This document shows, one piece after another, positions 1 to 64,000 of a DNA stretch of 64,000 nucleotides. The stretch is from positions 544,001 to 608,000 of the forward strand of contig CAVVCZ010000004.1 of assembly GCA_963746845.1 (NCBI GenBank), given 5' to 3'. Each line of letters opens with the position of its first letter. Positions within the stretch are counted from its first letter, which is position 1. This DNA is from an uncultured Chloroflexia bacterium. GTDB lineage: Bacteria > Chloroflexota > Limnocylindria > Limnocylindrales > CSP1-4. The notes below the pieces were generated by a model. The model worked only from the letters and a program-made list of their open reading frames with translations, had not been told where the DNA came from and searched no databases. Both the position numbers and the translations under genes were made by a program.

Positions 1-1
1 G

Positions 2-301
2 GGCGACCATGCCGCCGCGCGGACGGATCATCCCGGGGCGCTCCATCTCCTGCGCTGGCGCGCGATCGAGCTCGCGATCCGCGAGCGACGGGTCGAGATG
101 GACCTCGGCGGCGTCGATGTCGCGGGCTCGCGACGGGAGCCGCTCGAAGGTGAGCCGATGTGGGGCCTCTACCAGCACAAGCGATCGTTCGGCGGGCTGT
201 GGCTCGAGCTCAGTGGCGCCCACGAGCGGGTCATCGATGCCAACCGCTACCGGTTCGGCCGGGTCGCCGGCCGGCTCTCGCGGCTCGTCGGCGGGCGTTG
301 A
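2..301 (+). CDS. FemAB/FemX-family peptidoglycan bridge peptidyltransferase, C-terminal part (5'-truncated by window)
   Basis: Frame 2 is open from the window edge: ...HLLRWRAIELA...MDLGGV...GLYQHKRSFGG. This matches the FemABX C-terminal pattern (LLxWxAI...DLxG...GLYxFKxxFGG). It lies directly upstream of murE. Confidence 0.75.
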   Translation, partial: GDHAAARTDHPGALHLLRWRAIELAIRERRVEMDLGGVDVAGSRREPLEGEPMWGLYQHKRSFGGLWLELSGAHERVIDANRYRFGRVAGRLSRLVGGR

Positions 302-313
302 GGCGATGAGCGG

Positions 314-1969
314 ATGAGCGTGGAGGGTCGCACGATCGCCGACCTGCTCGCGGCGGCGGAGCCCGACGGACCCAGGCCGCTCGGCGAGCTGATCGCCCGG
401 CTGACCGCGAGCGGCCGGCTGCACGGGGCCCGCGATGGCGGACGGGCGATCGGGCCTGCCGCGCTGAGCGCCATCGAGGTCCGCGGGGTGACGGACGACT
501 CGCGGTCGGTCCGCGCGGGATCGCTGTTCGTCGCGGTCCCCGGGCTCCATGTCGATGGACACGACTTCGTGGGGCGCGCCGCCGCTTCCGGGGCCGCGGT
601 CGCGCTCGTGGATCGTCCGCTCCCCGATGTCGGCCTGCCTCAGCTCGTCGTCGAGCGGTCGTCCGCCGCCCTCGCGGAGGCCGCCGCCTGGTGGTACGGC
701 GACCCGTCCCGCCGCCTCGGGGTCGTCGGCATCACCGGGACGGACGGCAAGACGACGACGTCATTCCTGGCCGTCGCCGCGCTCGAGTCGGCCGGACGGT
801 CGCCGGGGCTGGTGGGCACCGTCGCCACCCGGATCGGGAGCGTCCGTGAGGCCAACCCCGAGCACACGACCACGCCGGGCGCCCCACGCCTCCAGCAGAC
901 GTTGCGGGCGATGGCCGACGGCGGCAACGACGTCGCAGTCGTCGAGACGACCTCACACGGCCTTGCCGCCGACCGCGTGCTCGGGATCGCCTACGACGTC
1001 GCGATCCTGACGAACCTCACCCACGAGCACCTCGAGTTCCATGGATCGTGGGAGGCCTACCGCGACGCCAAGCTGTCGCTGTTCGAGCGGCTCGCGGCGG
1101 GAGCCGCGAACCCGGTCAAGGAGATCGGGGGCCGGGTCTGGCCGAAGGCCGCGATCGTGAACGCCGACGATCCGAACGCCGGATCCTTCGTCGGCGTCGC
1201 CCAGGAGGCGGGCGCCCGGGTTCTGACGTATGGCACGGACCCTGCCGCGGACGTCCGCGCCAGTCGGGTCGAGGAAGACGCCCACGGCCTCCGGATCGAG
1301 GTCGTGGCCCCGTCCGGCGCAGGGGCGCTCGTGCTCCGGCTGACCGGCCGGTTCAACGTCCACAACGCCCTCGCGGCCGTCGCGCTCGGCGAGGCCCTCG
1401 GGCTCGACCCGGCGGCGGTCCGGGACGGGCTGGCGTCTGTCCGGGGCGTGCCCGGACGTATGGAGCGTCTCGACGCCGGCCAGCCGTTCGGGGTCGTCAT
1501 CGATTACGCCCACAGCCCGGCGTCCCTGGAGAAGGTCCTCGGCCTGCTCGCCCCGCTCGCGGCAGCCCGCGGCGGGGAGCTGGTCGCGGTCTTCGGCTCG
1601 GCCGGGGAGCGGGACGTCGACAAGCGCCGGATGATGGGCCGGATCGCGGGCCGGCTCGCCCGTGTCGTCGTCGCCACGGACGAGGATCCGCGCGGCGAGG
1701 ATCCCGTCGCGATCCTCGACGAGATCGCCCGCGGTGCCGAGGACGCCGGCCGGCAGCGCGACCGGGACCTGTTCCTCATCCAGGACCGGCCGGCGGCGAT
1801 CGCCGCGGCGTTCGAGCGGGCTCGCCCGGGCGACATCGTCCTCCTGGCCGGAAAGGGCCACGAGCAGTCGATCATCGGGCCCGACGGTCCGGTCGCCTAC
1901 GACGAGCGGAGCACGGCCGTGGCCGTGCTCGCGACCATGGGCTACGCCGACATCGACGAGCGCGGCTGA
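314..1969 (+). CDS. murE: UDP-N-acetylmuramyl-tripeptide synthetase MurE
   Basis: Motifs DSRSV, GITGTDGKTTT, ETTSHGL, TNLTHEHLEFH, VPGRME, DYAHSP, FGSAGERD, DEDPR, LLAGKGHE. Confidence 0.95.
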   Translation: MSVEGRTIADLLAAAEPDGPRPLGELIARLTASGRLHGARDGGRAIGPAALSAIEVRGVTDDSRSVRAGSLFVAVPGLHVDGHDFVGRAAASGAAVALVDRPLPDVGLPQLVVERSSAALAEAAAWWYGDPSRRLGVVGITGTDGKTTTSFLAVAALESAGRSPGLVGTVATRIGSVREANPEHTTTPGAPRLQQTLRAMADGGNDVAVVETTSHGLAADRVLGIAYDVAILTNLTHEHLEFHGSWEAYRDAKLSLFERLAAGAANPVKEIGGRVWPKAAIVNADDPNAGSFVGVAQEAGARVLTYGTDPAADVRASRVEEDAHGLRIEVVAPSGAGALVLRLTGRFNVHNALAAVALGEALGLDPAAVRDGLASVRGVPGRMERLDAGQPFGVVIDYAHSPASLEKVLGLLAPLAAARGGELVAVFGSAGERDVDKRRMMGRIAGRLARVVVATDEDPRGEDPVAILDEIARGAEDAGRQRDRDLFLIQDRPAAIAAAFERARPGDIVLLAGKGHEQSIIGPDGPVAYDERSTAVAVLATMGYADIDERG

Positions 1970-1984
1970 GGCCGGCGGATCCCG

Positions 1985-2692
1985 ATGCGCGGCTGTCTGT
2001 TCGTCCTGCTGCTCGCCGCGACCCTGACCGGCGTCGCCATGTGGTTCGGCTCGGGTCCGCTCGTCTCCGCGGTCATCGGGACGGCGCTGGAGGGCAGCGG
2101 CTACCAGGCATCCGCGACGTCGATCAGCGCGACGTCCGACCCGCCGCCGCGGCTGCTGCTCGGCCAGGCCGACCACGTCTCGATCACCGGATCCGATGTC
2201 GACTGGAAGGCGCTCCATGCCCATCGGCTCACGCTGACGCTGGCCCGCGTCGACCTGTTCGCGCGCACGGCCGACACGATCCGCGGCTCGATCGACGGTG
2301 CGGTCCTCGACGACGGCCACGGCGGGTCGGCCAGCGCGACCTCGATCCGGCTGGCCGGACCCCTCGAGGCCGCGGCCGCGACGATCACCCTGGACCCGGC
2401 TGTCGTCCGCTCCGTCGCGATCACCGCGGCGGCCCGCCAGTTCGGTGTCACGCCGTCCGATGTCCAGCTCGTCGCACCGGATCGGCTGCGCCTCGTGACC
2501 CCGGCCGCCACGATCGAGGGCCGGCTGATGGTCGACGGTGCCGGAACGCTCGTCCTGTCGACCCGGCTCGGGTCCGTCCCGCTGCTCACGCTCGACCCGT
2601 CGATCCCGCTCCGCCTCCGATCCGCGGCCGTCGTCGACGGGAGCCTCCATCTGGACGGCGTCCTGGACGTCACCTCGTTGCTCGGCGGCTGA
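1985..2692 (+). CDS. Membrane-anchored/secreted protein, DUF2993 (LmeA-like) candidate
   Basis: N-terminal hydrophobic segment, PPxLLxGxxDxVxI pattern, beta-rich body; family call is tentative. Confidence 0.55.
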   Translation: MRGCLFVLLLAATLTGVAMWFGSGPLVSAVIGTALEGSGYQASATSISATSDPPPRLLLGQADHVSITGSDVDWKALHAHRLTLTLARVDLFARTADTIRGSIDGAVLDDGHGGSASATSIRLAGPLEAAAATITLDPAVVRSVAITAAARQFGVTPSDVQLVAPDRLRLVTPAATIEGRLMVDGAGTLVLSTRLGSVPLLTLDPSIPLRLRSAAVVDGSLHLDGVLDVTSLLGG

Positions 2693-2760
2693 TCGTCCCG
2701 GCACGGCCCGGACCACCCGCCCGGGCAGGCGGCGCCACGCTCGGCTGTATCCTTCGGCCG

Positions 2761-5142
2761 ATGACACAACCGGGGACCACGCCCGACAAGACCGGCGCGG
2801 CCACGCGTGGCAAGCCCCGCGCGACCACGGCGGGCGATGCCGGGCACGCAGCCGCGACGAAGACGGCGACGAAGGCGGCGACGAAGGCCGCCGCGCGGAA
2901 GCCGAACGGGGCCACGGCCGTGGCCAAGCCGAGCGGCCCACGCCGCACGACCAGCCGGCCGGCGGGCGCGGGCACCGGGGCGAGCGAGCCCGACTTCGAC
3001 GCCCTCCGCACCCAGCTCGTCGAGACGGTGCGGTCGCACTACCCATCGGCCGACCTGACGTCCCTCGAGGGGGCGTTCGATCTTGCCCTCGAGGCCCATG
3101 CGGGTCAGCGCCGCGCGACGGGCGAGCCCTACGTCACCCACCCGATCGCCTCCGCCCAGATCACCGCCGAGCTCGGCATCGATCCGATCGCGGTGACCGC
3201 CGCGCTCCTCCACGACGTCCCGGAGGACACCGAATACGGGCTCCAGGACATCGAGGAGCGGTTCGGGGCGGAGGTCGCCCGCCTCGTCGACGGCGTGACG
3301 AAGCTGTCGAAGTTCAGCACCCACAGCCACGAGCAACAGCAGGCGGAGAACATCCGGAAGATGCTCCTGGCGATGGCCGAGGACATCCGGGTCGTCCTCA
3401 TCAAGCTCGCCGACCGGCTCCACAACATGCGGACGCTGTACGGCCTCCCGTCCGAGAAGCAGCTCCGGATCGCGCGCCAGACGCAGGAGATCTACGCGCC
3501 GCTGGCCGAGCGGCTCGGGATCTGGCAGATCAAGTGGGAGCTCGAGGACCTCGCGTTCAAGGTCCTGGAGCCCGAGCGCTTCCGCGAGCTCGCAAAGCTC
3601 CTCGACACCCGCCGCAAGGGCCGCGAGGACTACATCTCCCGCGCGATCGCCGAGCTCGAGCCGCGGCTGAAGGAAGCCGGCATCGATGCCGACCTCCAGG
3701 GCCGCCCGAAGCACATCTACAGCATCGACAAGAAGATGCAGCGCAAATCGGCCGAGTTCGCCGAGATCTACGACGTCTACGCGATCCGGATCCTCGTCGA
3801 CGAGAAGGCCGACTGCTATGCAGCGCTCGGGGTCGTCCACGCGCTGTGGCGGCCCATCCCGGGCCAGTTCGACGACTACATCGCCGTTCCCAAGAACAAC
3901 CTCTACCAGTCGCTCCACACCGCGGTGATCGCGCTCGACGGCAAGCCCCTCGAGATCCAGATCCGGACGCATGCCATGCACCAGGTGAGCGAGGTCGGGA
4001 TCGCCGCCCACTGGCGCTACAAGGAGGGCACGAAGTCCGACCGCGAGTACGACGCCAAGCTCGCCTGGCTGCGCCAGCTCATGGAGTGGCAGCGCGACGT
4101 CTCGGACTCCGACGCGACCGAGTTCGTCGAGGGGATCAAGCTCGACATCTTCCAGGACCAGGTCTTCGTGTTCACCCCGAAGGGCGACATCAAGGACCTG
4201 CCGGCCGGCGCGACCCCGCTCGACTTCGCCTACCGGATCCACACCGACGTCGGCCACCGGACGATCGGCGCGAAGGTCAACAACCGGCTCGTCCCGCTGG
4301 ACTATCGCCTGAAGAACGGCGATATCGTCGAGATCGTCACGACGAAGGGCGAGCACGGCCCGTCGCGCGACTGGCTGAACGTCGTCCGGACCTCCCACGC
4401 CCGGGAGAAGATCCGGCAATGGTTCAAGAAGAAGGACCGGGACGAGAACATCGTCCACGGCCGGGAGTCGCTCGAGCGCGAGCTGCGCCGCCTCGCCCGG
4501 AAGAGCCTCCAGTCGGTCGGCAACGACCGGATCGCCGAGGTCGGCCGGACGGTCTACAACCACGAGACGCTCGACGACTTCTACGCGGCGATCGGCTACG
4601 GGGCGGTCAGCGCGCAGCAGGTCGTCGCGCGGCTGGGGGTCCTGGACGACACCGAGGTGGGGCTGCCGACGGTCGCCCCGGCGAACCTCCCGGCGCGCAC
4701 TGGCGGCGTCCGGGTCAAGGGCGTCGGCGATCTGCTCGTCCGCTTCGCGAAGTGCTGCCATCCGATCCCCGGCGACCCGATCGTCGGGTTCATCACCCGC
4801 GGCAAGGGCGTGACGGTCCACCTCCGGTCGTGCCCGACGGTCCTCAACGAGAAGGAGGTCCCGCGGCTGATCGAGGTGGAGTGGGAGGCGGCCCCGACCC
4901 AGACCTACCCGATCGCGATCCGGGTCGAGGCCTACGACCGGACGGGGCTGCTCAACGACATCACCCAGGTTGTCGCGGAGAACAAGGTCAACATCGTCGC
5001 CGCGGCGGTCCAGGTGAGCCCGGACCACACCGCGATCGTGACCGCGACGCTCCAGGTCGCCTCGGTGTCGCAGCTCGCCCGGGTCATGGGCCGGATCGAG
5101 GGGCTCAAGGACGTCATCAACGTCCAGCGCGACCTGAGCTAG
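2761..5142 (+). CDS. rel: Long RSH (p)ppGpp synthetase/hydrolase Rel
   Basis: GEPYVTHP, LLHDVPEDT, KLADRLHNMRTL, GRPKHIYSI, YQSLHT, EIQIRT, TGS domain (VFTPKGD), AKCCHPIPGD, C-terminal ACT. ATG 2761 lies 7 nt after TATCCT. Confidence 0.97.
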   Translation: MTQPGTTPDKTGAATRGKPRATTAGDAGHAAATKTATKAATKAAARKPNGATAVAKPSGPRRTTSRPAGAGTGASEPDFDALRTQLVETVRSHYPSADLTSLEGAFDLALEAHAGQRRATGEPYVTHPIASAQITAELGIDPIAVTAALLHDVPEDTEYGLQDIEERFGAEVARLVDGVTKLSKFSTHSHEQQQAENIRKMLLAMAEDIRVVLIKLADRLHNMRTLYGLPSEKQLRIARQTQEIYAPLAERLGIWQIKWELEDLAFKVLEPERFRELAKLLDTRRKGREDYISRAIAELEPRLKEAGIDADLQGRPKHIYSIDKKMQRKSAEFAEIYDVYAIRILVDEKADCYAALGVVHALWRPIPGQFDDYIAVPKNNLYQSLHTAVIALDGKPLEIQIRTHAMHQVSEVGIAAHWRYKEGTKSDREYDAKLAWLRQLMEWQRDVSDSDATEFVEGIKLDIFQDQVFVFTPKGDIKDLPAGATPLDFAYRIHTDVGHRTIGAKVNNRLVPLDYRLKNGDIVEIVTTKGEHGPSRDWLNVVRTSHAREKIRQWFKKKDRDENIVHGRESLERELRRLARKSLQSVGNDRIAEVGRTVYNHETLDDFYAAIGYGAVSAQQVVARLGVLDDTEVGLPTVAPANLPARTGGVRVKGVGDLLVRFAKCCHPIPGDPIVGFITRGKGVTVHLRSCPTVLNEKEVPRLIEVEWEAAPTQTYPIAIRVEAYDRTGLLNDITQVVAENKVNIVAAAVQVSPDHTAIVTATLQVASVSQLARVMGRIEGLKDVINVQRDLS
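2854..2889 (+). repeat. 12-bp tandem repeat x3 (gcgacgaagRcS) encoding ATKT/ATKA/ATKA in the Rel N-terminal extension
   Basis: gcgacgaagacg gcgacgaaggcg gcgacgaaggcc, read directly. Confidence 0.85.
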
Positions 5143-5544
5143 GCGCCGGCGTCATGCGGTCCATTCGCCGCGTTGCGCCCTGCGCGCGCTCGCTCACGCA
5201 CGTTCGAGTGCGCTCGCTCACGTGCTCGGTCGCGCCTTGCGCCTGGACCCCCTGACGCCGGCTTCGAACGTGGCGGCTCGTCGAGGGCCCTTGTTTGTGC
5301 CGCCGGTGCCAGTTGTGCGGCCTGCGCACATCGGCCGGCGTCGGTCGACCTTCCGACGACCCAGAGATGCATGGACATGCAAGCAGGATCGAGGTGAGCG
5401 TGGATGCGGCCCCTTGACTGCATCGTCATGCGCCGGGGTCCGGCTGATCGCGGCCGGCGCCTCGCTGACGAGCACGGAGTGCACATCCGGCAGGATGCCT
5501 CGTGCGCAGGCACATCGCGGTGACGCGTCGGCGACCTGAGCTAG
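5129..5544. mobile_element. 388-bp non-coding insert (5143-5530) flanked by a 14-bp direct repeat gcgacctgagctag
   Basis: Identical 14-mer at 5129-5142 (rel 3' end including stop) and 5531-5544; interior is rich in palindromes. Confidence 0.65.
5145..5262. repeat. Structured palindromic repeat, copy A (MITE/REP-like)
   Basis: 10-bp terminal inverted repeat gccggcgtca/tgacgccggc, inner stems ggtcca/tggacc and cgcac/gtgcg; homologous to about 24529-24620. Confidence 0.75.
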
Positions 5545-5642
5545 CTGATCGCGGCGAAGGTCCAGGCGCCGAGCCAGACGCCGATCAGCCCGGCGATCAC
5601 GATCAGCCAGGGCAGGAACCGTCGCAGGCCCTCGCGCGTCAC
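5541..5642 (-). CDS. 33-aa single-TM microprotein (MTREGLRRFLPWLIVIAGLIGVWLGAWTFAAIS), not in ORF track
   Basis: GTG overlaps the upstream gene's TGA (GTGA); GC3-rich codons; hydrophobic helix. Confidence 0.65.
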   Translation of the reverse strand: MTREGLRRFLPWLIVIAGLIGVWLGAWTFAAIS

Positions 5643-6427
5643 CCGCCGGCCTCCGCCCGCGCCAGCATGTCCGCCTTGGCGCGGCTGAACTCGTCGTCCG
5701 TCAGGTCACCGATCGCGTGCAGACGCGAGAGCTTCTCGAGGTCGTCCGCGAGGTCGCCGGTGTCCGCGGACGCCGAGGCGGGCGCCGCATCCACGACCGC
5801 GCCGCGCGCGTATGTCGGCGCGAAGTCGGAGGACACGTAGGACCGCTCGGTCCGCCGTGCCCCTGGATCGGTCGGCACGACGACGACGGGCTCGGGCTCT
5901 CCGGCCGTCGGTCTCCGGGGGATCGGTCGCAGCCGGTTCACGACGGTCTGCGACATGCGGTTGCCCTGCCGGCCGGCACGGGCCTCACGCCAGGCGGCGA
6001 TCGCGACGATCAGGGGGGCGATCCCCATGATCCAGAACAGCACGCCCGGGATGACCCAGCCCCAGACGATCCCGGGCTCGCCGTCGGGCGAGTGGAGACC
6101 GTAGTCGACGAAGTTGTAGCCGAGCGAGACGAACAGGAGCGGCCAGCCGAGGGCCACGATCGCGGTGGCCGCGCCGCCGATCCGCGACCCGAACCAGACG
6201 ATCAACCCGGCGGCCCCGAACAAGCCGAACATCCCGCCGACCATGGCGAGCGGCGTGCCGGTCGGGCAGGGCTGGGCCGTGACGTAGGGGCCGCCGTCGG
6301 CACAGGCCCCGCCGACGTCCAGGACGGCCCGCATGCCCAGGAAGAGCAGCGTGATGGACATCGTTCCGACCGCGACGCCGGCGAGATAGCCGACGACCGT
6401 GGGGATCGACACCCGGGACGAATCCAC
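5639..6427 (-). CDS. Multi-TM membrane protein with C-terminal SHOCT domain
   Basis: About 4 TM helices; extracellular CADGGPY...PC loop; C-terminal LEKLSRLHAIGDLTDDEFSRAKADML (SHOCT); TATGAT 6 nt before GTG. Confidence 0.8.
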   Translation of the reverse strand: MDSSRVSIPTVVGYLAGVAVGTMSITLLFLGMRAVLDVGGACADGGPYVTAQPCPTGTPLAMVGGMFGLFGAAGLIVWFGSRIGGAATAIVALGWPLLFVSLGYNFVDYGLHSPDGEPGIVWGWVIPGVLFWIMGIAPLIVAIAAWREARAGRQGNRMSQTVVNRLRPIPRRPTAGEPEPVVVVPTDPGARRTERSYVSSDFAPTYARGAVVDAAPASASADTGDLADDLEKLSRLHAIGDLTDDEFSRAKADMLARAEAGG

Positions 6428-6529
6428 GGCCGGATCATACGGACCCGGGGCGTCCCGGCAACAACCCGGTGGTCCCGGTCACGGTCGGACCCGGCCGCAC
6501 CCCGGGGCCGCCGCTAGACTCGTCGGACG

Positions 6530-7834
6530 ATGCCCACCTTCCGCGCCCCTCGGGGCACCCGTGATCTGCTGCCGCCCGAGCGGATCGCGATGCTCCGCCT
6601 CGAGTCGATCGCGGCGGACCTCGCGACCCGTTACGGCTACCGGCCGATCGAGACGCCGCTGTTCGAGCAGACGGCGGTCTTCGAGCGGGGGATCGGCGAC
6701 GCGACCGACGTCGTCGAGAAGGAGCTCTTCCGGCTCGCGTCGCGGACCGAGGAGGGCGAGGCGTGGGCCCTCCGGCCAGAGCCGACCGCGGGGATCGTCC
6801 GGGCCTACGTCCAGCACGGGATGCAGACGCTGCCCCAGCCCGTGAAGCTCACCCTGACCGGGCCGATGTTCCGCTACGACCGCCCCCAGGCGGGCCGGTA
6901 CCGGGAGTTCTGGCAGTTCGACATCGAGGCGATCGGGGACGCCGGTCCGGCCGTCGACGCCGAGATCATCGAGCTGGCCGACCGCTTCTATCGAGAGGTC
7001 GGCATCGTCGACCCGGACATCTTCGTCAACTCGATCGGCGACCGGGAGTGCCGTCCCGCCTACATCGCGGAGCTGGCGGCGTTCTATCGCGAGCATCTCG
7101 ACCGGCTCCCGCCGCTCGAACGGAACCGGCTGGATCGGGCGCCGCTCCGACTCCTGGACTCGAAGGACCCGGGGATGGTGGAGCTGAACGCGTCCGCCCC
7201 GATCATCACCGAGCGGCTGTGCGCCGCATGTGCCGAGCACTTCGCCGGGCTCCGGGCGCACCTCGACGCCCTCGGCGTCGCCCATCGCGTCGATCCCCGC
7301 CTCGTCCGCGGCCTCGACTACTACACGCGGACCGCGTTCGAGGTCTATCCCCGTGGCGAGGCCGGCCAGCAGTCGGCGCTCGGCGGCGGCGGCCGGTACG
7401 ACGGTCTCGTGGAGCTGCTCGGCGGCAAGCCGACGCCCGGGATCGGGTTCGGGCTCGGACTCGATCGAGTGCTCCGGGCTCTGGACGCGCAGGGCACGCC
7501 CGCACCGGCCGATCCGACGACGCCGGTCGCGGTCGTCGTCGGCGCCGACCCCGCGGCCACGGCCGACCGGCTCCGCATCGCGACGACGTTGCGCGCCGCC
7601 GGGATCGTCGCCCGCGCGGAGCTGGCGGCCCGCAAGCTCGGCAAGCAGCTCGAGGCGGCGGCACGCGATCGCGCCCACTTCGCGGTGATCGTCGGCGACG
7701 AGCTCGCCGACGGCCAGGTCCAGCTGAAGGACCTCGACGCGGGCACGCAGAAGCTCGTCGCGGTCGACGACCTCGCCCGCGAGGTCGGGCGGGCCCATGC
7801 GAGCCATCACCACGGGTCGGGCGGCCCGTCGTGA
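6530..7834 (+). CDS. hisS: Histidyl-tRNA synthetase
   Basis: PRGTRD, LRPEPTAG, FRYDRPQAGRYREFWQ, LVRGLDYYT, GGGRYDGL. Confidence 0.97.
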   Translation: MPTFRAPRGTRDLLPPERIAMLRLESIAADLATRYGYRPIETPLFEQTAVFERGIGDATDVVEKELFRLASRTEEGEAWALRPEPTAGIVRAYVQHGMQTLPQPVKLTLTGPMFRYDRPQAGRYREFWQFDIEAIGDAGPAVDAEIIELADRFYREVGIVDPDIFVNSIGDRECRPAYIAELAAFYREHLDRLPPLERNRLDRAPLRLLDSKDPGMVELNASAPIITERLCAACAEHFAGLRAHLDALGVAHRVDPRLVRGLDYYTRTAFEVYPRGEAGQQSALGGGGRYDGLVELLGGKPTPGIGFGLGLDRVLRALDAQGTPAPADPTTPVAVVVGADPAATADRLRIATTLRAAGIVARAELAARKLGKQLEAAARDRAHFAVIVGDELADGQVQLKDLDAGTQKLVAVDDLAREVGRAHASHHHGSGGPS

Positions 7835-8631
7835 GCGTCGACCGGTGGGCCGGCGGCGCGGCGTATGAGCACTACATCGGCCGCTGGAGCCGGCGGGTCG
7901 CCCCGGAGCTCGTCGACTGGCTCGACATCCCGACCGGGGGCGACTGGGTCGATGTCGGGTGCGGCACGGGCTCGCTCAGCGCCACGATCCTGGATCGGGC
8001 GGCACCCGGCTCGGTCGTCGGCGTCGATCCGTCCGCCAGCTTCGTCGAGCACGCCAGCTCCACGATCCTCGATCCCCGCGCGCGGTTCGAAACGGGCTCC
8101 GCGGATGCACTCCCGCTCGCGACCGGCAGCGTTGACGCCGCGGTTGCCGGGCTCGTCCTGAACTTCGTCCCGGACATCCCGGCAGCGCTCGCGGAGATGT
8201 GCCGCGTCGTCCGGGCTGGTGGCCGGCTGGGTGCCTACGTCTGGGACTATGGCGGCGGCATGGAGGTGCTCCGGCGCTACTGGGACGCGGCCGCCGCGGT
8301 GGCGCCGGTGGAGGTCGAGGCCGTGGGGGCGGAGCTGTTCCCGATCTGCGAGCCGGGCGCGCTGGCGACGGCGTTCCGAGCGGCTGGTCTCGAGGAGGTC
8401 GAGGACCGGGCGATCGACATCCCCGCCGTCTTCGTGGACTTCGACGACTACTGGGGGCCCTTCCTGTCGGGGATCGGTCCGGCGCCCGGGTTCAACCTCC
8501 GCCTCGACGAGGGGCGCCGGAACGCCGTCCGCGAACGCCTGGCGGCGACCCTTCCCATCGAGGCAGACGGTTCGATCCGGCTGACCGCACGCGCGTGGGC
8601 CGCGCGTGGCCGGCGCTTCGCCACGCGCTAG
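7831..8631 (+). CDS. Class I SAM-dependent methyltransferase
   Basis: YEHYIGRWS, VDVGCGTG, GLVLNFVPD, YVWDY; GTGA overlap with hisS. Confidence 0.88.
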   Translation: MSVDRWAGGAAYEHYIGRWSRRVAPELVDWLDIPTGGDWVDVGCGTGSLSATILDRAAPGSVVGVDPSASFVEHASSTILDPRARFETGSADALPLATGSVDAAVAGLVLNFVPDIPAALAEMCRVVRAGGRLGAYVWDYGGGMEVLRRYWDAAAAVAPVEVEAVGAELFPICEPGALATAFRAAGLEEVEDRAIDIPAVFVDFDDYWGPFLSGIGPAPGFNLRLDEGRRNAVRERLAATLPIEADGSIRLTARAWAARGRRFATR

Positions 8632-8639
8632 CGAACCCC

Positions 8640-8980
8640 ATGGACGAGACGCCCGCCCCCGAGCGTCGGCGGCCCGATCCGGATGGCGTCGTCCGGTACA
8701 AGACCCTGGTCGGCACCGGCGATCGCGTCGCCTGCCACGGCCGCTCCGACTGGGCGGCCCGCCCGAGACGTGCGCGAACCCGGCGATCGCGATCGTGTCG
8801 TGCGGCACGTCGATCGCGTACTGCGCCGTCCACCTCGATGGCTGGAGCAGCTCGCATGGCTGCGCGACCCTCGCCGCGATCGACGCCACCGGCGTGTGGC
8901 GGCCGACGTTCGAGGCCTGGCAGCCGCGTGGACCGCGCGCGAACGACTGGAGACCCGAGCCGTTTCCGTTCGACTGGTGA
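8640..8980 (+). pseudogene. Small Cys/His-rich protein split by an apparent 1-nt deletion near 8751-8755
   Basis: MDETPAPERRRPDPDGVVRYKTLVGTGDRVACHGRSDW continues in another frame as GGPPETCANPAIAIVSCGTSIAYCAVHLDGW...FPFDW*; adding one G to tggg joins them. Confidence 0.5.
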
Positions 8981-9012
8981 CCGCGGCCCGGTGAGGGCGA
9001 CGAGAGCTGCGC

Positions 9013-9393
9013 TCAGGCGGCCGGCTTGAACTGCCAGATGCCGATCAGGTTGCCGTCGGGGTCCTTCAGCCACGCGGCGAAGCCCGCGCCGACGTCGGCG
9101 ATCCCGTCGACGGTCTTCGGCGTCTCGTAGCTCTCGAAGACAACGCCCTTCTTCCGGAGCGCCGCGATCTCGTCCTGGATGCTCGTGACCCGGAACGCCA
9201 TCTGGGTGTGTGTGCCGGCGGCTGTGCCGGCGCTCCGCGAGACCGCGAAGAACGTCCCGCCGCCCGCGTCGTAGTAGACCGTGGTCGGGGTCTCCTGTTG
9301 GACCCTGAACCCGAGGACGTCCTCGTAGAACCGCCTCAGGGCCGACACGTCGGCCGTGGGGATCGTGGCGTACACGGGATGATCCGAGAGCAT
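9013..9393 (-). CDS. VOC/glyoxalase-family protein
   Basis: RFYEDVLGF, TQMAFRV, AAWLKDPDGNLI; SD GAGGAG upstream. Confidence 0.88.
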   Translation of the reverse strand: MLSDHPVYATIPTADVSALRRFYEDVLGFRVQQETPTTVYYDAGGGTFFAVSRSAGTAAGTHTQMAFRVTSIQDEIAALRKKGVVFESYETPKTVDGIADVGAGFAAWLKDPDGNLIGIWQFKPAA

Positions 9394-9440
9394 CGCCCAC
9401 TCCTCGACGATCAGAACAACTCCCGTACGATACGCCGGTC

Positions 9441-11345
9441 ATGACGGACGCACCCCCGCTCGACCGAGGCCCGGACGCCGCGCCCCACGACCGGCTCGCG
9501 ACGCCGTACCGGACGCACACCTGCGGCGCGCTTCGCGCCGAGGATGCCGGCCGGCCGGCCCGGCTCTCCGGCTGGGTCCACCGCCGTCGCGACCATGGCC
9601 AGCTGATCTTCCTCGACCTCCGCGACCGCCACGGGATCACCCAGGTCGTCGTCGACAGGACGGACGATCCCGAGGCCCACGCGGTCGCCAGCCGCGTCCG
9701 GAGCGAGTTCGTCATCACGGTCGACGGCGTCGTCGCGGCCCGGCTCCCCGGCACGGAGAACGCACGTCTGCCGACCGGCGCGATCGAGCTCCGCGCCCGG
9801 GAGGTCCGGATCCTCAGCGAGTCGAAGACCCCGCCGTTCTACGTGAACGACCCGGATGCCCCGATCGACGAGGCGCTCCGGCTCCGGTATCGCTACCTCG
9901 ACCTCCGGCGCGAGGCGATGGCCGAGCGGCTGCTGCTGCGGAGCCGGCTCGTCCAGGCGGTCCGCCAGGTCCACCATGACCACGGCTTCATCGAGGTCGA
10001 GACGCCCAACCTGATCAAGTCCACGCCCGAAGGTGCCCGCGACTTCATCGTCCCGTCCCGGCTCCAGCCGGGCGCCGTCTACGCCCTGCCGCAGAGCCCG
10101 CAGCAGCTCAAGCAGCTCCTGATGGTGGCCGGCGTCGACCGGTACTTCCAGATCGCCCGCTGCTTCCGTGACGAGGACCTCCGCGGCGACCGGCAGCCCG
10201 AGTTCACCCAGCTCGACCTGGAGATGAGCTTCGTGGACGAGGATGCCGTGATGGCGTTCGTCGAGACGATGGTCATCGAGGTCTGCCGCGCCGCGACTCC
10301 CGAGCGCCCCATCGCGGCGATCCCGTTCCCGCGGTTCACCTACGACGAGGCGGTGGAGCGCTTCGGCAGCGACAAGCCGGACCTGCGGTTCGCGATGGAG
10401 CTGGTCGATCTCGCGCCGCTCTGGGCAGAGATGCCGTCCGGGTTCCGCGTCTTCGACGACGCCCTGGCGGGCGGCGGCCGGGTCAAGGCGATCGTGGCGC
10501 CCGGGATGGGCGGCGCCTCGCGCAAGGAGATCGACGAGCTGACCGAGCGGGCGAAGCGGTTCGGCGCGAAGGGTCTCGTCTGGCTGGCCGTGGACGATAC
10601 CGGCGCCATCCGGTCGTCGATCGCGAAGTTCCTCGGCGACGACGGCATGGATCGGCTGGTCGTCCATGCCGGCGCGGCGCCCGGCGACCTGGTCCTCGTC
10701 GTCGCGGACGACCCCGCGATCACCGCCGACGTGCTCGGCCGCCTGCGGGCCGAGCTCGGAGTCCGGCTCGGCCTTGCCGACCCCGAGGTCCTGTCGTTCT
10801 GCTGGGTCCATCGCTTCCCGATGTACCAGTGGGACGCGGACAACGGCCGCTGGGACGCGACCCACAACCCGTTCAGCGGCGTCGTCCCGGAGGACGAGCC
10901 GCTGCTGACGACCACGTCCGGGGATCCCGCCCGGCCGGACCCGGGCGATCCCGCCGGTCGCGCCCGGGCGATGCAGTACGACATCGTCCTGAACGGCTGG
11001 GAGCTCGGCGGCGGGTCGATCCGGATCCATCGTCGCGACCTGCTCGCCCGGAGCTTCGCGCTCCAGGGCCAGACCGAGACCGGCATGAAGGAGAAGTTCG
11101 GGGCGCTGCTCGAGGCGTTCGAGTACGGGCCGCCGCCACACGGCGGGATCGCGCTCGGGATCGACCGGTGGGCGGCGCTCCTCGCCCACCAGTCGAACAT
11201 CCGCGAGGTCATGGCGTTCCCGAAGACGCAGTCGGGCGGGGACCTCATGCTCGAGGCGCCGTCGCCGCCCGATCCGGCCCAGTACGAGGAGCTCGGGCTC
11301 CGGTTCGTCGGCGTGCCGGGCCGACCGACGACACCGTCCGGCTAG
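9441..11345 (+). CDS. aspS: Aspartyl-tRNA synthetase, probably non-discriminating (Asp/Asn)
   Basis: YRTHTCG, RRRDHG (His typical of non-discriminating bacterial AspRS), STPEGARDF, LPQSPQ, FRDEDLR, PPHGGIALGIDR. Confidence 0.97.
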   Translation: MTDAPPLDRGPDAAPHDRLATPYRTHTCGALRAEDAGRPARLSGWVHRRRDHGQLIFLDLRDRHGITQVVVDRTDDPEAHAVASRVRSEFVITVDGVVAARLPGTENARLPTGAIELRAREVRILSESKTPPFYVNDPDAPIDEALRLRYRYLDLRREAMAERLLLRSRLVQAVRQVHHDHGFIEVETPNLIKSTPEGARDFIVPSRLQPGAVYALPQSPQQLKQLLMVAGVDRYFQIARCFRDEDLRGDRQPEFTQLDLEMSFVDEDAVMAFVETMVIEVCRAATPERPIAAIPFPRFTYDEAVERFGSDKPDLRFAMELVDLAPLWAEMPSGFRVFDDALAGGGRVKAIVAPGMGGASRKEIDELTERAKRFGAKGLVWLAVDDTGAIRSSIAKFLGDDGMDRLVVHAGAAPGDLVLVVADDPAITADVLGRLRAELGVRLGLADPEVLSFCWVHRFPMYQWDADNGRWDATHNPFSGVVPEDEPLLTTTSGDPARPDPGDPAGRARAMQYDIVLNGWELGGGSIRIHRRDLLARSFALQGQTETGMKEKFGALLEAFEYGPPPHGGIALGIDRWAALLAHQSNIREVMAFPKTQSGGDLMLEAPSPPDPAQYEELGLRFVGVPGRPTTPSG

Positions 11346-12251
11346 GTGAGCCCGGGGGTCGAGCTCCGACGGCTGACCGGTGCGGACGTCGCGACGCTGT
11401 CGGCGGAGGTGGACCGGGCTCGCGCGGCCGACGAGATGCGCGCCTCGTCCGACGATGACGGGACGTTCCTCGCCCGGGTCTTCGCCATGGATCCGACGAT
11501 CGTCGGCGGGGCGTGGGCCGGTCCGGACCTCGTCGGGTTCGTCTCGTCCGAGTTCAAGATCACCTGGGTCCGGCCCGAGCGACGCCGGCACGGAATCGGC
11601 CGCCGCCTGATCGACCTCGTCGAGGAGATGGAGCGCGATCGGGGTCGCCCGGAGGTGATCATGGGTCGAATGCCGGACGACGAGCCGGCCCGCGAATTCC
11701 TGGTCGCAACGAGGTTCGCCTTCCACTCCGTGCTCTGGGACCTCACGCTGGAGGCCTCGACCGAGATCGCGCCGCCCGCGTGGCCGGCGGGGGTCGTCGC
11801 CCGGACCATCGATCCGGACCGGGACATCGAGCGCTGGGTTGAGCTCTTCAACTCGGCGTTCGCGAGCCACGCGACCCCGCTCCAGATCGACCCCGAGTTC
11901 GCCCGCGCCAGCCGCGATGACCCGGACTTCGACGCCGCCGATACGCTGGTCGTCGAGGACGAATTGGGCGCGCTCGTCGCCTTCTGCGCCGTGGCGCCGG
12001 TCCGCCACGGCGGCGTGGTCGAGCCGCACGGCGAGATCTGGACCGTCGGCGTCCGGCCGGATCTCCAGGGGATGGGGCTCGGCCGGCAGCTCCTGCGGTG
12101 GGGCGCCGGCTACCTGCGCTCGATCGGCGTGACCGACATCGCCCTGTCGGTCAACGGGCGGAACGAGCGGGCGCTCGGCCTGTACGAGTCGGAAGGGTTC
12201 GTCCGGACTCGCACGCGCGAGCGCTGGGCGCGCCCGGTGGGTCCGCCGTGA
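11346..12251 (+). CDS. Tandem-GNAT acetyltransferase (MshD-like architecture)
   Basis: Two acetyl-CoA motifs, VRPERRRHGIG and VRPDLQGMGLG; NERALGLYESEGF. Confidence 0.8.
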   Translation: MSPGVELRRLTGADVATLSAEVDRARAADEMRASSDDDGTFLARVFAMDPTIVGGAWAGPDLVGFVSSEFKITWVRPERRRHGIGRRLIDLVEEMERDRGRPEVIMGRMPDDEPAREFLVATRFAFHSVLWDLTLEASTEIAPPAWPAGVVARTIDPDRDIERWVELFNSAFASHATPLQIDPEFARASRDDPDFDAADTLVVEDELGALVAFCAVAPVRHGGVVEPHGEIWTVGVRPDLQGMGLGRQLLRWGAGYLRSIGVTDIALSVNGRNERALGLYESEGFVRTRTRERWARPVGPP

Positions 12252-13198
12252 TGTCGGGAACGAACGATCTCCCGCGGCCGCTCGACGCGATCGCCGCCCG
12301 GCCACGGCTCGCGGCGCTGCTCGGCGCCGTCTGCATCGCGTTCTCGGGGATCCTGTACCGCTGGGCCCTGGTCTCGCCGTCGACCGGCACCGTCTTCCGC
12401 GCGCTGTTCGGGCTGCCGTTGCTGGGGCTCGTGGCGTGGCTCGAGTACCGGCGCTATGGCGGGCTGCCGGTCCGGACGATCCGCCTCGCGCTCGTCGCCG
12501 GCGTCTTCTTCGCGGGCGATCTCCTGTTCTGGCACCACGCGATCGAGTACGTCGGCGCCGGGCTGGCGACGGTCCTCGGCAACCTGCAGGTGCTGGTCGT
12601 CGGGGTCGTCGCGTGGATCGCGTTCGGGGAACGGCCCAGCCGGTCCGTGTTCCTGGCGCTGCCGTTCGTCCTGCTCGGCGTCGCGCTGATCTCGGGCGCG
12701 TTCGGCGGCACCGCGTACGGCTCGAATCCGACCCTCGGCGTGATCCTCGGGCTGTGCACGGCGTTCTGCTACGCCGGCTACCTGCTGGTGATCCGGCGCG
12801 GCGGGCGTGACCTCCGCCGGCCGGCCGGCCCGGTCGCGATCGCGACCGTCTCGACGGCAATCGTGGCGGCCGCCGTCGGCGTCGTCGGCGGCGATCTCGA
12901 TCCGACCCCACCGCTCACGAGCCTCGCGTGGCTCGCCCTGCTCGGGCTCACGTCGCAGTCGCTCGGCTACCTGCTGATCTCGCTGTCGCTGTCCCGGCTG
13001 CCGGCGGTGATGACGTCGATGATCCTGCTGGCCCAGCCGGTCATGACGGTGGGGCTGGCGATGATCCTCCTCGGCGAGACGCCGTCGTCCTCCCAACTCG
13101 TCGGCGTCGCCCTCGTCGTGGGCGGGATCGCGGCGGCGACCCTCGGCCCGAGCGCCCGGCGGATCAGGAGCCCGCGGCAGGTCGAAGCAGGAGCGTGA
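12251..13198 (+). CDS. EamA/DMT-family transporter
   Basis: About 10 TM segments; GE motifs (FGERP, LLGETP); TGATG coupling to upstream gene. Confidence 0.88.
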   Translation: MSGTNDLPRPLDAIAARPRLAALLGAVCIAFSGILYRWALVSPSTGTVFRALFGLPLLGLVAWLEYRRYGGLPVRTIRLALVAGVFFAGDLLFWHHAIEYVGAGLATVLGNLQVLVVGVVAWIAFGERPSRSVFLALPFVLLGVALISGAFGGTAYGSNPTLGVILGLCTAFCYAGYLLVIRRGGRDLRRPAGPVAIATVSTAIVAAAVGVVGGDLDPTPPLTSLAWLALLGLTSQSLGYLLISLSLSRLPAVMTSMILLAQPVMTVGLAMILLGETPSSSQLVGVALVVGGIAAATLGPSARRIRSPRQVEAGA

Positions 13199-14396
13199 AC
13201 GTCGTGCCCCTCCCGAGCTCGCTCGAGACGTCGATCGTCCCGCCCCACGACGTGACGGTCGCGTAGGCCGTCGGCAGCCCGAGACCCGTCCCGACGCCCT
13301 CGGGCTTCGTCGAGAAGAACGGCTCGAACACGCGCGCCCGAGTCGGCTCGTCCATGCCCGTCCCGGTGTCGGACACGGCCAGCGCCACCATCGAGCCGTC
13401 ATGGGTCTCGACCGCACGACCCGCGAACCGGATCACGCCGCCGTCCGGCATCGCGTCGCGGGCATTGACCACCAGGTTCACGAGGACGTGCTCCAGCTCG
13501 GCGGGGTCGGCCAGGACGGGCGGGAGGCCAGGTTCGATCGCGGCGTCGATCCGGATGGCGGGCCCGACCGTTCCGGCCAGCATCCGCCCGGCCCGCGCCA
13601 CGAGCTCCGCCAGGTCGACCGGCTCGATCACGCCGGATCGCGTCCGGCTGAAGCTGAGGAGGTCGCGGACGAGGTCCGTGCCGCGATCACTCGCGTGGAG
13701 GATCGCCTCGGCGTCCTCCCGTGACGGCCTGTCGAGCGGTGTCTGGAGGAGGAGCTCGGCCCGACCGCGGACGATCGCGAGCAGGTTCCCGAAGTCGTGG
13801 GCGAGGCTCCCGGCGACCCGCCCGATGGCCTCGATCCTGGCGAGCTCGCGGAGCCGCCCCTCGGTCGCCTGGCGTTCGAGGGCCGCACCGATGATCCCGG
13901 CGGCGGCGCGCAGCGCGTCCAGCTCCGGAGCGGTCCAGATGCGATCGGGGTCGGCGTCGTCGTAGCCGACGTGGCCCCACCATCGGCCGGCGACCCGGAT
14001 CGGCGTGACGACGATCGACCCGACCCGGTCGGCGGCCAGCAGCACGCGCTCGTCGTCCGGCATCTCGCCGATCCTGCCGGCGACCAGCCGGCCGGCCGCC
14101 AGCTCTCGTTCCCAGCGGGGGAAGTAGAGCAGCCCGCGCGGATCGGGTGTCGCGACGAGGGCATGGACGCCGGGACCATCCCACTCGGCCCACGGCCGCA
14201 TGTGGGAGCCGTCGTCACCGACGATCCGCTCGATCAGCGCCACACGGCCCGCGCCGGCGGCCGTCCCGAGCCGGGCGAGGACCTCGGGGAGGCCGTCGTC
14301 GAGCGGGTCGCCGGCGAGGAACCGCTCGGCGGCGAAGGTCACCGCCTCGAGGATGACCTCGCGCCGGTCGATCGGGGCGCTGGCGTCGTCGACGAT
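13164..14396 (-). CDS. Soluble GAF-domain sensor histidine kinase (start uncertain)
   Basis: GAF (SIVVTPI...WWGHVGYDD...RIWT), H-box AHDFGNLL, N-box LVNLVVNARDAM, DTGTGM, FEPFFSTK, GTGLGL; no TM or receiver domain; first canonical start is GTG 14342. Confidence 0.85.
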   Translation of the reverse strand: MVDDASAPIDRREVILEAVTFAAERFLAGDPLDDGLPEVLARLGTAAGAGRVALIERIVGDDGSHMRPWAEWDGPGVHALVATPDPRGLLYFPRWERELAAGRLVAGRIGEMPDDERVLLAADRVGSIVVTPIRVAGRWWGHVGYDDADPDRIWTAPELDALRAAAGIIGAALERQATEGRLRELARIEAIGRVAGSLAHDFGNLLAIVRGRAELLLQTPLDRPSREDAEAILHASDRGTDLVRDLLSFSRTRSGVIEPVDLAELVARAGRMLAGTVGPAIRIDAAIEPGLPPVLADPAELEHVLVNLVVNARDAMPDGGVIRFAGRAVETHDGSMVALAVSDTGTGMDEPTRARVFEPFFSTKPEGVGTGLGLPTAYATVTSWGGTIDVSSELGRGTTFTLLLRPAAGS

Positions 14397-14400
14397 GACG

Positions 14401-15108
14401 TCAGTCGCCGGGCTCGGCGGCCTGGGCGAACGGCGCGAGCGACGGTCCTTCGAGCGGCGCGTCGTCCGACACGTCGGCCGCCCCTGCGCCCCACTCGTGG
14501 ACGTGGCCCGCGACGGGCTCGAGTGGCCCGACGTATGGCGGCAGCTGGGATCGTGGTGTCCGGCCGTCGATCGCGACGCCCGGGTCGCCGAGGTCGGCGG
14601 TTCGCTCGTCGAGGCCACCGGCTCGCAGGTCGGCCAGGACGTCCATCGGCATCCGGTCCGGGCCGACCGCCCGCAGCGCGTCGAGGGCGTCCGTCGGCAG
14701 GAGCGCCGGCCAGCCCGCCTCGTCGTCCCACGTCGGACGGAGGAGCGCGTCCGGGACGGCTCCGTGGAGCTCGATCAGGGAGGTGACGGTCTCGGGGCCG
14801 ACCCACGTCAGGCGGGCCGGCCACAGCAGGACCCCGTCGGTCTCGGTCACCTCGGCGATGGCGACCTCGGCACCACGAGCCATCTGGGCGGCAGGACCCC
14901 GCTCCGGCGGCGCGGGCTCGGCCAGCGTCACGGGCGCACCCGCGAGTGCGGCCGCGACCTCGCCCGCCGGGTCGAACGAGACGACGACGACCGGGGTCGC
15001 CCCGCCGGACCACGCGACGTCGGCGATCCGCCGGACCGCGGGCAGCCCGTCCGCGTCGGCGAGCGCCGATTCGAGCGAGGCGGCGAGGATCACGGCGGCC
15101 ACGGTCAC
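14401..15108 (-). CDS. MobA/MocA-like NTP-transferase-fold protein (degenerate)
   Basis: VAAVILAA, PVVVV, GWPALLP, DPGVAID; TAGCAT 6 nt before GTG. Confidence 0.65.
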   Translation of the reverse strand: MTVAAVILAASLESALADADGLPAVRRIADVAWSGGATPVVVVSFDPAGEVAAALAGAPVTLAEPAPPERGPAAQMARGAEVAIAEVTETDGVLLWPARLTWVGPETVTSLIELHGAVPDALLRPTWDDEAGWPALLPTDALDALRAVGPDRMPMDVLADLRAGGLDERTADLGDPGVAIDGRTPRSQLPPYVGPLEPVAGHVHEWGAGAADVSDDAPLEGPSLAPFAQAAEPGD

Positions 15109-15223
15109 GGCTCGATGCTAGCAGCGGCCCGGTTCAAGAGTCGGCATTCCGTGCGAGAATGACCGGCCCCCGAACCAGGAGCCCCGCCACCTCGTGCCCG
15201 CCGCCAGCCAGAATGCCCCAGTC

Positions 15224-17128
15224 ATGACCAGCGCCAGCGCCACCCGCGCCGACCTGCGCAACGTCGCGATCGTCGCTCATGTCGATCACGGCAAGACCAC
15301 CCTCGTCGATGCGATGCTCCGCCAGACGGGCACGTTCCGCTCGAACGAGGCATTGGTCGATCGCGTCCTCGACTCGGGCGATCTCGAGCGGGAGAAGGGG
15401 ATCACGATCCTCGCCAAGCAGACGACGGTCGACCACGGCGGGGTCCGGCTGAACATCGTCGACACGCCGGGCCACGCCGACTTCGGCGGCGAGGTCGAGC
15501 GGAGCCTGCTGATGGTGGACTCCGTGCTCCTGCTCGTGGACGCCGCGGAGGGGCCGCTGCCCCAGACCCGGTACGTCCTCCAGAAGGCGATGGCCCGCCA
15601 CCTGCCGGTCGTCGTCGCGCTCAACAAGATCGACCGCGGCGACGCCCGCCCGGCGGAGGTCCTCGACGAGGTCTACGAGCTGTTCATCGACCTCGGCGCC
15701 GACGAGCATCAGATCGAGTTCCCGGTCCTGTACACGAACGCGAAGGCCGGAACGGCCTCGCGGTCGCCCGACGAGCCCGGGGTGGACCTCCGTCCGCTCC
15801 TCGACACGCTGATCGCGGTCACGCCACCGCCGAGCCACGAGCCCGGCCATCCGCTCCAGCTGCTGGTCACGAACCTGATGGCGAACGACTACGTCGGGCG
15901 GATGGCGGTCGGGCGGATCTGGAACGGCACGATCCGGATGGGCCAGAAGGTCACCGTCGTCCGCGAGGAGGCCGACGACACCGCCGGCGCCGTCGAGCCG
16001 GGGCGGACCGTGACCCTGAGCGGGACGGTGACTTCGCTCCAGACGGCGAAGGGGATCGACCGGATCGACATCGCCGAGGCGGGTCCTGGCGACATCGTCT
16101 CGGTGGCCGGCCTGCCGGAGGTCACGATCGGCGACACGCTCACCGATCCGGCGGATCCGCGACCGCTCCCGCGGCTCGACGTGGACGCACCGACCCTGCG
16201 AATGACGTTCGGCGTCAACACGTCGCCGTTGTCGGGCCGGGAGGGCAGGTACGTCACCAGCCGCCAGATCAAGAGCCGTCTCGACAAGGAAACGCTCGGA
16301 AACGTCTCGATCGAGGTCCACCCGACCGAGTCGGGTGACACGTTCGAGGTCCGTGGTCGCGGCGAGCTCCAGCTCGCGGTGCTGATCGAGCAGATGCGGC
16401 GCGAAGGCTTCGAGCTGACCGCCTCCCGACCCGAGGTTCTCCTCCACACCGTCGATGGCGAGGTCCAGGAGCCATACGAGCGGATCACGATCGACATCCC
16501 GCCCGACTACATCGGCGAGGTCCAGGGGGCGCTCGCGGACCGCAAGGGACGTCTCGAGCAGATCTCGACCGACACCGACGGGCGCGTCCGCATGGAATAT
16601 GTCCTCCCGGTGCGCGGCCTGATCGGCTATCGGGGCCAGCTCCTGACCGACACGCGCGGGACCGCGCTGCTCCACCAGATCGGCGAGGGCTACGGCCCGT
16701 GGGCGGGCGAGGTGACGCACCGGACGAACGGCGTGCTCGTCAGTGACCGCTCGGGCACCTCGAATGCCTATGGCCTGTTCAACCTCGAGCAGCGGGCCGA
16801 GCTGTTCATCGGCGCCGGAGTCGAGGTCTACGAGGGGATGATCGTCGGCGAGAACTCGCGGTCGGGTGACATGGATGTCAACCCGACGAAGGAGAAGAAG
16901 CTGACGAACATCCGGACGCACTCGCACGACGAGTCACTCCGCCTGACGCCGGCACGACCGCTCACCCTGGAGTCGGCGATCGAGTTCATCGCGGTCGACG
17001 AGCTGGTCGAGGTGACGCCTCAGTCGATCCGGTTGCGGAAGCGGGCCCTGTCGCAGCACGACCGGCGACGCGAGCGCGGTCGCGAAGAGGACCTGCGGCG
17101 CTCCGGCGAGCGCGAGGCGGCCGACTAG
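15224..17128 (+). CDS. typA: Translational GTPase TypA/BipA
   Basis: AHVDHGKTT, EREKGITI, DTPGHADFGGEVER, NKID, GRGELQL, KKLTNIR. Confidence 0.97.
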   Translation: MTSASATRADLRNVAIVAHVDHGKTTLVDAMLRQTGTFRSNEALVDRVLDSGDLEREKGITILAKQTTVDHGGVRLNIVDTPGHADFGGEVERSLLMVDSVLLLVDAAEGPLPQTRYVLQKAMARHLPVVVALNKIDRGDARPAEVLDEVYELFIDLGADEHQIEFPVLYTNAKAGTASRSPDEPGVDLRPLLDTLIAVTPPPSHEPGHPLQLLVTNLMANDYVGRMAVGRIWNGTIRMGQKVTVVREEADDTAGAVEPGRTVTLSGTVTSLQTAKGIDRIDIAEAGPGDIVSVAGLPEVTIGDTLTDPADPRPLPRLDVDAPTLRMTFGVNTSPLSGREGRYVTSRQIKSRLDKETLGNVSIEVHPTESGDTFEVRGRGELQLAVLIEQMRREGFELTASRPEVLLHTVDGEVQEPYERITIDIPPDYIGEVQGALADRKGRLEQISTDTDGRVRMEYVLPVRGLIGYRGQLLTDTRGTALLHQIGEGYGPWAGEVTHRTNGVLVSDRSGTSNAYGLFNLEQRAELFIGAGVEVYEGMIVGENSRSGDMDVNPTKEKKLTNIRTHSHDESLRLTPARPLTLESAIEFIAVDELVEVTPQSIRLRKRALSQHDRRRERGREEDLRRSGEREAAD

Positions 17129-17472
17129 CCGACCCGACCCCGGTGGACGGAGCCGACGCGAACGACCAGCGCGTCATGGACGGCACCATCATCGAACGAA
17201 TGGTCCACGAGCTCGATGAGGACCGGCTCGAGCGCGCGACGCGGATCGTCGTCGGTTCCCCCATCGGGTGTGGACGGCGCCGTCACCGCCCGCCACGCCC
17301 ACGGCTCATCGCTCTCCTGGACGCCACGCGGCCAGCCGAGCCCGCGATCCGGCGGCACGAACAGCTGGGCCATGCCGTCGCCCGCGCGCCCGAGCGACTG
17401 CACCATGAGGCGCGGACCGAACCACACGATCGCGGCGGCGGCGACGGCGACGACGAGGCTGGACGGGTCCAT
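17125..17472 (-). CDS. Small hypothetical protein with N-terminal TM
   Basis: MDPSSLVVAVAAAAIVWFG...LGWPRGVQESDEPWAW; SD GGAG; stop overlaps the typA stop (ctag). Confidence 0.6.
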   Translation of the reverse strand: MDPSSLVVAVAAAAIVWFGPRLMVQSLGRAGDGMAQLFVPPDRGLGWPRGVQESDEPWAWRAVTAPSTPDGGTDDDPRRALEPVLIELVDHSFDDGAVHDALVVRVGSVHRGRVG

Positions 17473-17553
17473 GCGGGTCTCCGGAGATGCCTCATTGTCG
17501 CGCGCCGGGCAAGCCGCCGGCGACGCGTGGGGTGCCGCGTACAATCGGCGACG

Positions 17554-18738
17554 ATGGTGATCTACCTCGACCACGCAGCGACGACCCCGCTCCGTCCGGA
17601 GGTCCTCGAGGCGATGCTCCCGTATCTCACCGGTGCCTTCGGCAACGCCTCGTCGTCCCATGCGTTCGGCCGGGCGGCCCGGGCCGCGCTCGACGACGCG
17701 CACGAGCGGATCGCGAAGCGGATCGGGGCGGAGGCCCGCGAGATCGTCCTGACGTCGGGTGGGACGGAGGCCCTGAACCTCGGGCTGAAGGGTGCCGCAT
17801 GGGCCGGCAAGGGCCACGGGCACCGGATCGTCACGTCGTCGGTCGAGCACCACGCCGTCGGCCACGCCCTGCGCTATCTGGAGAAGTTCGGGTTCGAGGT
17901 CGTCGAGCTGCCGGTCGACCGCTACGGTCGTGTGGACCCCGACCAGGTCGAGGCGGCGATCACGGACAAGACGATCCTCGTCGCGGTCATGCTCGCGAAC
18001 AACGAGGTGGGCACGATCCAGCCGATCGCAGACATTGGCAGGCGCGTCCGCAAGCATCGCGGGGTGCTGTTCGCGGTGGATGCGGTGCAGGCGGCGCCAT
18101 ACCTCGAGATCGACGTCGAGACGCTCGGCGCGGACCTGCTCGCGATCAGCGCCCACAAGTTCGAGGGGCCGAAGGGCATCGGGGCGCTGTATCTCCGCCA
18201 CGGGACCCACATCCTCGCCCAGCAGCAGGGCGGTGAGCAGGAGCGTCATCGTCGCGGCGGGACGGAGAACGTTGCCGGTGCGGTCGGGATGGCGGCCGCG
18301 TTCGAGCTCGCGACCGGCGAGCGGGCCGAGACCGTGAAGCGGCTCCGTCGGCTCCGGGAGCGGCTCCAGAAGGCGGCCCTCGCGGTCGATGGCGTCGAGC
18401 TCACGGGTCATCCGAAGGATCGCCTGCCCGGTCACCTGTCGCTCATCGGACGAGACACCGACGGGTCCGCCGTCGCCGTGTCGCTGGATCTGAACGGGAT
18501 CGCGGTGTCGGTCGGCTCCGCGTGCACGAGCGGCTCGACCGAGGTCTCGCATGTTCTCTCGGCGATGGGCTACCCGGAGGAGGAAGCGCGCGGCGCGCTG
18601 CGACTCACGCTCGGACGGACGACGACGGAGGCCGAGATCGAGGAGGCATCGGGCATCGTCCCGGGGGTCCTCGCGGCGATGCGGATCGGCGCGGCGGCGG
18701 TCGCGGCGGATCCCCTCGGGCAGGGCCTGCCGGCGTGA
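17554..18738 (+). CDS. iscS: Cysteine desulfurase (IscS/NifS type)
   Basis: [40 protein letters not shown]; adjacent to mnmA. Confidence 0.93.
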
Positions 18739-19856
18739 CGCGGATCCTCATGGCGATGTCCGGCGGGGTGGACTCGTCCGTCGCCGCCGCGCTGCTCCAT
18801 CGCCAGGGTCACGAGGTCGTCGGCGTGTGGATGCGTCTCCACGACGTCGCCGACGCCTACTCCGAGTTCAAGAAGAGCTGCTGCTCACTCGACGCCGCCG
18901 ATGACGCCCGGCGGGTCGCCGCCCAGCTGGACATCCCGTTCTACGTGATGAACCTCGAGCGCGAGTTCGACGCCGGCGTGCTGCAGCCGTTCCTCACGGC
19001 CTATCTCGACGGCCGGACGCCCAGCCCGTGCGTGGACTGCAACACGTACGTGAAGTTCGGGGCCCTGCTCGGACGTGCCCGCAACCTGTACGACTGCGAG
19101 GCGGTCGCGACCGGCCACTACGCGCGGCGCGCGGTCGGGCCGGACGGCGCGCCGCGGCTCATCCGCGCCCGCGACGAGGACAAGGACCAGACCTACTTCC
19201 TGTACGGACTCCGGCGCGACCAGCTGGACCATGCGCGGTTCCCGCTCGGCGAGCTGACAAAGCCGGAGGTGCGTGCCATCGCCCGAGACCTCGGCCTCGC
19301 GACCGCCGACAAGCCGGAGAGCCAGGAGATCTGCTTCGTGCCCGGCGGCGACTACCGCGACGCCCTCCGGGAGCGGGCTGGCTGGCGACCCGAGCCGGGA
19401 CCGGTCGTGGACGCCGGTGGGGCGGTCGTCGGCGAGCACGGCGGGTCGGCGGGCTTCACCGTGGGTCAGCGGCGCGGGATCGGCATCGCGGCCGACGCGC
19501 CCCGCTACGTCAGCCGGATCGACCCGTTGTCGAACACGATCCAGCTCGGCCGGCGCGAGGACCTCGAGACAACGACGATCCCGCTCAGCGGCGTGACGTT
19601 CGTCGCCGACGAACCACCGGCGGGCCGGTCCGGCTCCTTCCGTGCCCAGGTCCGGATCCGCCATCGGGCGATTCCGATCCCGGCGACGGTCAGGCCGTCG
19701 GGCCACGCGGAGCCGCGCCGCGGCGGGCGATGGGTCGTCGAGACCGATGCGCCGGTCTGGGCGGCGGCGCCCGGACAGGCCGCCGTCCTGTACGACGACG
19801 AGGTCGTCCTCGGTGGCGGACGGATCGAGCGGGCCGTCGCGGTGGACGCGGCGTGA
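18735..19856 (+). CDS. mnmA: tRNA 2-thiouridylase MnmA
   Basis: [55 protein letters not shown]. Confidence 0.96.
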
Positions 19857-20137
19857 TCGGCCCGGCGCCGGTCCTGGCCCTCCTGGTGGGGATCTTCCAG
19901 GTCGCCCTGTTCGTCCTGATCCGCGGCTCGGCCGGCGGTCAGCTGCCGCTCCTCGTCATCGCGGCGTTCCTCGGGGCCTGGGCGGGTGATGCGATCGGCG
20001 CCCGGCTCGGGATCAACCTGCTCCAGATCGGGGACTTCCACCTGGTCGCGGCGTCGATCCTCGCGTGGGTCGGGATCGGCGTGGTGGCCCTCGTGGCGGT
20101 GCTCGGGCCGACGCGTGGCTCGAAGGTCGGCTCATGA
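19853..20137 (+). CDS. Small 3-TM membrane protein
   Basis: 94 aa, hydrophobic; overlaps both neighbours by 4 nt. Confidence 0.7.
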
Positions 20138-20388
20138 GCGAGCCGCGCGTGCCGGCGGGCATCGAATCCCTGATCCGCTCCGTCACCGGCGGCGCCAGTC
20201 CAGAGGAGCGAGACCAGCGCGCCTCGACCTTCGCCCGGGGGCTCGCGATCGGCGCGCTGGTGGGCGCCGCGATCGCCGGCTCGACGATCTGGCAGCGCCG
20301 TCAGGGGGGCGCCGCCGCGCGGTCGGCGAGCCACGAACGAGCGACCATCGAGGCCGAGGCCGTCGACGCGGAGTCGCCCGGCATCTGA
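20134..20388 (+). CDS. Small protein with YtxH-like GxxxGAxxGA segment
   Basis: FARGLAIGALVGAAIAG; ATGA coupling to upstream gene. Confidence 0.6.
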   Translation: MSEPRVPAGIESLIRSVTGGASPEERDQRASTFARGLAIGALVGAAIAGSTIWQRRQGGAAARSASHERATIEAEAVDAESPGI

Positions 20389-20464
20389 ACGCCGGGCCCG
20401 GCCGAGCGACTGACGCCCTCGGCGGGCTCGGGAAGGGAGCCGGCGTTCGGTACCATTGCCGCCG

Positions 20465-23225
20465 ATGCCGACCCCCGTCACCGAGCACGATCCGCGGATC
20501 ACGCCGCTGCCCGCGGCCGAGATCCGGCGGCGCTTCGTCGAGTTCTTCGAGGAGCGTGGCCACACCGCGGTCCCGAGCGCGAGCCTCGTCCCCGCCGGCG
20601 ACCAGACCCTCCTGTTCACGAACTCGGGCATGGTCCAGTTCAAGGAGGTCTTCACGGGCGCCGAGAAGCGGAGCTACACCCGAGCGGTCGACTATCAGCG
20701 CGTCCTGCGCGTCGCCGGCAAGCACAACGACTTCGAGGAGGTCGGGCGGACGCCCCGCCACCACACCCTCTTCGAGATGCTCGGCAACTGGAGCTTCGGC
20801 GACTACTTCAAGCGCGAGGCGATCCACTACGCGTGGGATTTCCTGACCCGCGAGATCGGGATCCCGGGCGATCGCCTGGCGGCCACGACCTACAGGGACG
20901 ACGACGTCGCGTGGAGCGTCTGGCGCGACGAGATCGGGCTGCCGCCCGAGCGGATGGCGAAATGGGGCGACGTCGACGCCGGCGACGACAAGAACTTCTG
21001 GCGGATGGCCGAGACCGGGCCGTGCGGTCCGTGCAGCGAGATCCACTTCGACCGCGGCGCGCACCTGTCCGAGGGCCCGGAGTGCATCCCGGACCACAGC
21101 GAGCACTGCCCACGCTGGCTCGAGATCTGGAACCTCGTCTTCATGGAGTTCGACCAGCGGCCGGACGGCCGCGTGCCGCTGCCGTTCACCAGCGTGGACA
21201 CGGGCATGGGGCTCGAGCGGGTCGCGAGCGTCAGCCAGGGGGTCCTCTCGAACTACGACACGGACCTGTTCGCGCCGATCCACGAGCGTCTCCGGTCGAT
21301 CTTCGGGCACGACCCGGTGGCCTTCGAGGCCGAGCGCTTCAGCTACCAGGTGATCGCGGACCACAGCCGGGCGATGACGTTCCTGATCGCGGACGGCGTC
21401 CTGCCGAGCAACGAGGGTCGCGGCTACGTCCTCCGCCGGATCATCCGGCGCGCCGTCCGGCACGGGCGGCTGCTCGGGCGGCGCGAGCCGTTCCTGACCT
21501 CGGCCGCCGAGGTCGTCATCGACACGATGGCCGAGCCGTATCCGATCCTCGCGGAGCGCCGCGAGGCCATCCTCGCCTCGATCGAGCGCGAGGAGGCCCA
21601 GTTCGCGCGGACGCTCGACGCCGGGACCGGCCAGCTCGAGGCCGCCCTCGCCGGTCTCGCCGGCGGTGCCGAGCGCGCCGTCGGCCGGCGGCCGGAGGAG
21701 GTCGCCCCGGATGCCCCGGTGCTGCCGGGCGACCTGGCATTCCGGCTCCACGACACGTTCGGCTTCCCGATCGACCTGACCGTCGAGCTGGCGGCCGAGT
21801 ACGGCGTCGCCGTCGATCGCGCCGGCTTCGAGGCCGCGCTGGCGCGAGCAGCGCGAGCGGAGCCGGTCCGGCAAGAAGGCCGAGCTCGCGAAGCACGCCG
21901 AGCTGACCGCGCTCTACCAGGCGATCCAGGCGCGGGCCGGCGACACGACGTTCCTCGGCTACGAGACGACGACCGCGCCGGGCACCGTGGTCGCGATCGT
22001 GCGCGACGGGATGGAGCTCGGCGAGGTCACCGGGCTCGGCGAGGCCGAGGTCGTTCTTGACCGGTCGCCGTTCTACGCCGAGGGCGGCGGTCAGGTCGGC
22101 GACCGCGGCGAGCTGCGCGAGGCCGGCGGCGGCTCGTCGCTCTTCGCGGTCGAGGACACCCAGAAGCCGGTCGGCGGCCTCATCGTGCTGCAGGGCACGC
22201 TCCACGGTCGGCTCCGCGTCGGCGAGACGGTCGACGCCGTCGTCGACGCCGCCCGCCGGGCCCACACGATGCGCAACCACACCGGCACGCACCTGCTCCA
22301 CCGGGCGCTCCGGAACGTCGTCGGCGAGGCCGCGCGCCAGGCCGGCTCGCTGGTGACGCCGGACTACCTCCGGTTCGACTTCCCGTTCGACCGGCCGCTC
22401 ACGACCGACGAGCTCCGCGCGATCGAGGACGAGGTCCGGGCCGTCATCCGCGACGACCGGACGGTGACCCCGAGCTTCATGTCGATGCGGGAGGCGATCG
22501 ACGCCGGTGCCGATGCGTTCTTCGACGAGAAGTACGGCGAGACCGTGCGGACGGTGCAGGTCGAGGGCTACAGCCACGAGCTGTGCGGCGGGACCCATTG
22601 CCGCGCCTCCGGCCAGATCGGCTCGTTCGTGATCACCGGCGAGCGGTCGATCGGCTCGGGAATGCGCCGGATCGAGGCGCTGACCGGTGCTGGCGCGGAT
22701 GCGTACCTCCGGACGCGCTCCGACGCGCTCGCGGCCGCGGCCGAGACCGCCGGCGCCCAGACGCCGGAAGGGCTCCCGGATCGCATCCGGGCGCTCCAGG
22801 AGGAGCTGCGCGAGACACGGAGACGGCTCAAGGCCGGCGCGGCGGCGGGTGGTGGCCTCCCGAAGCCCGGCGAGCTCGCGACCCGCGCCGAGGAGGTCGC
22901 GCCGGGGATCCGGCTCGTCGCCTACGCCGGGCCGTACGGCTCGATCGACGAGATGAAGGGCGCCGCCAAGGACCTCCGCGGCGTGCTCGGGTCCGGCGTG
23001 ATCGCCCTCGGTCTCGACGGCGACGAGCCCCAGCTCTTCGTCACGGTCAGCGACGACCTGGTCGCCCGCGGGATCGCGGCCGGCGACCTCGTCCGCGAGG
23101 CGATCGCCGCGATCGACGGCAAGGGGGGCGGGCGACCGGAGATGGCCCAGGGCAAGGGCGCCCGACGCGAGGGTCTCGGCGCGGCCCTGGACTCGGTCCG
23201 ATCCCGGTTGACCACCGCGGCCTAG
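20465..23225 (+). CDS. alaS: Alanyl-tRNA synthetase with an internal +1 frameshift near 21843-21846
   Basis: N-terminal half has TNSGMVQFK, HHTLFEMLGNWSFGDYFK, DTGMGLER. After ctg gcg c the frame resumes as EQRERSR...SPFYAEGGGQVGD, NHTGTHLL, ELCGGTH, GKGGGRPEMAQG. Confidence 0.93.
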
Positions 23226-23227
23226 CG

Positions 23228-24490
23228 GTGGCCTTCCTCCGCCGGATCTGGCAGCGCGACGAGGGCGAGGGCCTCGCCGCCTGCACCGCCCTCGACATCG
23301 GCACCGAGTTCGCGAAGGCCCTCGTCTTCGAGATCGGTGACGACGGTCACGGCACCGTCCGCGGCGTCGGCCGGAAGCGCCAGGGCCTGAGCCACATGTC
23401 GTCCGGCACCGTCGCCGACATCGCGGCGGTCGTCGACAACTGCACGGTCGCGCTCCAGGAGGCCGAGGAGATGGCCGGCTTCAGGCCGAGCCAGGTCGTC
23501 ATCGGGATCGCCGGCGAGCTCGTCAAGGGGTTCACGACCACCCACGCCCAGGAGCGCAAGCGCCCCGATCAGCCGATCACCGAAGCGGAGCTCGCGAAGC
23601 TGATCGACTCCGTCCAGCGGGAGGCCCTGCGCGAGGCGGAGCGATCGATCACGTGGGAGACCGGCCTCCCGAACGTCGACGTCCGTCTGGTCCATGCCGC
23701 GATCGTGGCCGCCTCGATCGACGGGTATGCGCTCACGAACCCGGTCGGGTTCCAGGGACGGCACGTGAAGATCGGGATCTTCAACGCGTTCGCCCCCCTC
23801 GTGCACCTCGGCGCCCTCCAGACCGTCGCCTCGCAGCTGGACCTCGAGCTGCTCGAGATCGTCGCGGAGCCGTACGCCGTGGCGCGTGTCCTCGGCTCGG
23901 ACCAGATCCGCCAGGCGGGCGCCCTGTTCGTCGACGTCGGCGGCGGCACGACCGACGTCGCGCTCGTCCGCCAGGGCGGCATCGAAGGGACGCGGATGTT
24001 CGCGCTCGGGGGCCGGGCGTTCACGAAGAGCCTGGCCGACCGGCTCGAGCTGCCGTTCCCGCGGGCCGAGGCCGCCAAGGTCGACTACGCCCGCGGCCTG
24101 CCGGTCGACCGGCACGACGAGATCGCGAAGATCGTCGGAGAGGACGTGGAGGTCTGGGCGGCGGGCGTCGAGCTCGTGATGGAGGAGCTCGGCGGCGGCG
24201 ACCTGCTGCCCGGCCGGATCTACCTGTGCGGCGGCGGCTCGCGGCTGCCGGAGATCGTCCAGGCGCTCGGCGCCGAGCGATTCTGGAAGCGGCTGTCGTT
24301 CGCCCGGCCGCCCGAGGTCGTCGTCATGGCCCCGGACCAGGTCGAGGCGATCTCGGACGCGACCGATCTCCTCGTCGACCAGCAGGACGTCACGCCGCTC
24401 GGCCTGGCCTACCAGGCCATCGAGCTGCAGACGACCGAGGACCCGCTCGATGCCGCCCTCCGGCGCGTCCTGCGGGCGATGAAGGTTTGA
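23228..24490 (+). CDS. FtsA-like actin-family ATPase, not in a dcw cluster
   Basis: ALDIGTE (phosphate 1), AEPYAVA (connect 1), VDVGGGTTD (phosphate 2), LCGGGSRL (adenosine); amphipathic termini MAFLRRIW and LDAALRRVLRAMKV. Confidence 0.85.
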   Translation: MAFLRRIWQRDEGEGLAACTALDIGTEFAKALVFEIGDDGHGTVRGVGRKRQGLSHMSSGTVADIAAVVDNCTVALQEAEEMAGFRPSQVVIGIAGELVKGFTTTHAQERKRPDQPITEAELAKLIDSVQREALREAERSITWETGLPNVDVRLVHAAIVAASIDGYALTNPVGFQGRHVKIGIFNAFAPLVHLGALQTVASQLDLELLEIVAEPYAVARVLGSDQIRQAGALFVDVGGGTTDVALVRQGGIEGTRMFALGGRAFTKSLADRLELPFPRAEAAKVDYARGLPVDRHDEIAKIVGEDVEVWAAGVELVMEELGGGDLLPGRIYLCGGGSRLPEIVQALGAERFWKRLSFARPPEVVVMAPDQVEAISDATDLLVDQQDVTPLGLAYQAIELQTTEDPLDAALRRVLRAMKV

Positions 24491-24663
24491 CCTTGGCCGC
24501 CGGACCCCGCACCACACTTCGCTCGCCGATGCGGACCATCGCGGCGTTCGATCCTCCGCGCCCTCGCTCACGCATGGACATGCGCTCGCTCACGTGCTCG
24601 GATCGGCCTTGCGCTGGCCTCGCCTCGGCGGCGACCTGCGGCGCGCGGCCGGCGGCCAAGGTC
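24489..24663. repeat. Structured palindromic repeat, copy B (175-nt hairpin)
   Basis: Perfect 15-bp inverted repeat gaccttggccgccgg/ccggcggccaaggtc; inner stems cgatcc/ggatcg and cgcat/atgcg; core shared with 5145-5262. Confidence 0.8.
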
Positions 24664-24676
24664 TAGGGTTCCTCGG

Positions 24677-26584
24677 ATGGCAGCGGGCATCGTCTACCTC
24701 GACGTCGACGACGAGATCACGTCGGCCGCTGCCCGGATCCGCTCGTCGGTTGCCACGAAGGTCGCCCTGGTGGTCCCGTACGGCTCCCGGATCGCGACCT
24801 CACGGATGAACTTCCGCCTCCTGTCGCGCGAGGCGCTCGTCAGCAACCGGCGGCTGTCGATCATCTCCGGCGATGCCGCGTCCCGATCCCTGGCGGCGTC
24901 GGCGGGGCTGCCGGTGTTCGCGAGCGTCGCCGAGTACGAGGCCTCGACCGAATCGGGCACCGATCGGGCTCCCGACGACGACACCGGCCGGGGCCCGGCG
25001 AAGGAAGCCCCAGCCGCCGGCGCCGCGGCTGCGGCCGGAACCCTCGCCGCGAGCGAGACCGTGGCCGCCGTCGGCCCGGCAACGGCGGAGCCGCCCGCCC
25101 CGCCGTCGAGGCCGCCTTCGTCGACCACCTCCACCGGAACGACCAGGCGCGCCGGCCGGACCCTCTCGGACGACACGGCCCGGATGGCCGTGCCGGTTGC
25201 GGCCGCGGCCGCGACCTCGGCGGGTGGCGTCGGACCGGTTGCGGGGGCCGACGTGGCGCCGGTGCCGGCCCCCGTGCCGCGGCGCGCCGTCGACGCGTCC
25301 GATGACACCGGCGGTCGCTCCCGCGCCCCGCTCCTCGTCGCCCTCGCCGCGGTCGGTCTGGCCCTCGTCGTGCTTGCCGTCGGCGGCTACCTCCTGCTGC
25401 CGTCCGCGTCGATCGCGCTCACCCCGCGTCCGGAGCCGATCTCGGTCAACCTCACCGTGTCGGCCGACCCGGACGCGACCGCCGTCGACCCGTCCACCGG
25501 CGTCGTTCCGGCCGTCCGCCTGGACGTTCCCGTCGAGGCGAGCCAGACGTTCACGACCTCGGGTGTGCACGTCGAACAGACGGCTGCGTCCGGCGAGGTG
25601 ACGTTCTCGAACTACAACCCGGTGTCCTCGAACACGATCGCCGGGGGCAGCATCGTCACGACCGAGGGCGGGATCCGTTTCCGGACCCTCGCGAGCGTCA
25701 CCGTCCCGGCGGGCACGTTCGTCCTGCCGAACGTGATCCCGGCGACCCGGCGCGTGGCCGTCCAGGCGGTCCGGCCGGGGACGGAGGGCAACGTCCCGGC
25801 GAACGCGATCCGGGTCGTGCCCCAGGGCGAGAACCCGGACTTCCTGAAGGTGAACAACGTCGACGCGACCGACGGCGGGACGCGGACCGAGTCGCCCGAG
25901 GTGTCGCAGGCCGAGGTCGCCAAGGCCGTCGCCGACCTCCAGACGCAGCTCGCGAAGAACTTCGAGGACGCGATCGCGGCCGGTGCGGGCGCGCCGCCGG
26001 ACACGACCCTCTTCCCGGAGACGGCCGTGCTCGGGCCGTCGACCCCGGCGCCGGATCCGGCGACCCTCGTCGGTCAGGCGGTGTCGTCCTACGACCTGTC
26101 CCTGTCCGCGACCGGGACGGTGATCGCCGTCGACCCGCGTCCGGTCCGCGCGATCGCCGAGGAGCAGCTGCAGGGTCGAGTCGGCGCCGACCATACCCTC
26201 GTCGACGGCTCGATCGACGTCGAAGTGGGGCAGGGGAGCGTCGGTGAGGACGGACAGGTCACGTTCCAGGCGACGGCGCGGGCGACGCGCGTCCCGATCG
26301 TCGATCCGGGGCCGCTGCGGTCGCTCGTCAAGGGCAAGACAACGGCGGAGGTCGAGGCCGCGCTCGCCCCGTACGGTGACGTGACGGTTACCCTCTGGCC
26401 GGACTGGGTCTCGACGGTCACCGGCGTCGACGCCCGGCTGGACCTCACCGTCAAGGGCTCGACCGCGGGTCCATCGCCATCGGCGACGCCATCGGGCACG
26501 CCGACGCCCGGTGCGACGCACACGAAGACCCCGGGCCCGTCGGGCACGAAGTCTCCCGGCGCCTCCGGCTCGGCCGGCCCGTGA
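24677..26584 (+). CDS. Bitopic membrane protein with extracytoplasmic baseplate J/gp47-like domain
   Basis: Compact N-terminal domain (YLDVDDEITS...ALVVP...NFRLL), Ala/Pro/Thr linker, TM LLVALAAVGLALVVLAVGGYLLL, then ASGEVTFSN...GIRFRT...VQAVRPGTEGNVPANAI...VNN...DGG (baseplate J-like pattern). Confidence 0.78.
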   Translation: MAAGIVYLDVDDEITSAAARIRSSVATKVALVVPYGSRIATSRMNFRLLSREALVSNRRLSIISGDAASRSLAASAGLPVFASVAEYEASTESGTDRAPDDDTGRGPAKEAPAAGAAAAAGTLAASETVAAVGPATAEPPAPPSRPPSSTTSTGTTRRAGRTLSDDTARMAVPVAAAAATSAGGVGPVAGADVAPVPAPVPRRAVDASDDTGGRSRAPLLVALAAVGLALVVLAVGGYLLLPSASIALTPRPEPISVNLTVSADPDATAVDPSTGVVPAVRLDVPVEASQTFTTSGVHVEQTAASGEVTFSNYNPVSSNTIAGGSIVTTEGGIRFRTLASVTVPAGTFVLPNVIPATRRVAVQAVRPGTEGNVPANAIRVVPQGENPDFLKVNNVDATDGGTRTESPEVSQAEVAKAVADLQTQLAKNFEDAIAAGAGAPPDTTLFPETAVLGPSTPAPDPATLVGQAVSSYDLSLSATGTVIAVDPRPVRAIAEEQLQGRVGADHTLVDGSIDVEVGQGSVGEDGQVTFQATARATRVPIVDPGPLRSLVKGKTTAEVEAALAPYGDVTVTLWPDWVSTVTGVDARLDLTVKGSTAGPSPSATPSGTPTPGATHTKTPGPSGTKSPGASGSAGP

Positions 26585-27057
26585 GCCGACTGCTGGGGCT
26601 GGACGTCGGTGAGCGACGGATCGGGATCGCGGTCGCGGACACGGACGGCCGGGCGACGCCGCTCACCACGATCCGCCGTTCGGACGATCCGGCGAACGAT
26701 GCGGCCGCCGTCGCGGCGCTGATCCGCGAGCACGACGTGATCGAGATCGTCGTCGGTCTCCCGCTCGACATGTCGGGTGGCGAAGGCGGCCAGGCCGCGC
26801 TGACGCGGGCGTGGGTCGAAAGCGTCCGGCCAGCCTGGATCGCTCCGGTCCGGTATCGTGACGAGCGACTGACCAGTCACGTGGCCGAGCAGCGGCTCGG
26901 ACCCATGAAGCGAGGACGATCCGGGGGTCCACCCACCCGAGCCCAGCGGGATGCCTGGCGGGCCCGGATCGATCGCGAGGCTGCCGCGATCATCCTGCAG
27001 GACGAGCTCGACGCCCGCGCCACCACGCGCGAGTCGACAACGGAGAACATCACATGA
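26581..27057 (+). CDS. ruvX: YqgF/RuvX family nuclease
   Basis: LGLDVGERRIGIAVAD, VVGLPLDMSG, DERLTS, IDREAAAIILQ. Confidence 0.93.
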   Translation: MSRLLGLDVGERRIGIAVADTDGRATPLTTIRRSDDPANDAAAVAALIREHDVIEIVVGLPLDMSGGEGGQAALTRAWVESVRPAWIAPVRYRDERLTSHVAEQRLGPMKRGRSGGPPTRAQRDAWRARIDREAAAIILQDELDARATTRESTTENIT

Positions 27058-28460
27058 CCATCCGCTCCGGCGGACGCGCACGCGACACGCAGGCGCACCC
27101 GGCCGAACGGGGGACGTACGACGACGCGTGGCAACCCACCTACGAGCCGGAGCTGCACGGTCGCGGCGGCGGCTCGGGCGGCTCGGGCGGCTCGGGCGGC
27201 CGGAACGGTGGGTACAACGGCTGGAGCGAGAACCGTCCCCGCCGCGGGATCCCCGGCATCCTGAAGTTCCTCCTGTTTGCGTTCGTCCTGGCCGCGATCG
27301 TGCTCGTGACCCTCGTGACCGTCCTCCGGCCGATCGTCCGCAACGCGGTCGTCGGGTGGGCGGGCGACAACCCGGCCGCGCTCGGCATGCCGTTCGTCGC
27401 GGACCTCGTCCGTGAGGATCTCGGGATGCACCTGACCGAGCCCGCATCGACCGACTCCGAGCAGATCGTGTTCACGGTCGCCGACGGCGAGACGGCCTCG
27501 GAGATCGCCGGGCGTCTCGAGGACGAGGGGTTCCTCACCGATCGGCGCTCGTTCGTGTTCATCGCGACCGAGCGCGGTCTCACCGGCGACCTCCGCACGG
27601 GCACGTTCATCCTCCGCAAGTCGATGACCCCGGACGACATCGTCACGGCGCTGCTCGTCCCCGAGGGCACGAAGTACGTCGACATCGCCCTCCGGACCGG
27701 CCTGCGGCTCGAGCAGATCACCGCCAAGCTCGAGACGATCGACGGCCTGAAGATGAACCCGGAGGACTTCTACCAGCTCGCAAAGCACCCGACTGCGGCG
27801 CTGCTGGCCGACTACCCGTGGCTCAAGGCGATCCTGCCGGACGGCGCGTCGCTCGAGGGGTTCCTGTGGCCCGCGACCTACCGGGTCCTGCCGGACACGA
27901 CCGCGGACGAGCTGATCCGGGACATGCTCGATGGGTTCCACAACGCGATGGGCGACCGGCTCACGGTCCCGAAGGAGCGAGGCCGGAGCTTCTACGAGAT
28001 CCTGACGCTGGCCTCGATGGTCGAGCGAGAGGCGGTGGTCGACGACGAGCGGGCGACGATCGCGGGCGTCTTCGAGAACCGCCTCCACAAGCTTCGCGGG
28101 ATCGCGCCCGTGCTCGCCTCGGACCCGACGGTGTTCTACGCGGTCGACACGCTGAATCTCGCGAAGATGCCGATCGAGCAATGGAAGACCTACTCGTTCT
28201 GGAACGTGCCGGACCAGCCGCTCCGCCAGATCGAGCTGCCGCCGGAGCTGCTCGGCTACCAGACCTACACCCAGGCCGGCCTGCCGCCAGGCCCGATCGC
28301 CACGCCCACGCTGGCCTCGATCGACGCGGCGCTCGAACCGGACACCAAGGACGGCTATCTGTTCTTCGTCGCGAAGCGCGACGGGACCGACACGCACGCC
28401 TTTGCCAAGACGCAGGCCGAGCACGCGAAGAACCTCAAGAAGTACGGCTACACGACCTAG
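27054..28460 (+). CDS. mltG: Endolytic transglycosylase MltG
   Basis: N-terminal TM, LEGFLWPATY, LASMVERE, IAGVFENRL, SDPTV, GLPPGPI, YLFFV; (GGS)3 9-bp repeat at 27168-27200. Confidence 0.93.
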   Translation: MTIRSGGRARDTQAHPAERGTYDDAWQPTYEPELHGRGGGSGGSGGSGGRNGGYNGWSENRPRRGIPGILKFLLFAFVLAAIVLVTLVTVLRPIVRNAVVGWAGDNPAALGMPFVADLVREDLGMHLTEPASTDSEQIVFTVADGETASEIAGRLEDEGFLTDRRSFVFIATERGLTGDLRTGTFILRKSMTPDDIVTALLVPEGTKYVDIALRTGLRLEQITAKLETIDGLKMNPEDFYQLAKHPTAALLADYPWLKAILPDGASLEGFLWPATYRVLPDTTADELIRDMLDGFHNAMGDRLTVPKERGRSFYEILTLASMVEREAVVDDERATIAGVFENRLHKLRGIAPVLASDPTVFYAVDTLNLAKMPIEQWKTYSFWNVPDQPLRQIELPPELLGYQTYTQAGLPPGPIATPTLASIDAALEPDTKDGYLFFVAKRDGTDTHAFAKTQAEHAKNLKKYGYTT

Positions 28461-28467
28461 ACGTCCG

Positions 28468-29691
28468 ATGACCTCGTCCGGGCTGCCGTCACCGGCCGAT
28501 TTCGCCCCACCGCCCTCGCCGGCCGACCTGGCCCGCTGGGCCGATGCCGACCGCGAGGCCAGGCCGGACCGCCTCGCGAGGGTTCGTGCGCGTTTCGGGG
28601 CCGCCGGGATTGACGGCTATTTCGGCCTCCGGCCTGAACACGCCCGCTACCTGACCGGGCTCCGGCTGGGCGAGGGGGAGGAGAAGGTCTCCGGGACGTC
28701 GGGACAGTTCCTCGTCGGCGCCGATGCCGTCGTCCTGCTCGCCGATTCGCGCTACTCGATCCAGGCGCACCACGAGGCACCCGGTGCGCGCGTCGTCAAC
28801 GGCCCGCGCGATCTGGCCATGGGCTGGGGCGCGCTGGCCGCGTCGGTCGGGGCGCGACGGATCGGCGTCGAGGCGGCGCTCATGCCGTACGCAGTCTGGC
28901 GGCGGCTGGAGGAGGCGGCACCGGACGTCGAGCTGGTCCCGGTCGAAGGCTGGATCGAGGCCGACCGCGCCATCAAGGAGCCGGCCGAGCTCGAGCGCGT
29001 CGCGGCCGCGTGCGCCGTCGCGGACCGGGCCCTGGCCGGGCTGCTTCCGTCGATCCGTCCGGGCGCGACGGAGCACGATCTCGCCCTCGACCTCGAGTGG
29101 CGGCTGCGCACCGGCGGAGCCGAGGCCGTCGCCTTCGACCCGACCTGCCTGGTCGGCCCGAACGCCGCGTTGCCGCACGGCTCGCCGTCCGACGCGCCGG
29201 TCCGCGCGGGGGAGGTGGTCCTGTTCGACTTCGGCGCCCAGGTCGGCGGCTATCGGAGCGACATGACCCGAACGCTGTTCGTCGGCGAGCCCGCCGAGCG
29301 CGATCTCGCGGTGTACCGGCTCGTCGCCCGGGCCCAGGCCGCCGCCATCGCCCAGATCGAGGCGACCGTCGATGGCGAGCTGCGGCTGCCGGCCGGTCGC
29401 GAGCTCCACGAGCTCGCCCGGCGCGAGATCGAGGAGGACGGGCGATGGCCGGCGTTCGAGCACGGTCTGGGCCACGGGATCGGCCTCGCCACGCACGAGC
29501 TGCCGTCGCTCAGCGCCCAGGGTCTGGACGTGCCGCTGCCTTCGCCGACGGTCTTCTCGGTCGAGCCCGGGATCTACCTCGAGGGCGAGACCGGGGTCCG
29601 GATCGAGGACCTCATCCTGCTCGACGGCGACGCCGGCCGGGTCGAACGGCTGACCCGGTTCCCGCGCGAGGTCCTCGCGCTGCCGGGCTGA
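28468..29691 (+). CDS. Xaa-Pro aminopeptidase (M24 family)
   Basis: LPHG, DFGA, YRSDMTRT, HGLGHGIGL..HE, FSVEPGIY, GVRIED; upstream of efp. Confidence 0.9.
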   Translation: MTSSGLPSPADFAPPPSPADLARWADADREARPDRLARVRARFGAAGIDGYFGLRPEHARYLTGLRLGEGEEKVSGTSGQFLVGADAVVLLADSRYSIQAHHEAPGARVVNGPRDLAMGWGALAASVGARRIGVEAALMPYAVWRRLEEAAPDVELVPVEGWIEADRAIKEPAELERVAAACAVADRALAGLLPSIRPGATEHDLALDLEWRLRTGGAEAVAFDPTCLVGPNAALPHGSPSDAPVRAGEVVLFDFGAQVGGYRSDMTRTLFVGEPAERDLAVYRLVARAQAAAIAQIEATVDGELRLPAGRELHELARREIEEDGRWPAFEHGLGHGIGLATHELPSLSAQGLDVPLPSPTVFSVEPGIYLEGETGVRIEDLILLDGDAGRVERLTRFPREVLALPG

Positions 29692-29791
29692 CGCCGGCCG
29701 ATCGTCCGCTACAATCCACGCCCGACCACGATCGAACGACCGGCTTCGGCGCGCTCCTGCGGCGCCCAGGTCGCTCCAGGAGCCACCCCAC

Positions 29792-30349
29792 ATGATCAGC
29801 ACCGGCGAACTGAAGAAGGGTGTCGCCATCGAGCTCGACGGCGAGCTTTGGCAGATCCTCGACTACCACCACATCAAGATGGGCCGCGGCTCGGCCCAGG
29901 TCCGGATCACGCTCAGGAACATCAAGCGCGGGCAGACGGTCGAGCGCTCGTTCCAGGCGGGCACGAAGTGGCCGCGCGCGTCGATGGAGAAGCGGCCCGT
30001 CCAGTTCCTCTATCGCGACGACAGCGACTACCACTTCATGGACACCGACACGTACGACCAGTTCCACCTCACCGCGGACCAGCTCGGCGACGCGGCGCCG
30101 TACATGAAGGACGGGATGACGCTCGACCGGACGACCTACCAGGGCGAGACGATCGGCGTCGAGCTGCCGGTCACTGTCGATCTCGTCGTCGCCGACACCG
30201 AGCCCGGCTTTGCCGGCGACACCCAGACCGGCGCACGAAAGCCGGCGACGACCGAGACGGGCCTCGTCGTCACGGTGCCGATCTTTGTCGAGGCCGGCGA
30301 CACGATCCGCGTGGACACGCGGACCGGGGAGTACCAGACCCGGGTCTGA
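29792..30349 (+). CDS. efp: Elongation factor P
   Basis: HIKMGRGSA, QFLY..YHFMD, GDT, KPATTETG, VDTRTGEY; SD AGGAG. Confidence 0.96.
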   Translation: MISTGELKKGVAIELDGELWQILDYHHIKMGRGSAQVRITLRNIKRGQTVERSFQAGTKWPRASMEKRPVQFLYRDDSDYHFMDTDTYDQFHLTADQLGDAAPYMKDGMTLDRTTYQGETIGVELPVTVDLVVADTEPGFAGDTQTGARKPATTETGLVVTVPIFVEAGDTIRVDTRTGEYQTRV

Positions 30350-30415
30350 GGGTGCCGGGCGGCCCGCCCCCGACGCCCGAGCGTCGCCCGGGTCTCGGAC
30401 GGCTACGATCCCGGC

Positions 30416-30943
30416 ATGACGCGCGGCGGCATCGACGCGATGCTCTACCTCCTGGACGAGGCGTTCCGTGGCGCCGGCATCGTGGCGAGCAACGAGAGCC
30501 AGGCCCTCATGCCCAACCTCCGCTCCGTGCCCGACGACGCGTGGCACACGGTCCCGGACGGCCTCTCGCGCTCGATCGAGGCGATTGCGGTCCACATCGG
30601 GGCGTGCAAGGTGATGTACGACGACTACGCATTCGGCTCGGCGAGCCTGCGGTTCGCGACGCCCGAGGTCGAGCCGTGGCATGCCGGTGAAGCAGAGATG
30701 GATGGTGTCCTGCCCTGGCTCGAGACGACCCACGACCGGCTCGCAGGCCACGTGGCGGCGCTCGCCGACGACGCCGAGCTGGATGCCCTGCGCCTCACGA
30801 ACTGGGGCGAGCGCCGCCCGACCCGCTGGATCGTGGCGGCGATGATCACCCACGACGCGTATCACGCCGGCGAGATCAACCACCTTCGGAGCCTCCTCGG
30901 CCCCGACGATCGCTGGCGCTTCCAACAGCTGGGGTTCGGCTGA
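30416..30943 (+). CDS. DinB/YfiT-family protein
   Basis: SIEAIAVHIG and HDAYHAGEI (His triad); TACGAT 6 nt before ATG. Confidence 0.82.
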   Translation: MTRGGIDAMLYLLDEAFRGAGIVASNESQALMPNLRSVPDDAWHTVPDGLSRSIEAIAVHIGACKVMYDDYAFGSASLRFATPEVEPWHAGEAEMDGVLPWLETTHDRLAGHVAALADDAELDALRLTNWGERRPTRWIVAAMITHDAYHAGEINHLRSLLGPDDRWRFQQLGFG

Positions 30944-31000
30944 TCGACCCGATCGCGACCGGTTTCGTGCGTTTCGACCCCGGCCGGCGTGTTTGAGGAT

Positions 31001-31492
31001 ATGACGACGCACGTGGCCATCGCCGACTCGACGGATCTCGCCTACGAGCACGCGTTCCGGCGTCACTGGTCGGACGTGTTCCGGTTCGCCCTCGCCTGGA
31101 CGAACGACTGGACCGCCGCGGAGGACCTCGCCCAGGAGGCGTTCCTCCGGTTGTGGGACCAGCGGCACCGGCTCGACTGGGAGCGGCCCGTGCTGCCGTG
31201 GCTGCTCGTCACGACCCGTCGCCTCGCGACGGACCGGTTCCGCACGCTCCGGCGGCGGATCCTGGTCCGCCCCGCGGAGCCGCCGGCCATCGACGCGGAC
31301 CCGTCGGCTCGCGTGCGCTGGCTCGACGTCCGCGCCGCCATGGATGACCTCTCATCGCTCGAACGAACCGCGCTCGTGATGACCGCGATCGAGGGAGCGA
31401 CCTACGAGGAGGCTGCCGCCGTCCTCGGAACGACGGCCGGAGCGCTCCGTGCCGCCGTCAGCCGCGCACGCACGAAGCTGGAGACCGCGTGA
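31001..31492 (+). CDS. ECF-type RNA polymerase sigma factor
   Basis: AEDLAQEAFLRLW (sigma2), PWL, LSSLERTALVM...YEEAAAVLG...SRAR (sigma4). Confidence 0.9.
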   Translation: MTTHVAIADSTDLAYEHAFRRHWSDVFRFALAWTNDWTAAEDLAQEAFLRLWDQRHRLDWERPVLPWLLVTTRRLATDRFRTLRRRILVRPAEPPAIDADPSARVRWLDVRAAMDDLSSLERTALVMTAIEGATYEEAAAVLGTTAGALRAAVSRARTKLETA

Positions 31493-32277
31493 TGGAGCCC
31501 ACGTCGAAGAGCGATCGAGTCCTGGACGAATGGACCGCGTTGGCGAACACGGCGAAGCCGCCGGCAACCGCGCCGCGACCCGCGGGGAACCGCAGCTCGG
31601 GCTCGTTCCCGGGTTTGGTCGGGGCCGGCCTGCTGGCCGCCGCCCTGATCGTTGCCCTGGCCTGGCTCGGCGGCCGCACGACCGGCGTGGGCGCCGACCC
31701 GTCGCCGAGCTCGAGCGATGCCGCGGTCGTCGAGTCTCCGTCAGCGGAGCCGAGCGCGTCGCCAGAGCCGTCTCCGTCCCTCGTGCCGAGCGAGGCGCCG
31801 AGCCCGTCCGTCGAGCCCTCGGCGAGCACGGCCCCGAGCGCGACACCGGTCCCGACCGTGGGACCCTGCACGGCGAAGGACCTGACCGCCCGGATCACGT
31901 CGTGGGAGGGCGCCGCGGGCAATCGGATCGCCAGCGTGACGCTGACGAACGCCAGCAAGGCGAGCTGCCTCTTGACCAAGACGGCGACGCCGTTCCTCAT
32001 CGACGGGCGCCGGACCGTCCTTGCGCAGGGCATGAACCCGCCGACGCCGGCGACGATCACCGTCAAGCCGGGCGAGACCCTTCACACGCTCGTCGACGTG
32101 ACGAACGTGTGCACCTCGCCGATCAAGGCGCCGGTCACCGTGGCCTTCGATCTCGATGCGAATGGGCTGAACGGAGCCCTCGTCGCGACGCCGACGTCGT
32201 CGTCCGACACGACCGTCCCGCCGTGCAACGGGCCAGGCCAGCCGGCCAGCATCCAGATGCAGGCATGGACGCGCTGA
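31489..32277 (+). CDS. Single-TM protein with Pro/Ser linker and DUF4232-like domain (putative anti-sigma)
   Basis: TM LVGAGLLAAALIVALAWL; C..DL...EGAAG...VTLTN...C pattern; GTGA overlap with the sigma gene. Confidence 0.7.
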   Translation: MMEPTSKSDRVLDEWTALANTAKPPATAPRPAGNRSSGSFPGLVGAGLLAAALIVALAWLGGRTTGVGADPSPSSSDAAVVESPSAEPSASPEPSPSLVPSEAPSPSVEPSASTAPSATPVPTVGPCTAKDLTARITSWEGAAGNRIASVTLTNASKASCLLTKTATPFLIDGRRTVLAQGMNPPTPATITVKPGETLHTLVDVTNVCTSPIKAPVTVAFDLDANGLNGALVATPTSSSDTTVPPCNGPGQPASIQMQAWTR

Positions 32278-33449
32278 GGTGCGCTGAGGCACGTCGGTCG
32301 CGTCGCGCCGGGAGGATCGCGGTCGCCCTCGTTGCGGCCGCGGCCCTTGCCGGCTGCACGACCGGAGCGGCCGGCGGAGCGATCGCACAAGCGCCCTCAC
32401 CCGCCGGCCCGGCGACGCCGGGCACCGGGGCCCGCCCCGGATCGGGGGCCGCGCCGTCGGAGGCAACCCTCGAGCGGCTCATCGGCCAGCGGCTGATCGT
32501 CGCGATGGACGGCCGGACCCCGAGCCCGGCGCTGCTGGACCGCATCGGCCGCGGCGAGATCGGCGGCGTGATCCTCTTCGGCCGCAACCTGACCACGAAG
32601 GCGGCCCTCATGGCGCTCACGACGCAGCTCCATGACGCTGCGTCCGCGGCGGGTCAGCCCCGGCTCCTGATCGCGGTCGACCAGGAGGGCGGATCGATCA
32701 AGCGGATCCCGTGGGCGCCGCCGACCCTGTCGCCGCGACAGCTCGGAGCGCTGGGATCGACGGCGACGGCACGCGCGCAGGGCGTCGCGACCGGGAAGGC
32801 GCTCCATGCGCTCGGGATCGACCTGGACCTCGCGCCGGTGGCCGACGTCCCGGCGTCGACCACGTCGTTCCTGTTCCGACAGCACCGCACGTGGTCGTCC
32901 TCGGCGGCACGGACGACCGCGCTGGTCATCGCCTTCGCCCAGGGTCTTCGGGCCGGCGGCGTGGTCCCGGTCCTCAAGCACTTCCCCGGGCTCGGGTTCG
33001 CGAACCAGGACACCGACCTGCGCATGGTCACGATCCGAGCGAGCCGGACCGCCCTCGGCCCCGGCCTCCAGCCGTACCGGGCCGCGGTCGCCGCGAAGCT
33101 GCCGGTCATCATGCTCTCGAACGCGACGTATCCCGCGTGGGATGCCCACGCCGCAGCCGGCTGGTCGCCGGCGATCATCACGACACTCCTTCGTGATCAG
33201 CTCGGCTTCCTTGGCCTGACGATGACGGACTCGCTCGATGGCTCCGCGGCCGCGCGCGGACTCACGGCGAGCCACCTGGCGGAGCGCGCCGCGGGTGCCG
33301 GGACGGACCTGATCCTGCTGACCGGCTCGGAAGCCTCGAGCGATCGGGCGTTCGCCTCGCTCCTCGCCGACGCCGAGGCCGGCGGGCTGCCGCTCGCAGG
33401 CCTCGAGACATCGGACCGCCGGATCGTCGCGCTCAAGCACGCGGGCTGA
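32265..33449 (+). CDS. GH3 beta-N-acetylhexosaminidase (NagZ-like) lipoprotein
   Basis: Lipobox LAGC; GGVILFGRN, AVDQEGG, LAPVADV, KHFPGLG, MTDSL. Confidence 0.85.
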   Translation: MDALRCAEARRSRRAGRIAVALVAAAALAGCTTGAAGGAIAQAPSPAGPATPGTGARPGSGAAPSEATLERLIGQRLIVAMDGRTPSPALLDRIGRGEIGGVILFGRNLTTKAALMALTTQLHDAASAAGQPRLLIAVDQEGGSIKRIPWAPPTLSPRQLGALGSTATARAQGVATGKALHALGIDLDLAPVADVPASTTSFLFRQHRTWSSSAARTTALVIAFAQGLRAGGVVPVLKHFPGLGFANQDTDLRMVTIRASRTALGPGLQPYRAAVAAKLPVIMLSNATYPAWDAHAAAGWSPAIITTLLRDQLGFLGLTMTDSLDGSAAARGLTASHLAERAAGAGTDLILLTGSEASSDRAFASLLADAEAGGLPLAGLETSDRRIVALKHAG

Positions 33450-33480
33450 CCCGGGCGGCATGGCCCGCTAGCATGGGCTC

Positions 33481-34872
33481 GTGGGATCGCGTGAGCTGCT
33501 GCCGGGCTGGGACGCCGAAACCGACGACGGGCCGGCGACCAGCGAGGCCGCACCGGCGCCACCCGGCACCTTCGGGCTCCGGATCCTCAACGTCAGCGAG
33601 GTCGCCCGGGCGATCCGCGAGGCCGTCCGCGCCGATCCGCAGCTGGCGGACGTCTGGGTCGAGGGCGAGGTCGGTCGGGTCACCGTCAGCACGGCCGGTC
33701 ACGCGTACTTCACGCTGAAGGACGCGCGGAGCACGCTGAACTGCGTCTGGTTCAGCGAGGGCCGGGCCCGATCGGTCTTCCAGCCGCAGGCCGGGCTCCG
33801 GATCGTGGTCCACGGCCGGATCGACCTGTTCGAGCAGCAGGGCGCCGTCCAGCTCTACGTCGAGTCGATCCAGCCCGCAGGGTTCGGCGACCTGGCGATC
33901 CGGTTCGAGGCGCTCAAGGCGCGGCTGGACGCCGAGGGCCTGTTCGACCCGGCCCGCAAGCGGCCGCTCCCCGCGCGACCGACGACGATCGCGATCATCA
34001 CGAGCCCGACCGGCGTCGTCTGGCACGACATCGCGACGGTCCTCTCGCGCCGCTGGCCGATGACCCGGGTCCTCCTCGTCCCGTGCAAGGTCCAGGGCGA
34101 CGACGCGCCGGAGAGCATCGTCCGTGCATTCCGCCGTCTCGACCAATGGCTCGCGTCGCTCGATGCGGACGGCCGCACCGCCGACGCACCGGGTCTCACG
34201 ATCCTCGCCCGCGGCGGCGGCTCCCTCGAGGACCTCTGGTCGTTCAACGACGAGCGCGTCGTCCGGGCGGTCGTCGCCCATCGGTTACCGGTCGTGACCG
34301 GCGTCGGCCATGAGGTCGACGTGACGCTCGCGGACTTCGCCGCGGACGTCCGGGCCGCCACGCCGTCTGCGGCGGCGGAGCTCGTCGTCCCGGACCGCGC
34401 GGAGTGGTTGGCGTCGTTCCGTCGTGCGGGCGATCGGACGGCCGCCGCCGTCACCCGGACCCTCGAGGCCACGCGCCGCGAGCTGGCGGTCGAGCGACGG
34501 GCGCTCGACCGGCTGGACCCCCGCGCCCAGCTCGTCGCGGATCGGGAGCGAGTCGGGCTGCTGCTCGACCGCGCCGTGCGGGCCACGGACGCGGCGATCG
34601 CGCGCCGTGGCGCCGCGCTCACGACAACGGCCGGCGACGTGCCGCGGCCACTCCTGGCCCGTCTCGCGGCCGCCCGCGCAACCCTCGCCGCGAGCGCGTC
34701 GGCCCTGGCGGTCCTCGGGCCGCAGGCCACGCTGGAGCGCGGCTACGCGATCGTGCGGCGGGCCGCCGACGGCGCGATCCTCCGCCAGCCCGGCGACGCG
34801 CCGGCAGGAACGCCGCTCGCGATCCGGGTCGCCGGCGGCGAGCTGACCGCCACCACGACGGACGGATCGTGA
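33481..34872 (+). CDS. xseA: Exodeoxyribonuclease VII large subunit
   Basis: VWVEGE, GHAYFTLKD, ITSPTG, RGGGSLEDLWSFNDE, GVGHEVD, TPSAAAE, LERGYA. Confidence 0.96.
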   Translation: MGSRELLPGWDAETDDGPATSEAAPAPPGTFGLRILNVSEVARAIREAVRADPQLADVWVEGEVGRVTVSTAGHAYFTLKDARSTLNCVWFSEGRARSVFQPQAGLRIVVHGRIDLFEQQGAVQLYVESIQPAGFGDLAIRFEALKARLDAEGLFDPARKRPLPARPTTIAIITSPTGVVWHDIATVLSRRWPMTRVLLVPCKVQGDDAPESIVRAFRRLDQWLASLDADGRTADAPGLTILARGGGSLEDLWSFNDERVVRAVVAHRLPVVTGVGHEVDVTLADFAADVRAATPSAAAELVVPDRAEWLASFRRAGDRTAAAVTRTLEATRRELAVERRALDRLDPRAQLVADRERVGLLLDRAVRATDAAIARRGAALTTTAGDVPRPLLARLAAARATLAASASALAVLGPQATLERGYAIVRRAADGAILRQPGDAPAGTPLAIRVAGGELTATTTDGS

Positions 34873-34994
34873 CCCTCGTCGCCTATCTCGCGCTCGTCGC
34901 CGTCCTCATCGTCGCTGCCGTGGCCGTTGGTATGCTCGTGGCACGACGCCTCGGCCCCTGGGTCGACCGCCACGAGGAGCCCGATGACGACTGA
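34869..34994 (+). CDS. 41-aa single-TM microprotein between xseA and xseB
   Basis: MTLVAYLALVAVLIVAAVAVGMLVARRLGPWVDRHEEPDDD; GTGA overlap with xseA and overlap with the xseB start. Confidence 0.6.
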   Translation: MTLVAYLALVAVLIVAAVAVGMLVARRLGPWVDRHEEPDDD

Positions 34995-35262
34995 GCCCGC
35001 CAACGCCGAGCCGCTCGCCGATGTCGACCGGCTGACGTTCGACGACGCGTTCGCGGAGCTGCGGGCGGTCGTCGCGGAGCTGGAGACCGGCGGGCTGTCC
35101 CTGGAGGACACGATCGCCCGGACCGAACGAGCCGTCGCGCTCCAGCGTCACTGCGAGCGGCTCCTCGGTGAGGCGGAGCTGCGGGTCCAGCAGCTGATCA
35201 GCCGGCCCGGGGGCGGACTCGAGGTTCGCGACATCGCCCCGGACGACGCGACCGAGGCCTAG
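34984..35262 (+). CDS. xseB: Exodeoxyribonuclease VII small subunit
   Basis: TFDDAFAELRAVVAELETGGLSLED...CERLL..AELRV; SD GAGGAG. Confidence 0.93.
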   Translation: MTTEPANAEPLADVDRLTFDDAFAELRAVVAELETGGLSLEDTIARTERAVALQRHCERLLGEAELRVQQLISRPGGGLEVRDIAPDDATEA

Positions 35263-35275
35263 CGAACCGTCGCCC

Positions 35276-36628
35276 TCAGTCCGGCCGGATGTTGTGGTTG
35301 AACCGGAAGACGTTCTCCGGGTCGTACCGCCGCTTGACCGCGACGAGGCGTTCCCACCGCTCCGGCCCGTACGCCGCGCGGACCCGATCGGGCGTCTCGT
35401 CGACCGGCGAGTAGTTCATGTAGCCGCCGCCCGTCATCGACGCGGGGGCGAGCAGATCGACCACCCGCCGCGCCCAGCCGACCGCGATGGCGTCGACGTC
35501 CGGGTTCTCCCAGATGGCGATCGCGCTCGCGTTCCAGCCGGCGGTCCGCTGCCCGAACGCGGCGCCGCCCGCGGGCTCGTGGTGACCCGCCCCGGTGATC
35601 GCCTCGATCAGGACGAAACAGCTCTCCACGGCGTCCTCGCTCGCAGCCGCCTCGAGGAGAGATTCGAACAGCGGCGGGTCGAGCTCCCGGATGAAGTGGC
35701 CCTTCCAGTAGTGTCGGAGCCCGAAGGGCAAGACCCCGCTCTGGGCCTGCAGCTCGAGGTACGTCCGTGGCCCGAGGTCGTCCGACTTGACGGGCAGGTC
35801 CCGTCGGAGGGTCGCGGCGATCGTCTCGCCGTCCGTGCCATCGACGACGGCAACCAGGACAGCGATCTCGTTCTGGCCATCTTCGCCCCGGCCGACCGTG
35901 ACGAATGGTGCGCATGATGTCGGCCACCGCTCGAGGACCTCGGTGATCCGGGCGAGCGCCCCGGCGGCGGCAGAGGCGGGCCAGGAGATCGTGCCGCCGT
36001 ACATCGGGCCGATCGGGATGAGCCGATAGGTGAACCGCGTGACGATCCCGAAGTTCCCGCCGCCGCCCCGCAGCGCCCACAGGAGCTCCGGGTCTCCGCT
36101 CGGGCCCGCGATCACGACCGATCCGTCGGCCGTCACGACCTCTGCCTCGACCAGGTTGTCGCATGTGAGACCCATGATCGGCATCAGCCAGCCGATCCCG
36201 CCGCCAAGCGTCAGTCCGCCGATCCCGGTGTCGCCGAACGTGCCGCCGGTCACCCCGAGCCCGTGGTCGAAGGCTGGGGCGTCGACGTCGTTCCAGAGGG
36301 CGCCGCCGCCAGCGTGCGCGAGGCGCCGCTCCGGGTCAACGGTCACCGTCCGCATCGGGGTAAGCGACACGATGAGCGCGCCGTCCTGGAACGCGTGACC
36401 GGCGACGTTGTGCCCGCCGCCCCGGACCGCCAGCGGCAGTCCCGCGGCGCGGCCTGTCAGCACCGCGGCGACGACCTCCTCGGTCGTCGCGCACGGGACG
36501 ATGACGGCCGGCCGCCGATCCAGCAGCCCGTTGAACGACTGTCGATGGGCGTCGTATTCCGGGTGGTCCGGGTGGACCGCCCCCGGCAACGAGATCCGCG
36601 TGGACGGAATGGCCGGCTCGATCGACAT
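35276..36628 (-). CDS. FAD-linked oxidase (VAO/BBE family)
   Basis: RGGGHN, GIGGLTLGGG, WALRGGGGNFGIVT, YMNY...VKRRYDPENVF (BBE tail); SD AGGAGG. Confidence 0.92.
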   Translation of the reverse strand: MSIEPAIPSTRISLPGAVHPDHPEYDAHRQSFNGLLDRRPAVIVPCATTEEVVAAVLTGRAAGLPLAVRGGGHNVAGHAFQDGALIVSLTPMRTVTVDPERRLAHAGGGALWNDVDAPAFDHGLGVTGGTFGDTGIGGLTLGGGIGWLMPIMGLTCDNLVEAEVVTADGSVVIAGPSGDPELLWALRGGGGNFGIVTRFTYRLIPIGPMYGGTISWPASAAAGALARITEVLERWPTSCAPFVTVGRGEDGQNEIAVLVAVVDGTDGETIAATLRRDLPVKSDDLGPRTYLELQAQSGVLPFGLRHYWKGHFIRELDPPLFESLLEAAASEDAVESCFVLIEAITGAGHHEPAGGAAFGQRTAGWNASAIAIWENPDVDAIAVGWARRVVDLLAPASMTGGGYMNYSPVDETPDRVRAAYGPERWERLVAVKRRYDPENVFRFNHNIRPD

Positions 36629-36792
36629 GAAATCCCTCCTGCCCGCACGATCCCACAGCGCCCGGTCGTCCACAACAGGCATCTAGAATGTCGGGCGCGA
36701 TCCGTCGCACGGGGCGACGCGAATCCGTCCGAAACGCGACCGTGCGCGATGATTGCCCGCGCGCCCTCTCGAGCCAGGAGCCACTGCCCCTC

Positions 36793-38883
36793 GTGACCGA
36801 TCTGCCATCGATCCTGCCGACACTCCACGGACCGGCCGACCTCCGCGCCCTGACCGCGCCCGAGCTCGACCGTCTCGCCGCCGAGATCCGCGAGACGATC
36901 ATCACCACCGTCGCCACGACCGGCGGCCATCTCGGCAGCAGCCTCGGGGTCGTCGAGCTGACGATCGCGCTGCATCGGCTGCTCGAGTCGCCGCGTGACC
37001 GGATCGTGTGGGACACCGGCCACCAGGCGTATCCGCACAAGCTCCTGACCGGCCGGTTCGAGCGGTTCGGGACGCTCCGCCAGCTCGGCGGCGTCGGCGG
37101 CTTCCCGCGCCGAAGCGAGTCGGAGCACGATGTCTTCGACGGCGGGCACGCCGGGACCGGCCTGTCGATCGGACAGGGCCTCGCCGCGGCGCGCGACCTC
37201 CGCGGCGGCTCGGAGCGGGTCGCCGTCGTCGTGGGCGACGCGGCCATCACGAGCGGACTGAGCCTCGAGGCGCTCAACGACATCGGCCAACGGAAGACCC
37301 AGCTCCTGATCGTCCTCAACGACAACGAGATGTCGATCAGCCCGACGGTCGGCGGCCTGTCGACCTACCTGAGCCAGATCAAGCTGTCCGGGACGTGGCA
37401 GTCGAGCAAGACCGCCTACGACGATCTCGTCGGCCGGATCCCCGGCGTGGGCCCCACGGTCCGCGAGCTGAGCCAGCGGCTGCGGGCATCCGTCGTGAAC
37501 TTCGCCCAGCCGGGGAGGCTGTTCGAGGACCTCGGGATCACCTACATCGGCCTCGTGCCGGGGCACGAGATCAAGGCCCTCCTGTCGACGTTCCAGCAGG
37601 CGCTGGAGCTGCGCGGGCCGGTCATCGTCCACGTTCGCACGCAGAAGGGGCACGGATTCAGCCCGGCCGAGACCGACCAGGTCGGGTTCCACGGCGCGGC
37701 GCTTCCGCCGATCACGGTCCCCGCGGCGATGAACGGCAACGGGAACGGCGTCGCCGCCGCGCATGGACCACTCGATGCCGCACCGGCGCCACCCGATCGG
37801 GTTCGGACGACCCCGACGATGCCGACCGAGTCGATGACCGACGACGCGGCACCGGCCTCGGCGGTCGTCCACCGGCCGAAGCACCCGAACTACACGGCGG
37901 TCTTCGTCAAGGAGCTGATCGAGCAGGCCAGGACGGACGAGCGCATCGTCGCGATCACCGCGGGCATGCCGACCGGCACCGGGCTCTCGACGTTCCAGGC
38001 GGCCTTCCCGAAGCGGTTCATCGACGTCGGGATCGCCGAGCAGCACTCGGTCGCGCTCGCGACGGGTCTGGCGATGGGCGGCATGCGGCCGGTCGTGGCG
38101 CTCTATTCGACCTTCCTCCAGCGCGCGTTCGACCAGACCGTCCACGACGTCTGCCAGAACGACCAGCCGGTGCTGATCGCGGTCGACCGGGCCGGTCTCG
38201 TCGGCGAGGACGGGACGAGCCACCAGGGGATGTTCACGCTGCCCGCCCAGCGGCAGCTCCCCAACCTCGTCATCGCGAGCCCGAAGGACGAGCAGGAGCT
38301 GCGCTCGCTCCTCGTGACGGCGCTCGGGCAGGATCGGCCGTTCGCGCTGCACTACCCACGCGACCCGGGCTTCGGCCTCGCCCCCGTGGAGCCCGCGGCC
38401 ATCCCGGTCGGCCGGGCCGAGCTGATGCGGGAGGGCTCGGACGTGCTGTTCGTCGGGTTCGGGCCGATCGTCGCCCGAGCCGTCGAGGCCGCGTCCGCGC
38501 TCGCGGACGACGGCTGGTCGGTCGGAGTGATCAACGCCCGGTTCGCCAAGCCGCTCGACACGGAGCTGATCCTCGAGCACGCCCGTCGGTCCCGACTGGT
38601 TGTCACGTTCGAGGAGAGCGTGGTGACCGGTGGGTTCGGGGCGGGTGTCCTCGAGGCGATCGAGACGGCCCGGCTGACCGACCATGCGCTCCGCGAGGTT
38701 CCGGTCCGGATCGTCGGCATCCCCGGCGGCGGCTTCGTGGACCACGGCTCCGTCACCGACCTCCGACGCGTGCTCCGGCTCGACGCCGCGGGTCTCGCGG
38801 CCCAGGTTCGCGAGACCGTCGCGGCCCTCGGCCTGCGGCCGACCGCGACGAGCGTCGTCGGCGCCGCACGCGCAAAGGCGTAG
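36793..38883 (+). CDS. dxs: 1-deoxy-D-xylulose-5-phosphate synthase
   Basis: GGHLGSSLG, WDTGHQAYPHK, GDAA...EALN, NDNEMSI, DVGIAEQH, YSTFLQRAFDQ, GEDGTSHQG. Confidence 0.97.
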   Translation: MTDLPSILPTLHGPADLRALTAPELDRLAAEIRETIITTVATTGGHLGSSLGVVELTIALHRLLESPRDRIVWDTGHQAYPHKLLTGRFERFGTLRQLGGVGGFPRRSESEHDVFDGGHAGTGLSIGQGLAAARDLRGGSERVAVVVGDAAITSGLSLEALNDIGQRKTQLLIVLNDNEMSISPTVGGLSTYLSQIKLSGTWQSSKTAYDDLVGRIPGVGPTVRELSQRLRASVVNFAQPGRLFEDLGITYIGLVPGHEIKALLSTFQQALELRGPVIVHVRTQKGHGFSPAETDQVGFHGAALPPITVPAAMNGNGNGVAAAHGPLDAAPAPPDRVRTTPTMPTESMTDDAAPASAVVHRPKHPNYTAVFVKELIEQARTDERIVAITAGMPTGTGLSTFQAAFPKRFIDVGIAEQHSVALATGLAMGGMRPVVALYSTFLQRAFDQTVHDVCQNDQPVLIAVDRAGLVGEDGTSHQGMFTLPAQRQLPNLVIASPKDEQELRSLLVTALGQDRPFALHYPRDPGFGLAPVEPAAIPVGRAELMREGSDVLFVGFGPIVARAVEAASALADDGWSVGVINARFAKPLDTELILEHARRSRLVVTFEESVVTGGFGAGVLEAIETARLTDHALREVPVRIVGIPGGGFVDHGSVTDLRRVLRLDAAGLAAQVRETVAALGLRPTATSVVGAARAKA

Positions 38884-38972
38884 CCCTCGGACCCACCCGG
38901 TGCGCGTCGCCGCCGGGTAGGATCGCGCGCAGCGCGTCGGCGCATTGCCGTCGCAGTCGTGCGGGAGCAGAC

Positions 38973-40904
38973 GTGGCAGTGACCGGGACCGGATCCGACC
39001 GCGGGGCGACGCGCTTCGAGGCGGTCGCCACGGTCCTCGCCGCCTGGATCCTTGCGGGGATCTATCTCGTGGGCTGGGCGTTGTCCGCGGGACAGACGGA
39101 GAGCTCGACCTTCTCCCCGTATCACCTGCCGGCCTACCTCGGGCTGATCGCGCTCGCCGTGGTCGTCGCCGAGCGCCTCATCGATCGTTCGGCTCGCGGT
39201 AGGTCGCGCGACCGCGTCCGGGCGGCGTGGGCCGGCTGGGGCATCGGCGAGCGCATGGTCGTCGCCGGGACGGCGGCGATCCTCGCCTACGTCGTCCTCG
39301 ATTTCGTCTGGGTCCAGCTGGTCGGCATCGGCTCCGGCGTGGAGGGCCGGCAGGCGCCGACGCGGATCTTCCTGGTCGTCGGGCTGGGGCTGGTCGCCGC
39401 GAACTGGCTGGCAGCCGCCCCGGCGTCGGGCCGTCCGGTCGGCTGGCTCGGCGTCCTCGGGTTCACCACATTGCTCGCCCTCGGCTACTTCTGGCTTGGC
39501 GACTGGCATCCCGTGTACAGCCCGATGGCCGGCCGGGTCGACGCCCGTGGCGATCTGACCTCGGAGGTCTGGACGATGGCCGCCGACGGGAGCACCCAGA
39601 CGCGGGTCGTCGAGGCGGATGGGTTCGAGGCATCGCAGCCTGCGTGGTCGCCCGATGGGAGCCGGATCGTGTACGTCGTCTGGACGCCGCGATCCGACGG
39701 CTCGGTTGGCGCCGACCTGTGGACCGCCGCGTCCGATGGGGGCGATGCCCGGCAGCTCACGAACGACCCCGAGTGGGACTGGATCCCGGCGTGGTCTCCG
39801 GACGGCGCGTGGATCGCCTTCACGTCGCGCGAGGCCGGGACACCCGCCCAACCGACGGCGCCCGCCGTGCCCCAGGCGGGTGGCGAACCGGGCGCGATCG
39901 CGACCGAGACGCACGACTGGGCGATCTACCTGATCCGCCCCGACGGGACCGAACGGCATCGCCTGACGACCGGCGGTGAGAGCCTGGCCCCGACCTGGTC
40001 GCCGGACGGCACGAAGCTCGCGTACCACGGGGACCGTGACGGGACGGACCAGCTCTTCACCGCGAACGCCGACGGGAGCGACGAGGGCCAGGTCACCACC
40101 GATCCGACGAGCCACTGGTCGCCGGTCTGGTCGCCCGACGGTCTGCAGCTCGTGTACGTGGGCAACGCCTCCGGCAACGACGACGTCTGGCGGATCGGCG
40201 TCGACGGCACGGGCGCGACCGACCTCACCAACGCGTCGGCCGCGGACCAGGTCCCGGTCTGGTCGCCCGACGGCAAGCGGATCGCCTTCGTCTCCGACCG
40301 GACCGGTGATCCCGAGATCTGGTCGATCGCGGCGGACGGCTCCGACGCGCGGAACCTGTCGCGGAGCCCGGAGTCGAACGACGGCCGGTGGAGCGTGTCG
40401 TGGTCGAGCAACGGGACGCGTCTCGCCTACGCCCGCTCGCCGCTCGCGGGTGTCGAGAACCCACCGACGGTCCGCGAGGACCTCGGGTTCGCCGGGATCG
40501 TGTTGACGGCGCTGATCCTTGCGCTCGTGATGGTCGCCACCGAGGCGGTCGGTGGGCTGCCCCGCGGCGGGCTGACGGTCGTCCTGGGGATCGCGACCCT
40601 GATGATCGCGGCCGTGTCGGACGGCTGGCGGTTCGTGCCGGCGGCCGTCGTCGCCGGGATCATCGGAGACCTGATCGTGAGCGGCACCGCCGGGCGACGC
40701 CGGCGGATCGTCCTGGCCTCCACGGTCCCGGCGGCGTTCGTTCTCGGCTTCTTCGTGACGATCGCGCTGACCGGCGGCCTCGCCTGGAGCCCCACCCTGG
40801 CCCTTGGCGCCGTGATGGCGTCCGCCCTGATCGGCGCCGGCGTGGCGCTGCTGACGTCGCGTTTGGCGCCCGCCGCCGACGCCCGCGAGGCGCCGGGCGG
40901 CTGA
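38973..40904 (+). CDS. Polytopic membrane protein with inserted TolB-like (PD40) beta-propeller
   Basis: About 5 N-terminal TM, 5-6 PxWSPDG repeats, about 4-5 C-terminal TM. Confidence 0.8.
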   Translation: MAVTGTGSDRGATRFEAVATVLAAWILAGIYLVGWALSAGQTESSTFSPYHLPAYLGLIALAVVVAERLIDRSARGRSRDRVRAAWAGWGIGERMVVAGTAAILAYVVLDFVWVQLVGIGSGVEGRQAPTRIFLVVGLGLVAANWLAAAPASGRPVGWLGVLGFTTLLALGYFWLGDWHPVYSPMAGRVDARGDLTSEVWTMAADGSTQTRVVEADGFEASQPAWSPDGSRIVYVVWTPRSDGSVGADLWTAASDGGDARQLTNDPEWDWIPAWSPDGAWIAFTSREAGTPAQPTAPAVPQAGGEPGAIATETHDWAIYLIRPDGTERHRLTTGGESLAPTWSPDGTKLAYHGDRDGTDQLFTANADGSDEGQVTTDPTSHWSPVWSPDGLQLVYVGNASGNDDVWRIGVDGTGATDLTNASAADQVPVWSPDGKRIAFVSDRTGDPEIWSIAADGSDARNLSRSPESNDGRWSVSWSSNGTRLAYARSPLAGVENPPTVREDLGFAGIVLTALILALVMVATEAVGGLPRGGLTVVLGIATLMIAAVSDGWRFVPAAVVAGIIGDLIVSGTAGRRRRIVLASTVPAAFVLGFFVTIALTGGLAWSPTLALGAVMASALIGAGVALLTSRLAPAADAREAPGG

Positions 40905-40959
40905 TCCAGACCGGCGCGTGGTGATCCGCCGCGAAGGCCGCTATGCCACGATAGGGAGG

Positions 40960-41778
40960 ATGGCCGCCACCACCGCCCGTCCGCGCCGGATCCGGCTCGA
41001 CCAGCTCCTGGTCGAGCGGGGCGTCGCGCCGTCGCGGGCACGCGCCCAGGCAATGGTGATGGCCGGCGCCGTCCGGGTCGGCGAGGGGGACGCCGGCAGG
41101 CTCGACCGGAAGGCCGGCGACCTCGTCGAGCCGGACATCCCGATCGCGGTCGTCGAACGCGATCCCTACGTCAGCCGGGGCGGCCACAAGCTCGCGGCGG
41201 CGCTCGATGCGTTCGGGATCGCGCCGGCCGGGCTGGTGTGTCTGGATGCGGGCGCCTCGACCGGCGGGTTCACGGACGTCCTGCTCCAGCGCGGCGCCGA
41301 GCGCGTCCATGCGGTGGACGTCGGCCGTGGCCAGCTCGCGGACCGGATCGCCCGCGATCCGCGCGTCGTCGTTCATGACCGCACGAACGCGCGATCGCTG
41401 ACGCCCGCGACTCTCGGCGAGCCGATCGACCTCGCGGTCGCGGACGTGTCGTTCATCTCGCTCGGGCTCGTCCTCGGGCCGATCGCGTCCACGCTCCGCC
41501 CCACGCCCCCGCCAGCGCGGATCGTCGCCCTGGTGAAGCCGCAGTTCGAGGTCGGCAAGGGCGGCACGGATCACGGCGTCGTGCGCGACCCGGCGACGCA
41601 CCGGGCGGTCCTCGAACGGGTCGCCGGGCGGGCCTCGGAGCTCGGGCTCGGGACACGCGACGTGATCGCATCGCCGATTCTCGGTCCGGAGGGCAATCGC
41701 GAGTTCCTCGTCGATCTCGCCGCCGGACCGTCGTGCGCGGACCTCGGCTCGCGGATCGCGGCGGTGACGGGCGGATGA
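40960..41778 (+). CDS. tlyA: TlyA rRNA 2'-O-methyltransferase
   Basis: RLDQLLV (S4), YVSRGGHKL, LDAGASTGGFTD, DVSFISL, LVKPQFE, GNREF. Confidence 0.95.
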   Translation: MAATTARPRRIRLDQLLVERGVAPSRARAQAMVMAGAVRVGEGDAGRLDRKAGDLVEPDIPIAVVERDPYVSRGGHKLAAALDAFGIAPAGLVCLDAGASTGGFTDVLLQRGAERVHAVDVGRGQLADRIARDPRVVVHDRTNARSLTPATLGEPIDLAVADVSFISLGLVLGPIASTLRPTPPPARIVALVKPQFEVGKGGTDHGVVRDPATHRAVLERVAGRASELGLGTRDVIASPILGPEGNREFLVDLAAGPSCADLGSRIAAVTGG

Positions 41779-42620
41779 GCGTGCGCCGGATCGGCTTCGC
41801 CTACAACCCGACCAACGATGCGGCGATCGAGCTGCGCGAGCGGGCCGACGGCTGGTGCCGGATGCACGGGGTCGACCAATGGGCGGCCCAGGCCCAGGAC
41901 TTCGACACGCTCTGCCGCGAGCTCGCGACGACTGACGTCCTCGTCGTGCTCGGTGGCGACGGCACGCTGCTGCGGGCCGCGCGGGCGGTCATCCAGGTCG
42001 ACGTGCCGCTGCTCGGGATGAACCTCGGCAAGATCGGCTTCCTCTCGAAGGTGGAGGCGAACGAGCTGGAGGCCGTCCTCGACAAGCTCGTGGCGGGGGA
42101 GTTCACGCTCGACGAGCGGATGGCGCTCGAAGCCCGGATCCTGCCGGAGGGCCGGGCCGACGGCGCGGCGGTCCATCACGCCCTCAACGACATCGTGATC
42201 GCGCGCGGCGCACTCGCGAGGGTGGTCCGGCTGGACGTCGCGATCGGACCGAGCCACCTCGCGACGTTCATCGCCGACGGGCTCGTCGTCTCGAGCCCGA
42301 CCGGCTCCACCGGCTACTCGTTCAGCGCGGGTGGGCCGGTCGTCGCGCCGGACAGCCGGAACCTCATCGTCACCCCGATCGCGGGTTACCTCTCGGCCAT
42401 CCGGTCGGTGGTGGTGGGGCCGGACCAGATCGTCCGGTGCCGGATCATCGACGCGAACGAGGCGATCGTCTCGATCGACGGCCGCGACGACGTGCCGGTC
42501 AACGTCGGCGACGTCGTCGAGGTCCGCGCCCTGGCCCGGCCGATCCGGCTCGTCGAGCCCGCGGGGAGCCAGCCGTTCTGGGACCTGTTCCGCCGGAAGG
42601 TCGAGCTGCTGCCCTCATGA
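41775..42620 (+). CDS. nadK: NAD kinase
   Basis: LGGDGT, NLGKIGFL, ALND, DGL..SPTGSTGYS. Confidence 0.95.
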   Translation: MSVRRIGFAYNPTNDAAIELRERADGWCRMHGVDQWAAQAQDFDTLCRELATTDVLVVLGGDGTLLRAARAVIQVDVPLLGMNLGKIGFLSKVEANELEAVLDKLVAGEFTLDERMALEARILPEGRADGAAVHHALNDIVIARGALARVVRLDVAIGPSHLATFIADGLVVSSPTGSTGYSFSAGGPVVAPDSRNLIVTPIAGYLSAIRSVVVGPDQIVRCRIIDANEAIVSIDGRDDVPVNVGDVVEVRALARPIRLVEPAGSQPFWDLFRRKVELLPS

Positions 42621-44401
42621 GCCGCCAGCCGATCGCCGTCATGGCGGCCGCCGACGACGACGCCGGCTCCGACCCCGGCGACGGCGGGGTATCGTCGGCC
42701 CTCGGACGGCTGATCGAGCTGACCGTCAACGACCTGGCGCTGATCGATCGTCTCCGCCTGGAGCTCGCCCCGGGGTTCAACGTCTTCACCGGCGAGACCG
42801 GGGCAGGCAAGAGCCTGCTCATCGACGCGCTCGGGCTGGCCACCGGCGCCCGCGCGGATACGACCCTCGTCCGGCACGGCGCCGACGCCGCGCGGGTCAC
42901 GGCCCTGTTCGACCGGCTTCCGGAGCCCCTGATCGCGACACGCGAGGTCTCGGCCGGCGGTCGATCCACCGCGCGACTCGACGACGAGCCGGTGACCGCG
43001 GCGCGTCTCGCGGAGGTCACCGGCGGCCTTGTCGAGATCCACGGCCAGCACGACCAGCAGCGGCTCCTCGACGAGCGCTGGCAGCGCGACCTGCTCGACG
43101 CCTTCGGCGGGCACGCGCCGCTCCGAGCGACGATGGCGGCCGCCGTGGACCGCTGGCGGGAGAACCGGGCGTTGCTCGCCACGCTCGAGCTCGACCCGCG
43201 CGAGCTGGCGCGTCGCCTCGAGCTGGCCGAGCACGAGGCGAACGAGATCGCCGCCGCGCGGCTGCAGCCGGGCGAGGCGGAGGCCATCCGCGGCCGGCTC
43301 GACGCGGCCCAGCACGGGGAGGCGATCGCCCGGGGCGGCGCGGCGCTCGTCGAGGCACTGGCCGGCGAGGAAGGCAGCGCCCGCGAGCTGACGGCCGTCG
43401 GACTGCGCGAGGCACGGACGATCGCCCGTCTGGACCCGCGGTTCGAGCCGCTCGCCGAACGGCTGGCCGGTCTGGAGGCGGAGCTGGAGGACGTCGCGTC
43501 CACGGCGCGCGACCTGGCCGAGACCATCGACCACGACCCGGACGAGCTCGCCCGGCTGTCGGACCGCCTGTCGGCGATCTACGCGCTGGAGCGGCGCTAC
43601 GGCGACGACGAGGCCGCAGTGATCGCCCACGGGGAGCGCGCCGCCGCCGAGGCCGAGCGACTCCGGGGGCTGGACGACGAGCGGGCCCGGCGCCAGGCGG
43701 ACGACGCCCGCCGGCTGGAACGGGTCGCCGCGGCAGCCGCGGACCTCTCGGCCGCGCGCACGACCGCCGCGTCACAGCTCGGAACGGCGGTGGAGGCCGT
43801 CCTCGTCGAGCTCGGCTTCCCGACGGGCGTGTTCGAGGTGGGTCTCGGACGGCTCCCGGCGGGCAAGGACGAAGCCGCGGTCGAGGTCGACGGCGACGCG
43901 CTCGCGTTTGATGCGAGCGGGATCGACGAGGTCGTGTTCCGTCTCGCCCCGAACCCGGGCGAGCCACCGCGCCCGCTGGCCCGCATCGCGTCGGGCGGCG
44001 AGCTCAGCCGTGTCGCGCTCGCGATCCGGCAGGTCCTCGCCGAGGCCGACGCCACGCCGACGCTCGTGTTCGACGAGATCGACACGGGCATCGGGGGCCG
44101 GAGCGCCGATCCGATCGGTCGCAGCCTCTGGTCGCTCGCCCGCGACCACCAGGTCCTGTGCGTCACCCACCTGCCGGGGATCGCCGCCCACGCGGATGCG
44201 CACTTCTCGATCGCGAAGCGCGAACGGGACGGGCGAACCGTGACGGAGGTCCGGCGGCTCGGGCGCGAGGAGCGGATCGTCGAGCTGGGCGCGATGATCG
44301 CCGGCGGCGAGGCGGGGCAGGGGACGGCGGCGCTTGCGTCTGCCCGCGAGCTGCTGGACCGGGCGGAGGTCTGGCGGGGCCGCGCCGTGGCGTCCGCCTG
44401 A
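42617..44401 (+). CDS. recN: DNA repair protein RecN
   Basis: TGETGAGKS, IHGQHDQ, ASGGELSR, FDEIDTGIGG, QVLCVTHLP. Confidence 0.96.
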   Translation: MSRQPIAVMAAADDDAGSDPGDGGVSSALGRLIELTVNDLALIDRLRLELAPGFNVFTGETGAGKSLLIDALGLATGARADTTLVRHGADAARVTALFDRLPEPLIATREVSAGGRSTARLDDEPVTAARLAEVTGGLVEIHGQHDQQRLLDERWQRDLLDAFGGHAPLRATMAAAVDRWRENRALLATLELDPRELARRLELAEHEANEIAAARLQPGEAEAIRGRLDAAQHGEAIARGGAALVEALAGEEGSARELTAVGLREARTIARLDPRFEPLAERLAGLEAELEDVASTARDLAETIDHDPDELARLSDRLSAIYALERRYGDDEAAVIAHGERAAAEAERLRGLDDERARRQADDARRLERVAAAAADLSAARTTAASQLGTAVEAVLVELGFPTGVFEVGLGRLPAGKDEAAVEVDGDALAFDASGIDEVVFRLAPNPGEPPRPLARIASGGELSRVALAIRQVLAEADATPTLVFDEIDTGIGGRSADPIGRSLWSLARDHQVLCVTHLPGIAAHADAHFSIAKRERDGRTVTEVRRLGREERIVELGAMIAGGEAGQGTAALASARELLDRAEVWRGRAVASA

Positions 44402-44409
44402 TCGCATCC

Positions 44410-45321
44410 GTGCCGACGCCGTCACTGGACCAGGCGATCGACGAGTACCTGACCTACCTCCGCGTCGAGCGCGGACTCTCGCCGGCGACGATCCGCGCGT
44501 ACCGCGGCGACCTCACGGACTTCGCCGCGGGAAGCGGTGTTGCGACGACCTGGGCGGACGGCCCGGAGGCAGCCCGCCGACACCTCGCGGCGCGCACGCG
44601 ACGCGGCCGCCCGAGCGACCCCGGCCTGGCCCCGACGTCGCTCCGCCGCCGCGCGGCGAGCATCCGCGGCTTCTACCGGTTCGCGTACGGCGACGGCCTG
44701 ATCGGTCGGGATGTCGCCGCCCACATCGATCTGCCCCGGCAGGGCCGGCTCCTGCCCGAGACGCTGACCGTCGCCGAGGTCGAGGCACTCCTGGAGGCGG
44801 CGCCGGACCTGCGCGGCCGGGCGCTCCTCGAGCTGCTGTACGCCGCGGGCCTCCGGGTGAGCGAGGCGCTCGGCCTCGACCGCGAGGACCTGTCACTCGA
44901 GGGCGGCTTCGTCCGCGTCATCGGGAAGGGCGATCGCGAACGGCTCGTGCCGGTCGGCGACATCGCGCTGGACTGGCTCGTCCGGTGGCTGGACGAGGGG
45001 CGGCCAACGCTCCTCGCCCTCCATCACGTCGAGCCCCTCCGCGGCGGACCGCTGTTCCTCGGCGATCGCGGCGGCCGCCTTGCCCGGCAGCAGGCCTTCG
45101 CGATCGTGCGCGCCGCCGCCCGCCGAGCCGGGCTGCAGAGCGGGGTGTCGCCGCACACGCTGCGCCACTCGTTCGCGACGCATCTCCTCGAGGGCGGAGC
45201 GGATCTCCGGATCGTCCAGGAGTTGCTCGGACATGCGAGTATCTCCACCACCCAGCTCTACACGCACCTCACCGGCGAGCGCGTCCGGGAGGTTTACGCC
45301 AGGGCCCATCCCCGGGCCTGA
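44410..45321 (+). CDS. xerD: Chromosomal tyrosine recombinase XerD
   Basis: VERGLS..T..AY, ELLYAAGLRVSE, GKGDRER, PHTLRHSFATHLL.GGADLR.VQELLGH, TTQLYTH; recN-xerD-scpAB context. Confidence 0.88.
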   Translation: MPTPSLDQAIDEYLTYLRVERGLSPATIRAYRGDLTDFAAGSGVATTWADGPEAARRHLAARTRRGRPSDPGLAPTSLRRRAASIRGFYRFAYGDGLIGRDVAAHIDLPRQGRLLPETLTVAEVEALLEAAPDLRGRALLELLYAAGLRVSEALGLDREDLSLEGGFVRVIGKGDRERLVPVGDIALDWLVRWLDEGRPTLLALHHVEPLRGGPLFLGDRGGRLARQQAFAIVRAAARRAGLQSGVSPHTLRHSFATHLLEGGADLRIVQELLGHASISTTQLYTHLTGERVREVYARAHPRA

Positions 45322-45344
45322 TCCTGAGAGGGAGCATCACCGTC

Positions 45345-46046
45345 GTGGCCTACGTCGAGAACCTCCTTGCCGACGGAGAGCAGCTGCTCCGCCGTGAGCA
45401 CCAGCACTGGTTCGTGCTCATCGCGAACGCGGTCTACGCGATCCTGATGTGGTTCATTGCCGTCCTCATCCTGATCCTCAGCGCTGCGCTCTTCCGGGGC
45501 AACGCCGGGCTGAGCTCGATCGCGGGCTGGGTCGTCGTCGGCCTCGTGATCGTCGGCCTCGCGTGGTTCGCGTGGCAGGCCCTGCGCTGGCAGAACGAGG
45601 AATTCGTCATCACCACGCGGCGGGTCCTCCAGGCCGAGGGCGTCGTGAACAAGACCGTCATCGACAGCTCGCTCGAGAAGATCAACGACGCGATCCTCAA
45701 GGTCTCGATCTTCGGGCGGATCTTCGGCTTCGGCGACCTCGAGATCCTGACGGCCTCGGAGAGCGGCATCTCCCGTCTGCGGATGCTGCGCAACGCGAAC
45801 GAGTTCAAGCGGACGATGCTCGACGCAAAGCACGACCTCGAGCTCGAGCTGTCGGGCGCCAAGCCGATGCCGTCCCCGGCGATCCGGACGTCCACGGGCG
45901 GGGCCGCCGGCGGGTCGGCCCCCGCCGCGACGTCCGCGGAGGACCTCACGCGGACGCTCGCCGACCTCGCCGACCTGCGTGATCGCGGCGCCATCAGCGC
46001 GGAGGACTACGAGGCGAAGAAGGCGGATCTCCTGAGCCGGATCTGA
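45345..46046 (+). CDS. Membrane protein with bacterial PH (bPH_2) and SHOCT domains
   Basis: 2 TM; FVITTRRV...GRIFGFGDLEI; LADLADLRDRGAISAEDYEAKKADLL. Confidence 0.82.
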   Translation: MAYVENLLADGEQLLRREHQHWFVLIANAVYAILMWFIAVLILILSAALFRGNAGLSSIAGWVVVGLVIVGLAWFAWQALRWQNEEFVITTRRVLQAEGVVNKTVIDSSLEKINDAILKVSIFGRIFGFGDLEILTASESGISRLRMLRNANEFKRTMLDAKHDLELELSGAKPMPSPAIRTSTGGAAGGSAPAATSAEDLTRTLADLADLRDRGAISAEDYEAKKADLLSRI

Positions 46047-46088
46047 CGCCCGGTACGATTGCGCGGTCGCCGCAGCTGAGGAGCGTTC

Positions 46089-46766
46089 GTGCACCTGGAC
46101 CTGGCCCACCTGATCCCGAGCCTCATCGCGGCCGGGATGATCCTCCTGATCTCGTTCCCGGTCCACGAGTTCTCGCACGCCTACGCCGCCTGGCGGCTGG
46201 GTGACGGCACGGCCAAGCTGTTCGGCCGGCTCACGCTGAACCCGGTCGTCCACTTCGATCCGCTCGGCGGGTTCCTGCTCCTCGTGTCAAGCCTCTACGG
46301 GTTCGGCATCGGCTGGGCGAAGCCCACGCCGGTCAACCCGAACAACCTCCGCGCCGGACGCTACGGCGAGGCGTGGGTCGCGGCGGCCGGGCCCGTGTCC
46401 AACCTCGTCCTGGCGGGGCTCGGCGCCATCCCGTTGCGGCTGCTGATCGGTGCGGTGCGTGGCGGGACGGACGTGCCGGACATCGTCATCGAGACGCTGG
46501 TCAACTTCGTCATCATCAACATCGCCCTGCTGATCTTCAACTTCATCCCGGTCGCGCCGCTCGACGGGTCGAAGCTCCTGTTCGCCCTGATGAGCCCGCG
46601 CGCCGCCTACCAGTGGCGGCCGGTGCTGGAGCAGTACGGGCTCCTGATCCTGCTCGCGGTGGCGTTCCTGCCGATCCTGCCGGGTGGCCAGACGCTGTTC
46701 CAGGCGATCTTCATCCGGATCGGCGGGCCGATCATCAACCTGCTGATCGGCGTCGATGTCATCTAG
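46089..46766 (+). CDS. Site-2 protease (M50)
   Basis: HEFSH, GRLTLNP..H.DP, GWAKP, AGPVSN, FNFIPVAPLDG. Confidence 0.92.
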   Translation: MHLDLAHLIPSLIAAGMILLISFPVHEFSHAYAAWRLGDGTAKLFGRLTLNPVVHFDPLGGFLLLVSSLYGFGIGWAKPTPVNPNNLRAGRYGEAWVAAAGPVSNLVLAGLGAIPLRLLIGAVRGGTDVPDIVIETLVNFVIINIALLIFNFIPVAPLDGSKLLFALMSPRAAYQWRPVLEQYGLLILLAVAFLPILPGGQTLFQAIFIRIGGPIINLLIGVDVI

Positions 46767-47271
46767 GCGCGCCGATCGGACGGCATCGTGGTGGGGCGAC
46801 AAGACCCGCCAGGCCGTCGCCCACCTGCGCGCCAGCGTGGACCGGGCGGAGCGGGCGGCACTGGCCGCGTGGCTCCGACCGGAGGAGCTGACCCTGTTCG
46901 ACGCGATGCACGTCGCGGATCGGCGGCACGGGCTGGACGTCGTCGCGTACCTGCGCGATGACGGGATGACCGAGGACGACGTCCTCGTCGCGGGCCTGCT
47001 CCACGACTGCGCGAAGGGCGACACCGGGCTCGGCCCGCGGGTGGCGTACTCGCTGGGGGAGCGGTACGGCCGGTGGATCGCGCGCCCGGCGACCCTCGTT
47101 CCGGGTTGGGGAGCGGCGCTCCAGCGACTCCGGGTCCATGCCGAGGCGTCCGCGCGGCTCACTGCGGCGGCCGGCTGCTCGCCGCGGACCGTCGAGCTGA
47201 TCCGCCACCAGGACCGCCCGGTCGATCCCGACGCGGGCGAGCGGCTGCGGCTGGCCGACGAGGCGAGCTGA
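46756..47271 (+). CDS. HD-domain protein
   Basis: DRRH, GLLHDCAK, IRHH, LRLADE. Confidence 0.78.
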   Translation: MSSRRADRTASWWGDKTRQAVAHLRASVDRAERAALAAWLRPEELTLFDAMHVADRRHGLDVVAYLRDDGMTEDDVLVAGLLHDCAKGDTGLGPRVAYSLGERYGRWIARPATLVPGWGAALQRLRVHAEASARLTAAAGCSPRTVELIRHQDRPVDPDAGERLRLADEAS

Positions 47272-48155
47272 TGGCCGTCGAGACGGGCGTCTCGATCGAC
47301 GCCCCGGCGGCGCCCGCCGTCGTGTTCGGGGCGGGTCGGCGGCCCGAGGCGTCGACGCAGGTCCGCCTCGAGAGCTTCGACGGGCCGCTGGCCCTGCTCC
47401 TCGCCCTGATCGAGGCGCGCCAGCTCGACGTGACGACGGTCCCGCTCGGCGCCCTCGCCGACGCCTATCTCGACGCCCTCGCCAACCTCGAGAGCGACCG
47501 GCTCGGCAATGTCAGCGCGTTCGTGGCCGTCGCCAGCCAGCTGATCCTCATCAAGAGCCGGGCGATCCTCCCGCGGCGGACCGAGACCGCACCGGGCGTG
47601 CTGCCCGAGGACGAGCCGGATCCGGAGGCCGAGCTCCGGGCGCGGCTGCTCCTGTACCGCGCCCACCGCGACGCCGGACGGCGGCTCCAGGAGGTCGCGA
47701 TCGAGCGCTTCGGCGTGTTCCGGCGCGAGCCGTCCGTCGCCGGAGCCTCCGGGCGGGCGGGCGCACGTCCGCCCGAGGGCCCGCCGATGGACGTCGCGGT
47801 CCTCGCCGCCGCCCTGGGACGGCTGGCGGTGATCGTCGAGCCGCCCGTGCCGCCCCCGGAGATCGTGCCGCGGACCATCACCCTGGCGGAGCGCGCGGAG
47901 ATCATCCGGGCGGCGATCCGCGGTGCGGGCACGATCGTCCTGCAGGACCTGCTCCGGGGCGTCCACGATCGGGTCGTGGTCGCGGTCACGTTCCTCGCGA
48001 TGCTCGAGCTGATGAAGCGGCGCGAGATCGTCGTGACGCAGGAGGCGCCGTGGGGACCGATCGTCGCGCGGGCGACGACGGCGGAGGAGCAGGCGCTGGC
48101 GGGCGTCGCCGTCGCCGACACGCCGATCGATGAGTCCCTGGAGTCGTTCGCGTGA
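47271..48155 (+). CDS. scpA: Segregation and condensation protein A
   Basis: FDGPLALLL.LI, LIKSR.ILP, VTFLAMLEL. Confidence 0.93.
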   Translation: MAVETGVSIDAPAAPAVVFGAGRRPEASTQVRLESFDGPLALLLALIEARQLDVTTVPLGALADAYLDALANLESDRLGNVSAFVAVASQLILIKSRAILPRRTETAPGVLPEDEPDPEAELRARLLLYRAHRDAGRRLQEVAIERFGVFRREPSVAGASGRAGARPPEGPPMDVAVLAAALGRLAVIVEPPVPPPEIVPRTITLAERAEIIRAAIRGAGTIVLQDLLRGVHDRVVVAVTFLAMLELMKRREIVVTQEAPWGPIVARATTAEEQALAGVAVADTPIDESLESFA

Positions 48156-48844
48156 TCGACGAGCCATCCGAGGCGGCCGCGGAGATCGCGCAGGAAGGAC
48201 ACCTGGACATCGATCACGGACCGGCCGCCGAGCAGCTCTCGGAGTCGCAGCTCGAGGCGCTTCTCTTCGTCGCCGAGCGACCGCTCACCAGACGCGAGAT
48301 CGCGACCGCCGCAGGCGTGGACCGGGCGACCGTCGACGCGCGGCTCGGCGACCTCGAGATCGCTCTGGCCGACCGTGGGATCCGGCTCGTGCTGTCCGGC
48401 GACCGCGTCGAGCTCGTGACCGCTCCGGACGCCGGCGCCCTGATCGCCCGCTACGTCGGCGTCGACGCGATCCGGCTGTCGCCGGCCGCGCTCGAGACGC
48501 TCGCGATCGTCGCCTATCGGCAGCCGGTCACGAAGTCGGCCGTCGAGCGGATCCGCGGCGTCGACTCGGACTACACGATCCGCTCGCTGCTCCATCGGCG
48601 GCTCGTCGTCGAGCTGGGTCGGTCGGAGGCACCCGGTCGGCCGTTCCTGTACGGCACCGGCTTCGAGTTCCTCGAGCGGTTCGGGCTGACCAGCCTCGAG
48701 GAGCTGCCGCCGCTCGACGTCGAGGTCGCGGCGCGTCTGATCGAGGAGGAGGACCGGGCGGCGGCAGATTCGGAGGCGTCGAACGGGACGGACGCGGCTG
48801 GCCCGGAGCCCGCGTCGTCGAACGGGGCCACCGAGCCCGGCTGA
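48152..48844 (+). CDS. scpB: Segregation and condensation protein B
   Basis: LEALLF, LSPAALETLAIVAYRQPVT, IRGV, PGRP.LYGT..FL..FGL. Confidence 0.96.
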   Translation: MIDEPSEAAAEIAQEGHLDIDHGPAAEQLSESQLEALLFVAERPLTRREIATAAGVDRATVDARLGDLEIALADRGIRLVLSGDRVELVTAPDAGALIARYVGVDAIRLSPAALETLAIVAYRQPVTKSAVERIRGVDSDYTIRSLLHRRLVVELGRSEAPGRPFLYGTGFEFLERFGLTSLEELPPLDVEVAARLIEEEDRAAADSEASNGTDAAGPEPASSNGATEPG

Positions 48845-49677
48845 TGCCGCCCGAACGGCTCCAGAAGGTCCTCGCGGCCGCGGGCGTCGCGTCCCGGCGT
48901 GCGAGCGAGGGCTTGATCGCCGCCGGCCGTGTCAAGGTCGACGGCAAGCGGGCGACGATCGGCCAGCAGGTCGACCCCGCGACGGCGGTCATCGAGGTCG
49001 ACGGCCTCCTCGTCGGCGCGGCCGCCCGGACCACGTACCTGCTGCTCCACAAGCCGGCCGGCGTCACCTCCACGACGCACGATCGACACGCCGATACGAC
49101 CGTCCTCGACCTCGTCCCGACCGCGCTCGTCCCGGACGGCGCCCGGCTCTACCCGGTCGGCCGGCTCGACCAGGACAGCGAGGGTCTGCTCCTCCTCACG
49201 AACGACGGCGCCTGGTCCGAGCGGGTGCTCCACCCACGGTTCGGCGTGGAGCGCGAGTACGCGTTGGCGGTGCGCCGCCCGCTCGACCACGACCAGGTAG
49301 CGGCGCTGGAGCAGGGGATCCCCCTCGAGGAAGGCCTCGCGACGCTCCACCACCTCCGCCTGATGACCGCCACCGAGGTCGGCAAGCTCGTCGACCTGCT
49401 CGCGCCGTCCCCGCCTTCGGATGTCACGTGGTACCGGGCGACCCTCCGGCAGGGGTGGAAGCGCCAGCTCCGCCGCATGTTCGGCGCCGTCGAGGCCCCG
49501 ATCGAACGGCTGGTCCGCGTCCGGATCGGCCCGGTCCGGATCGACGGCCTGCGCGGCGGCCGGGTCCGCCCGTTGAAGGCCCCGGAGGTCCGCGGGCTCG
49601 CGAGCGGCGGCGGACGCTCCCGCGACGACCGTCCGGCGGAAGCGTCTCGCCCGGAGCGGAAGCCCGAGCGGCTCTGA
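48844..49677 (+). CDS. rluB: Pseudouridine synthase, RluB/RsuA family
   Basis: RLQKVLA.AGVASRR (S4), HKPAG, PVGRLD..SEGLLLLTNDG. Confidence 0.88.
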   Translation: MPPERLQKVLAAAGVASRRASEGLIAAGRVKVDGKRATIGQQVDPATAVIEVDGLLVGAAARTTYLLLHKPAGVTSTTHDRHADTTVLDLVPTALVPDGARLYPVGRLDQDSEGLLLLTNDGAWSERVLHPRFGVEREYALAVRRPLDHDQVAALEQGIPLEEGLATLHHLRLMTATEVGKLVDLLAPSPPSDVTWYRATLRQGWKRQLRRMFGAVEAPIERLVRVRIGPVRIDGLRGGRVRPLKAPEVRGLASGGGRSRDDRPAEASRPERKPERL

Positions 49678-49703
49678 CGATCGGGAGCGGTATCCTCGAC
49701 GTC

Positions 49704-50426
49704 GTGACCACTGCCCACCCCGGTCTCGTCGTCGCCCTCGACGGCCCCGGCTCGTCCGGCAAGTCGAGCGTCGGAGCCGCTGCGGCCCTCCGGCTCGGCT
49801 ACCGCTTCTGCGACACCGGCCTCCTGTACCGCGCGGCGACGTGGCTCGCCCTCGAGCGGCGCGTTCGCGTCGACGGCGACGGGGTCGATCCACAGGCGCT
49901 GGTCGCGCTCGTGCCGGAGATCGAGCTCGTCCCCGACGAGAACGGCCGCCTCGCCCACGTGAGCGTGGCCGGGGAGGATGTGACCGACGACGTCCACACG
50001 CCGCGGGTCGACGAGGCCGTCTCGGCTGTCAGCCGGGTCGGCGAGCTCCGGACGGCCCTGCTCGAACGCCAGCGGGCGCTCGCCGGGCAGCCGGGCGGGA
50101 TCGTCATGGCGGGCCGTGACATCGGGACGGTCGTGCTGCCCGACGCGGACCTGAAGCTCTTCCTGGACGCGTCGGTCGAGGAGCGGGCGCGACGCCGGAC
50201 GGAGGAGCGCGAGGTCGACCCGGACAGCCAGGAGGCGCGGTTCATCCTCGCCCAGCTTCGCCGGCGCGACGAGCTCGACAGCAACCGGGTGGTGGCCCCC
50301 CTCCGAGCGGCCGACGACGCGATCCACATCGTCACCGACGGCAACACGTTCGAGCAGACGGTCGACGCGGTCGCCGACGCGATCCGGGCCGCCGAGACGC
50401 GCGCGCTCCCCGCGAACGCCCGATGA
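49704..50426 (+). CDS. cmk: Cytidylate kinase
   Basis: ALDGPGSSGKSS, DTGLLYRA, GRDIGTVVLPDA. Confidence 0.95.
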   Translation: MTTAHPGLVVALDGPGSSGKSSVGAAAALRLGYRFCDTGLLYRAATWLALERRVRVDGDGVDPQALVALVPEIELVPDENGRLAHVSVAGEDVTDDVHTPRVDEAVSAVSRVGELRTALLERQRALAGQPGGIVMAGRDIGTVVLPDADLKLFLDASVEERARRRTEEREVDPDSQEARFILAQLRRRDELDSNRVVAPLRAADDAIHIVTDGNTFEQTVDAVADAIRAAETRALPANAR

Positions 50427-51214
50427 CGACGACCGACGCGACCGAGATCCCCGATGCCGAGGCTGGCGCCGAGACACCTGCGTCGCCGGTCACGCCCGAG
50501 CGCCCGTCGGCGAAGCCGGCGATCGACGAGGACGAGCTGTTCCGCGAGGACCTGACCCTCCTGATCAGCGGGACGGCGCTCGGAGCGCGGACGCTCGCCA
50601 GATGTCTCACACGGGTCCAGGTCGAGGGCGATCCGGGCCTGATCCCGCGGGCCGGCCCGGTGATCCTCGCGAGCAACCACATCTCGAACGCGGACCCGGT
50701 GATCATCGGCTCGTGGCTCACCCCGAAGCTCGGCCGGCGGATCCACTGGCTCGGCAAGAAGGAGATGTTCGAGTGGCCGATCGTCGGCTGGATGGCGCGC
50801 AACGGCGGTGTCGTCCCGGTCGATCGCGCGGCCGCCGATGTCGACGCGTTCCGGCTCGCCCAGCGGATTCTCTCGGCCGGGCTCGTGCTGATGGTCTTTC
50901 CCGAAGGGACGCGCAGCCCGACCGGCGAGCTGCAGGTACCGAAGGACGGGCTGGCGATGCTCGCGCTCCGGACGAACGCGACGATCGTCCCGATCGGGAT
51001 GTCGAACACGGACCGGGTCTGGAAGAAGGGCTCGTTCCTGCCCCGGCCGGGCGGCCACGCCACCATGCGGATCGGGGAGCCCTTCAAGGTCGGCGACCTG
51101 CTGCCACCGGACGTGAACCGCAAGTCGGCGAAGGGCCTCGCGACGACGCTGATCATGGGTCGGATCGCCGCCCTCCTCGACGAGCGGCACCGGGGCGCCT
51201 ACGCCGGGGACTGA
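50423..51214 (+). CDS. plsC: 1-acyl-sn-glycerol-3-phosphate acyltransferase
   Basis: NHISNAD (HxxxxD), FPEGTRS. Confidence 0.88.
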   Translation: MTTTDATEIPDAEAGAETPASPVTPERPSAKPAIDEDELFREDLTLLISGTALGARTLARCLTRVQVEGDPGLIPRAGPVILASNHISNADPVIIGSWLTPKLGRRIHWLGKKEMFEWPIVGWMARNGGVVPVDRAAADVDAFRLAQRILSAGLVLMVFPEGTRSPTGELQVPKDGLAMLALRTNATIVPIGMSNTDRVWKKGSFLPRPGGHATMRIGEPFKVGDLLPPDVNRKSAKGLATTLIMGRIAALLDERHRGAYAGD

Positions 51215-51259
51215 GCGCCGATCGGGGCGCCGAAGGGCGCATGCGATAATCGATCGATC

Positions 51260-52246
51260 ATGGGAACCGTCCGGGAGATCCGGATCGCCCGGCGTACCGG
51301 CTTCTGCTACGGCGTGCGCGAGGCGATCGACAAGGCCAAGGAGGCCCGCGCCGCGGGCAAGTCGACCCATACCCTCGGCCAGGTCGTCCACAACGAGGGC
51401 GTGATCGCGGATCTCGAGCGGCTGGGGATCGAGACGGTCGAGGCCCTCGACGACGTCGACCACGGGGCGGCGGTCGTGATCCGCGCCCACGGGGTGCGCC
51501 CGGACGTGATGGACCGGGCGAACGCCCGCGGTCTCGAGGTGATCGACGGCACCTGCACCTGGGTCATCCAGGAGCACAAGGAGCTCACCCGTCTCGTCGA
51601 CGAGGGCTACACGATCGTCCTGCTCGGCACGCCGAACCACGCCGAGGTCGTCGGGATGCTCGGTTTCGCGCCGGACGCGATCGTCGTCGACGAAGAGGAC
51701 GAGTGGGAGGCGAGGGTCCCGCGGAAGAAGCGGATGGCGCTGATCAGCCAGTCGACCCAGCCGCCGTGGAAGTTCGAGAAGCTCGCCGCGTTCATGGTCG
51801 GCCGCAGCCACGAGCTGAAGATCGTCAACACGGTCTGCCCGGTCACGATCCGGCGTCAGGAGGACACGGTCGAGGCCGCCCAGGAGGTCGACCTGATGGT
51901 CGTCGTCGGCGGACGGTCCAGCGCGAACACGAAGGAGCTGACCCGCCTCGTCGGGATCGCCGGCAAGCCCGCGATCCAGATCGAGGGCTGGAAGGACCTG
52001 ACGGATGCCACGGTGTTCGATGGCCGCGCGATCGTCGGGATCACCGGTGGCACGTCGACCCCGATCGAGGACCTGCGCGACGTCGCACGCCGCGTCCTGG
52101 AGATCGCCGGGACGCCCGAGGTCGCCGTCCGCGCCGACGAGCTCGCCCAGGAGGCGCTCGAAGGCGCCGCGACCCCCGCGGGCCGCACGACCTCGCTTCC
52201 CACCTTCGTCCACGAGGGCAGCGCGCCCACGTCCGGCGCGGCCTGA
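51260..52246 (+). CDS. ispH: 4-hydroxy-3-methylbut-2-enyl diphosphate reductase
   Basis: GFCYGV, VHN, IRAHG, DGTC, HAEV, NTVC..T..RQ, SANT, GTSTP. Confidence 0.95.
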   Translation: MGTVREIRIARRTGFCYGVREAIDKAKEARAAGKSTHTLGQVVHNEGVIADLERLGIETVEALDDVDHGAAVVIRAHGVRPDVMDRANARGLEVIDGTCTWVIQEHKELTRLVDEGYTIVLLGTPNHAEVVGMLGFAPDAIVVDEEDEWEARVPRKKRMALISQSTQPPWKFEKLAAFMVGRSHELKIVNTVCPVTIRRQEDTVEAAQEVDLMVVVGGRSSANTKELTRLVGIAGKPAIQIEGWKDLTDATVFDGRAIVGITGGTSTPIEDLRDVARRVLEIAGTPEVAVRADELAQEALEGAATPAGRTTSLPTFVHEGSAPTSGAA

Positions 52247-52258
52247 GGCCCGCTCCCG

Positions 52259-53866
52259 ATGCCATCCAGCGCCCGCGTCGCCTTGCCCGTCGTCGCAGTC
52301 GTCGGCCGGCCGAACGTCGGCAAGAGCACGATCTTCAACCGGTTCGTCGGCAAGCGGCAGGCGATCGTCGAGGATCGCGCCCGGACGACCCGCGACCGGA
52401 TGTACGGCGACGCCGAGTGGAACGGCCGGCGGTTCGTCCTCATCGACACGGGCGGCCTCGAGGTCGACACGGACGACCCGATCGAGCTGAAGGTCCAGGA
52501 GCAGGCGCGGCTCGCGATCCGTGAGGCCGACGTGATCGTCTTCGTCGTCGACGCGATCAGCGGCCTGACCCCTGCTGACCTCGAGGCGGCCGAGCTCCTG
52601 CGGACCGCGAAGGCGCCCGTGATCGTCGCCGCGAACAAGGTCGACAACACCGCCCGCGAGGCCGACGCGGCCGAGTTCTGGTCGCTCGGCTGGGAGGAGA
52701 CCTATGCGATCTCCGCGTCGCACGGGCGCGGGACCGGCGATCTCCTCGACGCGATCGTCTGGTCGCTTCCTCCGGAATCGGAGTCCGAGATCGCCCGGAA
52801 GACGCGTGAGGACGAGGCCGACGCCTGGGCCCAGGAGGTCGCCGCCGGGCGGCTCGAGCCGTTCGTCGTGGGCGAGGCCGAGGACGAGGAGGAGAGCGGC
52901 GTCCCGGACGACGACGGGGTCGCCGCACGCTGGGATGCCGCGATCGCCGCCGAGGCCGAGGATCAGGTCGCCGCGATCGCGTTCGTCGGCCGCCCGAACG
53001 TCGGCAAGTCGTCGCTCCTCAACAGCCTCCTCGGGGAGGATCGCGCGATCGTGTCCGAGGTGCCCGGCACGACCCGCGACGCGATCGACACGACCCTCGA
53101 GTGGGGCCGGAGCGAGGTGGTCCTGATCGACACGGCGGGGATCAAGCGCCGCGGCAAGGTCGCGTCCGGACCGGCTGCCGAGAAGTACTCGACCCTGCGT
53201 TCGCTGAAGGCGATCTCGCGGGCGGATGTGGCCGTGCTCGTCATCGACGCCGTGGAGGGGCTGACCGCCCAGGACGCGCACGTCGCGGGCTACGTCGTCG
53301 ACGAGGGGAGGGGCCTCGTCATCGCGGTCAACAAGTGGGATCTCGTCGAGGACAAGACGGACCGCACGTTCGACCAGTACGTCGAGTGGATCCAGAACGA
53401 GGTCCCGTTCCTCGACTTCGCACCGGTCGTCTCGATCAGCGCGAAGACCGGCCAGCGCGTCGGGCGCGTCCTCGAGCTCGCGATCGACATCTGGGGCGAG
53501 CGCCGCAAGCGCGTCTCGACGGCCGAGCTGAACCGGATCCTGCGGATCGCCCTGGAGCGGCAGCAGCCGCCGGTCGTGAAGGGCCGCCGCCCGAAGCTCT
53601 TCTACGGGACGCAGGCCGGCGTCGCGCCGCCGACCTTCGTGTTCTTCGCGAACGACGCCGCCGCGATCCACTTCAGCTACCGGCGCTATCTCGAGAACCA
53701 GCTCCGGGCCGAATTCGGCTTCGACGGCACGCCGATCAAGCTCGTCTTCCGCAATCGCGAGTCCGTCCGGCTGCCCCGCCGCCGCTCCAATCGCGGTCAC
53801 AGCCCGGTGTCGAAGGGCCCGTCCGGCCAGCGACCGGCCGCCGGCGGTCGACGCCCGAAGCGATGA
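52259..53866 (+). CDS. der: Ribosome biogenesis GTPase Der (EngA)
   Basis: Two GRPNVGKS G-domains, DTGG/DTAG, NKVD/NKWD, C-terminal PPTF...YLEN. Confidence 0.97.
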
Positions 53867-54906
53867 CCGAGTCGGCTCGCGTCGCCGTCGTCGGCGCGGG
53901 TGCCTGGGGGACGACGCTGTCGGTCCTGATCGCCCGGACCGAGCCGGTGGTGCTGCTCGCCCACGACGCCGACGCGGCTTTCCGCATCGATGCCGCCCGC
54001 GAGAACGAGCGTCGCCTGCCGGGCATCAAGCTCCCCCGAGGGGTCTCCGTCTCGGCGGCGCATGAGGACCTGGCCGGCGCCGACCTCGTGATCTATGCCG
54101 TCCCCTCGTCCCACCTCCGGTCGACGGTCGAGCGGACGGCCGCGTCGGTCGCCGCGTCGGCGGACCTCCTGTCGGTCGTCAAGGGCCTCGAGGCGGGCTC
54201 GCTCCTGCGGATGTCGCAGGTGATCGCCGATGCCGGCGGGTTCGCCCCGCGGCGGGTGGCCGCCCTCTCCGGCCCGAACCTGGCGACCGAGATCGCGCGC
54301 GGCCTTCCCGCGTCCGCCGTCGTCGCGGCGGAGGACCCCATGCTCGCCGACCGGATCGCCGAGCGGATCGGCCGCCGCGAGTTCCGGCTGTACGTCAACC
54401 GCGACCTGCTCGGCGTCGAGCTGTGCGGGGCGCTGAAGAACGTCGTCGCCATCGCTGCAGGCGCCGCGGACGGCCTCGGGTTCGGCGACAACGGCAAGGC
54501 CGGGTTGATCACCCGCGGGCTGGCCGAGATGACGCGGCTCGGGATCGCCGCCGGGGCGAACCCGCTGACCTTCGCGGGGCTCGCGGGGATCGGCGACGTC
54601 GTCGCCACGTGCGGCTCGACGCTGTCGAGGAACCACCGGCTCGGCGAGGAGCTGGCGAAGGGCCGTCGATGGTCGGACATCGAGGCCGCCCTGCCGGGCG
54701 TCGCCGAGGGTGCGTACACGGTCGACGCGGCCCTCGGGCTCGCACGCCGGTATGACGTCGAGATGCCGATCGCCCAGGAGGTCCACAAGGCGCTGTTCGA
54801 GGGCAAGAGCGTCCAGCGCTGCCTGGTCGACCTGTTGTCGCGCGAATCGAAGGACGAGCTGGCCGACTTCCCCGCCTGGGCCGACCGCATCCGCGACGGC
54901 GCCTGA
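53863..54906 (+). CDS. gpsA: NAD(P)H-dependent glycerol-3-phosphate dehydrogenase
   Basis: GAGAWGT, KGLE, SGPNLA, GALKN, GDN, GIGD..TC..SRN. Confidence 0.96.
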   Translation: MTESARVAVVGAGAWGTTLSVLIARTEPVVLLAHDADAAFRIDAARENERRLPGIKLPRGVSVSAAHEDLAGADLVIYAVPSSHLRSTVERTAASVAASADLLSVVKGLEAGSLLRMSQVIADAGGFAPRRVAALSGPNLATEIARGLPASAVVAAEDPMLADRIAERIGRREFRLYVNRDLLGVELCGALKNVVAIAAGAADGLGFGDNGKAGLITRGLAEMTRLGIAAGANPLTFAGLAGIGDVVATCGSTLSRNHRLGEELAKGRRWSDIEAALPGVAEGAYTVDAALGLARRYDVEMPIAQEVHKALFEGKSVQRCLVDLLSRESKDELADFPAWADRIRDGA

Positions 54907-54908
54907 CG

Positions 54909-55193
54909 GTGGTCTCCGTCGGCCTGGCGATCCTCGCGGCGTACCTGCAGCGCGTGTTCATCACCGCCGTCGCCGATCGGGACCGGGTCGAGAGCCGGCT
55001 CGCCCAGCGGGCGGCGGGTCTCGCCCCGGAGCTGTCCGCGATGGCCGCCCTCCGCGCCGACGCGCGGTACTACATCCGCCAGCTCGGCCGGCGCCAGCCC
55101 CAGCAGGACATCGAGCGGAAGCGGCTCGGCGCCCTCGCCGGCGTCGTGATCGCGAGTGGTGTGCTGCTCTGGCTCCTGTTCGGACCGGCCTGA
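54909..55193 (+). CDS. Small membrane protein
   Basis: 94-aa ORF filling the intergenic gap, hydrophobic at both ends. Confidence 0.55.
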   Translation: MVSVGLAILAAYLQRVFITAVADRDRVESRLAQRAAGLAPELSAMAALRADARYYIRQLGRRQPQQDIERKRLGALAGVVIASGVLLWLLFGPA

Positions 55194-55294
55194 CGGCCCG
55201 ACCCGTTGCCGGGGAGGCGCGCGACGACTAGGCTCTCCGTCTCGGCGCGATGCACGGCCGCGGCCGGCGAGCCGATCCCGGAGAGGAGACCGTC

Positions 55295-56668
55295 ATGGCG
55301 ACCGTCCTGACCGATCGCACCCGCTTCGTCCTCGATGAGGATCGGATTCCCCGAGCCTGGTACAACATCGCCGCCGACCTCCCGAGCCCGCCGCCGCCGC
55401 CGCTCCATCCCGGAACCGGGCAGCCGCTGGGGCCAGGCGACCTCGCACCGATCTTTCCGATGGAGCTGATCAAGCAGGTCGTCAGCCAGGATCGGGAGAT
55501 CGAGATCCCCGATCCGGTCCGCGATGCCTACAAGCTCTACCGGCCAAGCCCGCTCCATCGCGCCCGCCGGCTCGAGAAGGTGCTCGATACACCCGCCCAC
55601 ATCTACTACAAGTACGAGGGCGGGAGCCCGTCGGGCAGCCACAAGCCGAACACGGCGCTCGCCCAGGCGTTCTACAACAAGAACGAGGGCGCGACGCGCC
55701 TGGCGACCGAGACCGGCGCCGGGCAGTGGGGGAGCGCCCTCGCGTTCGCCGGCGCGGCGTTCGATCTGGAGATCAAGGTCTTCATGGTCCGGGCGAGCTA
55801 CGACCAGAAGCCGTACCGCCGGATCCTCATGGAGACGTACGGCGCGACCGTCGTGCCGAGTCCCTCGCCCGACACGGAGTACGGCCGGAGGGTGCTCGCG
55901 GAGACGCCCGGCCATACGGGCTCCCTCGGGCTCGCGATCAGCGAAGCGATCGAGGACACGGTCACCCATCCGGGCACGAAATACTCACTTGGCTCGGTGT
56001 TCGATTTCGTGCTCCTCCACCAGACCGTGATCGGGCAGGAGTCGATCGAGCAGATGGCATTGGCCGGCGAGGAGCCGGACGTGATCATCGGCTGCGCGGG
56101 CGGCGGCTCGAACTTCGCGGGACTGACGTTCCCGTGGCTCGGCCAGACGTTCCGGGGCGGGCGGAAGTACCGCGTGATCGCGGCCGAGCCCGAAGCGGCC
56201 CCGTCGCTGACGCGTGGCGTCTACGCCTACGACTTCGGCGACACGGGGAAGATGGCGCCGATCGTGAAGATGCACACGCTCGGCTCCGACTTCATCCCTG
56301 ATCCGATCCACGCCGGCGGGCTTCGGTACCACGGGATGGCGCCGCTCGTGTCGCACCTCCTGGAGCTCGGGGCGATCGAGGCCCGGAGCGTCCACCAGCT
56401 CGCGAGCTTCGCGGCGGGCGTCCAGTTCGCCCGAGCCGAGGGCATCCTGCCCGCGCCCGAGCCGACGCACGCGCTCAAGGTCGCGATCGACGAGGCGCTC
56501 GACGCCAGGGAGAAGGGCGAGGAGCGGGTGATCCTGTTCAACCTGTGCGGCCACGGCCACTTCGACCTGTCGGCCTACGAGAAGTACCTGGCCGGCACGC
56601 TCGAGGACTACGAGTACCCGGACGCGGCGGTCAGGAAGGCGCAGGAGTCGCTCCCGAAGGTCGGGTGA
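55295..56668 (+). CDS. trpB2: TrpB2 (TrpB-like PLP enzyme), stand-alone
   Basis: IP..WYNI, GSHKPNTA, TETGAGQWG, GSLGLAISEA, GGGSNFAG, HAGGLRYHG, NLCGHG; SD GAGGAG. Confidence 0.93.
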   Translation: MATVLTDRTRFVLDEDRIPRAWYNIAADLPSPPPPPLHPGTGQPLGPGDLAPIFPMELIKQVVSQDREIEIPDPVRDAYKLYRPSPLHRARRLEKVLDTPAHIYYKYEGGSPSGSHKPNTALAQAFYNKNEGATRLATETGAGQWGSALAFAGAAFDLEIKVFMVRASYDQKPYRRILMETYGATVVPSPSPDTEYGRRVLAETPGHTGSLGLAISEAIEDTVTHPGTKYSLGSVFDFVLLHQTVIGQESIEQMALAGEEPDVIIGCAGGGSNFAGLTFPWLGQTFRGGRKYRVIAAEPEAAPSLTRGVYAYDFGDTGKMAPIVKMHTLGSDFIPDPIHAGGLRYHGMAPLVSHLLELGAIEARSVHQLASFAAGVQFARAEGILPAPEPTHALKVAIDEALDAREKGEERVILFNLCGHGHFDLSAYEKYLAGTLEDYEYPDAAVRKAQESLPKVG

Positions 56669-56695
56669 GCCGGGATCACACCCCGCGATCGCGCT

Positions 56696-56799
56696 CGACT
56701 CGCAACTCGAGTCAGATCGGCCGCGTGTGAGCGTGATCGGATGCTCGCCAGCAAGCAGCGGAGCGTACGCGGCCCCGAATTGACCCGAGATTCGAGTCG
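56696..56799. repeat. Imperfect long inverted repeat between trpB2 and the tRNA
   Basis: cgactcg..ctcgagtca..ggccgcg pairs with cgcggcc..tgacccgag..cgagtcg. Confidence 0.6.
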
Positions 56800-56839
56800 G
56801 CCGTCCGCCCGCCGCCCGGTGCTAGACTGGGCGGCCTGT

Positions 56840-56916
56840 CGGGGCGTGGCGCAGTCTGGTAGCGCACCAGTCTGGGGGACTGGTGGTCGTCGGTTCAAAT
56901 CCGGCCGCCCCGACCA
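56840..56916 (+). tRNA. tRNA-Pro(GGG)
   Basis: Acceptor CGGGGCG/CGCCCCG, anticodon arm CCAGT-CTGGGGG-ACTGG, T-loop GTTCAAATC, encoded CCA; TAGACT -10-like hexamer upstream. Confidence 0.97.
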
Positions 56917-57132
56917 ATTCCCCCGCACAAAATGGCACTCCAAGGGCGGAGTGTGCCCGGTGCTGGCAGCAACAGAGCGCGGCGGCCCTAGGTGTACACC
57001 TGGCGCACAGAAAGAGGCGCCCCGCCCGGGCAGCTCTAGTCCGCGCCCACCCCGGCGTGTCGTGTGGCTGTCGCGGGCCGTGAGGGCGGCGATCGATCCG
57101 GTCGGCTCACCCCGATCCGAGGCCGGTCACCG

Positions 57133-58071
57133 TCAGTGCCAGCTGTTGCCGCCCCCGTTGGAGATCCGGCCGACGATCACCGCGCGACCGACCGAGGCCC
57201 TCGTCACGGAGTTGGAGACCGTGCCCGTGTTGTCGGACCCGAAGTCCATGGCCACGCCGGTGCCGTGACCGGAGTCCGACACCCGCCAGCCGCTGATGTT
57301 GACACCGGCGGTGTGGTTGCGGAGGACCAGCGCCCAGTTGGCGTTGGCGACCGTCCAGTTGCGGGCGGTGAGGTGGTAGACCGAGGCGCCCGAGCCCCCG
57401 GTGTAGACATGCAGGCCGCTGACTCCGTAGCGGCCGCCGGGGACGCTGGACGCTTGGAGGTGGGACAGGCTGAAGCCATTGAACATCAGGTCGTGCGAGC
57501 CCCTCGAGACGTAGACCACGTGGGTATTCGTGCTGTTGCTCGCCGAGGTGGCGGCCACGTACCGGACGGTGACGCACCGGGCCGTGATGTAGCTCGAGCC
57601 GATGAGCAGGAAGACCCCGGTCTGGCCGAGCAGGTAGTGCTGGAAGACGAACCGGCCGGGGCAGCCGTCGAGGGTGATATGCGCGGCGCCCGAGAAGTAG
57701 AACGCCGGGTCGCTGTAACGCCTGTCGTTGGTTGCGTCGAAGGTCACCGTCGCACCCGGTGCGGGCCGGATCACGAGCGGCGTCCTCCGGGTGATCAGGG
57801 CCCACCGCCAGCTGTGATACACGCCGCCGGACATCTCGATGACGCCGACCGACGGGTTCGCGACCAGCGCCCTGAACGACGACACGCTGATGCTCGGGGA
57901 GACCCGCCGAACTGACCCTGCCGCCGTCGCGACCGATGCCGGGACGATCACGAGGGCCAGCAGTGCGACGGTGGCCAGAGCGATGAAGGCTCTGGTGCGA
58001 TGAGAGCGATGTGCGGGTCGTGGTCGGGGCGGGACGGGCTCGGATGCCCAACGGTCGCCATGCCTGAACAT
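57133..58071 (-). CDS. Secreted right-handed beta-helix (pectin-lyase-like fold) protein
   Basis: Basic N-terminus plus hydrophobic signal ending in ATA-A; GVY, PLVIRPAPGATVTFD, HITLDG, HVVYV patterns; SD AGGAG 9 nt before ATG 58071. Confidence 0.7.
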   Translation of the reverse strand: MFRHGDRWASEPVPPRPRPAHRSHRTRAFIALATVALLALVIVPASVATAAGSVRRVSPSISVSSFRALVANPSVGVIEMSGGVYHSWRWALITRRTPLVIRPAPGATVTFDATNDRRYSDPAFYFSGAAHITLDGCPGRFVFQHYLLGQTGVFLLIGSSYITARCVTVRYVAATSASNSTNTHVVYVSRGSHDLMFNGFSLSHLQASSVPGGRYGVSGLHVYTGGSGASVYHLTARNWTVANANWALVLRNHTAGVNISGWRVSDSGHGTGVAMDFGSDNTGTVSNSVTRASVGRAVIVGRISNGGGNSWH

Positions 58072-58085
58072 CGATCGCATCTCCT

Positions 58086-58157
58086 TTCGGCAACCCGGCT
58101 GACTCGAGAGTCCCGTGGCTTTGCGGCCCCGCCTCACGACGGGTGTGCTATTTCGTG
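58086..58157 (-). ncRNA. GEMM-I (c-di-GMP-I class) riboswitch, A20 variant
   Basis: Minus strand reads CGAAAU-A-GC-ACA-CCCGUC-GUGA-GGCGGG-GCC-GC-AAAGCC-ACGGG-ACUCUCGAGU-CAGCCGGGUUGCCGAA, immediately followed by AGGAG. Confidence 0.88.
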
Positions 58158-58715
58158 GAACCCCTTGCGACCAGGCGATCGGCGGTCGCAACAACAGAAG
58201 CATCCACCCGAGATGGGCCGGAGGCCATAGCGAATGTGGGCCTGCAGGCGGACCCGGTGGTCGTGTCACCCAGGCCGACGTCTGGTGGAGACGGAGGCGG
58301 TCGGGAGGGGGCGTCCTGGGGGACGTTCGTGGGGGCCACGTCGCACTAGTCTACCCATTTGCGGATCGGACTTCGGGTCGTCACCGCAAGGAAGGCAGTC
58401 CAGAACGCTAAACCTTTCCCCCGGACTGATACTCCGCCTTCGCCTTGCCCTGGCCGATGTACTCGTTCGTGGCGATGCTGAACTGGTACTCGCTCTCCTG
58501 TGGTCCGCCGGAAGAAGAACTACGCGCTGTCCCCGGCCCATGGCAGCAACGCTGGCACCAATAGGGCCGCATATCGGCACCCACGCGACCCCCGATTAGA
58601 CCGCGTTTACGCACAAACCGTACGCCCGCAACCGCCGGCGTACGCTACGGGCAAGCCTGCGGGACTGGTGGTCCTCGGTTCAAATCCGGCCGCTCCGACC
58701 AACATCCGAACGTGA

Positions 58716-58748
58716 AACGACCCCGCCGGTAGTCCGAGCGGGGTCGTT
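58716..58748. terminator. 11-bp stem hairpin after attR (terminator-like)
   Basis: aacgaccccgc / gcggggtcgtt. Confidence 0.6.
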
Positions 58749-59122
58749 GACCGCAGTTCTGGCTCGCGACGTCCTCCCGTCGCGCGTGGGGCCGTCACGA
58801 GCGCCCCGGCTTCCCACAGTGCGACTCCAAACCCCTTCAATCCGATCCTCTGGCCAGCCTGGCCAACTCGCTGACGTCGCAACACCCTTGAAGTACCCAC
58901 GCCGCAAGTCCCAGAACTCGGCACGGTCCCGATGCTCGGCAACTCGTCGCTTGTGCTCCTGCAGCAAGCCAAAGAGGACGTCGTCGAGCCCGGGCGAGCC
59001 AGTCGAGCGGCCAATCTTCACCATAGGTCCGACTCGGCTCCGCGTAGCGAACGATCAGGCCAGCGACACCGGGCAATTCAAGGCGACCGAGAGGCCGTAA
59101 CGAAACGGCTGGAATAGCGTCG

Positions 59123-59416
59123 ATGTCGCATGAAGTGGCACGGATGATTCGCGACCGGCCGCTGGCCCATCTCGCCGGGATCGCCGGCATCGTCGGCCAG
59201 TTGGCGAGCGCCTACTGGTACCTCCTATTCCCGTTGCTGGTCGTCCCGTCGCCCACGAGCTACTTCTTCTTCGCAGCGTGGTTCGTCCTGGTCGGGCTCA
59301 CGATCGCCTGGTGGCGAGACCATCCGATGCGTTCGTTCTTCGTTCCGGTCGTGTCGGTGCCGGTCGCAATCCTGCTCCAGTGGGTCGGCACGACATACCT
59401 TGGCTGGGCGCCATGA
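59123..59416 (+). CDS. Small 3-TM membrane protein
   Basis: 97 aa, aromatic and hydrophobic helices. Confidence 0.65.
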   Translation: MSHEVARMIRDRPLAHLAGIAGIVGQLASAYWYLLFPLLVVPSPTSYFFFAAWFVLVGLTIAWWRDHPMRSFFVPVVSVPVAILLQWVGTTYLGWAP

Positions 59417-59644
59417 GAGCGTCACCGACCTCGTTCCGGACGCCGGTGGCAGCCTCCGGAACCCTGATCGCGGTCACATGCAATGGATTGGCTACGTGTG
59501 ACAGCCAGGCCGGCGGCGTCGACGGGCCGTCTTGCGTCTGCGACGGCGCAACGGAACGGTGAGCGAAGCGTTTCCTTGACGGGAGCGCCACAGTGAACCG
59601 CACTCAGTCAGCGAGGTCTGCCGATGCAGACGCGGGAGGTTCCG

Positions 59645-60067
59645 ATGACAGATCCCGAGCTCGACTCCAATCGCCGCGAGACCATCAGCCGCTTCTTCGC
59701 GGCGATCCAGGCGGGCGACTACGCCGTCCTGCGGGAGGTGCTGACAGCCGACGCGATCACCCGCTGGCCGCAAACGGGCGAGCGCATGACCAGTGCGATG
59801 AGTTGCATCCGGGTCTACGAAAACTACCCCGGGGGACCGCCGTCCTACACCGTTCATCGGATCTCGGGCAGCGGAGACGTGTGGGTCGCGGAGTTGGTGT
59901 CCAGCTACAGCGATGGACGCTGGTACACGGTCAGCGTCATCGAGTTCGACGGGGAGCAGATCGCACGGATGACCGACTACTTCGGACCGACCATCCCTGC
60001 CCCGGAGTGGCGAGCGGCGTTGGTTGAGCACGACGAGTTCATGCTCTTGCCAAGTGAGCCAGGTTAG
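59645..60067 (+). CDS. SnoaL/NTF2-like protein
   Basis: RWPQTGER, YENYPG, GSGDVWV, VSVIEF..QI...TDYF, APEWR; SD GGAGG. Confidence 0.85.
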   Translation: MTDPELDSNRRETISRFFAAIQAGDYAVLREVLTADAITRWPQTGERMTSAMSCIRVYENYPGGPPSYTVHRISGSGDVWVAELVSSYSDGRWYTVSVIEFDGEQIARMTDYFGPTIPAPEWRAALVEHDEFMLLPSEPG

Positions 60068-60089
60068 AAGCACAGCGAGGCCAGACGAC

Positions 60090-60530
60090 ATGCGACCGCC
60101 ATCGTCTGCACTCGACGGCGATGGGACGCTCTACGCCTTCCTTTTCCTGGGCTGGATCCCGCCCGCGGTGGCGGCCGTGGTCGGCGGGCTGATCGTCGCA
60201 TTCGCCACGGGCAACATCTTTGCACTCGTCGGGGTCGCCCTCGTCGGGACCGTGGTCGGCTATGTCGCCTGTCTCGCGGTGCTCTTCACCATCGGCAATC
60301 TCCTCGCTGGGCGGGTGGGCGAGCGAGTCGCGAATGGGTTCCTCGTGTTGAATGTCGCGTTCTCGGTTGCCGCCGCGCTCGCCGTCGCCGTCGCCGTCGC
60401 CGCGTCGGGTTTCAAGTTCGATCCAGTTCTCTTCGACGCGGTCGTCCAGGCGATGACGACCGTTCTCGGGCTCATCCTGATCGCCGGGATGATCGTCGCA
60501 CTCGCCCTCATGCGGAGGTCGCGGTCCTGA
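60090..60530 (+). CDS. Hydrophobic membrane protein
   Basis: About 4 TM segments. Confidence 0.6.
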   Translation: MRPPSSALDGDGTLYAFLFLGWIPPAVAAVVGGLIVAFATGNIFALVGVALVGTVVGYVACLAVLFTIGNLLAGRVGERVANGFLVLNVAFSVAAALAVAVAVAASGFKFDPVLFDAVVQAMTTVLGLILIAGMIVALALMRRSRS

Positions 60531-60534
60531 CGGG

Positions 60535-60738
60535 CTATCGCCACGAAGCGAGCATCCACGCCCAGCCGGCCTCCCAGTAGCGTCCGTCACGCTCGAGGCC
60601 GTCCCGGGCCGCCTGGAGCTCCCACCCGGCCATCAAGGCCTCGGCGCGCTCAGGAGACTCGCCTTCGCCGATGAGACGCTGGAGCGTGCCGGCGCGATGC
60701 GCCTGGTAGATGCGTTCGGGCGTCGATCGGCGGGACAT
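60535..60738 (-). CDS. 67-aa hypothetical protein
   Basis: MSRRSTPERIYQAHRAG...RYWEAGWAW; strong SD AGGAGG. Confidence 0.7.
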   Translation of the reverse strand: MSRRSTPERIYQAHRAGTLQRLIGEGESPERAEALMAGWELQAARDGLERDGRYWEAGWAWMLASWR

Positions 60739-60885
60739 CGGCGACCTCCTGCGATGGGGTCGCGCGCCGGCACTCGGCGACCGTGGTTGGCGTGTCCGAC
60801 CGTAGCACTTCCGGCCCATTGATCGGCCCGGGCCGGTGCCGTTCGATTTGGGGTAGGTGGGGCCAAGAGAGCAGGAGTCGCGCGC

Positions 60886-61428
60886 GTGACGTACGTCTGG
60901 CCAGTCTTGTACGTGCTGGCGTTCCTCATCTTGTACACCCTAGCTGCCGGCACCCTCGAGATCAGTGGGATCAGCGCCGCGATCACCAAGCTGGCGCTCA
61001 CCGGCCAGAGGGTCCCCTACTCCAGGGCCCTCGAGTGGTACAACCTGGTGACCGAGGTCCTCGGGCTCATCATCGCCTTCTGCGCGACGCTGGCGACCTG
61101 GTCGATCCGACACCCGGGTGGGGTCCGATCGAAGGTGAATCGGATCGTCGATTCGACGAAGGCACCGAGCGTCCGTGTCCTCGTCGCGTGGTGGGTCATC
61201 GCACCCTTCACGCTCGGCCTCGGCTACATCGCCGCGATCTATTCGTCATGGCGTTTCGCGACCGGCCACCGAAACGGTCGAGCGCCATCGGATCCCGCGC
61301 AGCAGGCGCCCGCGCAGGCAGATGCGCTCGCGTCACGTCTGGCGCAGCTGGACGCAGCTCGCGATGCCGGGCTGATCACGAACCAAGAGCACGCCGACAA
61401 GCGAGCGGCCGCGGTCCAAGCCTTCTAG
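60886..61428 (+). CDS. Membrane protein with C-terminal SHOCT domain
   Basis: 3 TM; RLAQLDAARDAGLITNQEHADKRAA; SD AGGAG. Confidence 0.7.
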   Translation: MTYVWPVLYVLAFLILYTLAAGTLEISGISAAITKLALTGQRVPYSRALEWYNLVTEVLGLIIAFCATLATWSIRHPGGVRSKVNRIVDSTKAPSVRVLVAWWVIAPFTLGLGYIAAIYSSWRFATGHRNGRAPSDPAQQAPAQADALASRLAQLDAARDAGLITNQEHADKRAAAVQAF

Positions 61429-61458
61429 AACGACGGAGGGCCTGGATACCCTTTGACC

Positions 61459-61620
61459 ATGAGCCCATCTGGCGATTGCCGGGGAATGGTGAAGCGCGCG
61501 TTCGTCCGCGAAGACGGACGCTGGATCGAGGTCGGCATCTTCTGCCCGGCCTGCAGGGGATTCTGGCCGACGCTCGAGGCGGCCCGATCGCACAAGGCCC
61601 CGGTAAGCAGCTCGCGCTAG
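61459..61620 (+). CDS. 53-aa CxxC microprotein (MSPSGDCRGMVKRAFVREDGRWIEVGIFCPACRGFWPTLEAARSHKAPVSSSR), not in ORF track
   Basis: TACCCT 6 nt before ATG (leaderless pattern); CPAC motif. Confidence 0.55.
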   Translation: MSPSGDCRGMVKRAFVREDGRWIEVGIFCPACRGFWPTLEAARSHKAPVSSSR

Positions 61621-61702
61621 GGTCCGGATCGCTCGCCGCTCCGGGTGTCGGCTACGTCTCGAGGCTAGATCGACGGCGACGGCGGGCCGCTATCCTCGGT
61701 CG

Positions 61703-62233
61703 ATGGATGCGGCCGTGTGGGGAGTCGTCGGCGTCATCGTCGGTGGCCTGATTACAGGGTTCGTGACGATTCGGGCGGAGAGCATCCGGGCAGACAAGGC
61801 CGCCAAGCTCGACAGCGCGAAGCGGCAGGACGACCGGAGGATCGCCTCAGACGCGTTCCAGCGCGAGAACCTCCTGAAGTTGCAGGAGGCGATCGAGGAG
61901 TGGATCGACAAGGTGATCGACCAAAACGATCGCGAGACAAGGTCGGTCCGTGGTGGAGGCTCTGTCGACTCCGATTCATCGGAGCCGCAGGCAGCGATCG
62001 ACGACGCCACGCGGCGCATGGACGTGTTTGCGCATCGCGTCCGGGACGACGCACTGCGATGGGCCTTCTGGGAAATGTCGGGGATGTATACCCACACTCG
62101 GGCGGAACTCGGTGACCGAGGCACTGACGATCCCATCACGGAAGAGCTGCTCGACGCCCAGGTGGATGCGCTCCAGGAAAAAGAGTCGGCCGTGACGATC
62201 CGACTCGGGGAGGTCTTGAGGGAGCTCCTCTGA
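61703..62233 (+). CDS. Hypothetical protein, N-terminal TM plus helical body
   Basis: VWGVVGVIVGGLIT; TATCCT 6 nt before ATG. Confidence 0.7.
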   Translation: MDAAVWGVVGVIVGGLITGFVTIRAESIRADKAAKLDSAKRQDDRRIASDAFQRENLLKLQEAIEEWIDKVIDQNDRETRSVRGGGSVDSDSSEPQAAIDDATRRMDVFAHRVRDDALRWAFWEMSGMYTHTRAELGDRGTDDPITEELLDAQVDALQEKESAVTIRLGEVLRELL

Positions 62234-62541
62234 CCGACACAAATTCTTGTGTCCCTTGGTTGCGAGATGTGGAGCGCGGGTTGTCGGCGAATTGAGTCGC
62301 CGTTAGGCCGCGCCTAGCGCCGGCAAATACGCCCACCGCGGCCCGCGACGTCCTCGAGGCCAGCTCCACGGGCGACGGTGCGCCGCTACGGTCGTGACCG
62401 TCGGTCCGAGCCCCGGGCGGCAGGGATACCGTGGGGACGATCAAATAGGGCGTTCGCCCAATGGCACGTCCCTTTCCGCCCCGCCTACCTTGCGTGACTC
62501 GGCACGACCGGCGCCGTCGAGGGTGTGTGGAGGTCAGCGCG

Positions 62542-62646
62542 ATGGGCGAAGGTCAGGCAGCGCAGCTGGTCGGGTTCGTGCTCGCGATCGCAGGCCTTCT
62601 GTTGGCGTTGGAGGCCGGACTGCGCCGCGACCGCCGCGGGCATTGA
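62542..62646 (+). CDS. 34-aa single-TM microprotein candidate
   Basis: SD GGAGG; MGEGQAAQLVGFVLAIAGLLLALEAGLRRDRRGH. Confidence 0.45.
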   Translation: MGEGQAAQLVGFVLAIAGLLLALEAGLRRDRRGH

Positions 62647-62901
62647 GGCCGCGAGGAGCCCATACCCGAGGACTGGTCGAAGCTCGATCAGCGGTGCGGG
62701 AGCCGTCACCCTGGGAGATGATCCAGCGGTATCCCGCCCCCCGAGCGGCCACGGTCCTTCGCAGCTGCACCGACGGCAACGGCAAGCCCCCGCGGGCGTC
62801 GGGTGCTTTGACGGTCGCCGTACCATTGAGGTTCGCTTGACCCCCCGCGATGGGGCGTGTCAGCCTCCGTTGCCGGTCGAGCCGCGTCGAGGAGGTGCCC
62901 C

Positions 62902-63300
62902 GTGAATGCGTTCATCGTGGACATCAAGAACAAGCCAGCCGAGCTCGCGAAGGTGGCTGAGGCTGTTGCGCACAAGGGGGTCGATATCACGGGCTTCAGC
63001 GGATCGACCTGTGGCGACAGTGCGACGCTGGCATTGGTCACTGACAACGAGGTCGACACTCGGAGTGCGTTGACTGACGGCGGCTGGAAGTTCCGCACGA
63101 TCGAGCTCGCGGAGACGTCGGTCGCCAACAAGCCCGGCACCCTGGCCGAGGCGGCGCGCAGGCTGTCCAATGCCGGGATCAACATCGAGGCCGCGTTCCC
63201 GACCAGCTTGACGGGGAGCACCGTCCACATCGTCTTCGCGACCGACAACCCGGCAAAGGCCAAGGAGGTGCTTCGCGAGCCGGTCGCTGCCAGCCGCTGA
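62902..63300 (+). CDS. Tandem ACT-domain protein
   Basis: NKPAELAKVAEAV..KGVDI and NKPGTLAEAARRL..AGINI; SD GAGGAGG. Confidence 0.85.
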   Translation: MNAFIVDIKNKPAELAKVAEAVAHKGVDITGFSGSTCGDSATLALVTDNEVDTRSALTDGGWKFRTIELAETSVANKPGTLAEAARRLSNAGINIEAAFPTSLTGSTVHIVFATDNPAKAKEVLREPVAASR

Positions 63301-63399
63301 GGAAGTCGGCGGTCGAAGACCGACATGATGAAGTCACTGAGCCCCGGGCCGATGCTCGGGGCTTCGTGACATCGAACCAGGCCGCCTCGGAGGATCGCC

Positions 63400-63753
63400 G
63401 TGAACTGCAGGCTCCTCTCCTTCGGCCTGATCGAGATTGACGGACACCAGTTCAACCACGACGTGGTGATCGAAGGGGATCGCGTTCGGCGGCGCAAGAA
63501 GGGCCCGTCGAAGTCGCGTCGGGCCGAGTTTGGCCATACGCCGCTGTCGGCCGACGAGGCGATCCCGTGGTCGTCGCCACGGCTCATCGTCGGCACCGGT
63601 TTCAACGGTCAGCTTCCGATCACCGGCGATCTCTACCGGGAGGCCGAGCGACGGGGCGTGGAGATCGTCGCGCGGCCAACCCGTGAGGCCTGCGAGCTGC
63701 TCGCGGCCGCCGACGTCGGATCCCGGGCAGCGATCCTCCACGTGACCTGCTGA
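63400..63753 (+). CDS. Mth938-like (DUF498) protein
   Basis: SFG.IEIDG, RRKK..S, GHTPLS, LIVGTG..G.L, PT.EAC, LHVTC. Confidence 0.85.
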   Translation: MNCRLLSFGLIEIDGHQFNHDVVIEGDRVRRRKKGPSKSRRAEFGHTPLSADEAIPWSSPRLIVGTGFNGQLPITGDLYREAERRGVEIVARPTREACELLAAADVGSRAAILHVTC

Positions 63754-63883
63754 GGTCCGCCTCGTTCGAGGTCTCGTCTATTGCGCCCGATCCGATTGAC
63801 GGGCCGACCCCGCGACGCCTAGGCTCAGGTCAAAGGGCGCTGCGCCGCATTCGCGAGGCTGCCCGAGGGATGGAGGGCTCGCA

Positions 63884-64000
63884 ATGATTCGGCGGATCAC
63901 CGGGATCATCCTTGGAGTGGTGGCCTTCCTGATCGTGTACTGGCTCACGGGCGGGACGGCGACGCCGGCCACCCCCAACTGGGCACTCTCGATCCTGGTC
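63884..64000 (+). CDS. Membrane protein, 3'-truncated by window
   Basis: SD GGAGG; MIRRITGIILGVVAFLIVYWLTGG... Confidence 0.55.
   Translation, partial: MIRRITGIILGVVAFLIVYWLTGGTATPATPNWALSILV

Follow-up and report, generated by a model that had tools for sequence, protein, structure and literature searches.

An A20 GEMM-I riboswitch ahead of a predicted exported beta-helix protein in a Limnocylindria tRNA-Pro islet, and its probable ligand

The islet at tRNA-Pro and its cargo

The window analysed here is the whole 64,000-nucleotide stretch of DNA from an uncultured bacterium. The 90% cluster that contains its IspH includes proteins named Chloroflexota and Candidatus Limnocylindrales, and this bears out the Chloroflexota host proposed earlier from the sequence alone. 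A cmscan search of the entire window returned two Rfam matches above the gathering threshold, a tRNA and RF01051, the c-di-GMP-I (GEMM-I) riboswitch. The islet is the 1.8 kb between tRNA-Pro and a 49-nt repeat of the tRNA end, with a GC content of 0.676 compared to 0.713 upstream. Its features are listed below, G000 being the host genome.

56840..56916, plus strand: tRNA-Pro(GGG), the integration site (ARAGORN; 56840-56913 in Rfam)
57058..57920, minus strand: beta-helix coding part, 85% DNA identity to G000:C5:217667-218522 and C5:197444-198187 (blastn)
57133..58071, minus strand: gene for a 312-aa right-handed beta-helix protein, P0002, predicted to be exported (frame, database protein, model)
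57934..57999, minus strand: hydrophobic signal or anchor segment, approximately residues 25-46 (Kyte-Doolittle 19-residue mean up to 2.49)
57941..58310, minus strand: module of leader, riboswitch and signal peptide, 93% identical to G000:C5:217242-217612, gene P0010 (blastn)
58081..58085, minus strand: Shine-Dalgarno sequence AGGAG, abutting the aptamer, its place conserved across the cassette family
58427..58485, minus strand: 59-nt ssb-like gene fragment, 93% identical to G000:C4:1049062-1049120
58654..58702, plus strand: att-like repeat, 49 nt of the tRNA-Pro 3′ end, 92% identical to 56869-56917, the right edge of the islet

The original prediction placed the gene on a mobile islet at a tRNA. 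The 92% repeat of the tRNA end agrees with this, but an integrase belonging to the islet was not found: none of the four genomic matches to the tyrosine recombinase profile PF00589 falls inside it, and within 1.8 kb a serine recombinase would have no space next to the gene. Judging by sequence, the ssb-like fragment is probably the remnant of a decayed element; its counterpart on contig C4 lies in a frame that we take, by eye, to be SSB-like. Among the matches listed, the islet cargo was absent from tRNA-Pro in 42 other genomes of the genus. Repeats of the tRNA end 3′ of tRNA-Pro in genomes G016, G002 and G005 suggest an integration hotspot. The rest of the window (58703-64000) still has a low GC content (0.665), carries small orphan ORFs (SnoaL, SHOCT, an ACT pair, DUF498) and is probably further acquired DNA.

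By sequence comparison the islet gene is chimeric, its parts coming from paralogues at the host polysaccharide locus. Its upstream module matches the cassette of P0010 on contig C5, the second A20 cassette of the host, and approximately 240 nt of leader ahead of the start codon are retained at 93% identity. The C5 paralogues lie inside, or some 14 kb past, a polysaccharide cluster at 183-205 kb, where 50 selected frames were read and a sugar epimerase, a DegT aminotransferase, a sugar transferase, a flippase, GT2 and GT4 were recognised. A G20 riboswitch and a gene for a GAF-GGDEF-EAL protein follow approximately 15 kb beyond the paralogues. Since the gene is composed of C5-like segments and no integrase accompanies it, the islet is a non-autonomous insertion built from parts of host origin. 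A single excision event is not established because the donor identities differ (85% vs 93%). The donor segments are adjacent on C5 (217242-218522), in reverse order relative to 57058-58310 of the window, an arrangement that circular permutation would give. The paralogue within the cluster (G000:C5:197444-198494) has an apparent frame change near its C-terminus, judging from the tblastn pieces. One 151-nt contig of sequencing run X1, which may share its source with the assembly, spans the junction of leader and beta-helix part with 0 differences; the whole islet was spanned by none of the sequencing-run contigs examined.

The database protein P0002 begins at 58071, and AGGAG (58085-58081) stands directly 3′ of the aptamer, 9 nt ahead of this ATG, as had been proposed. 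Two other starts were considered and rejected: the in-frame ATG at 58080, which has zero spacing to the Shine-Dalgarno sequence and is CTG in a paralogous cassette, and a long GTG frame from 58269, ruled out by Shine-Dalgarno spacing and by the paralogue. A consensus scan, which is insensitive in a GC-rich host, revealed 0 sigma-70-like promoter sites.

The product had been described as a secreted beta-helix protein, and both parts of this description agree with our predictions. A basic N-region followed by the hydrophobic stretch at residues ~25-46 suggests export. P0002 had no match in Pfam, and a protein Atlas look-up placed it with beta-helix clusters at 0.95. An AlphaFold2 model built from a 10-sequence alignment had a mean pLDDT of 79.8, with residues 1-44 below 50; its best structural match had a Z score of 24.0 with an rmsd of 2.2 over 223 aligned residues. 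Beta-helix lyases, hydrolases and tailspikes dominated the 50 structural matches listed, with many ties, while Foldseek returned nothing at E<=0.001. Comparison with 7eea, the alginate lyase 6kfn, the rhamnogalacturonan lyase 5olq, VexL (6fi2) and WceF (6tgf) gave Z scores of 20-24 over ~220-240 residues at 7-15% identity. P0002 shares with these proteins the modelled fold and a link to a polysaccharide locus. It differs in having no Pfam family, many tied matches, a beta-helix domain poor in acidic residues (9 D/E) and a catalytic activity that is putative. Several residues, of the types His, Tyr, Trp, Arg and Asp, are invariant in 10 homologues; P0002 keeps the invariant residues of the family, and its 312-codon frame is open. 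Members of the cassette family typically start with an FWDG-type N-terminus, which a hydrophobic segment and a Pro/Thr linker follow; their C-terminal domains vary and look carbohydrate-related by eye. A search for related loci in named genomes returned one distant locus (26%). From the model, P0002 may be a glycan-binding or glycan-cutting protein.

The aptamer and its pairing with the Shine-Dalgarno sequence

The riboswitch match covers 58086-58159 on the minus strand and the full model (1-87); its score of 60.4 bits (E 2.4e-09) exceeds the cut-off of 35, in accordance with the GEMM-I architecture originally proposed for this strand. Positions within the aptamer are given below; G20, A47 and C92 are numbered as in published accounts of Vc2.

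58086..58159, minus strand: c-di-GMP-I (GEMM-I) riboswitch aptamer (RF01051, full-length model)
58154..58160, minus strand: 5′ side of P1 plus its extension; the pairing partners are 58089-58088 and the Shine-Dalgarno positions 58084-58081 (constrained folding, 33 homologues)
58149, minus strand: position-20 base, A (Rfam alignment; consensus G preceding the GC that opens P2)
58126..58145, minus strand: P2 with GUGA tetraloop at 58137-58134 and lineage-specific internal-loop changes
58122, minus strand: A47-equivalent junction base, A, intact (alignment)
58090, minus strand: C92-equivalent, C, the partner of the ligand's second guanine (alignment)

The sequence and the Rfam alignment placed the GUGA loop, the AAAG junction and the end of P3 where they had been described. 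The alignment also confirmed A at position 20 (58149), so that the RNA is of the A20 kind that characterises GEMM-Ib and not of the strict G20 type. Elsewhere, every position of the pocket and of the tertiary contacts is intact. Two further departures from the Rfam consensus were observed: C at both 58145 and 58126 of the P2 internal loop, where the consensus has A and A, and a linker of 4 nt between P1 and position 20, compared to the usual 5 nt. A U at the C92-equivalent position favours adenine ligands. The host does have one DAC, but c-di-AMP is disfavoured as a ligand because the C92-equivalent is present (58090). The role of C92 as partner of the second guanine is described in the accessible parts of PMC6140456 and PMC5888326.

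Conservation was assessed with 33 aligned cassettes chosen for a Shine-Dalgarno sequence right after the aptamer; four more, with a different linker length, were skipped. Scored against a structure that combines the Rfam consensus and this RNA's own sequence, helices P1, P2 and P3 were paired in 93.8% of 891 cells with 25 two-sided changes, and 0 of 500 shuffles scored as high. The interhelical tertiary C-G pair was kept in all 33 homologues. Two C-G pairs reaching into the Shine-Dalgarno sequence were kept in 30 and 32 of the 33, and the pair adjoining them was A-U in 14, U-A in 7, U-G in 1 and unpaired in 11. The islet copy has a mismatch at this covarying P1 position. Translational control had been suggested for the cassette, and the abutting Shine-Dalgarno sequence together with the A-U/U-A covariation of the P1 extension that pairs with it argues for this mode.

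In constrained folding of the islet RNA, enforcing the aptamer lowered the unpaired probability of the Shine-Dalgarno sequence from 0.54 to 0.09 at a cost of 3.7 kcal/mol; in the free fold the P1 5′ strand pairs with P3. Of 19 cassettes, 14 were predicted to have a less open Shine-Dalgarno sequence in the aptamer state, 4 a more open one and 1 an equally open one. In the host's second A20 copy it was closed in both predicted states, and with the longest leader tried it was closed even without ligand, the free fold being dependent on the 5′ end.

The 4 of 19 cassettes with a more open aptamer state and the change of free fold with transcription start would also fit a c-di-GMP sensor that works otherwise, either turning expression ON or acting on mRNA stability, over a matrix adhesin made at high c-di-GMP; adhesins do occur among beta-helix folds (PfbA was among the matches listed). 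We regard this as very improbable, given that the Shine-Dalgarno sequence lies within a P1 extension showing compensatory change and that Vc2, in the accessible text of PMC7371385 and PMC9262584, is described as a translational OFF switch.

Position 20 and the search for a cGAMP source

A20 had been read as a sign that cGAMP might be the signal. Ser348 of GacA is the Hypr signature, and an S348D substitution turns this enzyme into a pure diguanylate cyclase (PMC6456294, in its accessible part); a GGDDF enzyme that retains the Ser also exists, according to the available text of PMC8835794. In the host genome, which is 92% complete, 18 GGDEF matches were found, 13 with the canonical motif, two with GPDE and three degenerate. 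Ser or Thr at the Ser348-equivalent occurred in none of the 18 and no Asn-type cyclase was among them, all 15 intact or near-intact domains having Asp. A GGDEF on contig C10 was considered as a Hypr candidate, GacA being its second-best PDB match, yet it carries Asp. All three host HD-GYP proteins carry Rxx(K/R) and none RxxQ/N; the former is the c-di-GMP form and the latter that of cGAMP phosphodiesterases, as stated in the part of bioRxiv 10.1101/600031 that could be consulted. Two further profiles gave no host match: SMODS (PF18144), which matched in 3 of 14 controls, and PF21654, which matched in no control either.

For other genomes we used a DNA pattern, G-x3-G-[ST]-x23-GGDE[FY], the spacing of which agrees with GacA chain 6d9m; fixed-spacing patterns of this kind overlook cyclases that carry indels or lack the upstream glycines. 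The Ser/Thr pattern was found in 0 of 43 genus genomes (58-93% complete), while its Asp version gave 390 matches in all 43. One unpublished genome, G010, is counted in these tallies, in the RF01051 survey of the genus and in the islet-cargo comparison (1 riboswitch row, 6 of the 390 Asp matches), and the conclusions do not depend on it. In a draw of 401 genomes of the class the Hypr pattern gave 5 matches, 4 Thr orthologues in genus g4 and 1 Ser enzyme. Ala/Gly/Val and Glu at the Hypr position were each found in 0 of 78 genomes, and a looser pattern (GGDDF, [AS]GDEF) produced 16 extra matches that are not GGDEF-like by eye. Thus the check for Hypr-type GGDEFs proposed earlier was negative in both host and genus.

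Several of the cyclases encountered are noted in their own right. The Ser-type enzyme (L099, G311:C325) is on a short contig of a genome 6% contaminated and without a GEMM-I match, and may be contamination or transfer. GGDEFs whose Hypr position holds Thr or Asn (L095-L098 in genus g4; L174-L187 in families f1 and f3) are candidate Chloroflexota enzymes of changed product specificity. Those of g4 with Thr are apparent orthologues of host C5:354138, and in them Glu replaces the Asp that comes after the conserved Asn. At the cross-dimer Arg position, 5 of the 15 host GGDEFs have His (C6:191164, C9:54977, C5:354138, C4:1403117 and C4:466673) and 1 has Leu; the accessible text of PMC6456294 gives Arg as present in 94% of diguanylate cyclases.

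RF01051 was found in 35 of 36 genus relatives, and none of 24 genomes from a small-genome family had it. The genome search for further copies suggested earlier brought the host total to four, two G20 and two A20. Across the genus, 79 of 80 matches were tabulated (the table omits G010, and 4 rows were assigned to a P2 type by eye): position 20 was G in 61 and A in 3 aptamers with canonical P2, and A in 8, G in 6 and C in 1 with variant P2. A20 is therefore far commoner with variant P2 (8/15) than with canonical P2 (3/64). In the class draw, 39 A20 matches were found in 35 genomes spanning 16 genera and 3 families, and 35 of the 39 had variant P2. Variant-P2 aptamers of the 401 genomes had G in 40, A in 35 and C in 3, the 43 non-A copies being located in 40 genomes. 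Both A and G copies occurred in 5 genomes. In one of these, G269, they are 2.4 kb apart; this variant-P2 pair (L111 and L141, G269:C4:373458 and 375906), one A20 and one G20, is a natural matched pair.

Presence of A20 did not follow the enzymes. A Ser/Thr cyclase was found in only 1 of 35 A20 genomes, and Thr/Asn cyclases in 4/43 A20 genomes vs 8/35 non-A20 genomes (Fisher p 0.12, the genomes not being independent). In genus g4, where 7 of 11 genomes have A20 and no non-A variant copy exists, the A20 cassette was found in 1 of 4 Thr-bearing genomes vs 4 of 5 others. A tree of 38 cassette proteins, built from the first 170 residues and partly unresolved, the proteins being chimeric, required 11 changes at position 20, at least 5 of them forced by well-supported branches; a change count as low was obtained in 47 of 200 label shuffles. 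Sister cassettes joined by fully supported branches carry different bases at position 20, and the same gene class lies below A, G and C copies.

The host G20 copies have other surroundings. One (L002, G000:C5:232124-232201, minus strand) is followed by apparent very short hydrophobic ORFs, an arrangement common in the genus; it and its orthologues sit downstream of the GAF-GGDEF-EAL gene and upstream of ilv/leu. The other (L001, G000:C4:727365-727462) precedes a 31-aa hydrophobic ORF and then a sugar-binding-lipoprotein-like gene apparently split over frames.

These data bear on whether A20 aptamers could be true cGAMP sensors, fed by a synthase without the Hypr signature, with A and G paralogues reading two signals. 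Candidate synthases would be Asp-type GGDEFs with a cross-dimer His, a divergent CD-NTase, or an enzyme whose gene the assembly lacks. The spread of A20 over 35 genomes, 16 genera and 3 families, the 7 of 11 g4 genomes without a non-A variant copy, the 5 genomes with A and G copies together and the occurrence of Thr- and Asn-type GGDEFs in the class would be consistent with such sensors. So would two published observations, as far as the accessible parts of the sources go: the A20G change by itself turns the cGAMP switch Gmet_0970 into one for c-di-GMP (PMC6456294), and phosphodiesterases of the cGAMP type are more widespread than known synthases (bioRxiv 10.1101/600031). However, the host has neither a Ser/Thr/Asn cyclase nor an RxxQ/N phosphodiesterase, non-Asp cyclases are not enriched in A20 genomes (with the opposite tendency in g4), and fully supported sister cassettes differ at position 20 over the same gene class. 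We consider such sensing unlikely; it keeps a small share of our confidence because A20 is tied to the altered P2, cyclases with a cross-dimer His exist, genus g4 is all-A20 among its variant copies and the host genome is 92% complete. The same evidence (no Hypr enzyme in host and genus, no link of A20 to non-Asp cyclases, switching of position 20 among A, G and C) makes cGAMP an unlikely signal in the host, contrary to the original suggestion.

The C20 copies, 3 in the class and 1 further in the genus, raise another explanation, that position 20 is under relaxed selection and the islet copy is weak or decaying, being a poor binder or ahead of a barely expressed gene. The P1 mismatch of the islet RNA, the decayed N-terminal FWDG motif and long branch (1.9) of its protein, the recent origin of the chimeric gene, the ssb fragment and lack of an integrase in its islet, and the failure to find a sigma-70-like promoter point in this direction. 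On the other hand, the remaining pocket and tertiary positions are intact at 60 bits, the 312-codon frame is open with its invariant residues retained, and the ~240 nt leader is kept at 93%; the promoter scan, moreover, is insensitive in a GC-rich host. We judge decay to be an improbable account of the islet copy.

A probable c-di-GMP switch and its relatives

The preferred reading is a functional GEMM-I riboswitch that turns translation OFF, with c-di-GMP as the likely working ligand in the host. Sensing of c-di-GMP is most likely because no cGAMP enzyme is recognisable in the host and related switches swap position 20; the census, the tree and published A20 affinities together favour c-di-GMP, with A20 as a tolerated state of lower affinity. 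According to the accessible text of PMC6140456, Vc2 G20A has affinities of 53 nM for c-di-GMP and 120 nM for cGAMP, the natural A20 aptamer Cbe 1-2 binds them at 30 nM and 463 nM via protonated A20, and A20 alone does not predict selective cGAMP binding. Changes in lower P2 are reported to affect selectivity (PMC9262584), which, with A20 concentrated among variant-P2 aptamers, speaks against this reading.

Under this reading c-di-GMP, bound via protonated A20, would stabilise P1, whose extension would pair its 5′ UUCC strand with GGAG of the Shine-Dalgarno sequence and thereby block initiation. When c-di-GMP falls, the 5′ strand would pair with P3 instead and the beta-helix protein would be made. 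With the switch OFF at high c-di-GMP, the exported protein would be made once the matrix-building state ends, a timing that would fit the trimming or release of the cell's own polysaccharide.

The islet RNA belongs to a well-known riboswitch family. With Vc2 (RF01051), the tfoY OFF switch of V. cholerae, it shares the P1-P2-P3 architecture, the C92-equivalent, the junction A, the tetraloop-receptor layout and a position next to the Shine-Dalgarno sequence, and it is probably a translational OFF switch as well. Vc2 is described as such in the parts of PMC7371385 and PMC9262584 that are accessible. In contrast to Vc2, the islet RNA has A20, two A-to-C changes in the P2 loop, a 4-nt linker, P1 running straight over the Shine-Dalgarno sequence and a Chloroflexota host. 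The Geobacter GEMM-Ib RNAs (Gs1761 and Gm0970, with the Hypr enzymes GacA/GacB) share A20 and the GYRA-type loop. In Geobacter, 13 GEMM-Ib switches lie over cytochrome and pilus genes (PMC8835794, PMC9262584, accessible text), whereas in the Chloroflexota host A20 is present in 2 of 4 copies, over glycan-type exported proteins, and is not fixed. The Chloroflexota host also has no Hypr cyclase and no RxxQ/N phosphodiesterase, and P2 of the islet RNA opens with G-C, as in Vc2. Two 2015 PNAS papers reportedly define GEMM-Ib, and their supplements are said to list tested A20 RNAs that may bear on the selectivity rules.

Biochemically, by analogy, the islet RNA is likely to resemble the bispecific A20 aptamers (Cbe 1-2 of C. 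beijerinckii and the engineered Vc2 G20A), with which it has in common A20 on an otherwise c-di-GMP-type scaffold. It would then probably also bind cGAMP in vitro. It differs from them in its variant P2 loop.

In a literature search with most subscription journals outside its range, and with the accessible parts of PMC12452182 and PMC5473149 included, no relevant paper on GEMM-I in Chloroflexota or Limnocylindria was found; nor did the literature searched contain one in which c-di-GMP governs polysaccharide-modifying proteins exported by Limnocylindria. What is new here is the class-wide census of A, G and C at position 20 and its lack of a link to Hypr-like enzymes. The census calls for caution, as A20, often taken as a cGAMP marker, is present in dozens of genomes without recognisable cGAMP enzymes. 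The natural A/G/C sister aptamers, with their near-identical scaffolds, provide an easy test set for the determinants of c-di-GMP versus cGAMP selectivity.

It is doubtful, but would be of consequence, that within a GEMM-I sub-lineage found across the class Limnocylindria (altered P2, short linker, P1 over the Shine-Dalgarno sequence) the A20 members sense cGAMP or a mixed dinucleotide made by a non-Hypr synthase. If they were cGAMP-selective, a novel synthase would be implied, and through the A/G paralogues the exported glycan enzymes of this abundant, uncultured group of Chloroflexota would answer to two signals. On the preferred reading, with c-di-GMP as ligand, the cassette suggests that Limnocylindria place polysaccharide-modifying proteins destined for export under the control of c-di-GMP.
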